This document shows, in pieces, positions 1 through 64,000 of a DNA stretch of 64,000 nt. Positions within the stretch are counted from its first letter, which is position 1. Each line of letters starts with the position of its first letter. The position numbers and the translations under genes are program-made. The stretch covers positions 87,854,001 to 87,918,000 of the forward strand of contig OX597822.1 of the NCBI GenBank assembly GCA_951406725.2. The letters run 5' to 3'. A model generated the notes under the pieces. That model saw only the letters and a list, made by a program, of their open reading frames with translations. It had not been told where the DNA came from and made no database searches. This DNA comes from Octopus vulgaris. Lineage: Eukaryota.

Positions 1-110
1 GTTGTGAAGACTGTACGCCATTTGCAGTAAAATAAGAATCGAGTTGGGCAAACCACAGCTTAGCATTGACTGCATAGGCTGGAATAGAGGTAGTAATCAT
101 CGTAAGGATG
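1..110 (-). pseudogene. Gypsy gag N-terminal remnant (DUF7041-like), running off the window start
   Basis: The minus strand reads ...IPAYAVNAKLWFAQLDSYFTANGVQSSQ, resembling the Gypsy gag motif P..FW..NP.LWFAQ.E..F...GI. A degenerate tRNA-Trp PBS-like sequence (TGGTAACCCGAC) lies upstream at ~437-448 on the minus strand. Confidence 0.55.
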
Positions 111-1128
111 CTTTTGTGACAGTGATGTGCAGCAGAAATTCACCGAAGATGAAACGATCAGAAAAAACGGGTGAGGAGGAAGAAAGGCGAACGAAACTAA
201 AAGCGAGCGTACTGCCGTTGGACTTGAATTCGAAATATAAAAAGAGATTATTGTGAAGGAGGCTGGGAACCAGGAGATCTTGGTAATGAAAAGTGAAAAT
301 TACCTTTGAAATGGTAACAAGCGGTACCAGAGATGAAAAGGAGCTGGACATCACGTGGTGTGAAGAAAAGGTAGATATGTAGCATTCCGGGTGTCAATAT
401 CAAAATTCCTTCAGATATATTTTTTCGTGTGCGTTTGTCGGGTTACCAATCTTGGATGTTGTCCAATGATACTAGTTAATCGTTCATAGACGTCGAGATG
501 CGGTGCAAAGCTGATAGAAAATGGCACCATCGGCCTTACTGGTTTATGTACTGAAGCAAAGAATTTCAGACGCTTATTTCGTTTCATAAATAATTTTATT
601 TTATGTCGGGATGCTTACACACAAAATGTTGGTGTTGTTAAAATGCAGAAAACATCTTTGAACAGAGTAACTTGGTGTATTGAATGTGCGCACACACAAA
701 ATACAGTGCAATTGTATGGATCAAACATAGCGTATCACGAAAGATGGCATGGAAACAAAACAATAGTTATATAATTAGAAGCGCCCTCAAGTGGACTAAA
801 TAAATTGTTCCAAAATTGCTGGGAACAAATTATAGTTTAAGGGTGATAATCGGAATTTGCTCCCTGATCCCAATCAAGGGAAATCACCCATTTTAAAGTT
901 ACGATTTTTTCCGTCATTGCTACACAACCTTTTGGCTAAAATCAGAGTGCAAGATTTTACTATTAAACAAAATGGGTTGAGATTTTAGGTAAGAAATGTA
1001 TCAATGGTTTCACCTACCATTTTGATTTGACGCGCAGTCTATTGATGATAGATATATTTGCCATCATTTTTGATGTCACGAAAATACTAGTACACTCACG
1101 CAACTATGGTCCTTGTAAAACACATTTG

Positions 1129-3111
1129 GGATCTTTTCGGGGATCTTTTCATTTTGAAGGCCAGATTTTTCAGATTTTTCTAGTTAACTAAATAATTTGA
1201 AACTTCGTATATTGGTAGAATGTGTCAAAAGAAAACATTAATTTCAACTAGTTTTTTTGACAAAAATGTATTTTATAAGTTTAAACGTAGTTTAAATCTG
1301 CGAATTTTAACCAATCGTATTGTCTGTTTTCATTTGAAATAATTAACTGCATAGTGTTACTGTGACGTAGACAGCTATTGTGTGAAAATTTTAAACAGCG
1401 TGGGTAAGCAGTAAGCAAACAGCTGTGGTAGATGTGGTTATCATGGCAGTGGTGGTGGTGGTGTAGTGGTGACAGTGGATGTGTATGATGGCAGCAATTA
1501 TAGTGTTGGTGTTTTTGTAGAGGTGGTGATGGTGGTGGTGGTGGCGGCAGTGGGTGATGATAGTAGTAGTGGCATTGATTATGTTAGGATGTCTCAGTGG
1601 TGGTTGTGAAGATGATTCTGATATTGATAGTCTTTGCATTGAGGTGGTGGCAGAGTCAGAGTAAATAATAAGAGCCCAGTTAACACAAGATTCTTAAATT
1701 TCGGAGATCATAAGATAGAGAGCAAGAAGTTAAAAGTTCCAATACTGGCTCAATTCCTACACCCCAGATTCTTCAACTATTTTATAAGAAAGGGGTTAAT
1801 GGCAGGATAGGGATTCAGCTTAAAAATAAATCGTATAACAAAAAATACATAAATAAATTACTGTTCCAACGATGTAATTTTAGTATGTGTGTATGTATGT
1901 GTGTGTGTGTGTATGTATGGATCAAAACAGTTTGATTCAAATTCTGTGGTACTTATATATTCATACATACATATACATGTAGATGTATATAACATATATA
2001 TATATTGTATGTAAACATCTTTTATATATATATAATGTATGCATCTATAATACACACACATTATAAATACATACACATATATGCATATGCATTAGAATAT
2101 GTGTGTATAGGTGTATATATATGCATATGTTTGTATACATGTGTGTGTAGCTATTTAGGATCTACACAAATTTTATATATACTCAACGAAGTTTGAAAGT
2201 GTTTAGTTAGAAAAAATAATTTTTTAAATCTGTAGGTCAAAAGGTAAAGATCCGGTATTTTAAATTTTTGTTGCATTTCTAATCTTTCTGATGTCTAAGG
2301 ATGGATATTTATGCGTATGAATCTTTTTCTTTTTATTTTGTTTCAAATATAATTCTAGGGAACTGAAAAAGCTGTGTACGATGCCAAGCGAATTTAGCTG
2401 TTTACGATAAGCGGATGTTTACATTTTAGCTATTTACATGTTTACGTTAACTACGTCACAAAATAGCTGTTTACGTCACAGTAACAATATTTTGAGAGGC
2501 AGTAAATGATATGAAGTCGAAAGAAAGAATACCATTGGTTAAAATTCGAATTATTAAACAACGTTAAACTTAGAAATTACAATTCCGTTTTCATTTTGGT
2601 TTACAATTATGTTTTCTTTTGACACATTCTCCCAGTATACGAAGTTTCAAATTGTCTAGTTAACTAGGAAAATCTGGCCTTCAAAATGAAAAGATCCCTT
2701 TTCGGTTTGAACGGCAGTTTTTAACATAATTTCTAGGTAACTAAAAAATTTTAAACTTCGTATACTGGTAGAATGTGTTTATAAAACATCTTTTTCTCTT
2801 GGCTTTATTGAGAAAATTCTATAGTTTGTAAGATATTTGTTGTTTTTTTCTTCAATTTCTGTAATTTCAACCAATCACTGACGTCCATTGAATTAAAAAA
2901 CATTCTGTGCCGTATGAATATGTCCCTCGTTTAAGAAACAGATTGGGTTTATTTACATTTATGAAGAAAAAAGATACCCTTCCCCCACCCCTAACTAACC
3001 CTAACCCTAAAACAGATTGAAATGCAATAGATCGTTACTAGGGTCATAATTATGGGCGACAATTTCATATGACACCGCTAGAAAAAACTGCTGTTCAAAC
3101 CGAAAAGATCC
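1129..3111. mobile_element. Merlin-like MITE (family A, ~420 bp), interrupted by a second Merlin-like element
   Basis: TIRs GGATCTTTTCGGTTTGAAC...GTTCAAACCGAAAAGATCC. Perfect 8-bp TSD CACATTTG at 1121-1128 and 3112-3119. GG termini with an 8-bp TSD fit the Merlin superfamily. Confidence 0.8.
1141..2697. mobile_element. Merlin-like non-autonomous element (family B) nested inside the left TIR of element A
   Basis: TIRs of ~95 bp (GGATCTTTTCATTTTGAAGGCCAGATTTT...). Perfect 8-bp TSD CTTTTCGG at 1133-1140 and 2698-2705. The interior holds microsatellites and a third related end at ~2185-2252. Confidence 0.8.
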
Positions 3112-4944
3112 CACATTTGCTCTATTCAAGGCGACTTGTATTCTGAATTCTTGGATAGTAGTCTTAATTTATTGCCCGGTTTAATTACCACCAACTGAGA
3201 CCTGGGTGCCTTCAGCGAAGTTTCACTCTATTGAAAGGATTCAATCCAAGCCATCAGTCAAAAGAAAACCTTCCTTCATCCCAATAGTGTTGGAAGCCTG
3301 ACAAAAATAAAGGGTTAGGAGAACTGCTCTTCCCACATTAACTAAACAGTAAAAAAAAAATTAAAATAAAAAAAAAACCCGGATATCTACCCATCAAGTT
3401 AAGGATCACTGGCTCGAGGTAAAAACGTGGGATAGGGATCTAAACAAAATATTGATGTTTAGTTGAACTTCTGATTGTTATTCATCGTTTGTGTTGATGC
3501 GTTGGCTGTCATCAGACATCTTGGTATGTCACTACAGGGTAAGTAAAGATTCGTCAAGGTAGGTGACGGAGAAGAATGTCCATAATCACATACATTATTC
3601 TAAGAACAGCAATCCTTTTAATGAACCGTCGACATAATGACACCGAGTCAAGTGCTCACACTCACGCTAATTAGCTACTTTAGAGAGTCCTTTCAATCTG
3701 GCCTGTACATTGACACCGTCTATATAATATGTAATTACGTATATATCCAGCGGTTAAAAGGGGGTGGGAATGGGAGTGGGGTGCGTACACACAAACACAT
3801 ACACAATCTACTTAGTCTTTCCTTGTCCCTCAGTCATTCAGTCAATCTCACATTCTATTCAGATTAAGTTGCCACTCATTTACAATTATTTCCACTAAAA
3901 ACATCTCTGTTAAGGGAGGAACCATCCAAACCGCTACAACGGCGGATCTAATGATATTTCAAGTGGTTTCTTTTATTGTTACTGTTCACAGCTGAGGGTC
4001 TCACCCACTATCATTCATAAACCGCACGCGCGCACACACACATACACACACACACACACACACACTCACATATGAATGCACTTATAGACTCACCCCTTTC
4101 TGTCTCCCACCTTCTTCCTTTATTGCACCACCCTCTCCTCTCTCTCTCTCTCTGAGGTCATTGAAATAATAGAAAAACTTTATTACCAACCAGACCACAA
4201 TATCCTTTGCTAAACTGCTGATTCTCGTCCTTAACAGAAACTTAATCCCTTGCAATAAATGAAACGGATTATATTTCCACACGAAATGACTGTTGACCTC
4301 TTATCATATATCCAAAACAAACAACAAACAATCAATTTACGTGACATACAAGAATTTAAAAGTACTAAATCTACCTACAGTTGATACTCATGACCAAGCT
4401 TTCTTTGTAGCTTTTGTAAAAGTATAGCTATTAAGAATCTACCTTCTTAGAGAAATAACTTGGTTATTCTGCATACAACTGTTTTATTGATGTAGTAACT
4501 ATATTTTAAATTTTGTTCAGTAATTTCCTGGATTTCATTAGCCATCATTAAAAAAAATCAACGGCTTTAATATCTTTTAATTAAGTAATCCCCGCCTTAG
4601 TGCATTTCTGTGCATAAAATAAAACATTTCGCACTCCAAAAATTAACATGATAGAACTAAACTATATAATAATTGATATGAAAATATATGTAACAGTTGG
4701 GTTATAATGTACCAGGTGAAGCAAAAAAAGCTTCTTGCATTTCACAGATTGATAAACGTTTTAGCAGCAAGTACTCGGTAGGTACCGGTTCGAACCAGAA
4801 TGATTTCAAATTTGGCACAAGGCCAGCAATTTCGGGGAGGGGTTAAGTCGATTACACCGACTCCAGTGTTCGACTGGTACTTATTTTATCGGCCCAATAG
4901 TAACAAAAAAAAAACACCGTAAAACATTAGCTACATGGATGGAT

Positions 4945-5115
4945 GGATGGATTCTATCGATCTCTTTTGCTGAACCGCTAAGTAACGGGGACGTAAACAC
5001 ACCAACATCGGGGGGGGGGGGGAAACACAGATACACAAACACACCACACACACACATATATATATACGACAGGCTTCTTTCAGTTTCCGTCTACCAAATC
5101 CACTCACAAGGCTTT
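4945..5115 (-). mobile_element. OR2-like SINE fragment
   Basis: Reverse-complement similarity to the full copy at 11163-11558. Confidence 0.6.
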
Positions 5116-5199
5116 GTAATCATATTGTTATTATCGACGGAGGGAGAGAGGGAGGGATGATAGGTAGTCTCTCATGATCCGAGAAAGACGGTTCTGCAA

Positions 5200-5450
5200 A
5201 TATTGGCTGTGAACAACCTACACAAATGGTTTATTTGTGACCATCAAATATATACGCAGTACATTAGCTCACTCCCTCCATCAAATCGGCGTTGCATGAA
5301 CAGGTGTGCAGTGTACCACACGGCAGATGTCGAAGTGATCACAGAGCAAGGTGAGATGAAGTATTTGGCTCAAGAATACAATACACCACCCGATCCAGAA
5401 ATTGAAACCACGACCTCGCGATCGTGAGTGCAACAACCTAACCACTAGGC
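5200..5450 (-). mobile_element. tRNA/CORE-type SINE, degenerate
   Basis: On the minus strand a tRNA-like head (TAGTGGTTAG...GGTTTCAATT) is followed by a CORE-like TTGAGCCAAATACTT. Similar heads occur at 9950-10055 and 55930-56040. Confidence 0.5.
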
Positions 5451-6109
5451 TAATCTACGATAATTACGCCATTATTATTTGCTTAACTTCAGTAGCGCTA
5501 CACCAATAGCCGTTTAAAATATGGCAGATTTTTTTCCCCCGTACTCTGTACAACATTATGAGGATCACTAATAAATAATTATTCGTTAATAACCATTGAG
5601 AATGTTAACGAACAATTAAACAAAGCTGGTAATTTGTCTGTCCCTTCTTAATATTTATCGTGCATTTTACCGATTATTGTTATTTTTTTTTTGCCTTCCG
5701 AGTCGCTAGAAACCTCCATGAGTCAATGAGTGATCTACGTTGTCACTCGACCAGGTGGAAATAGTAGCAAAATTTCTCTCAAAGTAACCCTGCCCTTTGA
5801 AAACCAAAATAAAAAGCAAGAACACTGTGAATAATGAGTTTTAAACATATTAGGTCTGAACAGAAGATGGGATCGTCACAGCTAGAACATCTTTGATTAT
5901 TGAAACACTTTATCAGAACCAATCTGGCACTAAACTTCAACTAAATTTTTCCATGTAGCAGAAGACTGCGGAAACTTGCCGTGTATAAGTCAATAAATTT
6001 AATTCTTCCCATTTATTTTAAGAGTTTTCATTTGGTTTCATCAAGGAGAACATCAATGTATCAATGTTATCTGTCTGCAAAAATTATGTAAGCACAACAG
6101 AAGTTGCTG

Positions 6110-6530
6110 GGATCTTTTCGGTTTGAACGGCAGTTTTTTCTAGCGGTGTCATATGAAATTGTCGCCCATAATTATGACCCTAGTAACGATCTATTGCATT
6201 TCAATCTGTTTTAGGGTTAGGGTTAGTTAGGGGTGGGGGAAGGGTATCTTTTTTCTTCATAAATGTAAAGAAACCCAATCTGTTTCTTAAACGAGGGACA
6301 TATTCACACGGCACAGAATGTTTTTTTTACCTTAATAGACGTCAGTGATTGGTTGAAATTACAGAAATTGAAGAAAAAAGCCAACAAATATCTTAAAAAC
6401 TATAGAATTTTCTTAATAAAGCCAAGAGAAAAAGATGTTTTATAGACACATTCTACCAGTATACGAAGTTAAAAATTTTTTAGTTACCTAGAAATTATGT
6501 TAAAAACTGCTGTTCAAACCGAAAAGATCC
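6110..6530. mobile_element. Merlin-like MITE family A copy, opposite orientation to the 1129 copy
   Basis: Both TIRs are present (GGATCTTTTCGGTTTGAAC...), with internal TTAGGG repeats. No TSD is recognisable. Confidence 0.8.
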
Positions 6531-7580
6531 AATATTACAAAAAATATTTTTTAAAAAACCTAAAAGAATTGAGAAAATAATATACAAAAGACACTCCCTG
6601 TAAGTTAAAGGGAATTAGGTTATCTCTCATCAAACGAACGAAGCGCTGGCATGTGAAATTTAGGGTATTTGTATAATGTAATCAGAGCAGAACAAAAATA
6701 TAAAGTTTTAAGTGGTCAATTATTATATTCAGTAGTTATCTCTCCATATGACATCTCTTTAAGCATATTTTCTCTATAAACACTGGCCCAAATAAAACCA
6801 GCTTAATTACAGTAATTAATAAATATTTTTACTTTCAAACGCACAAACTTAATAGATATAAAATGACATCCACTGACGATTTGAGAACAATGCGGGGAAA
6901 ATACAAAAATGGATTTAGGTATTCCGAATAAGCGAAACGGATATTTAAATGTATTAAATTTATTACAGATCTTTTCTTTTTAACTGCTGAACAGCATAAT
7001 TTGTTGTTGTTGTTGTTGTTTTTTAGTTAGCAATGGCTAGGAAATCACATTTTCTTATCTATTACTTACGTGAGTATCACTAGTGATCCCATGTATTTTA
7101 CATACATATCTGGATTGAAACAACATGAAAGGCCATTCAAATTCCCCTGCTTCATCAACATTACTGTATGAATTATACGTCTGTGCCAAATCACTATGAA
7201 CTGTCATCCTCCTGGTTTTCTTAATTTTCTGATATATATATATAATAATAATAATAAGAAGAAGAAGAATTATTCACGCAGTCAGCACGGCATATCACAC
7301 ATACACTGTCTATCATCAGTATATTAACTATTCACTAAATTAAGCACCGAATTAAAATAGTATTTTTTATAATGATTGGAAATCATTTAACAGCTTATAA
7401 TTGATAATTAATATCTTTTATGTAGTAGCTTGTGAATGTAGTGTTGTGAATTAAACAAACATTTAGATTAGTTCATGGATATATATATGACCTGTAAAAA
7501 ATGCCCTTTTCTCTGCAGTTTGCCAAAGAGAAAATTTTCGCTTTAACCAATAGGTATCAAAACAGTAACAATCATTTCAT

Positions 7581-8175
7581 GGCGCTGTAAGAATTAGCAC
7601 TTCCTTCTCTAAGCCTAGATTCGAAATCGAATCCAAGAATCATTACGTCGGGGTCACCAAATGTAGTGGATGTGTGTGTATGTAAACAAATACATAAACT
7701 GTTTCATGATTAAAAAGGGATTTATTTACAGGGTTATAGGTACACTACATACAAATGTAACCAAATGCTACGAATTGCTTGTATAGAATACATATTAAAA
7801 ATGAATATGTTTGTGCGTGTGCGTGTTTCATTCGAAACAGTAGTCGATAGATACTGTGAGCATTTCTCTGTCTGTCGTCTCCGCTGCGATTGTCCCTTCT
7901 CTGTTTTCCCCGTTGTATTTATAATATTTGTGACAGCTAGAAAAACAGACATATCGCAATAGAGACAATACTTATTTAGGTCAGCACTTGTCCATTTGAA
8001 CTTAGCCTGACATGGCTGAGGTCGCAGGTCAAAGGGAGATGATCAATCACTTTTTGACAGAACAAAGGGGTTCTTACTTCCGCGCCTTTAATTGCATTGG
8101 TTTGGACGACCGATGATTCTTGGATTCGATTTCGAATCTAGGCTTAGAGAAGGAAGTGCTAATTCTCACAGCGCC
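7581..8175. mobile_element. MITE with 63-bp terminal inverted repeats
   Basis: 7581-7643 (GGCGCTGTAAGAATTAGCACTTCC...AAGAATCAT) is the reverse complement of 8113-8175 with one mismatch. No clear TSD. Confidence 0.65.
7642..7749 (-). mobile_element. Candidate 88-bp mini-LTR with adjacent tRNA-Trp primer-binding site
   Basis: 7662-7749 is bounded by TGTAGTG...CACTACA and has a minus-strand AATAAA. Two nt after its 3' end on the minus strand is TGGTGACCCCGACGTAAT (17/18 to the tRNA-Trp 3' end as recalled). Confidence 0.5.
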
Positions 8176-8392
8176 TTCTGCTGGAATGATGAATGCATTT
8201 CAAGCTGTTTGACTATCATCAACATTGTGCATCACAAAAGAGATAACCCTGAAATGACTCTGAAAATCATGGTTTCCTTATAGAAAACCAGTACAATTAC
8301 GAACTGATTACTTATAGGATAGAACAAAATATGTAGTAGGCACGTGAAAGCACGTTGTGAATTAGACAAACATTTAGATCAGTTCAAATATG

Positions 8393-8815
8393 GGATCTTT
8401 TCGGTTTGAACGGCAGTTTTTAACATCATTTCTTGGTAACCAAAGAATTTTAAACTTCGTATACTGGTAGAATGTGTTTATAAAACATCTTTTTCTCTTG
8501 GATTTATTGAGAAAATTCTATAGTTTGTAAGATATTTGTTTTTTTTCTTCAATTTCTGCAATTTCAACCAATCACTGGCGTCCATTGAGATAAACAACAT
8601 TCTGTGCCGTATGAATATGTCCCTCGTTTAAGAAACAGATTGGGTTCATTTACATTTGTGAAGAAAAAAAGATACCCTACCACTACCCCTACCCCTAGCT
8701 AACCCTAACCCTAAAATAGATTGAAATACAATAGATCGATACTAAGGTCATAATTATGGGTGACAATTTCATATGACACCGCTAGAAAAAACTGCCGTTC
8801 AAACCGAAAAGATCC
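8393..8815. mobile_element. Merlin-like MITE family A copy
   Basis: Both TIRs are intact. Perfect 8-bp TSD CAAATATG at 8385-8392 and 8816-8823. Confidence 0.85.
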
Positions 8816-9766
8816 CAAATATGTTTTTCGAACATATTTGAACAGATCTAAATGTTTGTTTAATATTTTTTTTAGTTTTTGTCAGGGTAAGGAACGACTA
8901 CTTTACCATGTAATAAAGAGCCGCTGTATAGTTGCTCTACCTGATAGAAATGGTAGTCTATTTCTGGAACCACGCCGTATCACCTTAAATAGAGAACGTG
9001 ACACGTACACATAGGAAAACGTACACCCAAATACAGAATTTCCTAAACAAAGAGGGTACGATAACAGCTTGAACACCTTTGACCCGCGAATTTAGCATCA
9101 ATTATTTCATAACAGCATTGGATATTTGTCTTCCGATGAGGCCTTGCTTATCAAAACAAATATGTATGATGTCAGACTGGGATCGTAAGCATTCACAATT
9201 TTCACTAAGTAAATATTGTCATCAACTACGATACGAGAGAGAGGTCGTAGTGAGAAAGAAAGAAAAGAAAAATGAATGAATGAAAGAAAGAAAGAAAGAA
9301 AGAAAGAGAGAGGGTGATCAGATGAAGGGAATAGGATAATCTTATAGATAATGATTGAGAAAAACTGAAATAATTATGGACATAATCTGCAAGAAACTCA
9401 GTTGTTGAGTACTAATATATTCAATGTAAGTCAATGAATGAAAGTTAGAAGAGAAGAAGGAAACGTAGCCTCACTGATAAATAGTAATTAAATCGGGTAA
9501 AAGGAAAGGGGCGATAACTGGAAATTTTAGTTAAATTTGAATTAAACTTACAGTAAAGCGGACACTTAATCATTTTTATCTGATCTTTGGCAAACACGAC
9601 CGCCTCTTTGGGTGTACTTCGCTCAACAAAACGGAAATTTTATAATTTCACCGAAAACCAATTATTTCACTTTTACGCTCTTTATAGTTATAGTTGCTGG
9701 TGTATTCAAATACTTTTCAAGCATACCACATATAGGGTTAAACCCCACTTCGATCACAAATGACCA

Positions 9767-10055
9767 CATGATTGCATCCCTTCCGAGGAACAAGTCCAGG
9801 CAAGGTTGTTTGTGGAAGACCAGCTGTCGTCCATGCATACCAGTCTCCCCTCTTCACACCACTGATGTTGACCAAAAAAAAAGGCAAAAGCCAATACGGC
9901 TTAGCACCAGTGACGTCACAACTCATTTCTACAGCTGAGTGAACTGGAGCAAGTAAGATAAAGCGTCTTGCTCAAGAACCCACAACACAGTCCCGAATCG
10001 AACTCACAACCTCACAATTGTAAGCCTGACGTTCTAGCCACTGAATCATGCGCTT
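9767..10055 (-). mobile_element. tRNA/CORE-type SINE
   Basis: A minus-strand tRNA-like head with B-box (GAGTTCGATTC) is followed by a CORE-like TTGAGCAAGACGCTTT. Confidence 0.55.
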
Positions 10056-10092
10056 TCTCATACACCATATATACGTATGCATATATGCGTAT

Positions 10093-10870
10093 GCGAGCTG
10101 GCAGAAACGTTAGCACGCCGGGCGAAATGCTTAGCGGTATTTCGTCTGTCGTTACGTTCTGAGTTCGAATTCCGCCGAGGTCGACTTTGCCTTTCATCCT
10201 TTCGGGGTCGATAAATTAAGTACCAGTTACGCTCTGGGATCGATGTAATCGACTTAATACTTATGTCTGCCCTTGTTTGTCCCCTCTGTGTTTAGCCCAT
10301 TGTGGGTTATAAAGAAATAGGTATTTAGTCTGTCGTTACGTTCTGATTTCAAATTCCGCCTAGGTCGACTTTGCCTTTCATCCTTTCGGGGTCGATAAAT
10401 TAAGTATCAGTTACGCACTGGGGTCGATATAATCGACTTAATCCCTTTGTCTGTCCTTTGTTGTCCTCTCTGTGTTTAGCCCCTTACGGGTAATAAAGAA
10501 ATAGGTATTTCGTCTGCCGTTACGTTCTGAGTTCGAATTCCGCCGAGGTCGACTATGCCTTTCCTCTTTTCGGGGTCGATAAATTAAGAACCAGTTACAC
10601 ACTGGGATCGATGTAATCGACTTAATCCGTTTTTCTGTTCCTGTTTGTCCCTTCTATGTTTAGCTCCTTGTGGGTTATAAAGGAATAGGTATTTCGTCTG
10701 TCGTTACGTTCTGAGTTCAAATTCCGCCGAGGTCAACTTTGCCTTTCAGCTTTTCGGGTTCGATAAATAAAGTACTAGTTTCGCACTGGGGTCGATGTAA
10801 TCGACTTAATCCCTTTGTCTGTCCTTGATTGGCCCTCTATGTTTAGCCCCTCGTGGGTAATAAAGAAATA
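10093..10870 (+). mobile_element. Nin/Deu-domain tRNA SINE (Octopus OK-like) with its body tandemly repeated four times
   Basis: One head (GCGAGCTGGCAGAAACGTTAGC) is followed by units starting at ~10138, 10322, 10506 and 10690 (period 184). Each unit contains a B-box (GTTCRAATTCC) and the Nin-like GCCTTTCATCCTTTCGGGGTCGATAAA. Confidence 0.8.
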
Positions 10871-11162
10871 TATATGTGTATGCATAAATCAGGACTTTAC
10901 CAAATGCTACAAGTGCAATGGCCGTCTTTGTTATTACATTTATATTTTTGTTCGAGTCATAAGAATTTTGAAACTTCACGTGACATGGAATAATTCTTTT
11001 TGGAACAATGAAATTCGAAGTAGATAAAACTTCGTCTAAAAAAGTCCTCAACATTTTCTATCCGAACGGTTTTTAATCCAATCTTATTATTTATAGCTTT
11101 ATCTCCTTCGAGTTTCATCGCTCCCAAAACGAATTATATATTAGTTTATTGTTTAGTATTTA

Positions 11163-11558
11163 GGCGCAGGAGTGACTGTGTGGTAAGTAGCTTGCTTATC
11201 AACCACATCATTCCAGGTTCAGTCCCACTGCGTGGCACCTTGGGCAAGTGTCTTCTACTACAGCCTCGGGCCGATCAAAGCCTTGTGAGAGGATTTGGTA
11301 GACGGAAACTGAAGGAAACCCGTCGTATATATGTATATATATATATGTGTGTGTGTGTTTGTGTGTCTGTGTTTGTCCCCCAAGCATCGCTTAACAACCG
11401 ATGCTGGTGTGTTTACGTCCCCGTTACTTAGCGGTTCGGCAAAAGAGACCGATAGAATAAGTACTAGGCTTACAAAGAATAAGTCCCGGGGTCGATTTGC
11501 TCGACTAAAAGGCGGTGCTCCAGCATGGCCGCAGTCAAATTACTGAAACAAGTAAAAG
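11163..11558 (+). mobile_element. Full-length OR2-like tRNA/CORE SINE with internal (TA)(TG) microsatellite
   Basis: A box TGTGTGGTAAG, B box GGTTCAGTCCC, CORE-like ACCTTGGGCAAGTGTCTT, microsatellite at 11326-11370, and tail ACTGAAACAAGTAAAA. Confidence 0.8.
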
Positions 11559-11821
11559 TGTATGCAAAAGTGGAATATATTCAGTTATGCTTAGTTACTT
11601 ATTCACATTTCAACGATAATTATTATCACTGAAGATGTTACTGTCTAGCAGTTTATCATAGCACAACAATTTTAAAGTTGATATTTAAATTGGAAGCAAA
11701 AACTAACGAAAAACAACAGATACATTTATCTCCCACTACTGCCTTCTATGTTCTCAGCACCTATAAAAAATTTTCCATCGCCTTCACGGAGCAGTACCGA
11801 CCGCTTTGAGCAGCACTGATG

Positions 11822-12190
11822 ATGGAGGCGCAATGACCCAGTGGTTAGGACTCGGGGTCGGAGGATCGCGGTTTCGTTTCCCAGACCGGGTGTTGTGTGT
11901 GTTTCCTGAGCGAAAACATCTAAAGCTCCACGAGGCTCCGGCAGGGGGTGGTGGAGACCCCTGTTGTATTCTTTCGCCCCAACCTTCTCTCACTCTCTCT
12001 CTCTGTTTCTTGTCCCCGACTTCCTACGCAACCGTTGAGCCTGGATGCGCATTCATCCATCTGTCGATGCTCTCGGTGTCGGGGATTGACCTGCTTTCTC
12101 TTCTGCGGGTCTTACGAATAGCAAAGGACCACGTTTCGGACTTCTCCCACAACAGGCATGGGAAGAAGACCGCTTCGCCCAACAAACAAG
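11822..12190 (+). mobile_element. OR1-like tRNA SINE with extended 3' region
   Basis: Head GGAGGCGCAATGACCCAGTGGTTAG...GGTTTCGTTTCCC. Homologous to the copies at 33340, 52320, 53510 and 59993. Confidence 0.7.
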
Positions 12191-12749
12191 CAGCACTGTA
12201 TTGGTTATAAGTAGTGGTCACTGAGTTACAAACCATTATTACTAGATTATAAGGCAGCGGACAATATGCTTCGTGGCATTTCTTCCAACTCTACGTTCTG
12301 AGTTCGAATTCTACCGTGGTCAACTTTGTCCTTCATCCTTTCGAAGTTAATAAAATAAGTAACTATTGAGCACTGGGATCGATGTAATCGACTTGCCACT
12401 CCTTTAAAATTGCTGGCATTGTGCCAAAATTTGAAACCATTATTACTAGATTATGTCACAAAACTATTTAATCTAAAGTAAAACTCGAATTTGGGTCGTC
12501 TGCATTCCTTCAATTTAAGCAAATTAATGATACCGTAAAAATATGTAAACTGTTGTAATTGTTCAGTGTTTGACTAAAGCAATTATTTCAATACTATTGC
12601 TAAAAAACAAGCTTGTCACCTACTTTACTAGGAGCTGTTGCTCTGCTAAATATATTTAAGTCGATAAATAACACACACACATGTACTCACCCCCACTCAC
12701 GCGAATATTTACTATTATATATAAACCTAATAGGTTCATATATACTAGC

Positions 12750-13372
12750 TGGTGAGCTGGCAGAATCGTTAGCACACTGGGCGAAATGCGTAGCCGTATT
12801 TCGTCTGCCGTTACGTTCTGAGTTCAAATTCCGCCGAGGTCGACTTTGCCCTTTCATCCTTTCGGGGTCGATTAAATAAGTACCAGTTACGCACTGGGGT
12901 CGATATAATCGACTTAATCCGTTTGTCTGTCCTTGTTTGTTCTCTCTGTGGTTAGCCCCTTGCGAGTAGTAAAGAAATAGGTATTTTGTTTGCCGGTACA
13001 TTCTGAGTTCAAATTCTGCCGAAGTCGACTTTATTTTTCATCCTTTCGGGGTCGATAAATACCAGTTGTGTATTGGGGTCGATGTAATCAACTATCCCTC
13101 TTCCCGAAATTTCAGGCCTTGTGCCTATAGTAGAAAGGATTATATATGAACTTAAAGGCGGCGAGTTGGCAGAATCGTTAGCACAATGGTCGAAATGCTT
13201 GGTGGTATTTCGTCCGTCTTTACGTTCTGAGTTCAAATTCTGCCGAGGTCGTCTTTGCCTTTCATCCTTTCGATGTCGATGAAAAGAGTATCAGTCAAGC
13301 ACTAGGGTCGATGTAATAGACTATTCTCTCCCCGAAAAAATTTCAGGCCTTATGCCTATAGTAGAAAAGATT
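12750..13372 (+). mobile_element. Cluster of Nin-domain SINE copies
   Basis: Two heads (~12750 and ~13156) and three Nin-domain bodies. Another degenerate copy lies at 12252-12440. Confidence 0.75.
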
Positions 13373-14069
13373 ATATATATACCTAGAGATGGGAACCAAC
13401 GAGAGAGCCTCTATGTGGTCCTTCTATCTGCTAGATATAGTATCCAAAACTCTCTCAAATTACATCTCAAGATGTCATTGGATAGTATAGTCCCGGGTTC
13501 CTTGCACATACAAAAACACGGGTTGGTCATGGCCGGAATGTTTTTTGTTCAAAGATCTAACAAGATCAGGGCTGACTTCGGGGCTAAACAACACCTCCAT
13601 ATAACTCAAATGTATGATGCACATATCCTAAGTACTCAGAAAAATTTCAGAAAATTCAGAATAATGCCTTCCTTACGCAAAGACATTGCGTAAAACTCTT
13701 ACCAAATAGACAACTACGATGCTGGGTGCTTGCTCAATTTGCGGGGATTCAAGGCGATGATGATGATAATGATGATGGCAATGACGACTACGAAGATTAC
13801 GAACGAATACGACAGCAGTAACTTGATGCATTTAACACCTCCACAACGTCTACAAGGTAATCAAGAGAATAAAAATTGCGTTCGGTTATCGCACACCCTG
13901 GAAGTTATTTCCCAGTCCAAATAACAGTCGAGCCTTCTTTTCCATTTCTCAAAGAGTCTCCGGTACATTTCCAAAACACCTCATCTCCTTGTCATTGCTA
14001 CAGAAAAAGAAACAACCATATTCTTGGCCCATTTAAAAAGAAATTATGTATAAAACATCATATAATACG

Positions 14070-15537
14070 TTAGCAGAAATACCCGGCGTTGCCCGGGTTA
14101 AAAAATAATAAAATTTAAAAACGCTGTCTAGATTACGCAGGTCTGAACTGCTAGTAGCTGGGATACCAGCCTTCTGCATTAATAACTCTCCAACCCATGC
14201 CAGCATGGAACATAGACGTTAACTGAAATATTAAAAGAAAGCTTTCAACTCATATGTATATAAAGTAAATTCATGTAATTCAAAAACACGTTTTGTGTAG
14301 CTTATTTCGTAACCAAAAAACAAGAGCAGATTATAAACATGAAAGCCGAGTTTGATGATTCAAACTAAGGTAGTGATTCAAAAAAGGTAGTAGAGAGCCA
14401 ATTCGATGATTTTGAAATGCTCTGGATTTTGTAGTGCACAGTCTGTTCATTTCTTGGTATGCTACCCTTTCTGCAGCTGTCTCTTCTTCCCTGAACAGAG
14501 ACATTCTTTTGGCTGACCTTAGCATTATAGACAATGTTGGCACTTTCCGTCTAGGCATGTTTATATACGTGTACAGAAATACATGGGTGCAGAATATAGT
14601 AAACAATGAAAATAACTGGGTAACGGAAATTATATTTCTTAATATGACAGACAGAAAGTAAATAAGAAATTTTTACGGAAAATATAAATTGTACGGGTTG
14701 AAGCGAAATTTGTTAGTGAACCAAAGAGCCAGTATCGAAGGGGCCAGAAGAAAGCCGTTAACAACAGAAAAACACTAAACCGTTGCAAAAGTAAATAAGG
14801 AATTTTTAGGGAAATTAAATAAGCGTACGAATTTAAGTGAAATTTTTGAAGTTACTTCTGTCAGTAAATTATGTATGAAATTACTTTCATCAGTAATTGT
14901 GAACTTCTTTCTGTCAGTAATTTGTCGCTGTTGTTTGTAAATAGTGATTGAAAACTTACAGTGGAAACAATAGCGATTGAACTTCAAGTGAAAGCAATAG
15001 CGTCTGAAAATGGAAAGTGAAAACAACAGAGAGTGATTGAGTTATAGAGAGAGGGGGGAGAGAGAGAGGTAGCTAGTTAGAAAAATAAGATAGACATACA
15101 TAGACAGGAGAGATACAGATAGATACAAAGAGATAGATAGATATATATATATAGAGAGAGATGGATAGAGAGATATAGATAGATATGGATGTCATTGACG
15201 CTAGAAAACCGGAAGTAAATATTTTTAAAAACTTTCAAAGATGTGAATCTAATATAAAAAGCAATATTTTTTTATGACCAATGGATGTAAGGGAGACAAT
15301 CAATTTCTGGAAGTTACTTCGCAAAGAGTTACATCCCTTCTCCACGTAACCCAGGAACGGAAGTTTTTTGCCCCCAGGGGCCCCGTTACTCATTATGTGA
15401 AAAGCTTTAAGAGTGTAACACCATCCCTGGAACATAAGTAATGTATGTTCCCAGTTTGGAGAAAATCAGTTGAAAAATACGACCGTTATAATCTTTTACA
15501 TACACACGCACAGACAGAACGAGATTTATATTATAGA
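14070..15537 (-). mobile_element. Non-autonomous, internally deleted Helitron
   Basis: Minus-strand 5' end TCTATAATATAAATCTC at 15537. The 3' hairpin CCCGGGCAACGCCGGG is followed by TATTTCTG-CTAA (CTRR). The internal peptide MPRRKVPTLSIMLRSAKRMSLFREEETAAERVA (ATG ~14559) resembles the N-terminus of RepHel proteins. Confidence 0.75.
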
Positions 15538-15627
15538 TCTACAGTGATTAAGAGCTCAATTAATAATAAGTCGTTAAACTCGAACATGTTACGACATCAC
15601 AGTAAATTTAGACGAAAGAAAAGCTTG

Positions 15628-15754
15628 CTAAAAAACAATGCTGAAGAGCAACGTATAATTGAATAAAAGCCAGAAAAACATAAATTTCACTAAAAAACAA
15701 TGCTGAAGAGCAACGTATAATTGAATAAAAGAGCCAGAAAAACATAAATTTCAC
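15628..15754. repeat. Tandem duplication of ~62 bp
   Basis: CTAAAAAACAATGCTGAAGAGCAACG...AAATTTCAC occurs twice in a row. Confidence 0.85.
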
Positions 15755-16174
15755 AGATAATATATCATATTTACTTTTAACAGCTGTTTCATTAGGAATA
15801 AATGTTATTAATTCCAGAATTAATCAATATAAATTAATTTATATTAAATCAATTTAAAGCAATGTTTATCCGAAATCATCAGAATTATTACGGGCCATGC
15901 TAATCATAGACTTGCTGGCCTTTCTCACCTTCTCTCTCTCTCTCTCTCTCTCTCTTCTGTGCATGTGTGTGTGTGCACGTGCGTGCATGTGCATGTATTT
16001 ATATTCACGATAGGGTTCGCTAATTTCTGTTGCACGGTATCGATTAGCCAGAGGCTACAGCAGAAAATATTTGTTTTTCAAAGTGCCGTCCCATGATATC
16101 GAACTTAAAACTCAAGTGATTGTAAAATAAACTTCTTAAACGCTTGACTATACCTGCGTCATATGGATGTAATC

Positions 16175-16350
16175 TGTTATCTTTTACTTGTTTTAATCAC
16201 TGCACGGCGGCCATGCTGGGGCACCACTGTGGAATGTTTAGTCGAAAAAATCGACCAAAGTACTCTTTTCAAAGTTTTTTGCCGAACCGCTAGGTTACGG
16301 CTTCGTAAAGAAACCAGCACCAGCTGTCAGTCAGGGGTAAGGGACAAACA
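16175..16350 (-). mobile_element. 3' half of an OR2-like SINE
   Basis: Reverse complement of the 11370-11558 region, degenerate. Confidence 0.6.
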
Positions 16351-16353
16351 TAA

Positions 16354-16392
<39 letters not shown>

Positions 16393-16408
16393 TATGTTAG
16401 TTATGGTG

Positions 16409-16481
16409 CGGTCACTGATGAGAATTTCGCCTAGCAAATTATTTTACTTGGTAAAAAAAATTTGAAACCTAGGTTTGACCG
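16409..16481 (+). ncRNA. Type I hammerhead ribozyme (Penelope/retrozyme-like)
   Basis: Stem I CGGTCA/TGACCG, core CTGATGA (16415-21), stem II GAATTT/AAATTT, GAAA (16464-67), palindromic stem III ACCTAGGT, and cleavage triplet GUU. Confidence 0.75.
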
Positions 16482-16946
16482 GAATAAAATAACAAGGTAA
16501 AAGTTTTTATTTTTCATTCCTTTTAAAAATTGCTCTTAAATGTGGTTTTGGTCGTTTTAACTACTTTTTCTAGCTGGTAAAACTGCCTGTTGAAGGCTGT
16601 TTCTCTTGTGTTTAAATGTACACAATGAGAATATATTGTCTATTCACTTTATATACATGCTAGGCCACTGGTAGTGAAATTTCTAAAAAGAAACTCGCTA
16701 CGCTATATTTTCCGTGTGCATATATATATTCATGTATGTTATTTTGTAATAATTACTGGTATCCTTATATATTAATATATTTAATATCTTATATGTAAAG
16801 CATAATATGTTATACATGTATGTATATTATTGTAATTGTCAGTTTAGTAAATAAATAAATAAGTTAACATAATATAATGTCTAAAAGTTGATGAACCACC
16901 TATCGATCCCCTCCATTTTCTTATTGCTATATATATATATATATAT

Positions 16947-18096
16947 TGTTACGGTTGGCTAAGTGCATTTCGGGTTTAATTAGTGTAGTGTTTCTGGTGA
17001 CCCACATCGTGGATATGGTTCCAGTATGTCTGGTGAAAATGTGACAGTCTTTTGTCTAATGGAGGACTAATGGGTTTTGGAATGACCTGTGACCTCGTGC
17101 GGTTGAGAAGAGGGTCAGGAGAATGTGAAAGAAAAGGGACAGATTAAGGGCTGAGAGCAAATAGAGATAGAGTATAAGCAGTAAGGGACGGATGGAGAGG
17201 CTAAGAGTCTGGCAGGCGATAGCGATAGAGTAAGAGCAGAGGGCAAATAGAAAGGATAAGCAGTAAGGGACAGATAGAGAGGCTAAGGGATTGAGGCGAT
17301 ATAGATAGAGTAAGGAATCAGAGAGCAGTTAGAAAGGGTAGGAGCGATATAGACAGAGGGAGATGAGGGAGTGGAAGTCAGGACAAGGAAGTGAGGTTCT
17401 GGGCAGTCGTTGAGCGGTCGTCGAGGAACACGGACGGACTCTGGAGGTCAGAGCGAGTGGATGGAACCTTGGATTTAAGGAACAAGCGTTGGAATTCTTA
17501 GGAGCAAGTTGGATGCGAGAAAGCTTGGCGGCACAGAAGGGAATTAGCAGTATTCAGAGGAATTAGCAGTATTGAGAGGAATGGGACACTGGCAGATTCA
17601 ATTAGGAACTGAGGTATGTGATTTGTGTATTGAACAGTCAAGGACTCTGTCGATGTGGTCGATAAAGGACATTGTGAAGAAGAAGAGTAAAGGACTTGTT
17701 ATTTGTGATGTTTAGAAAAAGAGACTTTAGAGAACTGTGTCTTCGGACGTGTACCTTTGAAATACTGTATATGACTTGTTGCGTCTCCGGACTGATATAT
17801 TGTTACATGATGTTGTATTATGTATTGAGTAGTCACGTGCATGCTTTGATGTATCTTGATGTGTAACATTGTAATTGCCGTATAAACTGTTGTTTGAATA
17901 TAAGCCAGTGTTGCCAGTTGTTGCCTTGCCTCTTTGGGTTGTATCTCGGGTTGTGCCTCTGTATCTCTGTGCTGTTGAGGTTGTGGCAGTATCTATCTGT
18001 ATCTCCTCTCTCCGCCTCTTTGGGTTCCGTGGCGGAACTAGTGTGCGAGCCGTTCGGGACGAGCGACGACGGGCGATTCCAGTCCGTTCCGTAACA
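16947..18096 (+). repeat. 5' LTR (1150 bp)
   Basis: TG...CA ends with an 8-bp terminal inverted repeat. By eye it matches 20092-21242 apart from one T indel near 17862. Confidence 0.95.
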
Positions 18097-18098
18097 AC

Positions 18099-18116
18099 TG
18101 GTGTCAGAAGTGGGAT
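18099..18116 (+). other. Primer-binding site complementary to the tRNA-Leu(CAA) 3' end
   Basis: TGGTGTCAGAAGTGGGAT begins 2 nt after the 5' LTR. Confidence 0.9.
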
Positions 18117-18154
18117 TGTCCTGATTGCTGCGTTTCGATCGGTTCTTTTTCGCT

Positions 18155-20080
18155 ATGGATTTGTCTGGCTGTCAGACCGGAGACGAGGGGATTTCGCTTG
18201 CCCTGATTGTGGAGATGTTAGGGGGCCAGATCGCGCAGACGGACGCGTTCGTGGAAAGAATGGACAAGAGGCGACGGGGCCTGTGGGCAGATCAGCAGGA
18301 GCTTGAGGTTGCGGATGGGTCAGCTTTGGAGGATCGGTGTTGGACCGAGGATAGCGACGGTCCTGTGGGCAGAGATTGCCCGTCGAACGAAGCATCGAGG
18401 GAAACAGATAGTGAAGGAAGTGTTGCCGAAATCTGTGATGCTGGACCGGCTGTGTTTGCGGAACCTGGGCTGGTTGCCGAAATTTGTGACGCTGTACCCA
18501 AGAAATCTTGTGATTTGGAACCCGTAGAGGTTGAAGTAACCAAAAGGCCTGTGGAAGGTGTTATGGCTGATGCTGTTGTTCCGTGTCTGGAGCCCTTGGC
18601 ATCTCGACCCCTGTCTCTCGGAGCTCAGGACGAAGAGCTGGCGAGGTCTGGGGCGAATGTCGCTGAGTCCGAGGTTCCGGCTCTGTGTGTGATGGTCGCG
18701 GCAGGTGCTATGCCGTGTGCGGGTCCTTTGGTGTCTGGACCCCTGTCTCTTGGGGCCCAGAGGGACTGTATGGTTCCCACTGTGGAGAGGCCACAGGCGT
18801 GGATGGACTGGCGGCCGGGCGTGTGTGTTGTGAGGCCTGCGGTACGGAAGCTGGTGAGGAAAAGGACCAGGCCCGTTGACGAGGCGAGACGGCTGCGAAC
18901 GGTGGTGGGTCCACCGAGACCAGGAGGACTGCTTCAGCGTTGGGTGAGCTTTGTGGTTGATGGTTGCTTGGGGCCGGTGGAGCCCGACAGGCAGTGCCTA
19001 GTGAAAGCTCGATTGAGGGTCGGGTGGACCCTAGTGGAAGCAGAAGCTGGTGGAGCGCTAGCTGGGTCGGCCGATCTTTTGGAAGTGGCACAGGCGATTT
19101 GCAGAAGGCAAATCGAGGAATCGTGCCAGATGGCGAACCAGTGGTGGGGCCAGCTCTGCCGATACGGCAACGCAGTTGAAGGAGGTGGTGGCCCACGGAT
19201 GCAGTTGAGGAAGCGGTCCGCAAGGAGTCGCTGGTGCTTTGTTGGCACTTGGGGGAGCTCTGTATTTGATGGTTGCGTGGGGCCGGTGGAGCCCGACATG
19301 CAGTGCGGAATAGGAACTCAATTGAGGGTCGGCTGGACCCTGGTGGAGGCAGAGTCTGACAGAGCGCTGGTTGGGTCGGCCGAGTTATTGAAGGCTGCGC
19401 AGGCGATTTGCAGAGGGCAAATCGTGGAACTGCGCCGGACGGTAAACCAGCGGCGGGGTCAGTTCTGCCGGTGCAGAGATGAAGTTAAGGGAGTTCGTGG
19501 TCCGCTGATGCAGTTGCGGAAGAGGCAACTGTTGGTGAAGAGCGCAGGACGTTGGTCGCGAGGGTTGTTGGATGCTGGTCGCACGGACCTGGCAGAACGT
19601 TTCGTCGACCAGGGCGGTTGTCGCTTGAGGAGGCGGCGAGGCCGGAGGAAGGTCTCAGTACAGCAGCGCAAGAGGAGATATCGGCGACGGGGAACTGTGG
19701 AAAAGCGGAATGGTCCCTGGTCGTCGGCGATAATTGCGCGGAATGGAGATGGTACAGCAAGATGCTACGTGGGCTATAGAGCCCTGAGGAAGGTGGCCAC
19801 TGTGAAGGATTGGCCGGACCCTTCCTGTGTGAGGGATTTGAGGAACTTCTTCGGACGGTGCGCCTATTGTGGACGGCTAGTAGGAAGCCTGGCGGCGTTG
19901 GCGGAGGTGTTACCCAAGCCGCAGAGGGAAGGTGCCAACCTGTGGCTGGTGCTGAAGTGGTGGCCGTGGGAGGTGAGACCCCCGGAGGAGAAACCACCCA
20001 AGGGGACCCCCAGCCCCTGGAGAGTCTGCTGCTCGGAGGTGCGAGTTTTGTTATGCTTTGTCGGGTCGACAAAAGCTTAG
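18155..20080 (+). CDS. 641-aa ORF of highly diverged gag/pol remnants with no RT catalytic core, RNase H or integrase
   Basis: Open from 18125 (first ATG 18155) to TAG 20080. It contains two copies of a 103-codon gag-like unit. GRTDLAERFVDQG...GTVEKRNGPWSSAIIARNGDGTARCYVGYRAL (RT N-terminus-like) is fused to KVATVKDWPDPSCVRDLRNFFGRCAYCGRLV (RT thumb/connection-like). Confidence 0.75.
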   Translation: MDLSGCQTGDEGISLALIVEMLGGQIAQTDAFVERMDKRRRGLWADQQELEVADGSALEDRCWTEDSDGPVGRDCPSNEASRETDSEGSVAEICDAGPAVFAEPGLVAEICDAVPKKSCDLEPVEVEVTKRPVEGVMADAVVPCLEPLASRPLSLGAQDEELARSGANVAESEVPALCVMVAAGAMPCAGPLVSGPLSLGAQRDCMVPTVERPQAWMDWRPGVCVVRPAVRKLVRKRTRPVDEARRLRTVVGPPRPGGLLQRWVSFVVDGCLGPVEPDRQCLVKARLRVGWTLVEAEAGGALAGSADLLEVAQAICRRQIEESCQMANQWWGQLCRYGNAVEGGGGPRMQLRKRSARSRWCFVGTWGSSVFDGCVGPVEPDMQCGIGTQLRVGWTLVEAESDRALVGSAELLKAAQAICRGQIVELRRTVNQRRGQFCRCRDEVKGVRGPLMQLRKRQLLVKSAGRWSRGLLDAGRTDLAERFVDQGGCRLRRRRGRRKVSVQQRKRRYRRRGTVEKRNGPWSSAIIARNGDGTARCYVGYRALRKVATVKDWPDPSCVRDLRNFFGRCAYCGRLVGSLAALAEVLPKPQREGANLWLVLKWWPWEVRPPEEKPPKGTPSPWRVCCSEVRVLLCFVGSTKA

Positions 20081-20091
20081 GTAGGGGGTAG
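20079..20091 (+). other. Polypurine tract
   Basis: AGGTAGGGGGTAG directly abuts the 3' LTR. Confidence 0.85.
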
Positions 20092-21238
20092 TGTTACGGT
20101 TGGCTAAGTGCATTTCGGGTTTAATTAGTGTAGTGTTTCTGGTGACCCACATCGTGGATATGGTTCCAGTATGTCTGGTGAAAATGTGACAGTCTTTTGT
20201 CTAATGGAGGACTAATGGGTTTTGGAATGACCTGTGACCTCGTGCGGTTGAGAAGAGGGTCAGGAGAATGTGAAAGAAAAGGGACAGATTAAGGGCTGAG
20301 AGCAAATAGAGATAGAGTATAAGCAGTAAGGGACGGATGGAGAGGCTAAGAGTCTGGCAGGCGATAGCGATAGAGTAAGAGCAGAGGGCAAATAGAAAGG
20401 ATAAGCAGTAAGGGACAGATAGAGAGGCTAAGGGATTGAGGCGATATAGATAGAGTAAGGAATCAGAGAGCAGTTAGAAAGGGTAGGAGCGATATAGACA
20501 GAGGGAGATGAGGGAGTGGAAGTCAGGACAAGGAAGTGAGGTTCTGGGCAGTCGTTGAGCGGTCGTCGAGGAACACGGACGGACTCTGGAGGTCAGAGCG
20601 AGTGGATGGAACCTTGGATTTAAGGAACAAGCGTTGGAATTCTTAGGAGCAAGTTGGATGCGAGAAAGCTTGGCGGCACAGAAGGGAATTAGCAGTATTC
20701 AGAGGAATTAGCAGTATTGAGAGGAATGGGACACTGGCAGATTCAATTAGGAACTGAGGTATGTGATTTGTGTATTGAACAGTCAAGGACTCTGTCGATG
20801 TGGTCGATAAAGGACATTGTGAAGAAGAAGAGTAAAGGACTTGTTATTTGTGATGTTTAGAAAAAGAGACTTTAGAGAACTGTGTCTTCGGACGTGTACC
20901 TTTGAAATACTGTATATGACTTGTTGCGTCTCCGGACTGATATATTGTTACATGATGTTGTATTATGTATTGAGTAGTCACGTGCATGCTTTGATGTATC
21001 TTGATGTTGTAACATTGTAATTGCCGTATAAACTGTTGTTTGAATATAAGCCAGTGTTGCCAGTTGTTGCCTTGCCTCTTTGGGTTGTATCTCGGGTTGT
21101 GCCTCTGTATCTCTGTGCTGTTGAGGTTGTGGCAGTATCTATCTGTATCTCCTCTCTCCGCCTCTTTGGGTTCCGTGGCGGAACTAGTGTGCGAGCCGTT
21201 CGGGACGAGCGACGACGGGCGATTCCAGTCCGTTCCGT

Positions 21239-21242
<4 letters not shown>
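20092..21242 (+). repeat. 3' LTR (1151 bp)
   Basis: Direct repeat of 16947-18096. Confidence 0.95.
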
Positions 21243-21280
<38 letters not shown>

Positions 21281-21366
21281 ATATATTCATGTATGTCTGT
21301 AAGTATATGTGTGTATGAGTGTGTATGTATATATGTGTGTGTGTGTGTGTATGTGTGTGTATACAC

Positions 21367-21531
21367 AATAAGCTTCTTTCGGCTTCCGGTTACTAAATCC
21401 ACTTACAAGGCTTTGGTCAGTCCCGGTCTATAAAGAAGAAGACACTTATCCAAGATATTACACAGTGAGACTGAACCCCAAACTGTGTGGTTGGGAAGCA
21501 AACTTCTTACCATTGAGTCATGCTTTCGCCT
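21367..21531 (-). mobile_element. 5' half of an OR2-like SINE
   Basis: Reverse complement of the 11163-11325 region, degenerate. Confidence 0.65.
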
Positions 21532-22238
21532 ATGAAATAAATTAAAGCAAGAACAGAAGGATTTTTCCCACAAACCAACACCATAGAAATTCCAACTGCC
21601 ATCCTGATAGGAAGTACGAAAATTCTGAGAAAAAAAAAACCAAACTATTTCTAATAATTGTGCATGTGAATTGTATCTGATGAACTCCTGTTATGAGAAC
21701 ATGTAAACATTGCTGTGAGTTTTTGTTGATTTAGTCATGATTAGCCCACCTAATGATGAAAAGCAAAGTCGACCTCGGCGGAATTTGAACTCAGAACATA
21801 GCGGCAGACAAAATATCTATTTCTTTACTACCCACAAGGGGCTACACACAGAGAGGACAAACAAGGACATTATCTTATGTGTCCTTCGTTTTTCATGATA
21901 GCAAAATGCATCCTGATTGAGATTTGGCTGCTATTACTTGCAGTTCGAGCGACCATGTAGAGCAGGAATGAGCAGCCTTTTTCGAGAAACGGGCTGCATG
22001 GGACGTGGCTCATCATTGGACTCTCTAAAAAATATTTGCAAGCGTGCCAGTTTGATTATCCCGCGAGCCGCATTTTGCTCATGACCATACATTGTAGAGG
22101 CTCCCTCGTTACTTTCTTTGTTGTTATTGTTGTTGTTATTGTTGTTGTCATATCAGCTGCGACCGTGCTGTCCGACGATAAAAGATGTTCCAGCCGTGAG
22201 CACTCCACCCAAAGTTCTCAATACTTATGATGGTAGAG

Positions 22239-22528
22239 CAGTGGTTCTCAAACATCCTTGGGCTGCCGCCCCTTTGACACCCAAATAACATTCCTAGCAC
22301 CCCACCCCAACTAACCAAGCCTTTTTCTGAGGCAAATTCAAAGCAACTGCATTTAACAAATGAAACTTAATCCATTATTTTGTTGTGTTTTATATAAATC
22401 GCTACACTTTTATTGCTCCACTTTTTACATGAATCACTGCCTCATTATCTCCCCACTTTTCTTGAGTGGCCCCTTGGAACTTTCCAGCGCCCCCAGTGGG
22501 GCAATACCGCCCGCTTTTGGAACCACTA
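22239..22528. mobile_element. hAT (Charlie-like) MITE
   Basis: TIRs CAGTGGTTCTCAAA / TTTGGAACCACTA. 8-bp TSD TGGTAGAG / TGGTAGGG (7/8). Confidence 0.75.
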
Positions 22529-22583
22529 TGGTAGGGCATAATTTGGGGCAGATTTGGCTGTTATTTACTGCTGATTAGAAACA

Positions 22584-22657
<74 letters not shown>

Positions 22658-22779
22658 TTGGTTGATCCCTTATGCTGAGTCTATCAGGTGCCTCATTGTT
22701 TGAGAATTGGAGAAACACTGAGTAGTCTCAGAAGGCAACAACCGAATTACTATTATAATATTTCATAGAATGTATTGAG

Positions 22780-23400
22780 TACTTTTTGATCCTTTCTGGA
22801 TCTGTTCAGTTTGGTTCACAGATTTTTAAATCACTTTTTTTTAGAAACTACTACTCTAGTCAGAGTAGACCTGGGAACAAATTGTGGCTAAGAATTGGTT
22901 CCACACTCCTCAAAATCCGGGAACTCCCGAATCCCAGACCTTCCGTTGTATACAGTAAAGTCATAGACGGTTGTTGTTTATCACTCCATCTACTGAAAGT
23001 CATATGGCGATAGGAGAATGGCGATCTGAGCTGACCAAACTAGTTGGAAGCGCATAGGCAACAAGGACTCTTATCCTAACATCGCTGTTGAGTCTTCCCA
23101 TGACAGGAACCAGCTCCGGTGGAGACTCTTGTGACTGAACAGCTTATTTTAAGGAGACCGTTTCTCATCCGAATTCCTGAGCAGGTGTTAGAAAAGATGC
23201 TCTAAGCATTGCCTGTCACATTGATCCATTGGAGGTCACAACTTTTGTCTGTCGTCTATGCTTCAAACCATGTAGACCGGGAGCGGGAGTCAATAGTCAT
23301 CTCAGAGTTCCTGGATCAGAAGTCGGAAATCTCATTGACAATGAGGAAACACAAGTGACGGCAATCATCTGTGAAGATGGAGTAATCACTATGTATGTAC
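22780..23400 (+). pseudogene. 3' end remnant of an RTE-clade LINE
   Basis: FVCRLCFKPCRPGAGVNSHLR resembles the C-terminal C2H2-like motif of RTE ORF2. It is followed by a short UTR and a microsatellite tail. Confidence 0.45.
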
Positions 23401-23442
23401 TTATACGTATATAAGTGTGTGCATGTGTGTGTGTGTGTGTGC

Positions 23443-23473
<31 letters not shown>

Positions 23474-23966
23474 TGTATGTATGTATGTATGTATGTGTGT
23501 GTGTATGTATGTATGTATGTACGGCTCAGTGGTTACCGATGATGCTGACTTGTTCTTCTTTTCGGATTATGGCTACTGTTGCTTAGTGAGTGGGATTGAC
23601 TCAGTGCACAGCCTTTCCTCACTTTAAAAAAATCTTCTTGCACAGGCATTGCACGATAACAACATTGAATAAGCTTCGTGCAATGGCCATACTCGATAAC
23701 GAGGGGGCAGCCACCATGTATGTATGTATGAATGTATGTATGTATGTATGTATGCATGCATACATAAAAACATACGTTCATATATACACACACACTGGGT
23801 GTTCGGTTAAATTTTTATGTCTCCTTTTTTCAGGAACAGCTTCATGTCAATGGCATTGGAGAACATAAAAATTAAAGTTGTAGTTGAGAAAAAGTCGGTT
23901 GACATAGAGGACTGGAAGCCATTTGAATATTGGAAAAAAGTTACTTGTGGTTGGAGAGCATGCTTC

Positions 23967-24383
23967 TTATTTCTTTATTGCCCACTAGGGGCTAAACACA
24001 GAAGGGACAAACAAGGACAGACAAAAGGATTAAGTCGATTAGATGATCCCCAGTGTGTAACTGGTACTTAATTTATCAACCCTGAAAGGATGAAAGGCAA
24101 AGTCGACCTCGGCGGAATTCGAACTCAGAACGTAACGGCAGACGAAATACCTATTTCTTTATTACCCGTAAGGGGCTAAACACAGAGGGGACAAACAAGG
24201 ACAGACAAACGGATGAAGTCGATTATATCGACCCCAGTGCGTAACTGGTACTTAATTTATCGACCCCGAAAGGATGAAAGGCAAAGTGGACCTCGGCGGA
24301 ATTTGAACTCAGAACGTAACGGCAGACGAAATACGGCTACGCATTTCGCCCGGCGTGCTAACGTTTCTGCCAGCTCGCCGCCT
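23967..24383 (-). mobile_element. Nin-domain SINE with tandem second body
   Basis: Reverse complement of the 10093 family. Confidence 0.8.
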
Positions 24384-24542
24384 TCTTACCACACAGCAAC
24401 GCCTGCGCATAGAGAATATATGTAAAATTAAAAAAAACAGTCTCTCTCAATCCACACACACACACACATGTATATATACATTCTTGCATATGCACTCACG
24501 CAGACACACACGCGGCGCTCACATATACACGTACACACACAT

Positions 24543-24773
24543 AAGGCGGCGAGCTGGCAGAAACGTTAGCAGGCCGGGCGAAATGCGTAGCCGTATTTCG
24601 TCTGCCGTTACGTTCTGAGTTCGAATTCCGCCGAATTCCACTTTGCCTTTCATCCTTTAGGGTCGATAAATTAAGTACCAGTTACGCACTGGGGTCGATG
24701 TAATCGACTTAATCCGTTTGTCTGTCCTTGTTTGTCCCCTCTATGTTTAGCCCCTTGTGGGCAGTAAAGAAAT
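24543..24773 (+). mobile_element. Full-length Nin-domain SINE
   Basis: GGCGGCGAGCTGGCAGAAACG...CAGTAAAGAAATA. It sits head-to-head with the previous copy. Confidence 0.85.
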
Positions 24774-25132
24774 ATATACATGTACACACACATTCACACG
24801 CACGCATATAAACTCATCCATATACGCCAACACATGCTTATATATCCTCGCGTACACACGAACGCACATATTCACATACAAACAGCAATATTTTCTCATG
24901 TATATATATACACATGTATACACACAAATGTACGCATACACATGCACAAGCGTTGTTACAGACACAGTCACTCATGCATATACACACATACATGCACACT
25001 CGCACACAAACATACACACGTACACACAATTATAGACAGATATAATGAACTCATTTCCTTTTACAATTTCTGTAACACACACACACATACACACACACAC
25101 ACGTACGTTCCCTACCGCCACAAACACACACG

Positions 25133-25179
<47 letters not shown>

Positions 25180-25892
25180 ACATACACCTTTATATGTTTG
25201 CATAAATGTATATAGGTTACTGGTGTTGTTTAACATCTTTAAGTAGATACTGTGTGACTCAGCAATGTTGTATTACTTGTTTAATGAAATCCAACTGGTA
25301 CGCATACACATACTTTATATACTTATACACATACATACTACACACACACACACACACACAATCGCGCGCGCGTTTAAATTGTGAAACAGTGGGATACATT
25401 TATTACTGCAGACAGACACTGAATTATCACCGCCCACAATGGCTAACTAGGTTTCTATTATTATAATTTCATTGTAGTATAGATAAATACATAGCTATTT
25501 TATTTGTCTTTTGTGGATGGGCAAACGAAGCAGAGGATCGTAATCAACAGAAATGCAACACTTGAGTTTGTAAACCCATCCTAGGAATTTGCACACGCGC
25601 GTGTGTATGCGTGTGTATGCGTGTGCGTGCGTGGATATGTATGCATGTGTATACATATGTAGATATTTATATCTACCTTTATTTATCTATCTTTTTTTCT
25701 CTCTATTCCATTTACATACTTCATAACCTTTTATTCTTCTGAATTTTTGTTGTTTTTTTTTTTTTAATTCCGTAGTACTGGCTCCTCTATTCAGTTCAGT
25801 TACCTTGGAAATACTGGTCTGTCTATCTCTTTCGCTCACGCTTTTCTCATTGTAAATTTACCCCTCCCCCCCCCCCTATACATTTACGGTAC

Positions 25893-26150
25893 TACTTAAG
25901 AAGAGTGGTCCCGGTGCGCGTACTCGCGTACTCGCGCATCCGCGCTAGCTAGTCGTGACTAGTCGATCCTCACTTTGTGTTTTTGTTTTATTTACTTTGT
26001 TTAAAAAAATTATTTACTTTGTGTAAAAAAATTATTCATTTGTTTTTATTTACTTTGCTAGGTAGTCGTTGTAGGATCGACTAGTCACGACTAGCTAGCG
26101 CGGATGCGCGAGTACGCGAGTGCGCGCACCGGGACCACTCTTCTTAAGTA
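25893..26150. mobile_element. MITE with 78-bp CpG-rich TIRs
   Basis: 25893-25970 and 26073-26150 are inverted repeats with one mismatch. Both ends are TA (or TTAA 3 nt inside), and the spacer is T-rich and internally repetitive. Confidence 0.8.
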
Positions 26151-26189
26151 TTTCCTACATTGGATCTTTTCGGTTTGAACGGCAGTTTT

Positions 26190-26435
26190 TAACATCTTTA
26201 TATTTCCCCGGTCACCCCGCAAAGCCATTAAAAAATCAATAGAAGTGATTTTTGGTGAATTTTCTATCCAAAACCCAATCAAAATGCCCGAAACTTGATA
26301 CGCCAATTGAATGCCAGCTAACTGTATGTGATTGATCGGAGATTTGAACAGTTCTCGCGTGTATGTGCGCACGCACGCAGCTGTATATGCATGCACTGGC
26401 ACTATGACCCCGGCAACGCCGGGTCATAGTGCTAG
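26190..26435 (+). mobile_element. Helitron 3' end fragment
   Basis: Hairpin CCCGGCAACGCCGGG followed by TCATAGTG-CTAG|T. A lone Merlin-family TIR sits just upstream at 26162-26195. Confidence 0.65.
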
Positions 26436-26460
26436 TATATATATAATATAATATGTATTG

Positions 26461-26921
26461 AATTAAGAGAAGAAAATGGAGAGTTAGTGGTTAATATTTA
26501 TTTATTAATAAATTGATAATCCTTTCTTCTTACAGCTGTTTCCATTTACGCTCATTGGATAAATTTACAAATTGATGCATTGAATTTGCATTTATAAGTT
26601 ATGAGTAAAATATTATCAGGGAAAAGTTACACATTAAAACATTACATGTTGACCTCTCTGTTCATTCTGGCAGAATAATACATGCATACCATAGGGAATG
26701 TATTAATCGTTCCAGAATGAAGAGATAGGTAAACTTGTAATTTTTTAATGCCTAACTTTTCCCTGATGATATTTTGCTCATAACTTATAAATGCAAATTT
26801 AAAGCATACATTTGTAATTTATCCAATAAGTATTAATTGAAATAGCTATAGGAAGAAATGATTATTAATATATTAATAAATAATTATTAACCACTAACTC
26901 TCTATTTTCTTCTCTTAAATT
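26461..26921. repeat. Inverted pair of ~170-bp hammerhead-containing repeats (inverted Penelope pseudo-LTR-like)
   Basis: Arms at 26461-26629 and 26753-26921. The right arm reads TTTTCC-CTGATGA...GAAA-TAGCTA-TA-GGAAGA. The left arm (minus strand) reads CTGATAA...GAAA-CAGCTG-TA. Confidence 0.65.
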
Positions 26922-27013
26922 AAAATGGATAGTATTCTTAATATATATCTATAGTATAGAACCAATGTCTTCTTGGATGTAATCATCCCATTAAGAGGTT
27001 AATTTATCTTCTC

Positions 27014-27060
<47 letters not shown>

Positions 27061-27772
27061 GTGTGTGTATGTGTGTGTGTGCGTGTGTGTGCGTGTATAT
27101 ATATATATGTAAAATAATGGATTGAAAAACCCTTTTCAATAGAAAAAGTTGAAGGCTGCCCATGGGGCAGTGTTTGTGTGTATTTTACATGTTATGATTT
27201 ATAACTTTTTATGTGCTGCGAAATCCTGTTAACAGAGAGGGAACGTAAGCATGTATGTATGTATGTATGTATGTATGTATGTATGTATGTATGTATGTAT
27301 GTATGTATGTATGTATGTATGTATGTATGTATGTATGTATGTATGTATGTACGTATGTATGTATGTATGTATGTATGTAAAATAAAGAAATAGTATGTAT
27401 GTATGTATGTATGTATGTATGTATGTATGTATGTATGCATGTATTATCATATGTATGGAGTTATAAGTTATGATATATGTATGTAGGCATCTGTGTACGT
27501 GTGTGTGCATGCATGTATGCATGTATGCATACATGCATATTGGAACGCATGTATTTATGCATGACTGCATGTATGTACGCATGCAAGTAAGTATTCATGC
27601 ATGTATGCACGTGTGTATGGATGATTTCCTCCGGAACTACATATTTAAGTTCTTCAAAGCATTCAACCTAATCGCAAAGTAACAAAATTTGTTCTGATTA
27701 AAAGTAATTTAGATTTTCGTGAACACGGGAGTGAGTTAATGCTGCATGTTTGTGGATGTGTATGTTGCAAAT

Positions 27773-27831
<59 letters not shown>

Positions 27832-28001
27832 AATACAAAATGGGACAAGAACGCAAAACATCAGGATAGTTAGGTGATACAAAAATATGACAACAAAACA
27901 TCCAGATAGACGATACAAAGAAATCAAGAACGGGTCATTCGAAGTTTTCTTTCCTCAGTCGAGTACCAGATTATCTTCGCAATTTCGGCTGATTATACTT
28001 G

Positions 28002-28054
<53 letters not shown>

Positions 28055-28400
28055 ATTTAGGAATGGTCATTTTGCCAGTTTAGCCAATAAATCCGGATGT
28101 TCTGCATTCTTATCCCATTTAGTATTTGTGTGTGTGTGTGTGTGTGTATATATATGTATGTATGTATATATATATATATATACATGTATGTATATATGTA
28201 TGTATATATATATATATACATGTATGTATATATGTATGTATGTATGTATGTATGCATGTATGTATGTATGTATGTATGTATGTATGTATGTATGTATGTA
28301 TGTATGTATGTATGTATGTATGTATGTATGTATGCATGTATGTATGTATGTGTGTGTGTCTTGTGTATGTGCGTGCATGTGTGTGTGTGTGTGTGTGCGT
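27014..28400. repeat. Microsatellite cluster: (TAAC)n, (TATG)n, (TA)n, (TG)n
   Basis: Directly visible simple repeats. Confidence 0.9.
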
Positions 28401-28597
28401 GCGTGTATGTATGTATTATTCTAAGAAAAATAAACGAAATGGTCATAGGATGTGGTTTAGACAGCATTTCTATATGATAACCTACTCAGGTGACCACTTG
28501 ACTAATTAACAGTGAATACTGACCATCTACTGCGGAAGTAGATACATGCACTGACACATATAAACAGATACACACGCTCCCACATATCATGTTGGTA

Positions 28598-28635
<38 letters not shown>

Positions 28636-29249
28636 TAAAAACTTACTGTGGACAAGGCTGCGTGGCGTTCGATTATAAATAAATATAAAATACATCAAGT
28701 ACAGGACATCACCAACGAGTGAAAAATACGTAAACACGAGAGACCCCACCAATTTTCCTCATTTTTCAGAAAAAATGCATTGTTTACCTGTGAAATTAAA
28801 TATGAGTGTTTCTTACGGTTTATAAATTATTGCTCCATTTCGTGTGCTTGTTTGAAATTCAGGATTCCTTCAAACCTCGTCTTGTGCCCATTAAGATATT
28901 CACCAGTGGATTCCTGTACAAACCATCGATTGTAAACTATTCCCCTTTGTGAAAGCTGACTAGTCAGCAGTCAGTTGTCATTCCGAAATTTGTACTTTCC
29001 TTTGTGGTATTGCACTTCTTGTATAATTTCTCTCTTTTGAAAAAAGGTACTTGTGCAGGAGAATGTTTGGTGATCTGCGACAAACTAAAAAATTTTCAAT
29101 TTCTTCAAGTTGTGTTATGGTGCAGTTGATGTTATTGAATTGTGATTTTGAGTCCTGGATTATTGTGATGATGATGCTGATTTGATTTTTTGAACTTAAG
29201 TTATGAAAACTTAAGTTGACTTTCTTCTTTTAGTTAAAAACTGGAGCTT

Positions 29250-31162
29250 ATGACTTCAAGAAGAAGTTGCAAAAATGATCCAGATATATTTTGCTACATT
29301 TGTAGTGAATACACTCGTTCAGAAAATCGAAAACTTATCGCTGATTTTGTGAAGCAAGCTTATAACGCCTACTTAAATATGAAATTGGAAGACCAGGATA
29401 AACCATGGGAAGCACATATTGTATGCAAAAGTTATCTTGAAACATTTCGTTCTTGGACTAATAGAAAAAAGCGATAGTTACTTGCTGTACCGAGCGTTTG
29501 GATGGAACCAGTGCTTGTTACTTCTGCAGTGTGTGTCTTTGGTTTTACCAAGAAATCTAGAAAGTCAATAGAGTAACCTCATTTCCACTCAGCACGACGG
29601 CCAATTCCACATAATGAAGAACTTCTTGTGCCAATATTTACAAAACTTCGCGAGCCTGATGAACAATAAGTATTAATCGATCCAGAGGAAGCCACATATG
29701 ATCCGGGTTACTTTGGCACTACCTCATTAGATCGACAGCTTTTTGATAAAAATGTACTTAATGACTTTGTAACTTATCCAAAATATCTGCAGAAGTTCTA
29801 ACGCCTCGATCAAACAAAAAAAAAAAAAACCTTAAAGAAGGTACCAGTCAATAGGGATGCTGAATTTGTTCTCTTCTTCACAGAAAACGATGAGTTAGTG
29901 TATTGCACCAACATTAAGAGGGACTGCTTCGGAAGATGGAATTAGCAGAGTATTATGCATGTGATTGACATTGCTTTATTGATTGCTCGAAAGGAAATTT
30001 GAAATGTTTTCTGTTTTATAATGAAAATACATTGGCTTCTTTTCCAATTACTCACTCTAGAAAACCAGCAGAGAAATATCAAGTTGTGAAAGCCGTGCTA
30101 GAGAAAATTAAATACCAAAATCATCAGTGAATGATATGCGTAGACTTTAAGATGGTCAGTTTTCACCTGGTGCAACAGACTGGATGCACCAAATATCCAT
30201 ACTATTTATGTATGTGGGACAACATGGCAAGGGGAAAACAATGGGTGATCAAAGAATGGCCGCAGCGAGCATTAGTTCCAAGGTCTTTTAATGTGGTTGA
30301 AGAACATTTAGTTCAACTAGGAAAAATCATTTTACTCCCGCTTCATATTAAACTTGGCATTATGAAACAGTTTGTTAAAGCTCTGGTTAAAGATGAACCA
30401 TGCTTTTACTTTTCTGCTGCACATTTCCCGGTCTGATTAGTGAAAAGATAAAAACTGGAGTATTTGATGAGCCTCAGAGCAGAAAATTCATGAAAGTTGG
30501 GAATTTTGTAAATTCAATAAACTGCATTGAAGCAGCAGCATGGAATTTATTTCTAATAGTTGTGAATAGCATTCTGGGCAACAAGAAATGCTGAAATAGT
30601 TGACAATACGGTCGAGAACTTTCAAAAGCCAGAAGTAAATATGAGCATAAAGGTGCACAGTCAGCTTGATAAATTCCCTGAAAATCTTGGAGACACAGGT
30701 GACAAGCCGGGAGAACGTTTCCACCAGGACATAAAATCAATGGAACAAAGGTATCAAGGCAGATAGGACTTGCGTATGATGGCGGACTATTGCTAGAACT
30801 TGCTCGTAATCTTCCTGAGGTTCAGCACTTAAGAAAATAAGCCAAACGCAAATTTATGGGAAAGTAGGCATAAATGAAGTAACTTGTCCGTAGAAATGTT
30901 AAAATTTTTACTAGTTTTTCAGTAAAATTTTAAGAATATATTTTGGTTTTGAAGAAAAACCAATTTCTATGTATATATTTGTGTGTTATGCTTTGTTCCT
31001 CATAAGCTGTTTTATTGAAAAACAATGAAATTCTCTGGATCCAGTGTCTTAAAATATTAACGTGATGGTAATAAATGGATGTTTATTTTCGGATTCTGAA
31101 TATCAAAAAACCCTTAGTTCAAACTTTTTCACAATTAAGAAAAAGTTTTTTGTTGGCCTGTG
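29250..31162 (+). mobile_element. Chapaev3-like (CMC) DNA transposon fossil with disrupted transposase
   Basis: Peptides MTSRRSCKNDPDIFCYICSEY, HIKLGIMKQFVKAL and GERFHQDIKSMEQRYQG..MMADYC, with stops and frameshifts (29250-~30868). The right end is TTTTTGTTGGCCTGTG followed by TTA. The family assignment is from recall. Confidence 0.75.
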
Positions 31163-31459
31163 TTACTTTTCTTATTTGTACGTAAACTTAATTTGCATCT
31201 AAATACAAAACAATTATCTAAATACAATTATCTAAATACAATTATCCAAAAAACGACAAAATCTATCTCCTTTGATCAAGCAAATTCACTGAGTTAAGCA
31301 GCATCTCTAAATAATGGCTTCGAATTTTGGCACAAGGCCAGCAACTTCGGGGGAGGGGGATTTATATTGACCCCAATGCAAATATATGAAAAATTTGTTT
31401 TATTTAATTTTATTTTAAGTTAAAAAAATTTGTACTCATTTCATCATTTTGTACAAGTC

Positions 31460-31615
31460 TCTTTTATCTCTTTTACTTGTTTCAGTCATTTGACTGAGGC
31501 CATGCCGGAACACCACCTTGAAGTGTTTTAGTCGAACAAATCGACTCTGGAACGTTTTTTTAAAGCCCAGCAATATTCTATCGATCATTTTTGCTGAACC
31601 GCTGACGTAAACACA
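31460..31615 (-). mobile_element. OR2-like SINE 3' part
   Basis: TTTTACTTGTTTCAGTCATTTGACTG... is the reverse complement of the OR2-like tail. Confidence 0.65.
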
Positions 31616-32029
31616 CTGAGAAATATGATGCAAGTTAAATATTTCCAGATATTTACCTATGGTGGTAAAAGTATTCTTATATATAAAAGTTTGTTACTCG
31701 TCATTATGATAGTATGTTATAAATATTTTAGCCGGAGACAGCGTTGTTTCTGTCGACTTCTATGACTAATATAGGTCAGTCATTAGCAGCGAACATCAAA
31801 GTATATCATAGCAAACAGGTTTTAATCGGCAATGGAATCTAATTGTCGTCTCGGCTGACCTAGAACCCTCTCTTGCTTCGCAGCACTTGACACCTTACCT
31901 TATAGTGTTATAGTGTTACAGGCTACATGAGAACCAATACGTGATCACCCGACCTGCTAGACATAGCAGTTATTTCTCTAAAATCACACTAAGAGATCTT
32001 AAAGAAATAATAATAATGGGTGATGCACG

Positions 32030-32925
32030 TTCTTAGTTGTTAGTAGTTTTCTTGCCTTCCTGTCCAGGCGTTGGAGCTTCGTAGGATTCCAGTTAACAAT
32101 GTTAAAAACTGTATTGGACAACTGGAAGTGCCAGGGTATTAATGACGTCGATGCGATTTTTCGAGTTGAGTTCAGTTTTCAGTATGAGTCTTATTCTCCT
32201 ATAATACTCCTTTCTTATTTTTTCCTCCACAGTAGCATGTTGTATTCTATCTCCTTCGTTTATTCCCAAGTATTCATAACTTTCTTGTGGTTCAAATTCC
32301 TTGATGATAGCATCGCTATTTAATTTAACGGAAGCTGTTTGTCTGAGCTTGCCTCTTACAGAAGCTGCTTTAGTCCACTCATCCATTCTGATGTCACTGC
32401 TAAACTCTTTAACAGTTGTTAGCAGTCCAACTAGCTCTTGGTCATTTCTAGCGAACAGCTTCAGATCGTCCATATAAAAGAGAAGGTTTATTATAGTGTT
32501 ATAAATTTTGTGTCAATACCTGATGTTATTAACTTCGTTTGAGAGTGGGATCAGTGCCATGTAAGAGTAATGGGATGAGGGAGTTACCTTGAAAGAGGCC
32601 TCGTTTGATGTTGATGTTGTTGGATTGGCTCATCCAATAACAATGATTTAGGAGACGTGTGTTACACTTGGCCATGCTACCTTGTAAGAATTTGGAGCTA
32701 ACAGGAGATAGCTTATATATCTCAAGGGCCTTGAGTAGCCAGTTATGTGGGACACTATCAAACGCTTTCTTGTAGTCTATCCATGCGATACTCAGGTTCT
32801 TCTTTTTGCTCCGGCAATTCTCTACAATCATTTTATTTATAAGTAATTGATCTTTGCTGCACCCATAAGAATGTCTTTTACAACCTTTTTGAGCTTGCTT
32901 CCACACCAAACAGCGTTCTACTTGG
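32030..32925 (-). pseudogene. Reverse transcriptase fragment of a Dong/R4-clade non-LTR retrotransposon
   Basis: Motifs QKGC, KDQLLIN, AWIDYKKAFDSVPH, RGLFQGNSL, FYMDDLKLF, YEYLG and NSKNRIDVINTLALPVVQYSF, with frameshifts. Confidence 0.85.
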
Positions 32926-33002
<77 letters not shown>

Positions 33003-33339
33003 GCACGCACAAACACACTTATATACAGATACAGGTTAACAGGCAGTTCAGAACATTTTTAAAAAGTGAAAGTAAATTGACCAGCAGTGACGTTAGTGAA
33101 ATCCCATTGTTTCATAAAGAGAACATAATGAAATCCCTCAATTTTATTAAGCGAAATCCCTCATTATACCTTCTAGTGATTTCTTAAGTAGTCCAGAAAT
33201 AGCAGCAGAGACACACCGCTCCAATATACTACTCACGGTAACGAACAACACCGCTGAAAAGGCAATTCAGTAGTTTGCATGTCGATGCATGATAGCTAAT
33301 ACAGTTACATTTAACGTAAAACGTCGCCCTTTTCAAGCT

Positions 33340-33622
33340 TAGCCAAGCTCATGGGCCCGGTTTCCCGGTTTCTGTGGCGCATGTCCCCCCACCACCCAGC
33401 TGAACGGGATGCCAGTCCATCGCAGCGTTACTCAAGAAACAGGAAGAGAGAAAGTGAGAGAAAGTTGTGGCGAAAGAGTACAACAGGGATCGCCACCACC
33501 CCTGCCGGAACTTCATGGAGCTTTTAGGTGTTTTCGCTCATATACACACACAACGCCCGGTTTGGGAATCGAAACCGCGATCCTCCGACCGCGAGTCCTA
33601 ACCATGGGCCATTGCGCCTCCA
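33340..33622 (-). mobile_element. OR1-like SINE
   Basis: Reverse complement of the 11822/59993 family. Confidence 0.75.
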
Positions 33623-33745
33623 CACAGTTACATGTAAGCAATGCAATAATCCTGCTTGACTACTGAACTGTACCAGCATCAGCAAACGGAAAGTAGTGGC
33701 GTTGTCCGAATCGATTGACCTATACATTAGTTACATTACTTAGAT

Positions 33746-33949
33746 AACAATTGCAGCGTGGAAGGTGTTTATAAGCCATTTAAGAAACACACAAAACCGC
33801 TAGATTAAATTAAATCTAAATGTTGAAGTGAATCTAACGGTTTTGTGTGTTTCTTGAATGGCTTATAAACACCTTCCACGCTGCAATTGTTTTCGTTCCA
33901 GCACACGATCTCAGATCAAGTCACTCGCTATGCAAGTACATCTCCGTAG
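33746..33949. repeat. Foldback/palindromic element with ~60-bp arms
   Basis: 33746-33806 and 33831-33891 are inverted repeats. The unit is flanked by the direct repeat TTACTTAGATA (33736-46 and 33950-60). Confidence 0.7.
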
Positions 33950-34048
33950 TTACTTAGATAGTTTACACGAAATTATCATTTTTCACTGTCGTCACTTCCG
34001 GTCAATATACTTCCACATTTTAAACTCTTAAACTGCTTGACAATCCAA

Positions 34049-34545
34049 ATACATACATACATACATACATACATACATACATACATACATACATACGTAC
34101 GTACGTACGTACATACGTACGTACGTACATACGTACGTACGTACATACATACATACATACGTACATACATACGTACATACATACATACATACATACATAC
34201 AAACATACATAGATACATACATACATACATACATACATACATACGTACGTACGAACATACATACATACGTACATACATACATAAATACATACATACATGC
34301 ATACATACATACATACATACATACATACATACATACATACATACGTACGTACGAACATACATACGTACATACATACATAAATATATACATACATGCATAC
34401 ATACATACATACATACATACATACATACATACATACATACATACATACATACATACATACATACATACATACATACATGCATAATGAATGTGTGTGTATT
34501 CATATAAGAATATGTGTGTGTGTGTGTTCGCACGCGGGTGCATGC

Positions 34546-34584
<39 letters not shown>

Positions 34585-34655
34585 TGTGTGTGTGTATGTA
34601 TGTATGCATGTATGTATGTATGTATGTATGTATGTATGTATGTATGTATGTGTGT
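34049..34655. repeat. (TACA)n / (TG)n / (TATG)n compound microsatellite
   Basis: Directly visible simple repeats. Confidence 0.95.
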
Positions 34656-34927
34656 AGGAACAGAGGGAGTTTCTGCACGGTTGGTTACTCGACCCGTAAG
34701 AAATAGAAGCAATTCTTCTTCGAAAGACACTCTGCAGCTTTAAATATAGAAAGATATAATATCGGAATCACTTGGGATGATGAATCCCCAGGCGTGAGGG
34801 GGAGGGTCAGATTAGACTGAGTTCAAAACACTGACACATCACCCAACCGGAAACACCGCCGCCACCATCTTCATCACCACCATCTAAGACTACCCCACCA
34901 CCCACCACCTCCTTCCACCACCACCAC

Positions 34928-34991
<64 letters not shown>

Positions 34992-35504
34992 ATAGACACT
35001 TCCACTTAATCATTACTTCTTTTTGACCCGGGCTCAAGATCTGTGACATATGTTAAGAGGTTCTCGTTTCTCTCCCGCAAATCAGGAGCTGTGATTAGGG
35101 TATTCACAGATAGTAGTAGTAGTAGTGGTAGTAGTAGTGGTAGTAGTAGTGGTAGTAGTAGTAGTAACTCATCCTGAAATTAGTCAACAACGATGAGAAA
35201 TTCTCAAGTGAATGTAAAACGGTTTAGCTTAACAACTAACTGGAGAATTTGGTTTGTCTAATTGCACACAATCTGGTCCTTACTTCACCAAATACACACA
35301 TACACACACTCACACACACACCGCACACACCACACACATAAACATGCATAAACACACACATACATATGTATGCATGTATTCAGTTTTATGTATGTATGTA
35401 TGTATGTATGTATGTATGTATGTATGTATGTATGTATGTATGTATGTATGTATGTATGTATGTATGTATGCATGTACATATGTATGTATATATGTATGTA
35501 TGTA

Positions 35505-36255
35505 AGAAAAGAACTCCTGAATTTGTTGGTGAGATCCAGGCCATGATTGACAACAATCCCTCCAAGTCAATCAGGTCCATCACCAAGGACGTGGGGGCGT
35601 CTGAGTTTCTTATCAGGCAGGTAGTGCATGAAGACATTCGGTATTCCTCATACAAGATGAGAAAGGGCCAATTTTTATCCCAAGCCATCAAGGACAAGAG
35701 GAAAGACCGCACTACGAAGCTTTTGAACAAACTCAAGCATCCCCTCCAACCGAACATGCTTTGGTTTTTCTGATATAAGAAAAATTTCTGCCAGGATCAG
35801 ATGGTGAACGCACAGAGCAACCGTTGGCTTGCCGTGTCCCCAAAACATGTACCGAGAGTGATAAAAACCAAACATCCAGTCAACATCATGGTGTTTGGAG
35901 TGATCACTAGTGATGGCAACGTTATGCCGGCATTAATTTTCCCACACGGCCTCAGACTCAACACAGAGGCCTACATCAAGTGCCTGGTAGTACTGCCCTG
36001 GACCAAGAGGGTGGCTGCTCTGGGTCAGGAAAGTGGAAGACCCTATGTCTAGCAATAGGACTCTGCACCTTGCCACACAAGAAGAACCCCGTAATGGCTG
36101 TCAGACAATTTCTGTGAACATAACATCCCCCTAACATCTGGCCACCTAACTCCCCATATTGCAACCACCTTTTGGGGTGCTGTTGAGCGTGAGACCAACA
36201 AAACTCCTTGTAACATCAAAGATAAATTGAAGGCAAGGATTATGGCAGCATACCC
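35505..36255 (+). pseudogene. maT (DD37D)-like Tc1/mariner transposase fragment
   Basis: DNNPSKSIRSITKDVG, KTKHPVNIMVFGVITSDG, Q*DSAPCHT and IWPPNSP, with stops and frameshifts. A small related piece lies at 52681-52790. Confidence 0.8.
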
Positions 36256-36419
36256 CAACGAGATTGTCTTATCTTTTTATGAATTTATTTAATGAAATAT
36301 TTTTATGAAAGCAAGAATAGTATCAGCTCATTGTAAACTTATCAAAATAATGTTTTTCTTATTTTTTTATTCTTAAAAACGTGTTTTATATATCATTAAC
36401 TATGCGTAGATCAATTACC

Positions 36420-37422
36420 TATATAAAAAACGAACTGTATCCATCCATTCCATGTCATTCCAAACTACGAAACCCCGCAGGCAACAAGCTACAGGCAAAT
36501 AACGAAATGCATTGTAATCAAACCAAATGAAACCAAATTTATTGGGGATCACCTCCAGATTCTTATTCGATTTCTCTCTCCTAATGGGTTTCTCTAAGCT
36601 TGTTGAGTGTTTCAGCATATCGCTTGCAGTTCAAGAAAAGCCACGTCCCAGAAAATCAAGGAAAATGATGTCCTTGTCATCCCCTAAAACAATCACTATA
36701 ACTTTCTGTGCTGATCACTGTCCCTTGAACTCAGACCTTTGAGATGTGTGACACTGTTGCATGCACTGAGTCTTCGCTTCTAAATCGTAAAATTACGCCC
36801 ACCTTTCAGTCTTTGTCACCAGATCGTACCCCCCCCCCCCCCAAAAAAAAAAACGTGTTTCCATTGGCTTCATATGCTTCAAGTAGATCAGAGCAGATTT
36901 CCATACTTCTCCATACTTCAAATCGCATGTCAAGTTCTGATGTACCCACTTCGCATACACTTTCCGATACCCAAAGACTTTCACCATCTTCTGTAATACA
37001 TTGTTACAACGATCCAGTTGTGCAATAAGCTCACGGATTGTGACTCCTCTGACGGCGCGAATCAGTTCCTTTCCTTGCTAGCGATTAGTGTCAGTGATCA
37101 CAATTGACGGTTTCAATACTGGTTTACATTTCTTTACACTTCTTCATCCATCTGTGCACATTACTCTTATCGATGGTGCCATCTCCGTAGACAACCTGTA
37201 GCCTTCGGTAAATGTCGGACATCCTGCATCGCTCCTTCATCAAGATCTAAATGATATATTGCTTACACTTGGAACCCATCATTTCCTTGCAAAGAAGAAC
37301 AGGAAGAAAAACTACAGTAAAGCAAAGAGTTACTCTATTAACATATGCAATTTTAGTGACCTTTGTCAATTAATGAAAAACTTTATGCCTACTTTTGCAT
37401 TATTTTCAGGACAACCCTCGCA
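36420..37422 (-). mobile_element. Mariner (irritans-like) fossil
   Basis: Minus-strand motifs VYGDGTIDKSNVHRW and GYRKVYAKWV (WVP motif). A TIR-like TTTTCAGGACAACCCTCGCA lies at ~37403-37422. Confidence 0.7.
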
Positions 37423-37667
37423 TAAATGAACAATTGTACGACAATAAAATAAACACAAGTTGTAATTAGAATCGTTTCAACTGTACAGGAAGTTGCTCGC
37501 TCTTGATTTGACACTTTACAAATTTAATTAATGGTATATTTTTGTATTTTTATTGTGCACATGTGTGCATGTGTATGTGTATAAACATGTCTATGACTTT
37601 CTCAGTCTTCCTCTTTGTATCTATATCTTCAAACATATGAACTCGTATATCTAGAGAAAGTCTCTAC

Positions 37668-38080
<413 letters not shown>

Positions 38081-38629
38081 CGCTGGTTCCCGTTTTGTTA
38101 ACTTTTTGATGCAATGGAGATAGATTTAAAAGATACTGCTGTAAATCGCACGAATGTTTACAAAAGAAAAACTGCTTTAGAATTAAAAATTTAGGAAAAC
38201 ATTATAGAAACTTATTATAATCTTGCTTCCCCAATCATAGCTCCTTCAAATAAAATTAGAAACGACACGTCTTTGAAGACGCCCAGTTAGTAACTCTGGG
38301 TTTTCTTGAAACTTAAACATATTTTAAACATTTTGCTGATACATACATACATACATACATACATACATACATACATACATACATACATACATACACGTAC
38401 GCGCGCGTGTAGTCTTTCTTCTATTTGTTTCAGTCATCTGACTACAGCCATGCTGGAACTCCGCCTTCAAAGATTTTAGTCGAACAAATCGACCACAGGA
38501 CTTATCTTTTATCCTAGTACTTATTCTATCGGCCTTTTCCTCCGAACCGCTAAGTTATATGGAGACATAAACACACCCACACCGGTTGTCAAACGGTGGT
38601 GGTGGACAAATATAGGCACCCCACCACAT

Positions 38630-39248
38630 TTTGCTGAACCCTAATTATAATTATATTCATAATTATAGAATTTTTTTGTATAAGTTTACCGATAATGGTT
38701 CTTTTAACATACCGAACTACTTGGCAAAATTATTCATTATTAATTAATTATTTAATTTTACCCTTTATTATTATGGATAATATAATCCTCTCCCTGATAG
38801 TAAACTGCAGTTTTCTGCAGAATTTTACTTGTTGGCACACATGGGTGAGTGGGGAGGAATACGTAATCTCATTTGTCTGTTTGAATTCGGAAGTACTGGT
38901 CGTTGGATATACGTTGTCTGATGTCGCTTGATCAGATAAGTATGTTAATTTTCAGTGCTCTCAAATTTAAAATCTTGAATGACTGTACTGAAGAGGAGAA
39001 TGAGAGAGTAGAAATATGATTTTACATTTTTTTCACATCTCTCTAACTCCGAAACGCGTATACAGTTAATCAGAGCCGGGTGGATTCGTTATTTTTTCTC
39101 TTTTCCTGCGTGTGTTGTTGAGTATTTCTGTCTGGGAGATTTTCTTATGGTAGTAAAATAGTAGTTTAACTGCTATTTCTAAATTTCGGTGTGTGGGGAA
39201 GCAAATTTTGCTGAACCCTAATTATAATTCTACTCATAATTATAGAAT

Positions 39249-39250
<2 letters not shown>
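38630..39250 (+). mobile_element. Hammerhead-bearing unit bounded by ~44-bp direct repeats (Penelope pseudo-LTR or retrozyme-like)
   Basis: TTTGCTGAACCCTAATTATAATT...CATAATTATAGAATTT occurs at ~38631-38673 and ~39207-39250, enclosing the hammerhead at 38981-39067. Confidence 0.6.
38981..39067 (+). ncRNA. Type I hammerhead ribozyme with intact core
   Basis: Stem I GACTGTA/TACAGTT, core CTGAAGA (38988-94), stem II GGAG/CTCC with an extended hairpin, GAAA (39051-54), palindromic stem III ACGCGT, and predicted cleavage after GUA at 39060. Confidence 0.85.
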
Positions 39251-39285
<35 letters not shown>

Positions 39286-39287
39286 TG

Positions 39288-39319
<32 letters not shown>

Positions 39320-39656
39320 CATACATACATACATACATACATACACACATATATATATATAAACATACATACATATATATATGTATGCATATATATATAC
39401 ATGCGTATATAAAACGATACGTGTGTATATATAAAAATGTACGCACTACTTTGTATGTTGGTAGATTTTTAACCCTACAGAAATTAATATTGATGTCTTT
39501 CTTTTTTTTTTTAATTTATCATCTTTTACCTGTTTCAGTAATTAGATTGTGGCCTTGCTGTGTTTGGGAAGCAAACTTCGTATTACACCGCCACGCTAAT
39601 GCCTTTATAAACAATAAAAATAGAAAGAATATATGTAAGAAGCATACATGTATGTA

Positions 39657-40919
39657 TTGGGTTGGCCAAAAAGTCCGTTGGTTGTTTTAGGTGAAAATCA
39701 AAACAAAGTAAACAATTGTGAAAAATGTATTTAATCAATACAATAGTTGCCATTTGCTTCTATAACCTTTCGCCACCTGTTGGGTAGATCTTTAATCCCC
39801 TGTTCGAAGAATTTAGGTTCTTTAGCAAAAAATGTTTCCAAGAAAATTTTCACGTCTTTATACGAATTAAATTATTTTTTTTCATTCAATGAATTTTGCA
39901 GTGACCAAAACAGATGGAAATCTGATGGGGCCAGATCTGGAGATTACGGAGGGTGAGGCAAAACTTCCCACTCAAGCTGCAGCAACTTCTGCCGAGTAAT
40001 CAAAGCAGTGTGTGACCTTGTGTTGTCATGGTGGAAAACAACGCCTTTGCAATTCACCAGTTCTGGTCGTTTTTGATGAAGAGCCGTGTTTAATTTATCC
40101 AGTTGTTCACAATAAACCTCTGAATTGATGGTTTTATTCAAGGGAAGAAATTCAAAAAAGATAACACCCTTCCAATCTCACCATATCGATAACAGCACTT
40201 TCTTTGGGTGAAGACCTGCTTTAGATGTTCGTTTTGGAGAATCCCCTGCTTTTTTTCCATGATCTTCTTCGTTTGACATTATTGTAAACTACCCATTTTC
40301 ATCTCCAGTAACAATTCTTCTCAAAAAGGGTTCGTTGTTTTCCCTTTTCATTAAGGAATCGCAAATGAAAACCCTCTTTCAATTTATGGAGAACCCAAAC
40401 ATCAAGTTTAGAAACATAACCAAGTTTATGCAATTCATTTTCCATACTTGTTTTGGATATGTTAAGAATATTTGTCTGGTCGTAAGACTGCAGTCTTGTT
40501 TGACTACAGCTCTCAGTTGGTCATTATCAATTTCTTTTCGCCGGCCAGAGCTAGGTGTATCTCTTACTGAAAAATTCGCTGATCGAAATCAAACAAACCA
40601 TTTCTGGCACACCCGTTCTGAAACAGCAATCTCTCCATACACATTGCATAACTTTCGGCAAGTTTCTGTTGCTTTCTTTCCTTTTCTGTAGTAAAAAAGC
40701 ATAAGATGCCAATAGTGCTCCGTCCGGTCTTCCATGTCTAGGCTCAAATGCAATCAAACAAGCTGCAATCTCTCTCCTTTGAGGCTTGTTACACACTGAT
40801 ATGTAACCATGGTCGTTATACCGAATACAGTTTCTAAAGAAAAAGAAATATCGGAACAGTGATTAGAAGACCGGACAGTTGATACTAACAAAAACGAACG
40901 GACTTTTTGGCCCACCCAA
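39657..40919 (-). mobile_element. Full-length mariner element (1263 bp) with a defective DD34D transposase
   Basis: TIRs TTGGGTTGGCCAAAAAGTCCGTT / AACGGACTTTTTGGCCCACCCAA with TA TSDs. The transposase (40735-39731) has MEDRTEHYWHLMLFYYRKGKKA, IVTGDEKW, FHHDNTRSH and HPP*SPDLAPSDFHLF. Confidence 0.92.
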
Positions 40920-41813
40920 TATATATATATAAATAGATGTTTGTTTGTTTGTGTATATAAAACTCTATACACTACCTTGTGGAAGGGAATTTGAAAGAAT
41001 ATATATATCTGCGGGGTGGGATGGGGAGTGGGGTGAATACACCTACCAACTTATTTTCCTAATTGTTTCAAAAACGAGATAAAAGCTAGAGGGCAATCAT
41101 GTAACTTTAAATAGCAGCAATTTCAAGTGAAGAATGGAGCCAGTTGTTTTGTCGCGAAAGGCAGAGGGTAATTTAGATCCTATAAAGAAACAAAGAAACA
41201 TTTGATAAGCACATAAACAGTCAGCCTTCATCACTTTATCACTTTATTATCTCCGAACGCTTAATTTTATCCTTCAGCTTTGCACTTTCTTCCACCAGAC
41301 CATAAAGATAGAATTGTAATTTATAGTCAAGTTGGCCCCTTTTTTTTGTCCATTTCTTTATTTCAGTATTTTGATTTTGATTAAAATTGTATTTTATCTG
41401 TCATTATATCTACAGGTTTAGTTTTGTCTGTAAACTGTAAATATCACATTGCTTTGCGTATGCATTCTCACACTGAGTGAAATGACTATAAGATCTTACG
41501 AAAGACTTATTTAAACAATGATCTGATGCGGCGCATTTTACACCTAGGATAGATGACAATGATTACATAACATCTCATCAATGTACTACGGGTGTAAAAA
41601 TGCAGTGAAACAATTGTAGTGATTTTAAGTAAAGAATATCGCTTACTCCATTTTCTGCACTTATCTATGCATACTAAAGAATTCCTGAAGTACATCCAGT
41701 AGCAAAAGCATTTCCACCGTATGATGCCATCAGATAACCAATAACTGTGGACAAGTTTTGAATAATATATTACAAGGTTTTTAGCCAAATCTTATTTAAC
41801 TATTTTTTTTTTA

Positions 41814-42325
41814 CCGTAAATCCTCGAGTATAGTCCACCCTTGAGTATAATACGCAGGGGATTTTTAGGGGGATGTACCTCTGAAAAACCTAAACCTTGT
41901 GTATAATACGCACCCCTTCTCTAACTTGAGTCAAGGAGGTCTATATAACGTCCTTGGTTTGTTAAAATATATACGGTAACGTCCTTTATTATTATTGTAC
42001 ATATAACATAATGCAAACGAGTAGCTTTTTTGTGCATTTTGTTTGCAGAAAATAAAGAAATAACAGTAATAACGTTTAATAAATGTTGCTTACTGCAAGT
42101 TATGGATTATTCTTTTATGGCTTCATTGCTTTCAGGCTTAGCTTAAGGTATTTTCGCGCCCGACATCACAAAATACATTTGAATAAATATTGCCGGACAG
42201 CAAATAGAGACTCGGACATTGCTTAGAAAATAATTATCACTTTTAACCTCATATATAGTACGCACTAGGGATTTTGACCATTAAATTTTGGGGAAAAAAA
42301 GCGGATTATACTCGAAGATTTACGG
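41814..42325. mobile_element. Tc2/pogo-type MITE
   Basis: TIRs CCGTAAATCCTCGAGTATAGTCC / GGATTATACTCGAAGATTTACGG with a TA TSD. It is inserted in the tail of an OR2-like SINE (42326-42440). Confidence 0.8.
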
Positions 42326-42716
42326 TACTTGTTTAAATCATTTGACTGCGGCCATGCTGGAGCAATGCCTTTAAAGGTTTTAGTCGGAGAAATCGACTGC
42401 AGGACTTACTCTTTGTAAGCCTAGTACTTATTCTACTGGGCTCTAAGGTTAATTCCTATAGAAGGGTATATTATATTAACTTGGTAATTAATTATTGCAA
42501 CGTAAAGTATCTAAGTTTCTATAAAACATTACTTACGAGTAGATATATTATCTGTAGTTTTTATCCTTCAGTTATCTCTTAAGCATAACGTAGAATTTTT
42601 GTCAGTAGTTTTTGTTCTTTAGATATCTAATAACGTCATCAATTTTAGTAGATAAATATATTCGTTTTCTACGTTATGTTTATTTTTATATACATTTCAA
42701 ATTCTCAAAAAATATG

Positions 42717-43100
42717 GGTATCTTTTCGCTTTGACCGGCAGATTTTTAAAATAATTTCTTTGTAACTTCGTATACTGGTAGAATGTGTTTATAAAACATC
42801 TTTTTCTCTTGGCTTTCTTGAGAACATTCTGTAGTTAGTTGGCTATTTGTTGTTTAATTTCTTGCATTTCGGCAATTTCAACCAACCAATGACGTCTATT
42901 GAGGTGAATACAATTTCTCCGGACTTTTGTCAACAACAATTATTTGCGGTGTCATATGAATTTGTCACTGTTATTTATGAGAAAAAAGATACCCTGTGGC
43001 CATAAACTGAGGGGTCACTCGTAAACAGAGCTGGATAACAAAACCGTTCCCTCTTTAGTGTCCATCCATAATTATGACCCTAGTATCGATCTATTCTTCC
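42717..43100. mobile_element. Older Merlin-like MITE relative, truncated
   Basis: Begins GGTATCTTTTCGCTTTGACCGGCAG and shares internal blocks with family A. A Helitron-like 3' end (...GAGCTAGT) follows at ~43455-43484. Confidence 0.55.
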
Positions 43101-43786
43101 TTTTTAAGTGTGTAATGCCAAAAACAAAACAAAAATGGCAAAATAGGCACTGAGTGGGGAAGGGGGGATTGAAAAATTCATAAATTATTCTGAAAATTTG
43201 GTTATTTTTACTGAAAACACGCCTCCCATTATTTATAAGTGTATAGTGCAAATAAAGAATTGAACAAAATCGGTCCGGAAGTGAGGAGTGGGGATTCACA
43301 AATTAAAAATAATCTTTTTCATAAAAAGCTTCTCCCCTTAATTGCAAGGGTATAGTGGAAAAAAAATTCGAAAAATTCCCGTCAAAAAGTAGAAAATCCA
43401 TTTTATATGGATATACTATTCCAAAAGTCTACCAAAGCATTCTATTATGAAAATTACCCGGCAAGGATGGCATACTGAGCTAGTATATATACATATTTTA
43501 AGATCCACAAAGATCAGAACTTAACTGCAGCTGTTGGTTGTTCAAATCGGATGGTGTCTTTTCAAAACATTGTCTGGTTTAAAAAACCACATCAGATGCC
43601 ATGATGGTTCTACGGTGTAGGTACAGGAGATGGTCAAAGAAGTAGGCAACCACCATATATATATATATATATATTTCAATAATAATAAAAGAGTAAAATT
43701 AATTAATCAATTAATCAATTAATTAATCAATAATTAATTATTTTAACAAGTAGTCGGTAGTTAAAATAACTAAAATGTATATACAT

Positions 43787-43847
<61 letters not shown>

Positions 43848-43899
43848 ACACACACACACACATACACACACATATATATGACCGGTGTTCGGCCAAGCC

Positions 43900-44495
43900 T
43901 GACCTTTCTTTCTTGGTCTGGCCATCATCCGTGCAACATCAATATTTCTCCCTTTGTCTGTGAAATCTTGTATCCCTGCCGTAAGGCTTCATTTCCACAC
44001 ACGCCAGCTTAATTTAATTCGTCATAATGCACTGAACTAAACCGTAAGTAATCTGCACATCCTCCGATTACTTACGGATGGTGATTCGACGACTTCCCCT
44101 CACAGCTGCACGCACATCTGCGATGATTTTTCCCACTTCTGCTGGTTGTGGCTCTCCCAGAATGTTCATTAATATCAACATTTTTTGGCCATCTTGGAAA
44201 CGTCTGAACCACTCATACACTTGTGTGCAGCTCATACACTCCTCTCCATACACTTTCTGCAACTTTGTGTAGGCCTCTGAGCAGGTATCGCCATGACAGC
44301 TTTCTCTGTCATGGACAATGCGACGATCACACGCTACACACCTTCCTTCAAAGCACTGCCGTAAACAGCGGCAGTGAGCTAGAACGTTAAAACTTTGTGC
44401 GCACGCACAGCAGAGTTGAAGGTCAATCTGTGCCAAGCGGCTTCACTCTGCGTGCTTTAGCTTCGTTACTATGGCAACAGCCCCGATACTTCTAC
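43900..44495 (-). pseudogene. Mariner transposase N-terminal fragment
   Basis: SEAYTKLQKVYGEECMSCTQVYEWFRRFQDG and VRGSRRITIR match the mariner HTH region. Confidence 0.75.
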
Positions 44496-45697
44496 AGAAG
44501 GAAGTAGTAAATTAAGGATCCACAGTAGTATTTTAAGTGTCTATGAAAAAAAATGTTACTTTGGATGTACCTATTGAAAGAAACAACTAGGTTTCTTTCT
44601 CTAACGGTTTACATAGTTCAACATACACAAGTTATTGTGTGAAAAACAAAATAGGATCTTAAAAAGACGTATCTACAAAACTAGTTTTTACGCACCGTAT
44701 GGCTTTGCGGGTGTACCAGAATTGAATAGTAATCAAAGGGCTCTATAGGCAAGAAATTGTTGAGAACCACTGCTTTAGTACCATGGTAGAATGCTTGTAA
44801 TGTCTGTAGATGTAGGTTCGAGTTCCACGGGCAGCAACTGACTTTTTTTATCAAATATTTACATGCTAGTGTTTATAGCTTTTTATGTCCGTGCTACGAG
44901 ATATGCCATTCCAAAAAAGAATTATTTCAAATTCTTTCGAAAGTTTATGAAAAATTTCTGACGGCAATACAATGTTTATCAACTATTTCAAACGATCCCT
45001 GATGTGTGGTATAAATATCAACGGGTTATTGATATCTAATTCGACGGGAAATGAAGATATTTGCTGTCAGATGACAAATAAAACTATTCAGTAAAAAAAA
45101 CACCGCAATATTTTACTGCCTTCAAAGAAATATAAAACATTGTTTAGATTCCGTAGAGAGGTTTCTAAGTTTAAAAGCTCATTGGTATATCTCCATTAAA
45201 GTAATCGTCGAGTAGTAAAACAATATGGTTGCTGCAGTGTTAAATATATTTGCACTCAACTTTGTGTGGTGGTTGCATAGATGACAAAGGAGAACTTCTG
45301 CTAAAGTATGGGGTCTAATAAGCCTGGTATTTCTTGGTAGCTTAACAGAAAATTCTGAGGATCAAAAAATTCTTCCTACGAGCTACGTAAATTCTATATA
45401 AGCTTAAGTCTCGTATAAACGAGTAAACAAACGAACAAGAGTAAAACTCAATACATGTAGTTGTAGACATTGACAAACGTTCTACCATTGGACTAAAACA
45501 ATTATTTCTCTATCCATTTTTATGACGTCAGCTACCTACAGTTGTCGCCGGTGAGAATAAAGTTTCTAAAATTTGAAAGATTGCTTTAATCCAATGTAAG
45601 AATGCCTGTCATGTTTACAGGAGACGTGAGTCTTCGATTTTTCTATCCAATATTTACATGCTATTGTCTATAGCGTTATGTATAGGCTTCGAAATAT

Positions 45698-45776
<79 letters not shown>

Positions 45777-45795
45777 GTCTATTTATCTATCTAAG

Positions 45796-45861
<66 letters not shown>

Positions 45862-45945
45862 CTATATATATATACTTAGAAATGGATGCGTGGCGTTCAA
45901 TCAAATAATAATATAAATAATATATATGCATACATACATACATAC

Positions 45946-45989
<44 letters not shown>

Positions 45990-46545
45990 CACATATATGC
46001 ATATATGGGTACAGGACGTTACCAACAGTAAACAACATGAAGTACGAAAACAAATGAGTTCAATACGCAATGGGAAAAACAAATGGAAAACAGGACAAGT
46101 AACATAAAGAAAGACATTTCATCAGTTGTCGGCTGTCTATCTACTCCTCATATCGAGCATTGAACGACAATATGAGTCTGCGAAGACAGTTGCTCCCATA
46201 AGTACCAAAATAAAATTTTGGATTTATGGAGGGTCAAAGTTGGGAACAAAAACAGGATAGTAGAGACATACAAAGAAACGAAAACAAACATGGAGGGTAA
46301 AATAGCGAACGCTAGAGAAATATTTTCTTTGACAAGAGAAAAGATAGAAGAGAGAGATATGATACGTCCAATCTTTAGGACAACCCTGAAAGAAAAGAAA
46401 GATGATCACATGAGGAAAAGAAATATGGACGATGGTCACATGTGAGCAACGAGAGAGAGAGAGAGATAGAGAGAGTAAAGGAGAAAGAGAAGGAGAGAGA
46501 GAGAAAAGGAGAAAGAGGAGGAGAGAGACAGATAGAAAACGGTAA

Positions 46546-46606
<61 letters not shown>

Positions 46607-47190
46607 TGATGTTGGCAGGGAATAACTCCGAAATATATAATATAATTAAATGCATGAAAAGGACATGGCTGTTTGAAAACATCCTCCTTTCTCAAGCGAA
46701 TGACTTCAAAATTTTCCTTGTTTAGCATCATGTTGGGTTTATTATTTTCTTTAATTTTTCTCCACTTGCTTACACTGTATGGTTTTGGTTGGAGCTTATC
46801 CAGTTATTTTCTCTGTTAATTTCATTCTACTGTTTGATGGTACAAATTGGAGGTGTGCGTGTGTGTGGTATTTCGGTTATTTGATTAGGCTGAATTAGCC
46901 GACGTGTTTTTCTCGTATACAACCGAATCCATTTTAGTTTTGATGAAACAATTTATTTGTACATAAACATAACATTGATTACAAAAAGTTACTTGCTGGA
47001 AGCTATATCACCAGTTACCTGTGGAATCATGTATGCTTCTTGTGTTTGGTTAAGAATTGGCTAGCTGCATATTCGTGTGACGAGAGATGGGAAAAATCTA
47101 ATTCTGCGTTCATCGTAAACAAATAATTTTTTTAGCCTAAGGTCGAGCAGCGATCAAAAATCCTGCCCTAAAACGTCTGCGCTGATTGTC

Positions 47191-47745
47191 CCGTGCGCGA
47201 AAAGTTTTTTCCCACGAGAGTTCCTGGCCCCAGTAATGAACTCATTTGCATACAGCCAATCAGAGCTCACCTTGACCTTGTCACCTTAACAAACACACTC
47301 TGCCAAGTAAACTCAAGGCGAAGAATGGTGTTGTAAGTCGACCGATCGCCAAGTTATGCCTGATTATAGAAGGAGACAAGTAATTAGACAGATTTGCAAC
47401 TATACCTATTAACAGATTTTGTTAGAGCCCCATATCATACAGATGTGGATGGGGAAAATGTGGGTAGAGGGTGATATGCTAGCAACCCTCTTTCCTTACT
47501 GCTTTACAAAGTATAAGAAAACAAATAACTACGCAGAAGCAGCCATGGCTGAAACAAGAACAACAGGCATTCTTAAAAGAGAAAAGAGGCAGGGTCTTTC
47601 CTTACCCAAGTGACCTTTTATCGCTCATCATTTGCTTTGTGCTCATAAATTAGTTTGATAGTTGAACTCTGATAGGCTGTATGCAAATAATTTCATAATG
47701 GGGGTCCGGAACTCCTGTGGGAAAAAAAAAATTTGCGTCCCGCGG
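47191..47745. repeat. Old inverted repeat with ~80-bp arms carrying octamer and CCAAT motifs
   Basis: 47191-47269 and 47663-47745 are diverged reverse complements. The left arm has ATTTGCATACAGCCAATCAG. Confidence 0.6.
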
Positions 47746-48999
47746 TTCTATATTCATAGCCATGTTTTGGCTGGAAATCATGGAGTTTTCCATTGATTGT
47801 ACGGTTGCAGCTGTAGTATCATTAGTTGACAATTAGGCCAGCATCACCTGATATGCTGTGTCCATATTTCTCGTTACTAAACTAACGCGTTTGCAATTCT
47901 AAACTCCGCTAGAATGATATTTAAAACATTGTTTTGATAAACTGTCTAGTACTTGGAGGACCCCACTAATTATTTTTGTTGGTTTTCAGTGGATTCTCTC
48001 AATCACAACATGTTGGGTTTCTGCTTGCTAAAAAATACTACTTAATCCAGCGAAGTAGGTTTATATAGCTGCAATGTCGGGCAAATTTATTTCAACAGAA
48101 TATAGCGGTGAGGTACCCTGTCAAAGGCCTTGCAGGAAGGACCCCTTTTCCAAAATATATATCATCAAAAAAATATCATCAGAGTGGCGTAGAAAACTGT
48201 GTTAACACTTCATTCTCATATTTCTGTTGAAATACAGAGTCCCTGTTTCAAATAATTTTGAAAATAATGAAGAATTTAGTAAAATAACTTAATCGAAATT
48301 AAACTAGTGTTTGAGACATAAATAAGCATGAAATTTTGATTGAAAGTTTTTGTTTCGATCGATTTACAACAGGAAGTTTGGATCATGTCGATCTCGGAAG
48401 GGTTGGTTTCAAATAGTCTCTGCCACCCTGAAAACCATGTTAGTCTGAATTAAGGAGAATGTTGTCAGAGAGTTATGGCCTCACTATTTTCTCAAATACT
48501 TGAGATAAAAATGGGAATTGAGGGTAGCTTACTGCAAGTGATTTACTTCTCTTTTGAAAATTTGTAAACACAGAAAGAGATAGAAAATATTAGAGTACAT
48601 TGCCTGCATCTAGTGATTTCCACCTATGATTAACTACGGGAGATACAATTTTGTGTCGGCATTCCTTCAGAACATTAGCAGGAACTCTGTTGGGGTCAAC
48701 AGCTAAGTAATGTTTTATTTCATATATTGCTACTATGATGTCCAATGTGCCGAAAGTTGTGTGTGAGGAAAGATAATTTAGAGGTTGTTTTTTATTGCTA
48801 CTAAGTAAACTTTAGTGGAGCGGGGTCACTGAAGACAGAGCAATATTGTTTCTGTAGAATCTCCGTCGTTTCTTTGGCTTCTTTGTGGATAATACTGCTT
48901 TCATAATTTATAGGTACATACATAACTCAAAAACATAGAAGTATATATGCATGCCCGTATATACGCATGTGTGTGTGGGCATGTGTGTATGTAGGAATA

Positions 49000-49035
<36 letters not shown>

Positions 49036-49177
49036 CTTCATACTTGATATAAAATATGGACTTATATTCGGATATATAATCATATATATGCCATTTTATT
49101 AAAGCCGAAAAATCATACGTCATACATTATATATGTATATATACATACATACATACATACATACATACATACATACA

Positions 49178-49212
<35 letters not shown>

Positions 49213-49574
49213 TTATACGCCAGCTCAACTTGATTCGTCTTTATTAGTCGAAAGACATCTGTTGTTATTTTCTTGTTGCTTGTATTTGTAATTGTGTAAC
49301 ATGTTTTTTTGTGTAACCGTTTTTTGTCATTGTTGTACACATTCGCTTGCTTTCTCCCCCAAAATTTAATGCTCTTAGCTTAGATTTTTGGGGGTAACCA
49401 AATTTGAACAGTCTCAAATGTAACTGCCCGAAACTGTAAGGATAATTTGGTAACTTGACTGGTGAGAGGAACTTGCGAATGACCCGTCATTGCTTTTTTT
49501 TCCTGTCCGTCGTCGCATCGTCTATCTATCCGCATGTTTTGTCGTTTGTTGCGTTCTTGTTCCATTTTTTTTTA

Positions 49575-49866
<292 letters not shown>

Positions 49867-50909
49867 TTAATTCGAAGAAGCTATATTCTCATTAGGGATT
49901 ATATTATCCAAGATATTCCACTGATTTAACCCCTATCAAAGTCATTAGTATATGTTAAAGATTACTGAAATTATCTATATTGGGGGAAAAGCAAGAAGGA
50001 CAAAATGGAGAAGAAATGGATGTACGAATAATTTATTTAAATGCTTGGAAATTCTGATCAACTAGGTGATAGGTTTGAAACATATATGTAGGTTACTTTG
50101 GTCTATTTTACTTTTTGAGTTTTTCTGCTATGTTTTTTAAAAGAATCTTTTATCTCTTTGTAACATACAAATAAATTATTCATACATCCATTTCTTCTCC
50201 ATTTTCTTCTTGCTTTTCCCCAATACACACACACACACACACACACGTACGTACGTATGTATGTATGTATGTATGTATGTATGTATGTATGTATGTATGT
50301 ATGTATGTATGTATGTATGTATGTATGTATGTACATTAGACAGATGGATCTTTACTAAGGGATGTGAACTGAAAAAAATATATTGTGTAAGAAGATAAAG
50401 ATTCTAAAGCATTCCGAATTTACTGAAATTATGTGGCATGGAAAGCGTAGTTAATTGTTAATAATAGCCATACAGCTAACATTACGTCACACTTCAAAGA
50501 AACCTATTTGCAACATTTATTAAACCGAAAGTCTGAATTATATTGGCGACACCGTTGGGAATGAATAGAACCAAACAGATCCTGTGAAATCAGTCGTCTG
50601 CGTCGGTTTTCTTTAAACATTGCCCTAAAAATACTTTTAATTCACTTCAAACATTCTTCTAATGAAAGAAGAAACTGTTGGAAACCAGCGAAGTAAAACG
50701 AGAAGGTTGTGCACCATGTATACGACGACACATAAATATATTACATAATGTTTTTTATAAGGTTCTATTATGTTTAGAGTATGTCCTAGTATCTTCTTTT
50801 AATTGTTTCAGTCATTGAACTGCAAACATGTTGGGGCGACTCCTTGAAGTGTTTAAATCAAACAAATCGTCTTTTTCTTCTCTTCTTTTTCTTTTCAGTC
50901 AGCTATTTA

Positions 50910-50939
50910 TAATTATCATCATCATCATCATCATCATCG

Positions 50940-51001
<62 letters not shown>

Positions 51002-51009
51002 CATTATTA

Positions 51010-51064
<55 letters not shown>

Positions 51065-51345
51065 CATCATTATCATTATCATTATTTTATATATGTATAC
51101 ATACATACACACACACACACATATACATATATATATATACATATATATATATGCATATACATATATATATATACATATATATACATACATGCATACATAC
51201 ATACATATATATGTATGTATGTATGTATATATATATATATATATATGCATATATGTATATATATGTATATATATATATATATTATATGTGTGTGTGTATA
51301 TATATATGTGTATGTATGTATATATATATATATACACACACACAA
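50910..51345. repeat. (ATC)n/(TAT)n plus (TA)-rich microsatellite block
   Basis: Directly visible simple repeats. Confidence 0.95.
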
Positions 51346-51551
51346 AATAAGAAAATGGAGAAACATATCTTAATCAATGATCAACTACCAGATAATACCC
51401 AATCACATAATTTATTAAACCACTACATATGAACATTAAGGTCAAACATAATAAAATAGAACAAAACAATGTACATGAAAGAGTAATATGATACAATAAG
51501 TACAGTATGTATAAGTGAATATAAATAAATACAAATATAAATATAAACTAC

Positions 51552-51678
51552 ATCTTACAGCTGTTTCGGCCATGCAGATATGGGTGTCTCATTATGCTCA
51601 TATTAGCCATGTGTGATAGGTCAACATGTAGTTATAAATGAGACTCTTACAAAAATATCCCAAGGCCTCTTCAGAGAT
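51552..51678 (-). ncRNA. Type I hammerhead ribozyme with a long stem II insert
   Basis: The minus strand reads ATCT-CTGAAGA-GGCC...(~85 nt)...GGCC-GAAA-CAGCTG-TA-AGAT. Confidence 0.7.
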
Positions 51679-52247
51679 TATGAAATACAAACTAAATTAA
51701 ATATGAATATCAGAGGAGGTACACCCATACAAGAGTGGGTACATACCCATAATATATAATATACACATACATATGAGTGCATATACCCATACTCCTATAC
51801 ATATATATACATATACATAATAATATAAATCAATATACAGACATATGTTCTATATTCAATGTTACAGTTGGTCAACATAATATTATGATATTACAATATA
51901 GAAAACATACACATATCCATATTCAAATGCAGATATACAAAGTCAAGAGTTCATTATATTAAGTTACAAAATGCCATTAATATTACCATCATTACCATTA
52001 TCATTGCCACTATTGCTACTAATATCATTATTATAATTAATAATAACATTAATACCAGCAAAACAATATATGCATCACACGGTTAGCAATATAATAGCAA
52101 AAACAACAACAACAATAATACTACAGTACCATGCAAAGCATTAAAGATCGGCATATACATATAAAATGAAAAATGAAAAACATTGGTTTACATGATATTA
52201 AGTTCCACAAGTGTACAAACGTACATGCGAGTGCAGGCCATAATTTC

Positions 52248-52317
<70 letters not shown>

Positions 52318-52680
52318 ACGTGACACTCTGTCGGTTACGATAACGGGGGTTCCAGTTGATCCGATCAACGGAGCTGCCTGCTCGTGAAATTAACGTGCAA
52401 GTGGTTGAGCACTCCACTGACACGTGTACTCTTAACGTATTTCTCGGGGAGATTCACCAACATGGCTGGTCCTTTGAAATACAGGTACAACAGAAATAGG
52501 AAGAAAGAGTGAGAGAAAGTTGTGGTGAAATAATACAGCAGGGTTCGCCACCACACCCTGTGGGAGCCTCGTAGAGCTTTAGGTGGTTTCTCTCATTAAA
52601 CACTCACAACGTCCAGTCTAGGAATCGAAACCGCGATCCTACGATCGCGAGTCCGCTGCCCTAACCACTGGGCCATGGCG
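52318..52680 (-). mobile_element. OR1-like SINE, long-tail variant
   Basis: Homologous to 53510-54172. Confidence 0.75.
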
Positions 52681-53437
52681 CGACCAGACAATTTCTGCAA
52701 CCACATTACCCCTTACATTTGGCCACCTAACTCCCCAGAGAGCAACACCCTTGATAATTGTGTGGGGGTGCAATTGAACGAGAGACCATTCCTCAAGAAT
52801 TCCTTTCCTACCCATGATTTTTACAATAAAAATTTTAGAAAGTCCACTTACGACTGTAAAGATCTCTAATCTAGGAGAGGAGCTCTCTTCCTACTCACCC
52901 TCCTCTCTTTATCGTTGTCTTCTTCTCTCTCGTCCTCGTCGTTCTCATTCTTGTCCTCTTCCACGTCCCATCCTCTCTCTCCCTCCCCCTCTCTCTCATT
53001 ATTTTTGTTGAGTAAACTTCTTACAACTCTGAGTTTCACCTATGAGTGCTAAACGTTATCCAAATAAATTACGACAGTCAGCTTTCCTGAAGATCTTGTG
53101 TACCCACAGCTGAAACTCAAAGTAGCAAGAAACCGACTCGACCAAAACATCATTTATTAACCTGTACTCGTCAACACTGATTCGGGGAAGGGTACGAGCG
53201 CATGCGTGCACACACATCATTTAAAACAGTTTGATTCGGCCTCTTGCAGAAGCCCGTCTCTTTCAGGCTTTGACTTGCTGAAACCAAAGCCCGACAGGCT
53301 TCTGTTAGAGGCCCGTGGAACTTTAAATTGCGTGTAACCGAATCAAACTGTTTTAAATAATGCATGTAACTCCTGCTAAATGTGTTGAGTGCTCATTTCT
53401 TTTGTTTGTCAACTCATTCGAGTATACACACACACAC

Positions 53438-53509
<72 letters not shown>

Positions 53510-53510
<1 letters not shown>

Positions 53511-54169
53511 CGTGGCACTCCATCGGTTACGATAATGAGGGTTCCAGTTGATCCAATCAACGGAACAGCCTGCTCGTGAAATTAACGTGCAAGTGGCTGA
53601 GCACTCCACAGACACGTATATCCTTAACGTAGTTCTCGGGAGATACAGCGCGACGCTGAGTGTGACAAGGCTGGCCATTTGAAATACAGGTACAACAGAA
53701 ATAGAAAGAAAGAGTGAGAGAAAGTTGTGGTGAAATATTACAGCAGGGTTCGCCACCACACCCTGTGGGAGCCTCGTAGAGCGTTAAACGTTTTCGCTCA
53801 ATAAACACTCACAACACCCGGTCAGGGAATCGAAACCGCAATCCTACGACCGCGAGTGAGAGAAAGTTGTGGTGAAATATTACAGCAGGGTTCGCCACCA
53901 CACCCTGTGGGAGCCTCGTAGAGCTTTAAATGTTTTCGCTCAATAAACACTCACAACACCCGGTCAGGGAATCGAAACCGCGATCCTACGACCGCGAGTG
54001 AAAGAAAGTTGTGGTGAAATATTACAGCAGGGTTCGTCACCACACCCTGTGGGAGCCTCGTAGAGCTTTAAATGTTTTCGCCCTATAAACACTCACAACG
54101 CTCGGTCAGGGAATCGAAACCGCGATCCTACGACCGCGAGTCCGCTGCCCTAACCACTGGGCCATTGCG

Positions 54170-54172
<3 letters not shown>
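53510..54172 (-). mobile_element. OR1-like SINE with its ~141-bp internal segment repeated three times
   Basis: GAGTGAGAGAAAGTTGTGGTG...CCTACGACCGC recurs at ~53713, 53854 and 53996, with a single head. Confidence 0.8.
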
Positions 54173-54216
<44 letters not shown>

Positions 54217-55381
54217 CACATGTACACACATGTATGTATATATGCATGTATGTATGTATGCATGCATGGACGGACGGACGGATGGATGGATGTCACTGCC
54301 ATTGTAAATAGGCACCGGTTTTTCTAGGCATAGAATCCGTGGTGGGTATCCAGTGGAAGGTCTATGCTTCATCCACAACTGAATCAATCTACTTGATGAA
54401 CTGCTGCTACTCAATGAGTTACTGTTTATCAAGTTATTACATTTGATAAATGAGAAACGCAACACAACCTTTCTTTGTCTAAAATCTCTGGTTCTTGTAA
54501 TTGTTTAACCTCAATTTATCTCTGCTTGAGCACACTAAAGGCGTTCCAATCGTGATCACTCCATGTTTTGCGGTGGTGGTGGTGGGGTTTCTGACAGTGT
54601 ATCTTAGGTTCATGCTGTCTCAAACCAGAATGTATGTTTTCTTTAAAAGGCGAAAATCTCATTGCTGTGAGATTTAGCTGCTATTTCAAGCAGTTTGTAC
54701 GATCACATAGAGGCATACCATTTTATTGATAAACATTACTAACGCTGTTTAAAAAGTAATAAAAATAATGATATAAATTAAATTATCATCTCGATAACAT
54801 CTTACTGATATAGTTGACAGCGAGTTTATAATAAATCCTAAATGGATAAATTATTGCAAACCGAGAACAAAGCAAGTGTTTGTTCATAATAATTCGACAT
54901 ACAAAACAATCATGGTACGAATAAAATAAGAGAAAAAGAAGGATAAATATTTATTTATCTCACGCAGCTGGGTATTGCTTTGAATAAATTTACTATGTCT
55001 GGTGGTCAGCTCTGTTGAGTCTACTGGAGTTGGAAAATCACGATTATGTCGCCGAAAGAAGTACAATGCCCGTGATTTTTTGTTGGAGTCCGCCTCTAGC
55101 GTAGAATATTATCTAACCTCTATTTTGTTGAGTAAACAAAGGTAACATTTTCCGAGAAGCGGGTCGCATAAGATATGACTTATTATCAGACGAACCGCGT
55201 TAACAAAAAAAAATTTTGGCCTACCATTCACAAAGTCCTGCAGGCCGCAATTGACCCGTGGCTGCTATAGAGCACGGTAGAGCTTGCTGGAGAATAGTAT
55301 TGATTAGTGTTACTTAACTATTTTTTGCTGTCACATCTACTACTAATATCCATTACATATATATATAATAATTCTTTTATT

Positions 55382-56040
55382 AAGGCGGCGAGCTGGCAGA
55401 AACGTTAGCACGCCGGGCGAAATGCTTAACAGTATTTCGTCTGCCGCTACGTTCTGAGTTCAAATTCCGCCGAGGTCGACTTCGCCTTTCATCCTTTTGG
55501 GGTCGATAAATTAAGTACCAGTTACGCACTGGCGTCGATATAATCGACTAAATCCGTTTGTCTGTCTTTGTTTGTCCTCTCTGTGTTTAGCCCCTTGTGG
55601 GTAGTAATGTCTTTACGTTCTGAGTTCAAATTCCACCGAGGTCGACTTTGCCTTTCATCCTTTCGGGGTCGATAAATTAAGTACCAGTTGTGTACTGGGG
55701 TCGATCTAATCGAATGGCCCACCTCCCCAAAAATTTCGGGCCTTGTGCCTAGAGTACAAAACAATAATTCTCTTATTTGGCTGGCAATCTCGATTATGCA
55801 AGTGGCTGAGCACTCTACTAACACGCATAGACTTAACATAGTTCTCAGGGAGATTCAGCGTGACAGAATGTGATAAGGCTGGCTCTTTGAAATACAGGCA
55901 CTACTCATTGATGCCAACTGAGTAGACGAGATCAATGTGAAATAAAGCGTCTTGTTCAAGGACACAACGCGCCGACAGAATTCGAACTCACGGCCGTAAG
56001 ATTGTGAATCAAATACGCTGGCCACTTAGCCACGCGTCTT
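55382..56040. mobile_element. Nin-domain SINE dimer (+) followed by a CORE-type SINE (-)
   Basis: 55382-55760 matches the 24543 family. 55780-56040 has a minus-strand tRNA-like head. Confidence 0.7.
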
Positions 56041-57699
56041 CTCACAATTCTATGCTCCTCCGATGAAGTCCAATAAAACCGAAACATTTCTAGAGTTCTG
56101 CTTCCCTTTTAAACCAAAGACCAGATTTATTTGATATTTGCCATAATACTAATGGGGTTTTTTATCCCTCATTACATACTTATCTCCAATTTTAATTATT
56201 ATAATGGCATATCAGTGATAGTTATTTAAAATATAGTCGCTTTGGTTAGTTAGACTATAGAGTTACTGCCCCTGCATGTTTTGAGAAGATTTAAACATTA
56301 AATTAACGTTAATCTTTCATCAATGTGACCAGGGACTTGATTAACTGAACTTTTCTGGCTCAACACATTATATTATTTCTGTATGGAAGGCAGTAAGGGA
56401 AGATATAAATTTAAGTGACTAATTTCCCGTTATATTATTCTGTATGGAAGGCTGTAACGGAAGCCATCAATTTAAGTTATTAATGCAGTGCTACATTGAC
56501 AGAATCGAGGAACTAAGTACATCGGCTTTGAAAACAGTAAAGCATTGTCGAATTACCGAATGGTAGGACTTTGGTTTCATTGGTGCCACATTCCAAGAAA
56601 TCTTAAGAAGACGAAAAATGAGGAGAGGATAGAGATTAGGGGAGAAGGAGAGAGAGAGGAGAGGAGAGAGAAAAAAGGGAGAGGGAGAGGAGAGAGAAAA
56701 GGGGGAGGGGGACAAATTACAAGGAAAGAATTAATTGGAACGGTTCAGATAGGAATCGTATGGTTTGCCAGTAACTTGTCACATCTACAGCGCATGTATA
56801 TTGCACTCGCACACACCACTCACACACACACATACACACGCATTTACACACAAAATCACACTCACACATGTACGCGCGCGCACACACACACACACACACA
56901 TACACACATACACACTCACATACATACATTCGTCACTTACCCGTTTTGGTGTAGCCATCACAAGAACTTTCAACCCCACAAAACCCATCTCTACGCACGG
57001 GCCAACCATCACAATAACTCCATTCAATCGAAACTTATCTCCGACACCCAAGAAAGCTACACTAACATGATGAGCCAACAAGGGTACCTCTATGTGGTCA
57101 CACGACGTGCTAGAGATAACAGCCAAATCGCCTCAAATCTGACACTACCGTCTTGAAAGAAGCAAACAAGGAGAGTACAGAGTACAAGTTAAGGTATATA
57201 TTTTGGACAGCATGGAATCTCCAGCATCACCTTTCAAGTCTTTGTTCATGATCAGAAGCTCAGCATATTTTCATATATGAAAAAGGAGTTTAATAAACAG
57301 AGTACCTCATAGGGAGTAATATTAAAAGAGACACAAGAAGTGTCTGTGTTGTTGAATGGAGAGAAAAAAGAAAAGAAAACAAAAAAATGGCTAAAAACTA
57401 TTGTGGTTCTCGCCATGACGATGAGAGTGCGTGGGAGCGAACAAAGGCTTGAGAGGTAGCACTGAACATTTTGTACGGCTTGGATGTATTTTAGTCAGGA
57501 CTCATTGGTAAATGTAGTCTTACAGCCACCACGACCACCCATACACACACCAAAAAAAAATAATAGACGGAATGGTCATGGCTGCACCATAAAACAGCTT
57601 TGTCTAAGAATAGCTGTAGCAAGGACAGCTTCGTTAACATGAGAATAGCTGTAATATATACAACCGCATTAGTCCAAGATTAACTGCAGTATGAACAGC

Positions 57700-58590
57700 T
57701 CCGTTAGCCCAGGTATACCTGCGGCAGGAGCAGCTTCGTTAACCCATGAAGAAGCAGTTATGGAGGAGGAGGAGTAGGAGGAGGAGGAGGAGGATTTCTT
57801 CAGTGGTGTTACCCAGTCAAAAGAGAGCAACAGGCGCCACAGATCACTCAATGACATGGCTCAGAATTTGGTCAAGACCTGGTTAGAGACTTGCCTTCTT
57901 GGGTGAGCAAATGTTGGTGGATTGGTTTCATCAAGTTCAACATAGCCATCCCCTCCAGTGCTGGAGCGAAGCGTTTGTTCTCTATGGGCAAGGACACCTT
58001 GAAAGCCAAGAGATCGTTTCTGTCTGATGAAAACTTTGACATGCTAATTTCCGTGAAGGGCAGCATGCATCTCATGAACAAAATGGAGAACGAGAAGAAG
58101 AGGAAAGATTAAATTATATATATATATCGTGTTTTTCATTTTTATTTTTATATTTTTAAGGCCACTTTATCAATAACCTTTTTTAGTCTAATACTAATAT
58201 TGTGTTTCACTTGAGTTTTTTTTTTACCCTTTTCTCTCTCTAAAAGCTTTTAAAACCTAAAACAAGGGCCAAAACTATAAAATCAGCACTTTTTAACTCC
58301 AAACCAAAAAACACTATAGTTTTGGGGTACTAAATTCCTTAAAAAGGCCCAAAAAGTACTTGATTCCATAGTTTTGGTACTTTTTAAAGGTGTTTTTAGG
58401 TGGTTTTAGTGCAAAAATTGATTTTTTTTTGGTATTTTTCTCTAATGAAAATTAACGTTAACGGTTTATCGATAACTTCCGTTACATTTTTTAAAAGAAT
58501 TAACAGATTAACGGTTATCGAAGTTAACTTTTTGGTTAACGGATTAACTGTTAACGAAGTTAACTTTTCGATTAACGGTGCCCACCTTTG
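57700..58590 (+). mobile_element. hAT transposon 3' end with dimerisation-domain remnant
   Basis: FIKFNIAIPSSAGAKRLFSMG...KRSFLSDENFDMLI matches the hAT C-terminal domain. Subterminal GTTAAC repeats lie at 58450-58577, and the terminus is GTGCCCACCTTTG. Confidence 0.75.
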
Positions 58591-58614
58591 CCGGTAGATC
58601 CTCCTCTCCAAATA

Positions 58615-58846
58615 TATTTATTTATTGCCCACAGAGGGCTAAACATAAAGGGGACAAACAAGAGCAGACAAAGGGATGAAGTCGATTACATTGGCCTCGG
58701 TGCGTAACGGGTACTTATTTAATCGACCCCGAAAGGATGAAAGGCAAAGTCGACCTCGGCTGAATTTGAACTCAGAACGTAAGAGCAGACGAAATATCGC
58801 TAAATATTTCGCCCGGCGTGCTAACGATTCTGCCGGCTCGCCGCCC
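58615..58846 (-). mobile_element. Nin-domain SINE
   Basis: Reverse complement of the 24543 family. Another copy lies at 60650-60843. Confidence 0.8.
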
Positions 58847-58949
58847 TTCCCCCCTCTCCAAATAACAACACGGAGTCAGATCTTTACATTCAGCCACCAT
58901 AGAACTCACAAACCTAACGCAGAAAATACATGATTATCTCAACTACAAA

Positions 58950-59100
58950 ACCCTAACTCTAACTCTTAAGCCTAACCTCTAATCCTAAACCCTAACCCTA
59001 ACCCTAATCCTAACCCTAAATCCTAACCTCAACCCGAACCCTAAACCCAAACCTAGCCCTAACTTTAAACCCTAAATCCTAAACTTAACTTTAACCCTAG
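58950..59100 (-). repeat. Degenerate interstitial telomere-like (CCCTAA)n
   Basis: About 25 imperfect CCCTAA units. Confidence 0.8.
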
Positions 59101-59992
59101 CTCTTACCTAATCATAATCTAGATCCAGTCATTTCACAGCATAGACTTCGGATACTGCGATAGACCGCACGCTAAAGTAACACTGGCGAAGCTTTCCACT
59201 TTATACCCCGCTAACTACTAATACAAGAAATACCCAACACTTTAATAAATAACACAAAACGTTAGTTAGCAAATAAACCGCTGGTGAATAAGTTTATTTA
59301 TGGCGCGAAGAACCACAGAACTTCCAGTCTATAGAATGGAGTAACAGAAGAATTCCGTCCTGTCGTCCACTCTTTTGAACTAGTATTTATACGATACTCT
59401 ACTATCTCCAACATCCAGACAGCCAAATACACGAACTTCCCACACCCGCCAACATACGTATAACAAGCATTACACCCCCTGCTATTCTCTAGATACAGCT
59501 CCATGCCAAATCTAACTCTATAAATGACCCAGAAACCTGGCTCCAAAACAATAGACACAGCAGTACCAACTAAATTCATTGTATCTCTTAGCAATAACAC
59601 CAAACATCAAATACAATTAACCATCATCACACTCAACGAACATATCACACACACACACACACACACGACGCACGCGCACACATACACACGCAGGCGCACA
59701 CACACATACACCACACATGCAGACATATTGAGCATGAGTGAGCTAGTTCTACCTGGGACTCTCAGTTTCTCCACAACAAACCATAATAAACTAAAAGGCT
59801 TCCAAAAATACTCTTTATCTACACAAACCAACAAAAATGCAACAATGAAAGACCACCTTCAAACACCCGGACATGCATATAACGCATCGAGAACAACATC
59901 ACATTTTCTAATTAGAGAAACACTCAGAGAAACTGTTGCAACGTCTGGCCTCAAAATCTGTGCCGAGATGTATAGTAGTACCCTAGTATCAT

Positions 59993-60290
59993 GTGGAGGC
60001 ACATGGCCTGGTGGTTAGAGCAGCAGACTCGCGGTCAAGCGATCGCGGGTTCGAATCTCAGACCGGGCGATATGTGTGTTTATGAGCGAAACACCTAAGT
60101 TCCACGCGGCTCCGGCAAAAGGTAATGGCGAACTTCTGCTGACTCTTTCGCCACAACTTTTTCTCACTCTTTCCTCCTGCATCTTGCAGCTCACCTGCGA
60201 CGGACCGGCGTCCCGTCGAAGTGTGGAACCTATACGCCAAGGAAACCAGGAAACCGGCCCTATGAGTCAGACGTGGCTCGAGAAGGAACA
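59993..60290 (+). mobile_element. OR1-like tRNA-Arg SINE
   Basis: Head TGGCCTGGTGGTTAGAGCAGCAGACTCGCGGTC...GGGTTCGAATCTC, followed by the SINE body and an AAC tail. Confidence 0.8.
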
Positions 60291-61420
60291 AACAACAACC
60301 TTTTTGTATCATAATATTCGTACCAACAAAGAAACAACATCTATTGTGCTCTGGCCGAGTCCACTTTTGCTCATCTCTGCTGTGATCTCAAAAGCCTACG
60401 GTCGTGTGGAAATAGACTGGGGTAGTGGAGAGAAAGCAATATATCCAGACTCACTGTACGTCTGGGTGTACTATGTGGTACTCAGCCATGTATAATTTTT
60501 AAGAAGGATCTGTAAGGTGACGCCTTGTGTACATGCGCGGAATAGGACTAAACGTAAGTGTACAGATTTAGACTGAGGTAAGAGTGATTAAGTCAGGTCC
60601 CCCAAATCACACACGCTATTCACATCCAAGAAGTTGAATAATAATTATAGGTTTCTAATTCTGGCACAAGGCCAGCAATTTTAGGGGAGGAGTTTTAGTC
60701 GATTATCTCAACCCCAGTGCTCAACTGGAACTTATTTTATCGACCCCAAAGGGATGGATGAAAGGCAAAGTCGATCTCGACGGAATTTAAACTCAGAACG
60801 TAAAGACGGACGAAGCGCCGCCAAGCATTTTGCCCGGCGTGCTTAATCATGAATCTCCTACACATAGGGAATAAGACGTCTTGGTCATTATTGGAGTGTC
60901 TTGCTTGATCGGGGTAAACTTGATGCTGAACAAATAAAACAATAACAGAATCAAACCATAATTTTTATTAAAATTTACGATTAAAAAGTTGTGTCCCCCC
61001 CACTCTCTCTTTTTCTCTTACTCTCTCCCTTTCTTTCGAAACCGAAGGAGAGTGGCGACGTAGGTGGGTGTTATATTATTACTTTTATAGCAAAAACACA
61101 GGAACTGATGTCGCTGTATAACAACAAACATCTTAACTTGTGAAATCTAAGATGTTTTTAATGCATTTTGAAACCAAACGCTTTATTAATTGATTTAATT
61201 ACAAATAACGAATAACAGAGCCGTCACTACGACGGGCCAGTAATAGCAATCAAATCACCTTCAAATCACACTTGAATAGTCCTAAAATATAGAATGATTG
61301 AAAAATGAAAGGGGAAAAAAGAACGAAGCAAAGCACGGAACACCTTTGATCGAAGCTATGTTCGAGCAAAAGGCTGGTTGACACCTGAAGCTAAGCAACA
61401 ACAATAACAACAACAATAAT

Positions 61421-61683
61421 AATAACGACAATTGCATCAACAACAGTAACCGTTCAAGAATTTAGACCTGGAGATCTCCATTTCCAGCGACTTCGAGGGC
61501 CACCTCCCAGTGGTGTCGGGGGCGTCAACGAAGAGCCCTCGACTACAACAAGACGACTAAAGTTTTTTTTGTTTTTTTTTCAAAGTCTGGGGGGTCTCCC
61601 GCCCCTAAGCCCTAGATCATCACCTTAATCACCGTCTTGTTGCTTAACAACAATAACAACAACAACAACAATAACAACAACAT

Positions 61684-61724
<41 letters not shown>

Positions 61725-61732
61725 TCAACAAA

Positions 61733-61770
<38 letters not shown>

Positions 61771-63270
61771 TAAACTACAGCAACAACAGCAACAACAACA
61801 GAAAAAGAAACGACAACAGCAATAGAAGTAATAACACAACAGCAGCAGCAACAGAAACAACAACTGCAACAGCAAGAACAGCAACAGCAACAGCAACAGC
61901 AGCAGCAGCAGCAGCAGCAACAACCTCTGCAGCTTCAGCAACACCATCACGGTGATGAGACGAGTGGAGCCAGAATGTAAAAACCGGATTAAGTTTCATT
62001 TTGTAGATATATGTAATGTGTGTTGTTAGTATGTATGTGCACGAACCCACCAAAATTATGTTTTTCACATTATATAATCGTAATCTACACACTCTGAAAG
62101 GTATTTATAAAAAAATTTTCATTAAAAATTACCCATTTTTCTGAAACTTATATGTAAAGAAAGCTGACTCGTGTGAATTTTCCGAAACTTCTCACCCAAC
62201 CCACGGAAAAATCTTTTCCTCAATAAATTCTTATATAATTAGAATCCATACCAGTGGTTCTCAACCAGGGTCCATATAAAATTTCGGGATCTTTACCTTT
62301 TGACCTAAAGATTTAAAAAATAATTTTTTGTAACTAAACACTTTCAAACTTCGAAATATACACCGCCGATAGTTGTTGTTGACAAACAACGGCCGACATT
62401 TTATTCAGCTGAATACACGTCATTGATTGGTTGAAATTACCGAAATACGAGAACTTTAACGTGAAATAACTTCGTAAATATAATTTTTTCTCAAAAATGC
62501 TAAGAGTAAAAGATGTTTTATAAGACACATTCTACCAGTGTCCGAAGTTTGAAAGTGTTTAGTTACAAAAAATTATTTTTTAAATCTGTAGGTCAAAAGG
62601 TAAAGATCTAAATTTTGGTGGGTCCATGCAATAAAATAGCAAGTTGGGGATCCGGAATAGTATTCTAAGGGCCCTGAAAAAATTTTTGCTTTAGATGGTC
62701 TGTATTGGTATGTATTGCAAGAAATAGCCAGGTTCCTTTCTCGAACGTTTTACATAGTTCAATCTACACAAATGTGAAAAACAAAATAGGAATTTTGAAA
62801 GAAGTATTTATGAAGCTTGTTTTTAAACATCGAATGGTTACGAGAACTTCTGATCTCATCACTCTGAAGCGTATTTGTAGAAAATGTCATTTAAACATAT
62901 ACATTCTTCTGGAAGTTATGAGGCAACAAAGTCGGTGGTGGTGGGTAACGCATGTGGAGGTATGTCGAACTCCCTCGTTATGTGCCACATCCACAGGCAC
63001 CTGATTGTACAACGTCTTCTAGTGATGTTTAAGTATTTATTTCAGTCGCGGGTAAGGGTGATTAGGTGATGATCTAGGGCTTAGGGGCGGAAGACCCCAA
63101 ACCTTGAAAAAAAAAAAAAAAATTTAGTCGTCTTGTTGTTGTCGAGGGCTCTTCGTTGACGCCCAACACCACTGGGAGGTGGCCCTCGAAGTCACTGGAA
63201 ATGGAGATCTCCAGGTCCAAATTCTTGAACGGCTACTGTTGCTGCTGTTGTTGATGTAATTGTCGTTATT
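61421..63270. repeat. Inverted pair of ~213-bp repeats (61421-61633 and 63057-63270)
   Basis: The arms are clear reverse complements. They enclose (AAC)n/(CAG)n tracts and nested MITEs. Confidence 0.85.
62287..62609. mobile_element. Merlin-like MITE (third subfamily) inserted in a hAT MITE that starts at 62252
   Basis: TIRs GGATCTTTACCTTTTGACCT... with TSD AAATTTCG/AAATTTTG (7/8). The host element begins CAGTGGTTCTCAACC. Confidence 0.7.
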
Positions 63271-63348
63271 GGAGAACACCAATAGTAATTGGAGTACGTT
63301 CGAACGTACTATCCTCATCGACGAAGACTTCAGAGAAAGCAATTCAGT

Positions 63349-63505
63349 TAAAACCTTAACCCTAAAACCCTAGGGTTAGGGTTTTAGGGTTAGGTTTAGG
63401 GTTTTAGGGTTAGGGTGTTAGGGTTAGGGTTTTAGGGTTAGAGTTAGGGTTTTAGGGTTAGGGTTAGAGTTTTAGGACTTGGGTTTTAGGGTTTTAGGGT
63501 TAGGG
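63349..63505 (+). repeat. Telomere-like (TTAGGG/TTTTAGGG)n with a short inverted CCCTAA segment
   Basis: AAAACCTTAACCCTAAAACCC-TAGGGTTAGGGTTTTAGGG... Confidence 0.85.
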
Positions 63506-63877
63506 AAAGCTTGTATGTCGACGCATGAAGGCTAACACTGTTACATGCACAATTCATGAGCTATGCAGAAAGAATCGGCGGGAAGAGGTGGCGTTGTTCC
63601 CGTGGATTCACTCGGGCTATACAAGTCAATTTCTGTTTTGAGAAAAGTCATTTGACTTTACCATTTATAATCCAAATAATGTATATATGTGGATAAGACT
63701 GTCGTTATTTCCCGTTACTATCGCAGTTTACTTTCATTTTTAGGACAGTTTACTTTCACTTTATTACCACATTCTCTTCATAATTACCATCATTACTACT
63801 TCCCCAATCTACGTCAACGCCAGTAATAAGCGCACCACTCCCTTCAACACTGCCAACACTCCCAAGATAAACTTCCC

Positions 63878-64000
63878 CACCGCCACCACCACCACCGCCG
63901 CCGCCGTCACCACCACCGCCGCCGCCGCCACCACCGCCACCGCCGCCGCCACCACCACCACCACCATCACCACCAACACTATCACCACCACCGCCGCCGC
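63878..64000. repeat. (CCA/CCG)n trinucleotide repeat
   Basis: Directly visible simple repeat. Confidence 0.9.

Follow-up and report, generated by a model that had tools for sequence, protein, structure and literature searches.

A non-autonomous Ty3/Gypsy family of Octopus vulgaris holds a gag-pol patchwork frame open by selection and may encode a packaging adaptor acting in cis

Non-autonomous LTR elements are usually regarded as non-coding passengers. The only assayed coding case that was found described in the literature searched is mouse IAP 1delta1, for which a 2008 study by Saito et al. is said to be the source. Two later papers report that its gag-pol fusion acts in cis and predominates among new insertions (PMC7411935, PMC6466679). 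Plant TR-GAG elements are likewise non-autonomous LTR elements that contain a single ORF and show evidence of being active, features that the octopus element presented here shares; however, TR-GAG encodes a Gag precursor, while the octopus ORF has neither capsid nor intact zinc knuckle and is about two thirds pol-derived (PMC4350172). With 4296 nt, the octopus element also lies outside the TR-GAG length of <4 kb. TRIM, LARD, ETn and the cattle D-type ERVK keep LTRs, PBS, PPT and TSD, outnumber their helpers and recombine with them, all of which applies to the octopus family too; yet they carry no full ORF or patchy, decayed remnants, whereas the octopus family has one selected frame (PMC13570524, PMC6466679, PMC10924933). 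The non-coding interior that characterizes TRIM and LARD is not found here, the element bearing a 641-codon ORF under selection. The original prediction for this locus, a coding non-autonomous element, is supported by our analysis, although a published precedent that it did not name exists in mouse IAP 1delta1. No description of the octopus family, or of a selected ORF without capsid, was present in the literature searched, which covered few subscription papers.

Structure and descent of the octopus family

The window, a stretch of 64,000 nt of the O. vulgaris genome (contig OX597822.1, positions 87,854,001 to 87,918,000, forward strand), holds a recently inserted non-autonomous Ty3/Gypsy LTR retrotransposon with paired TG...CA LTRs, PBS, PPT and TSD (Table 1). 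Its terminal features had been predicted correctly: the two LTRs differ by a single extra T and no substitution (1150/1151 nt), the PBS is complementary to the 3' end of host tRNA-Leu(CAG/CAA) genes, and the purine tract is present. ARAGORN labelled 4 of the 10 matching loci as tRNA-Leu, the remaining 6 being intron-bearing copies labelled Met. The overlap of stop codon and PPT, claimed as well, holds for the window copy but is not conserved, since the stop position varies between copies, others terminating at the old pol stop (after SEVRV) or elsewhere within the last 30 codons. A 4-bp TSD accompanies 17 of the 21 family copies having both ends (15 ATAT, 2 GTAT).

Table 1. Features of the octopus element, in window coordinates.
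Feature	Position	Strand	Remarks
Target-site duplication ATAT, left copy	16943..16946	+	within TA microsatellite
5' LTR	16947..18096	+	TG...CA, 1150 nt
TATA-like boxes in 5' LTR	17881 and 17899	+	
Interior	18097-20091		1995 nt, 59% GC
Primer-binding site, tRNA-Leu (CAG/CAA)	18099..18117	+	identical in autonomous relatives L065-L067
Single 641-codon ORF	18155..20080	+	in-frame gag and pol patchwork; ATG 18155 (gag ATG), stop TAG 20080
Gag N-terminal helix, aa 1-55	18155..18319	+	41% identical to L065 gag 20-70; constrained
Eroded zinc knuckle, aa 62-75	18338..18379	+	relocated beside N-terminal helix; 2/4 CCHC ligands gone
Acidic low-complexity region	18380..18847	+	in part duplications of Gag 76-132 linker; neutral evolution
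Protease-to-RT spacer of pol, two copies	18848..19555	+	309-nt in-frame duplication, copies 78% alike
RT N-terminal remnant	19556..19810	+	ends at deletion junction removing RT core with YxDD
Arg-rich motif, aa 487-519	19613..19711	+	net +16; from RT segment of net +2 over aligned residues
RT thumb remnant	19811..19912	+	56% identical to L065 pol 543-583; constrained
RNase H-integrase linker, integrase tail and pol C-terminus scraps	19913..20050	+	boundaries borrowed from related copies
Polypurine tract	20079..20091	+	ORF stop overlaps PPT start
3' LTR	20092..21242	+	1151 nt
Target-site duplication ATAT, right copy	21243..21246	+	

No fewer than 61 complete interiors of the family occur in the genome, 35 of 61 with a broken ORF, together with autonomous Gypsy relatives in a decayed state. 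Identity is 93-99% among young copies and goes down to 80% across interiors; the median LTR divergence of 0.39% indicates recent insertion, and the long form bearing the duplication expanded most recently. The lineage stands at a dS of 0.5-0.9 from its autonomous relatives and yet inserted recently, which agrees with the earlier claim of long replication in trans.

The family descends by stepwise deletion from an autonomous Gypsy family, represented by L065, whose pol shows the Pfam order PR-RT-RNase H-IN and onto which the ORF maps. Among 9 distinct large deletion junctions, 8 keep phase, including the one joining gag to pol; in 3 of 4 copies the junction nearest the 3' end breaks phase, and the RT-core junction lies at a short imperfect repeat of a kind that can favour in-frame deletion. 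L065 and the window copy have the same PBS, PPT and 3' end, the final 55 nt of the interior being 91% alike. The LTR ends of L040, L041, L047 and L089 are 78-88% like those of L065, and those of L085 and L076 resemble the ends of L066 and L067, while the window copy LTR has common stretches of only 56 nt and 22 nt with L065. The search for an autonomous partner, suggested with the original prediction, thus led to a family that has this PBS and PPT, the TSD type and, for some subfamilies, exchanged LTR ends, but to no intact copy among the 21 loci examined; the assembly contains few such relatives, and they are broken. A further nine Gypsy loci in which pol is open over a long stretch were rejected as helpers: seven have a different PBS, one has only 11 PBS bases in common and short unrelated LTRs, and one yielded no LTR pair.

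Three sequencing runs guessed to be RNA covered the element in 28-29 of 30 bins and a control stretch in 9-10 of 30, the latter being covered fully by a DNA-like run; this is a hint that the element is transcribed. A leader of at least 200 nt free of ATG precedes the ORF in 26 of the 29 listed copies; it was discarded as evidence, CAT and TAG being about equally rare there.

Composition of the open reading frame

Nearly all of the ORF maps onto gag and pol pieces of L065, in agreement with the earlier reading as heavily altered gag-pol; it is not an unknown cargo. Capsid, protease, RT core, RNase H and integrase are missing by deletion, gag codons about 133-340 being absent and the capsid being placed by weak PNMA and SCAN matches below cut-off. 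The Pfam search of the 641-aa ORF returned 0 families, in line with the earlier observation that no enzyme motif is visible. The RT N-terminal remnant matched Ty3 RT (4OL8) weakly (E-value = 0.047), and homologue searches retrieved only octopus copies plus one weak lobster protein. In the ESM Atlas, the whole ORF reached at most 0.79, with RT-like clusters, which is treated as a lead only. AlphaFold gave no confident fold (mean pLDDT 27.8), the best-predicted segment being the helix at 15-54 (pLDDT 44-66). The spacer, in single copy in the short subfamily, falls with unnamed animal clusters of the ESM Atlas at 0.93-0.95. Its resemblance to a dUTPase-derived fold found no support: the spacer has no Pfam or PDB match, its model has a pLDDT of 38, and the genome offers no dUTPase match for comparison.

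Two segments of the protein changed along the descent. The zinc knuckle has 4 of 4 ligands in the early derivatives L075 and L076 and loses them stepwise in L046, L091, L038 and the window copy. Lysine and arginine in pol 325-362 rise from 18 to 29, 43 and 50% through the autonomous, early, short and long forms, and aspartate and glutamate fall over the same series (16, 6, 3, 3%), in a segment that was chosen after being seen and across lineages that are not independent. Charge is flat in 3 of the 4 other segments compared, and L038 shows an equally large gain in another segment. The net charge of +16 in the Arg-rich motif compares with 2.7 expected. The motif arose from an RT segment of neutral charge as the knuckle was losing its ligands.

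Selection on the frame and on the protein

In Markov nulls (order 1-4) derived from the interior, a stop-free run of at least 641 codons occurred in 1, 0, 2 and 2 of 1000 sequences, and the other two forward frames of the window interior contain 30 and 18 stops. Across 57 copies, indels common to several copies are in frame in 23 of 24 cases against 21 of 56 for private ones (Fisher p = 5e-7); the young set gives 8/8 shared vs 9/23 private, and merged and unmerged counts agree. By the same method only 4 of 23 LTR indels are in frame, i.e., 19 of 23 shared ones are out of frame. Shared stop variants number 3 in the ORF frame vs 21.6 expected, while the two other frames gained 29 and 20. Each of the three affects a CGA or TGG codon, is found in copies distant from one another and is probably recurrent, not inherited. 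The single shared frameshift lies close to the free C-terminus. The frame is kept open by selection on copies that replicate. The proposed check for openness across copies thus came out far beyond chance, and base composition fails to account for it. The benefit is likely in cis because broken copies do not propagate: with a trans-acting product, frameshifted copies would ride along. We are confident that the open frame is required in cis.

At the amino-acid level, a codon model on 23 intact ORFs gave an omega of 0.76 overall (p = 5e-5), a tree-based value that recombination among copies may bias. Omega is 0.43 for aa 1-60 (Gag helix) and 0.42 for aa 553-612 (thumb), and 1.26, not different from 1, for aa 61-231 (repeat region). 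Spacer copy 2 has 0.57; the values for spacer copy 1 (0.81) and for the RT N-terminus including the Arg-rich motif (0.74) are not significantly under 1. Compared with the autonomous copies, the spacer gives 0.83-0.89 and the RT remnants a deep omega of 0.46-0.49. The N/S ratio is 0.70 for shared variants vs 1.04 for private ones (p = 0.002), with no significant difference by mutation class (transitions p = 0.07, transversions p = 0.24) or when only the young set is used (p = 0.38). Amino-acid constraint is weak overall and clear in the Gag helix and the thumb; the dN/dS comparison asked for at the outset therefore speaks for constraint in two segments but lies only mildly below 1 for the whole.

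Candidate role of the product and known systems

We lean towards a protein that acts as a cis adaptor, tying its own RNA to particles of an autonomous relative. The element RNA would be translated from the ORF, the Arg-rich motif would bind the RNA that encodes it, and the Gag N-terminal helix would co-assemble with helper Gag; helper enzymes would then reverse-transcribe the RNA, primed by tRNA-Leu, and integrate the product at ATAT-like sites. Loss of the capsid counts against such a role, as a capsid would ease co-assembly. Within the repurposed protein envisaged by the original prediction, the packaging adaptor is accordingly the version favoured, and the trans-acting decoy or inhibitor is disfavoured, frameshifted copies not propagating. 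A bolder version, possible though doubtful, is that the adaptor was built from helper scrap, the Gag helix serving as docking handle and the Arg-rich motif replacing the zinc knuckle, in a parasite that outnumbers its nearly collapsed helper family. If true, a whole intermediate series of the origin of an adaptor would be preserved in one genome.

The requirement may instead be for translation alone: a frame open almost up to the 3' LTR would avoid nonsense-mediated decay or let the RNA ride ribosomes to assembly sites, with the protein largely irrelevant. Selection on the frame is indeed far stronger than on residues, the ORF fills the interior, beginning at the gag ATG and ending close to the PPT, and its C-terminus is free, the repeat and spacer regions drift close to neutral, and nucleation of Ty1 assembly sites is reported to take place on RNA under translation (PMC3945221). 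We nevertheless rate this as rather unlikely, given the low omega of two separate segments and of spacer copy 2, the deep constraint of the RT remnants against autonomous copies and a charge gain that is local and stepwise; a shorter interior would also be cheaper, yet the long duplicated form expanded most recently.

That the product works in trans against the autonomous element, as decoy or inhibitor, or is retained for host benefit, seems quite improbable. Inactive pieces of RT and Gag could disrupt assembly, of which Ty1 p22 is an example (PMC4599808), and the scarcity of intact relatives would fit; but selection is seen on inherited changes of mobile copies and not at fixed loci, as the private N/S indicates, and a shared product would let the broken copies spread, which they do not. 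Least credible is the absence of selection, with a few young masters in frame by chance and a GC-rich, stop-poor sequence staying open. The GC content, the similarity of young copies and microhomology, which can favour in-frame junctions, would suit it, but interiors diverge down to 80% identity and far from the autonomous copies, the same history left most shared LTR indels out of frame, the other frames filled with shared stops, and the composition null is met in at most 2 of 1000 cases.

On population-style statistics, an element without enzymes or capsid can be obliged to hold its frame open, and its graded intermediates are preserved. The N-terminal helix and thumb are marked as parts of Gag and Pol worth keeping in cis, unlike others, so that the way LTR elements select packaged RNA becomes testable with short natural fragments, and a new basic motif emerging within a dead enzyme becomes traceable. 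Coronavirus defective interfering RNAs are comparable as helper-dependent deletion mosaics favouring an open fused frame, but their encoded sequence is said not to matter, whereas the octopus ORF has two constrained segments and one new motif, and the octopus element is germline and far diverged from its source (PMC8255065). A defective RNA that needs translation only would have a selected frame and free residues; here the frame is selected, and residues are free in some segments and constrained in others. Among the closest systems is mouse IAP 1delta1, which is reported likewise to have arisen by internal deletion fusing gag and pol into one ORF and to need an autonomous relative; it is, however, a class II ERV that lost a single 1.9-kb segment, while the octopus family is Gypsy, has at least 8 junctions and a duplication, has its knuckle rearranged and diverged independently over a long time. 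The cis role is reported for IAP 1delta1; in octopus, the evolutionary signature would fit one. At most, the octopus element would work like IAP 1delta1; with a Gypsy-type pol, it is not a member of that group.

The window copy and its family

The predicted near-identical LTRs, tRNA-Leu PBS and 641-codon ORF in a 2.0-kb interior were all confirmed (table): the LTRs differ by one base and the PBS is complementary to the 3' end of host tRNA-Leu genes. An ATAT target-site duplication flanks the copy, within a TA run. The absence of any recognisable intact domain in the ORF also held, as a Pfam search of it gave no matches and the Gag CCHC zinc knuckle has lost two of its four ligands, all of which are kept in the derivative loci L075 and L076.

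Features of the LTR element in the window
Feature	Position or size	Remark
5' LTR	16947-18096	1 base differs from 3' LTR, 0 substitutions
3' LTR	20092-21242	1 base differs from 5' LTR, 0 substitutions
Interior	1995 nt	between the two LTRs
ORF	ATG 18155 to TAG 20080	641 aa

Elsewhere in the window, TTAGGG-like repeats occur on both strands at 63357-63519, interstitial in the 119-Mb contig, and SINE-like units form head-to-tail arrays at 10087-10871, 23968-24382 and 52460-54143 (periods of 184 and 142 nt). A short repeat of very high copy number (31310-31540) is abundant too in sequencing runs guessed to be RNA. In the wider genome, matches to the tRNA-Leu 3' end cluster at G000:C29:8819758-8829120 and C4:81207464-81210198; the one C4 cluster member checked lies in a 542-nt tandem array and encodes tRNA-Leu(CAG).

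Searches of the same genome returned 116 candidates for the interior (89-100% identity in the 40 scored) and 410 for the LTR end. The 61 full interiors cut from 84 loci examined are of two sorts: long ones, which are young and share with the window copy an in-frame duplication of 309 nt, and short ones, which are older. In the 21 copies with both ends found, the LTRs diverge by a median of 0.39%, and 17 of these copies carry a 4-bp TSD (15 ATAT, 2 GTAT). In 26 of the 61 interiors (24/37 in the young set) an open frame starts at a 5' ATG and ends no more than 110 nt before the interior end, a count that takes in one tandem duplicate, one later-ATG copy and one copy minus its 3' end. Among loci L001-L030, copy-to-copy divergence is much greater in the LTRs (best pieces mostly 72-95%) than in the interiors (93-99%); LTR ends are mosaic among copies, and some derivatives bear ends like those of autonomous copies. 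Additionally, the tandem element L015/L016 (G000:C1:22476776-22485018) has three LTRs, and both of its interiors are open. Gene models of O. sinensis and O. vulgaris (P0002, P0001) are pieces of the element labelled as uncharacterised host proteins, the annotated O. sinensis protein being 97% identical to aa 326-631 of the window ORF.

Autonomous relatives and the helper

A search with the RT-like tail of the window ORF led to autonomous Gypsy relatives, the best preserved being L065. Its gag frame has 429 codons, and its pol follows the Gypsy order (protease, RT, RNase H, integrase); a stop lies in the integrase region. Its RT core gave 14 matches of at least 63% at 13 places in the genome, the remainder of 150 scoring at most 43%. 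Its protease-RT spacer (L065:3821-4258, ~145 aa) belongs to no Pfam family and has unnamed look-alike Atlas clusters in arthropods, rotifers and molluscs.

The window ORF is collinear with L065. It begins with the Gag N-terminal helix, followed by the knuckle, shifted forward from the Gag end, and by duplications of the Gag 76-132 linker; then come the spacer twice, RT to codon 395, the RT thumb remnant, and small pieces of the linker, of the integrase tail and of the end of pol. Deletion of the RT core (pol about 392 to 546) is common to all derivatives, which form a graded series: L080-L085 include forms with RNase H or integrase sequence, L075-L078 and L081 retain less, and least of all remains in the short and long forms. 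Such sequence is still present in the early derivatives L080, L082, L083, L084 and L085, all with the RT-core deletion, and L080 keeps integrase core motifs amid stops. Phase is kept at 8/9 distinct large deletion junctions, the most 3' junction being out of phase in 3/4 copies; junction phase alone is weak evidence, because the RT junction sits at an imperfect repeat.

The LTR ends of L040, L041, L047 and L089 are 78-88% like those of L065, and those of L085 and L076 resemble the autonomous L066 and L067, which suggests that derivatives were co-packaged and template-switched with the L065-type family. An autonomous partner sharing PBS and LTR ends had been expected, and it was recovered in part: L065 has the PBS, PPT and 3' end of the window copy and some derivatives share its LTR ends, but the window copy's own LTR has little in common with it and none of 21 loci examined holds an intact autonomous copy. 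Whichever helper was active when the window copy inserted may be segregating among other individuals. Nine loci from other Gypsy families with open frames were rejected as helper, since their PBS and LTR ends do not match. L095, L096, L098, L099 and L102 represent other Gypsy families, in which pol is open over a long stretch and the two LTRs are 95-100% alike; these families are apparently active and unrelated to that of the window copy, and one of them has many near-identical copies. In three runs guessed to be RNA, 28-29 of 30 element bins are covered, with contigs of at most 863 nt, against 9-10 of 30 bins in a control region whose coverage is complete in a DNA-like run; this hints at transcription of the element, the library type being presumed and the contigs blind to strand and level.

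Selection on the frame and its product

Of the 61 interiors, 57 entered the frame analysis; among the four left out, three were near-duplicates and one was highly divergent. Changes in at least two copies (shared) are mostly replicated, and those in one copy (private) mostly post-insertion. Indels were in frame in 23/24 shared versus 21/56 private cases (p = 5e-7), in 24/25 and 20/55 with nearby gaps unmerged, and in 8/8 and 9/23 in the young set; in ten LTRs, 4/23 shared indels were multiples of three. Shared stops in the ORF frame numbered 3 (apparently recurrent) versus 21.6 expected, with 29 and 20 in the other two frames. Private stops were somewhat fewer than expected (14 versus 27), because lineage changes are found among the private ones and loci were chosen by similarity. 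The shared changes bear out the prediction that the ORF stays open across copies. An open frame by chance fits them poorly and is very improbable; composition does not explain it either, since none of the composition nulls yielded 641 open codons more than twice in 1000 trials. Selection for an open frame, in a Gypsy lineage that depends on a helper, is real and well supported. Broken copies are essentially without daughters despite open copies in the same genome, and we therefore infer that the benefit falls in cis, to the RNA that bears the frame. A product acting in trans as an inhibitor fits this poorly and is unlikely.

We lean towards a translated product that would act in cis as an adaptor between its own RNA and helper Gag. 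Element RNA would be translated into the gag-pol patchwork, which would bind that RNA through a basic motif and join helper Gag by its retained Gag helix; helper enzymes would then copy and integrate the RNA. That translation alone is needed is possible, with a lower probability. The N/S ratio was lower among shared variants (0.70) than among private ones (1.04; p = 0.002), a contrast that is not significant with transitions and transversions taken separately or in the young set alone. In a codon model of 23 of the 26 open ORFs, omega was 0.76 overall (p = 5e-5), so that the dN/dS check agreed with mild constraint overall but not for aa 61-231 (1.26); aa 1-60 gave 0.43, the two spacers 0.81 and 0.57, the RT N-terminus 0.74, and thumb plus linker 0.42. 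Against autonomous copies, omega was 0.46-0.49 for the RT remnants (dS 0.6-0.9) and 0.83 for the spacer. Along the derivative series, pol 325-362 rises from 18% to 50% K+R and falls from 16% to 3% D+E, opposite in direction to the knuckle decay; its net charge is +16 where changes in the rest of the ORF would predict 2.7, for a segment picked after inspection and in related lineages. AlphaFold yielded no confident model of the window ORF, the N-terminal helix being its best-predicted stretch. On sequence grounds, the adaptor function is plausible.

Comparison with known systems

A search of published papers found no account of the octopus family or of any capsid-less selected ORF. The family does not belong to TRIM or LARD, and the Helenus and Ajax TRIMs are elements of a different kind (PMC10886601). 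Nor is it a TR-GAG member, a Gag precursor being retained in those elements (PMC4350172). Other reports describe patchy remnants kept in sugar-beet non-autonomous families (PMC13570524), cattle D-type ERVs that beat their helpers without intact ORFs (PMC10924933), and Ty1 assembly that begins on RNA under translation (PMC3945221). Closest to it is mouse IAP 1delta1, a non-autonomous ERV with a gag-pol fusion that reportedly promotes transposition of its own element in cis (PMC7411935, PMC6466679); the octopus family would work like 1delta1 without being a member, its cis role being drawn from sequence evolution.

Follow-up and report, generated by a model that had tools for sequence, protein, structure and literature searches.

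Evidence for selection on the reading frame of a young non-autonomous Ty3/Gypsy retrotransposon family in Octopus vulgaris

The window analyzed here, 64,000 nt of Octopus vulgaris DNA (assembly GCA_951406725.2, contig OX597822.1, positions 87,854,001 to 87,918,000), contains a repeat-bearing locus that is a young, freshly inserted, non-autonomous Ty3/Gypsy LTR retrotransposon of 4296 nt (~4.3 kb). It belongs to a new family, and it is unusually clear that the reading frame, more than the repeats within it, is under selection. The repeats are near-neutral in-frame spacer expansions, and amino-acid constraint over the open reading frame (ORF) as a whole is loose. The usual view of non-autonomous LTR elements is of passengers that code for nothing, with any coding remnants left as debris. 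The octopus family forms a graded natural series, leading from gag-pol elements through stepwise in-frame deletions to an ORF without domains, and its copies are numerous enough for selection on the frame to be told apart from selection on residues.

Paired LTRs with TG...CA ends, a tRNA primer-binding site (PBS) and a polypurine tract are all present, and a single ORF lies between them. The features are as follows, in window positions, with Gag and Pol numbered as in L069, an autonomous-type relative:

16947..21242, + strand: the whole element
16947..18096, + strand: 5' LTR, TG...CA, within a (TA)n tract
18099..18116, + strand: primer-binding site, complementary to the 3' end of an intron-containing tRNA with anticodon CAA (Leu)
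18155..20080, + strand: the only ORF of the element, 641 codons from ATG, filling the interior
18173..18319, + strand: Gag N-terminal remnant (Gag 20-70, 41%)
18338..18382, + strand: second zinc knuckle, decayed (CWTEDSDGPVGRDCP), two of four ligands lost (E = 0.007, two-sequence search)
18422..18447 and 18473..18498, + strand: 51-nt-period repeat (VAEICDA twice), 88% over 26 nt
18574..18628 and 18706..18760, + strand: 132-nt-period repeat (PLSLGAQ twice), 75% over 55 nt
18940..19216 (unit 1) and 19249..19525 (unit 2), + strand: 309-nt repeat, 78% over 277 nt
19622..19690, + strand: arginine-rich tract where L069 Pol is acidic-leaning; 18 R+K in residues 481-520
19715..19915, + strand: reverse transcriptase (RT) remnant, RT start joined in frame to the thumb region (Pol 395 to 543)
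20079..20091, + strand: polypurine tract, overlapping the ORF stop
20092..21242, + strand: 3' LTR, paired with the 5' LTR and followed by (AT)n

The two LTRs differ by no substitution and by one 1-nt indel, so the window copy is very young. Including the part before the ATG, the frame is open from 18125 to 20080 and encloses all three repeats; the longest + strand frame in 2000 Markov resamples of the region had a median of 118 and a maximum of 247 codons. The primer tRNA was assigned from an Rfam tRNA in three of four pattern loci, with the anticodon read by eye from L090, while ARAGORN made no call at its defaults and returned a wrong anticodon at relaxed settings. Clusters of the tRNA 3'-end pattern occur at G000:C29 8819758-8829116 and C4 81207468-81210198, some of them with a spacing of 542 nt or ~110 nt. 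Repeats of 4 bp consistent with target-site duplication flank L037, L055 and L057, and the window copy, lying in (TA)n, is uninformative in this respect. The family and L069 occupy AT-rich 4-bp sites (ATAT, ATAC, GTAT), often in (TA)n, a pattern that the abundance of (TA)n in the genome may inflate; nine of the 15 right flanks found for L021-L060 were (AT)n-like (window flanks, 16928-16946 and 21243-21286). Elsewhere the window carries tandem arrays of a 184-nt unit (10136-10870 and 23968-24334, four and two copies) and of a 142-nt unit (53712-54141, three copies), together with degenerate interstitial (TTAGGG)n-like tracts in opposite orientations (58949-59099 and 63371-63505).

Dozens of relatives are found in the Octopus genome, many of them young and dispersed, although the family lacks full coding capacity. 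A protein search of the genome itself (2.8 Gb) gave at least 81 matches from 68 of the 756 candidates scored. At most of the 60 loci examined the interior spans 1.9-2.0 kb and contains two 309-nt units, whereas at about ten it spans 1.6-1.8 kb and contains one; LTR-only loci are also present, and the copies are recombinant mosaics. The frame is open over >93% of the interior in 26 of 59 copies, and the LTR pairs of open copies are less diverged than those of non-open copies (median 0.39%, n = 22, versus 1.21%, n = 20; p = 0.005, with L011 scored as non-open though open). L011 and L012 (G000:C1, 3240 nt apart) form a tandem pair with matching interiors and one LTR common to both. The same 33-nt in-frame insertion at window position 19525 in L044, a young copy, and L027, from a distant subfamily, is a sign of recombination between subfamilies. 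Eight loci from an LTR-PBS junction search for a helper were examined (six with LTR sequence only, one LTR-PBS junction without an internal match and one truncated family copy); no intact helper was found by this search or among the four related gag-pol elements examined. L069 itself has an in-frame stop in its integrase and therefore marks the lineage rather than a working helper, and capsid-bearing copies are few and diverged.

That the frame itself is under selection in replicating lineages is highly probable. We aligned 54 of the 60 loci (five partial copies and one tandem twin set aside), counted on 52 of them (two near-identical copies removed) and took alleles found in at least two copies as change in replicating lineages; the loci were picked by similarity to the window, partly by protein search, which biases them toward open frames. 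Only four of 637 shared alleles were stops, against 26.9 expected (p = 4e-8; 52 copies). The other two + frames had 26 versus 33.4 and 20 versus 27.0 and thus also fell under expectation, so the null is about a quarter high, which is far below the deficit in the true frame. Three of the four shared stops have just two carriers each, distant from one another on the tree, and the fourth is at 20027. Singleton stops were also short (14 versus 30.1 expected), a shortfall that the many singletons on long lineage branches probably explain. Pairwise comparison gave the same picture: the window and open copy L035 differ by 284 substitutions, for which 9.0 stops are expected and none of 4000 simulations was stop-free, with 7.6 stops expected against L021 (0/4000 stop-free) and 4.2 against L042 (p = 0.01). 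Open copies as much as ~20% apart in aligned bases contain no stop.

Length changes tell a similar story. Shared net indels in 18155-19960 are in frame in 17 of 18 cases versus 8 of 37 in a control of 600 nt of LTR from 25 copies, which is repeat-rich and less surely aligned (events within 15 nt merged); merging within 40 nt gave 11 of 11 versus 7 of 22, and within the same 25 copies the ORF gave 5/5 in frame. Shared frameshifts cluster only from 19966 onward, and near 18508-18522 a locally shifted, compensated stretch is common to 8-10 copies. The reverse frames, which include long minus-strand ORFs, show no constraint except for the one that shares third positions (0.83). The deficit of stops and frameshifts, taken with the younger age of open copies, therefore indicates that replicating lineages preserve the frame and that decay sets in once a copy has inserted.

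Sequence comparison shows the ORF to be an in-frame mosaic of gag and pol remnants, derived by in-frame deletions from a gag-pol element like L069. L069, found in a search with the C-terminal part of the ORF, is a Gypsy element that has its PBS and ends in common with the window element; its gag frame has 429 codons and CCHC knuckles, and its pol frame encodes protease, RT, RNase H and integrase (Pfam order PR-RT-RH-IN). Segments of the window ORF match L069 Pol at 42-56%, and the matches follow the order Gag 20-70, second zinc knuckle, Gag 112-132, Pol 158-288, Pol 193-395 and Pol 543-583. The knuckle is better kept in L083, L074 and L088. The 132-nt repeat (18574..18760) resembles Gag 112-132, just before the lost capsid, in a weak match (E = 0.04), and the 309-nt units correspond to Pol 158-288 and 193-395, unit 1 coming from the protease-RT linker (Pol 158-288, 48%). 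Within the RT remnant, ~147 codons including YLDD are gone. The ORF has nothing that corresponds to the L069 capsid, protease, RT core with YLDD, RNase H or integrase core; a Pfam search found no family in it at E ≤ 1, and it has no significant match to Gag 133-334, where the capsid lies.

L021, L027 and L035 have additional short same-frame matches to Pol 759-817 and the last Pol residues, of which the shortest are weak (E 0.0007-0.05, two-sequence searches), and these copies carry every piece inherited from the parent, from the start of Gag through the final residues of Pol, in a single frame. The older relatives L073-L083 form a deletion series with a common RT-core junction and more RNase H or integrase kept; in L076 and L078 a single frame runs through the pieces as far as the last one, while frameshifts interrupt others. 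L079 lacks the RT core and has an integrase part 86-92% identical to L069 behind a front at 44-71%, which points to recombination with the autonomous lineage. The closest relatives of the Gag part are CCHC/Gag proteins of Octopus and crustaceans.

Only the Gag N-terminus (omega 0.5-0.7, mild) and the RT remnant (0.3-0.5, strongest) show amino-acid constraint. A codon model run on 26 open copies gave omega = 0.79 for the whole ORF (p = 4e-4) and 0.89 (p = 0.16) for the 22 youngest open copies; by segment, values were 0.59 at the N-terminus, 1.26 in the linker, 1.23 after the units and 0.30 in the RT remnant (LRT 38.9), with 1.18 and 0.95 in shifted-frame controls. Such tree-based values may be biased because the copies are recombinant mosaics. 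Shared alleles gave 0.67 at the N-terminus (p = 0.057), 0.91 in the middle 460 codons (p = 0.19) and 0.43 in the RT remnant (p = 7e-4; window-scan permutation p = 0.02). Pairwise omega against 15 deeper relatives, which all share the window branch and are not independent, was 0.40-0.63 throughout in the RT remnant, ~1 in the middle and about 0.5 at the N-terminus (range 0.40-1.04 where fully aligned). The recombination in L079 offers a possible route by which synonymous changes could be imported from an autonomous RT, but this is an unlikely source of the low value in the remnant because the copies keep residues unlike those of L069 and the changes are scattered, not in helper-like blocks.

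Synonymous changes within conserved blocks of the three repeats had been taken, in the initial annotation of this DNA, as the mark of purifying selection on the protein after the duplications. The underlying observations are sound: periods of 51, 132 and 309 nt are present in frame within one ORF, this in-frame spacing is not chance, and the quoted codons are correct, with two synonymous changes in VAEICDA, three in PLSLGAQ (18608 and 18740) and four, without replacements, in LRVGWTLVEAE (19013 and 19322). Selection on the ORF also stands, although it falls mostly on the frame and on two segments outside the repeats. For the whole 309-nt pair of the window, however, dN/dS was 0.51 (Nei-Gojobori, 92 codons, pN = 0.189, pS = 0.323) and not significantly below 1, the outcome that the annotation had itself named as counting against it. 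Codon positions 1/2/3 carry 22/18/21 differences, and transitions make up 42 of the total of 61; the ratio is no different in the +1 frame (0.197/0.370), and permuting with substitution types held yields p = 0.22 and 0.18. The full 132-nt unit, with 61 of 129 nt different, has a dN/dS of 1.11, and the cores of the 51- and 132-nt repeats give p = 0.25-0.38. The quoted blocks are the best-kept stretches, and over their full length the repeats show no departure from a null that takes transitions into account.

Only the 309-nt repeat is similar along its whole period; the 51- and 132-nt repeats are alike in their cores only, and the 51-nt spacing is part of an unstable in-frame tract with gains and losses of 9-54 nt among copies. 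Across many copies, constraint on the repeat units is at most weak, and mixed: codon-model omega was 1.13 in the 51/132 region, 0.85 in unit 1, 0.62 in unit 2 and 0.70 in both units (p = 0.012), shared alleles gave 0.77 and 0.84, neither significant, and deep pairs were mostly at 0.7-1.3. In a tree of the units, the single-unit copies L030, L031 and L038 fall with unit 1, whereas L033-L037 and L088 fall with unit 2; L040 combines both as a chimera, and unit 2 is absent or chimeric in single-unit subfamilies. Because each unit groups with different single-unit lineages, their divergence may predate the tandem arrangement, and the 309-nt tandem may go back to a single origin or to out-of-register recombination between diverged single-unit lineages. 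With omega near 1 in the middle and units spread over different lineages, the repeats are therefore best seen as spacer, tolerated when in frame.

As to what the frame is kept for, we give an even chance to a Gag-Pol fusion product that would act in cis, bringing its own RNA into helper particles. Gag and Pol would be supplied in trans by a helper element, the RNA would be translated and the product would be required in cis, for if it could work in trans, lineages with frameshifts could have spread too, and we observed no such lineage. Docking on helper Gag would fall to the N-terminal Gag helix, and holding the element RNA to the basic tract and RT remnant; a stop before the end of the remnant would then be costly, whereas the middle would be free in length and sequence. 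Constraint at both ends and tolerance just past the RT remnant would then arise because the fusion product acts on its own RNA. A more elaborate form of the proposal, that a new cis adaptor was made from wreckage (Gag helix, free-length spacer, newly basic tract and two-piece RT finger-thumb remnant), is unlikely; if true, the RNA would be tethered to the helper's particle, with capsid and nucleocapsid functions both replaced. Single-sequence fold prediction of the ORF (mean pLDDT 35.2) gave no support for a structured protein. Other points that weigh against the cis reading are the loose constraint over the whole ORF, the decay of the zinc knuckle, the compensated stretch near 18508-18522, the shortfall of singleton stops and the failure to find an intact helper among the elements examined. 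Assembled contigs of four runs, whose RNA status is a guess, covered 28-30 of 30 bins and do not show transcription because the coverage includes the flank.

A serious possibility, if short of probable, is that translation as such is selected, with ribosomes running to near the 3' LTR and so averting nonsense-mediated decay or carrying the RNA to assembly, and the encoded sequence serving as filler. Stops and frameshifts are indeed purged far harder than replacements (4 stops where 27 are expected; omega ~0.8), the middle 460 codons do not depart from neutrality in shared alleles and, in all 26 open copies, the frame ends ≤74 nt from the 3' LTR or runs past it. Coronavirus defective RNAs are reported to behave alike, by the titles cited in PMC8255065, and excerpts of PMC3945221 suggest that Ty1 RNA stability needs some translation. 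What translation as such does not predict is the low omega of the RT remnant (0.3-0.5) and N-terminus (0.5-0.7), nor a tolerance of frameshifts that starts just past the RT remnant. The initial annotation's wider view, in which purifying selection acts throughout the protein and the duplicated blocks are functional, draws on the value of 0.70 for both units, on a four-sequence test (0.57, p = 0.026) and on unit 1 standing at 0.31-0.60 in three deep pairs (L021, L027 and L030). We nevertheless consider it very improbable, given the non-significant whole-unit test, the omega of 1.13 in the 51/132 region, the shared-allele value for the units (0.84, p = 0.18) and the spread of both single-unit and two-unit forms.

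It is very unlikely that the frame is a neutral relic, open only because the copies are young and their source happened to be open: the window copy is of very recent origin, 33 of 59 copies have no full open frame and the choice of loci favors open ones, but open copies ~20% apart carry no stop, and several large deletion junctions are all in frame while the LTR control is not. Just as unlikely is an ORF kept by the host through domestication, or acting in trans as, for example, a restriction factor. One public Octopus gene model does begin with ~148 residues of the ORF followed by unrelated domains, but frames break after insertion, constraint lies in shared and not in private variants, and no other homolog was found among the 7997 candidates scored (lengths 358-1140 only), where this chimeric model was the one match. 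The model, P0002, corresponds to window 18260-18703 and continues into unrelated RING- and death-domain sequence; it breaks at an AG/GT junction near 18703 and reflects either an annotation artefact or exonisation. A long open frame with synonymous-looking blocks may, in an animal genome, be transposon filler, and such transposon frames enter public gene models.

A search of open-access literature, in which PMC10924933 was among the papers found, showed no description of the octopus family. The element is not an autonomous Ty3/Gypsy element, as capsid, protease, RT with YxDD, RNase H and integrase core are missing. L069 shares its PBS, LTR ends, pre-polypurine-tract sequence (91% over 67 nt) and (TA)n site and is the source type of every recognizable ORF segment, but it is ~6.7 kb long, has overlapping gag and pol frames and is alike in the LTR bodies in short patches only. 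Excerpts of PMC13570524 describe plant non-autonomous LTR families with coding remnants, under the terms TRIM, LARD and TR-GAG, that resemble the octopus family in their intact LTRs, PBS, PPT, recent insertions, solo LTRs, tandem copies, recombination and RT remnants; in those excerpts the remnants are treated as traces of history, without mention of selection on the frame, whereas the octopus interior is one selected open frame. TR-GAG does not fit because the Gag ORF is not retained and the capsid is deleted, and TRIM does not because 4296 nt is too long against an upper size of under 1-1.5 kb. The size of a LARD (over 4 kb) would fit, but LARD interiors are non-coding and the octopus interior is a selected open frame.

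Coronavirus defective-interfering RNAs reportedly need a long open frame, a finding said to go back to de Groot 1992 and van der Most 1995. They are likewise helper-dependent mosaic genomes in which, by titles, nonsense and frameshift changes are disfavored, but they are RNA virus replicons whose encoded sequence is by title dispensable, whereas the octopus ORF has two constrained segments. In the excerpts of PMC3945221, Ty1 RNA is delivered co-translationally and Ty1 proteins show no cis-preference, which by analogy would count against the reading in which the protein acts in cis.

IAP 1-delta-1 of the mouse is the closest described case, and the octopus element would work like it without being a member. 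The primary paper on it is said to be Saito et al. 2008. According to excerpts of PMC6466679 and PMC7411935, IAP 1-delta-1 is non-autonomous and its gag-pol fusion protein acts in cis. Both are non-autonomous LTR elements in which internal deletion left a single in-frame gag-pol fusion ORF, both would need Gag and Pol in trans (for the octopus element, by our inference) and both outnumber the helper among young copies. By the same excerpts, IAP 1-delta-1 is an endogenous retrovirus with one 1.9-kb deletion and its cis action is experimental, whereas the octopus element is an invertebrate Ty3/Gypsy element that has duplications as well as about seven junctions, lacks the capsid and diverges by ~20% between open copies, and its case for cis action is evolutionary, in the deficit of stops and frameshifts. 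The octopus family would thereby extend the cis-translation effect of IAP 1-delta-1 to an invertebrate Gypsy lineage, and whether protein or translation is what counts becomes testable.
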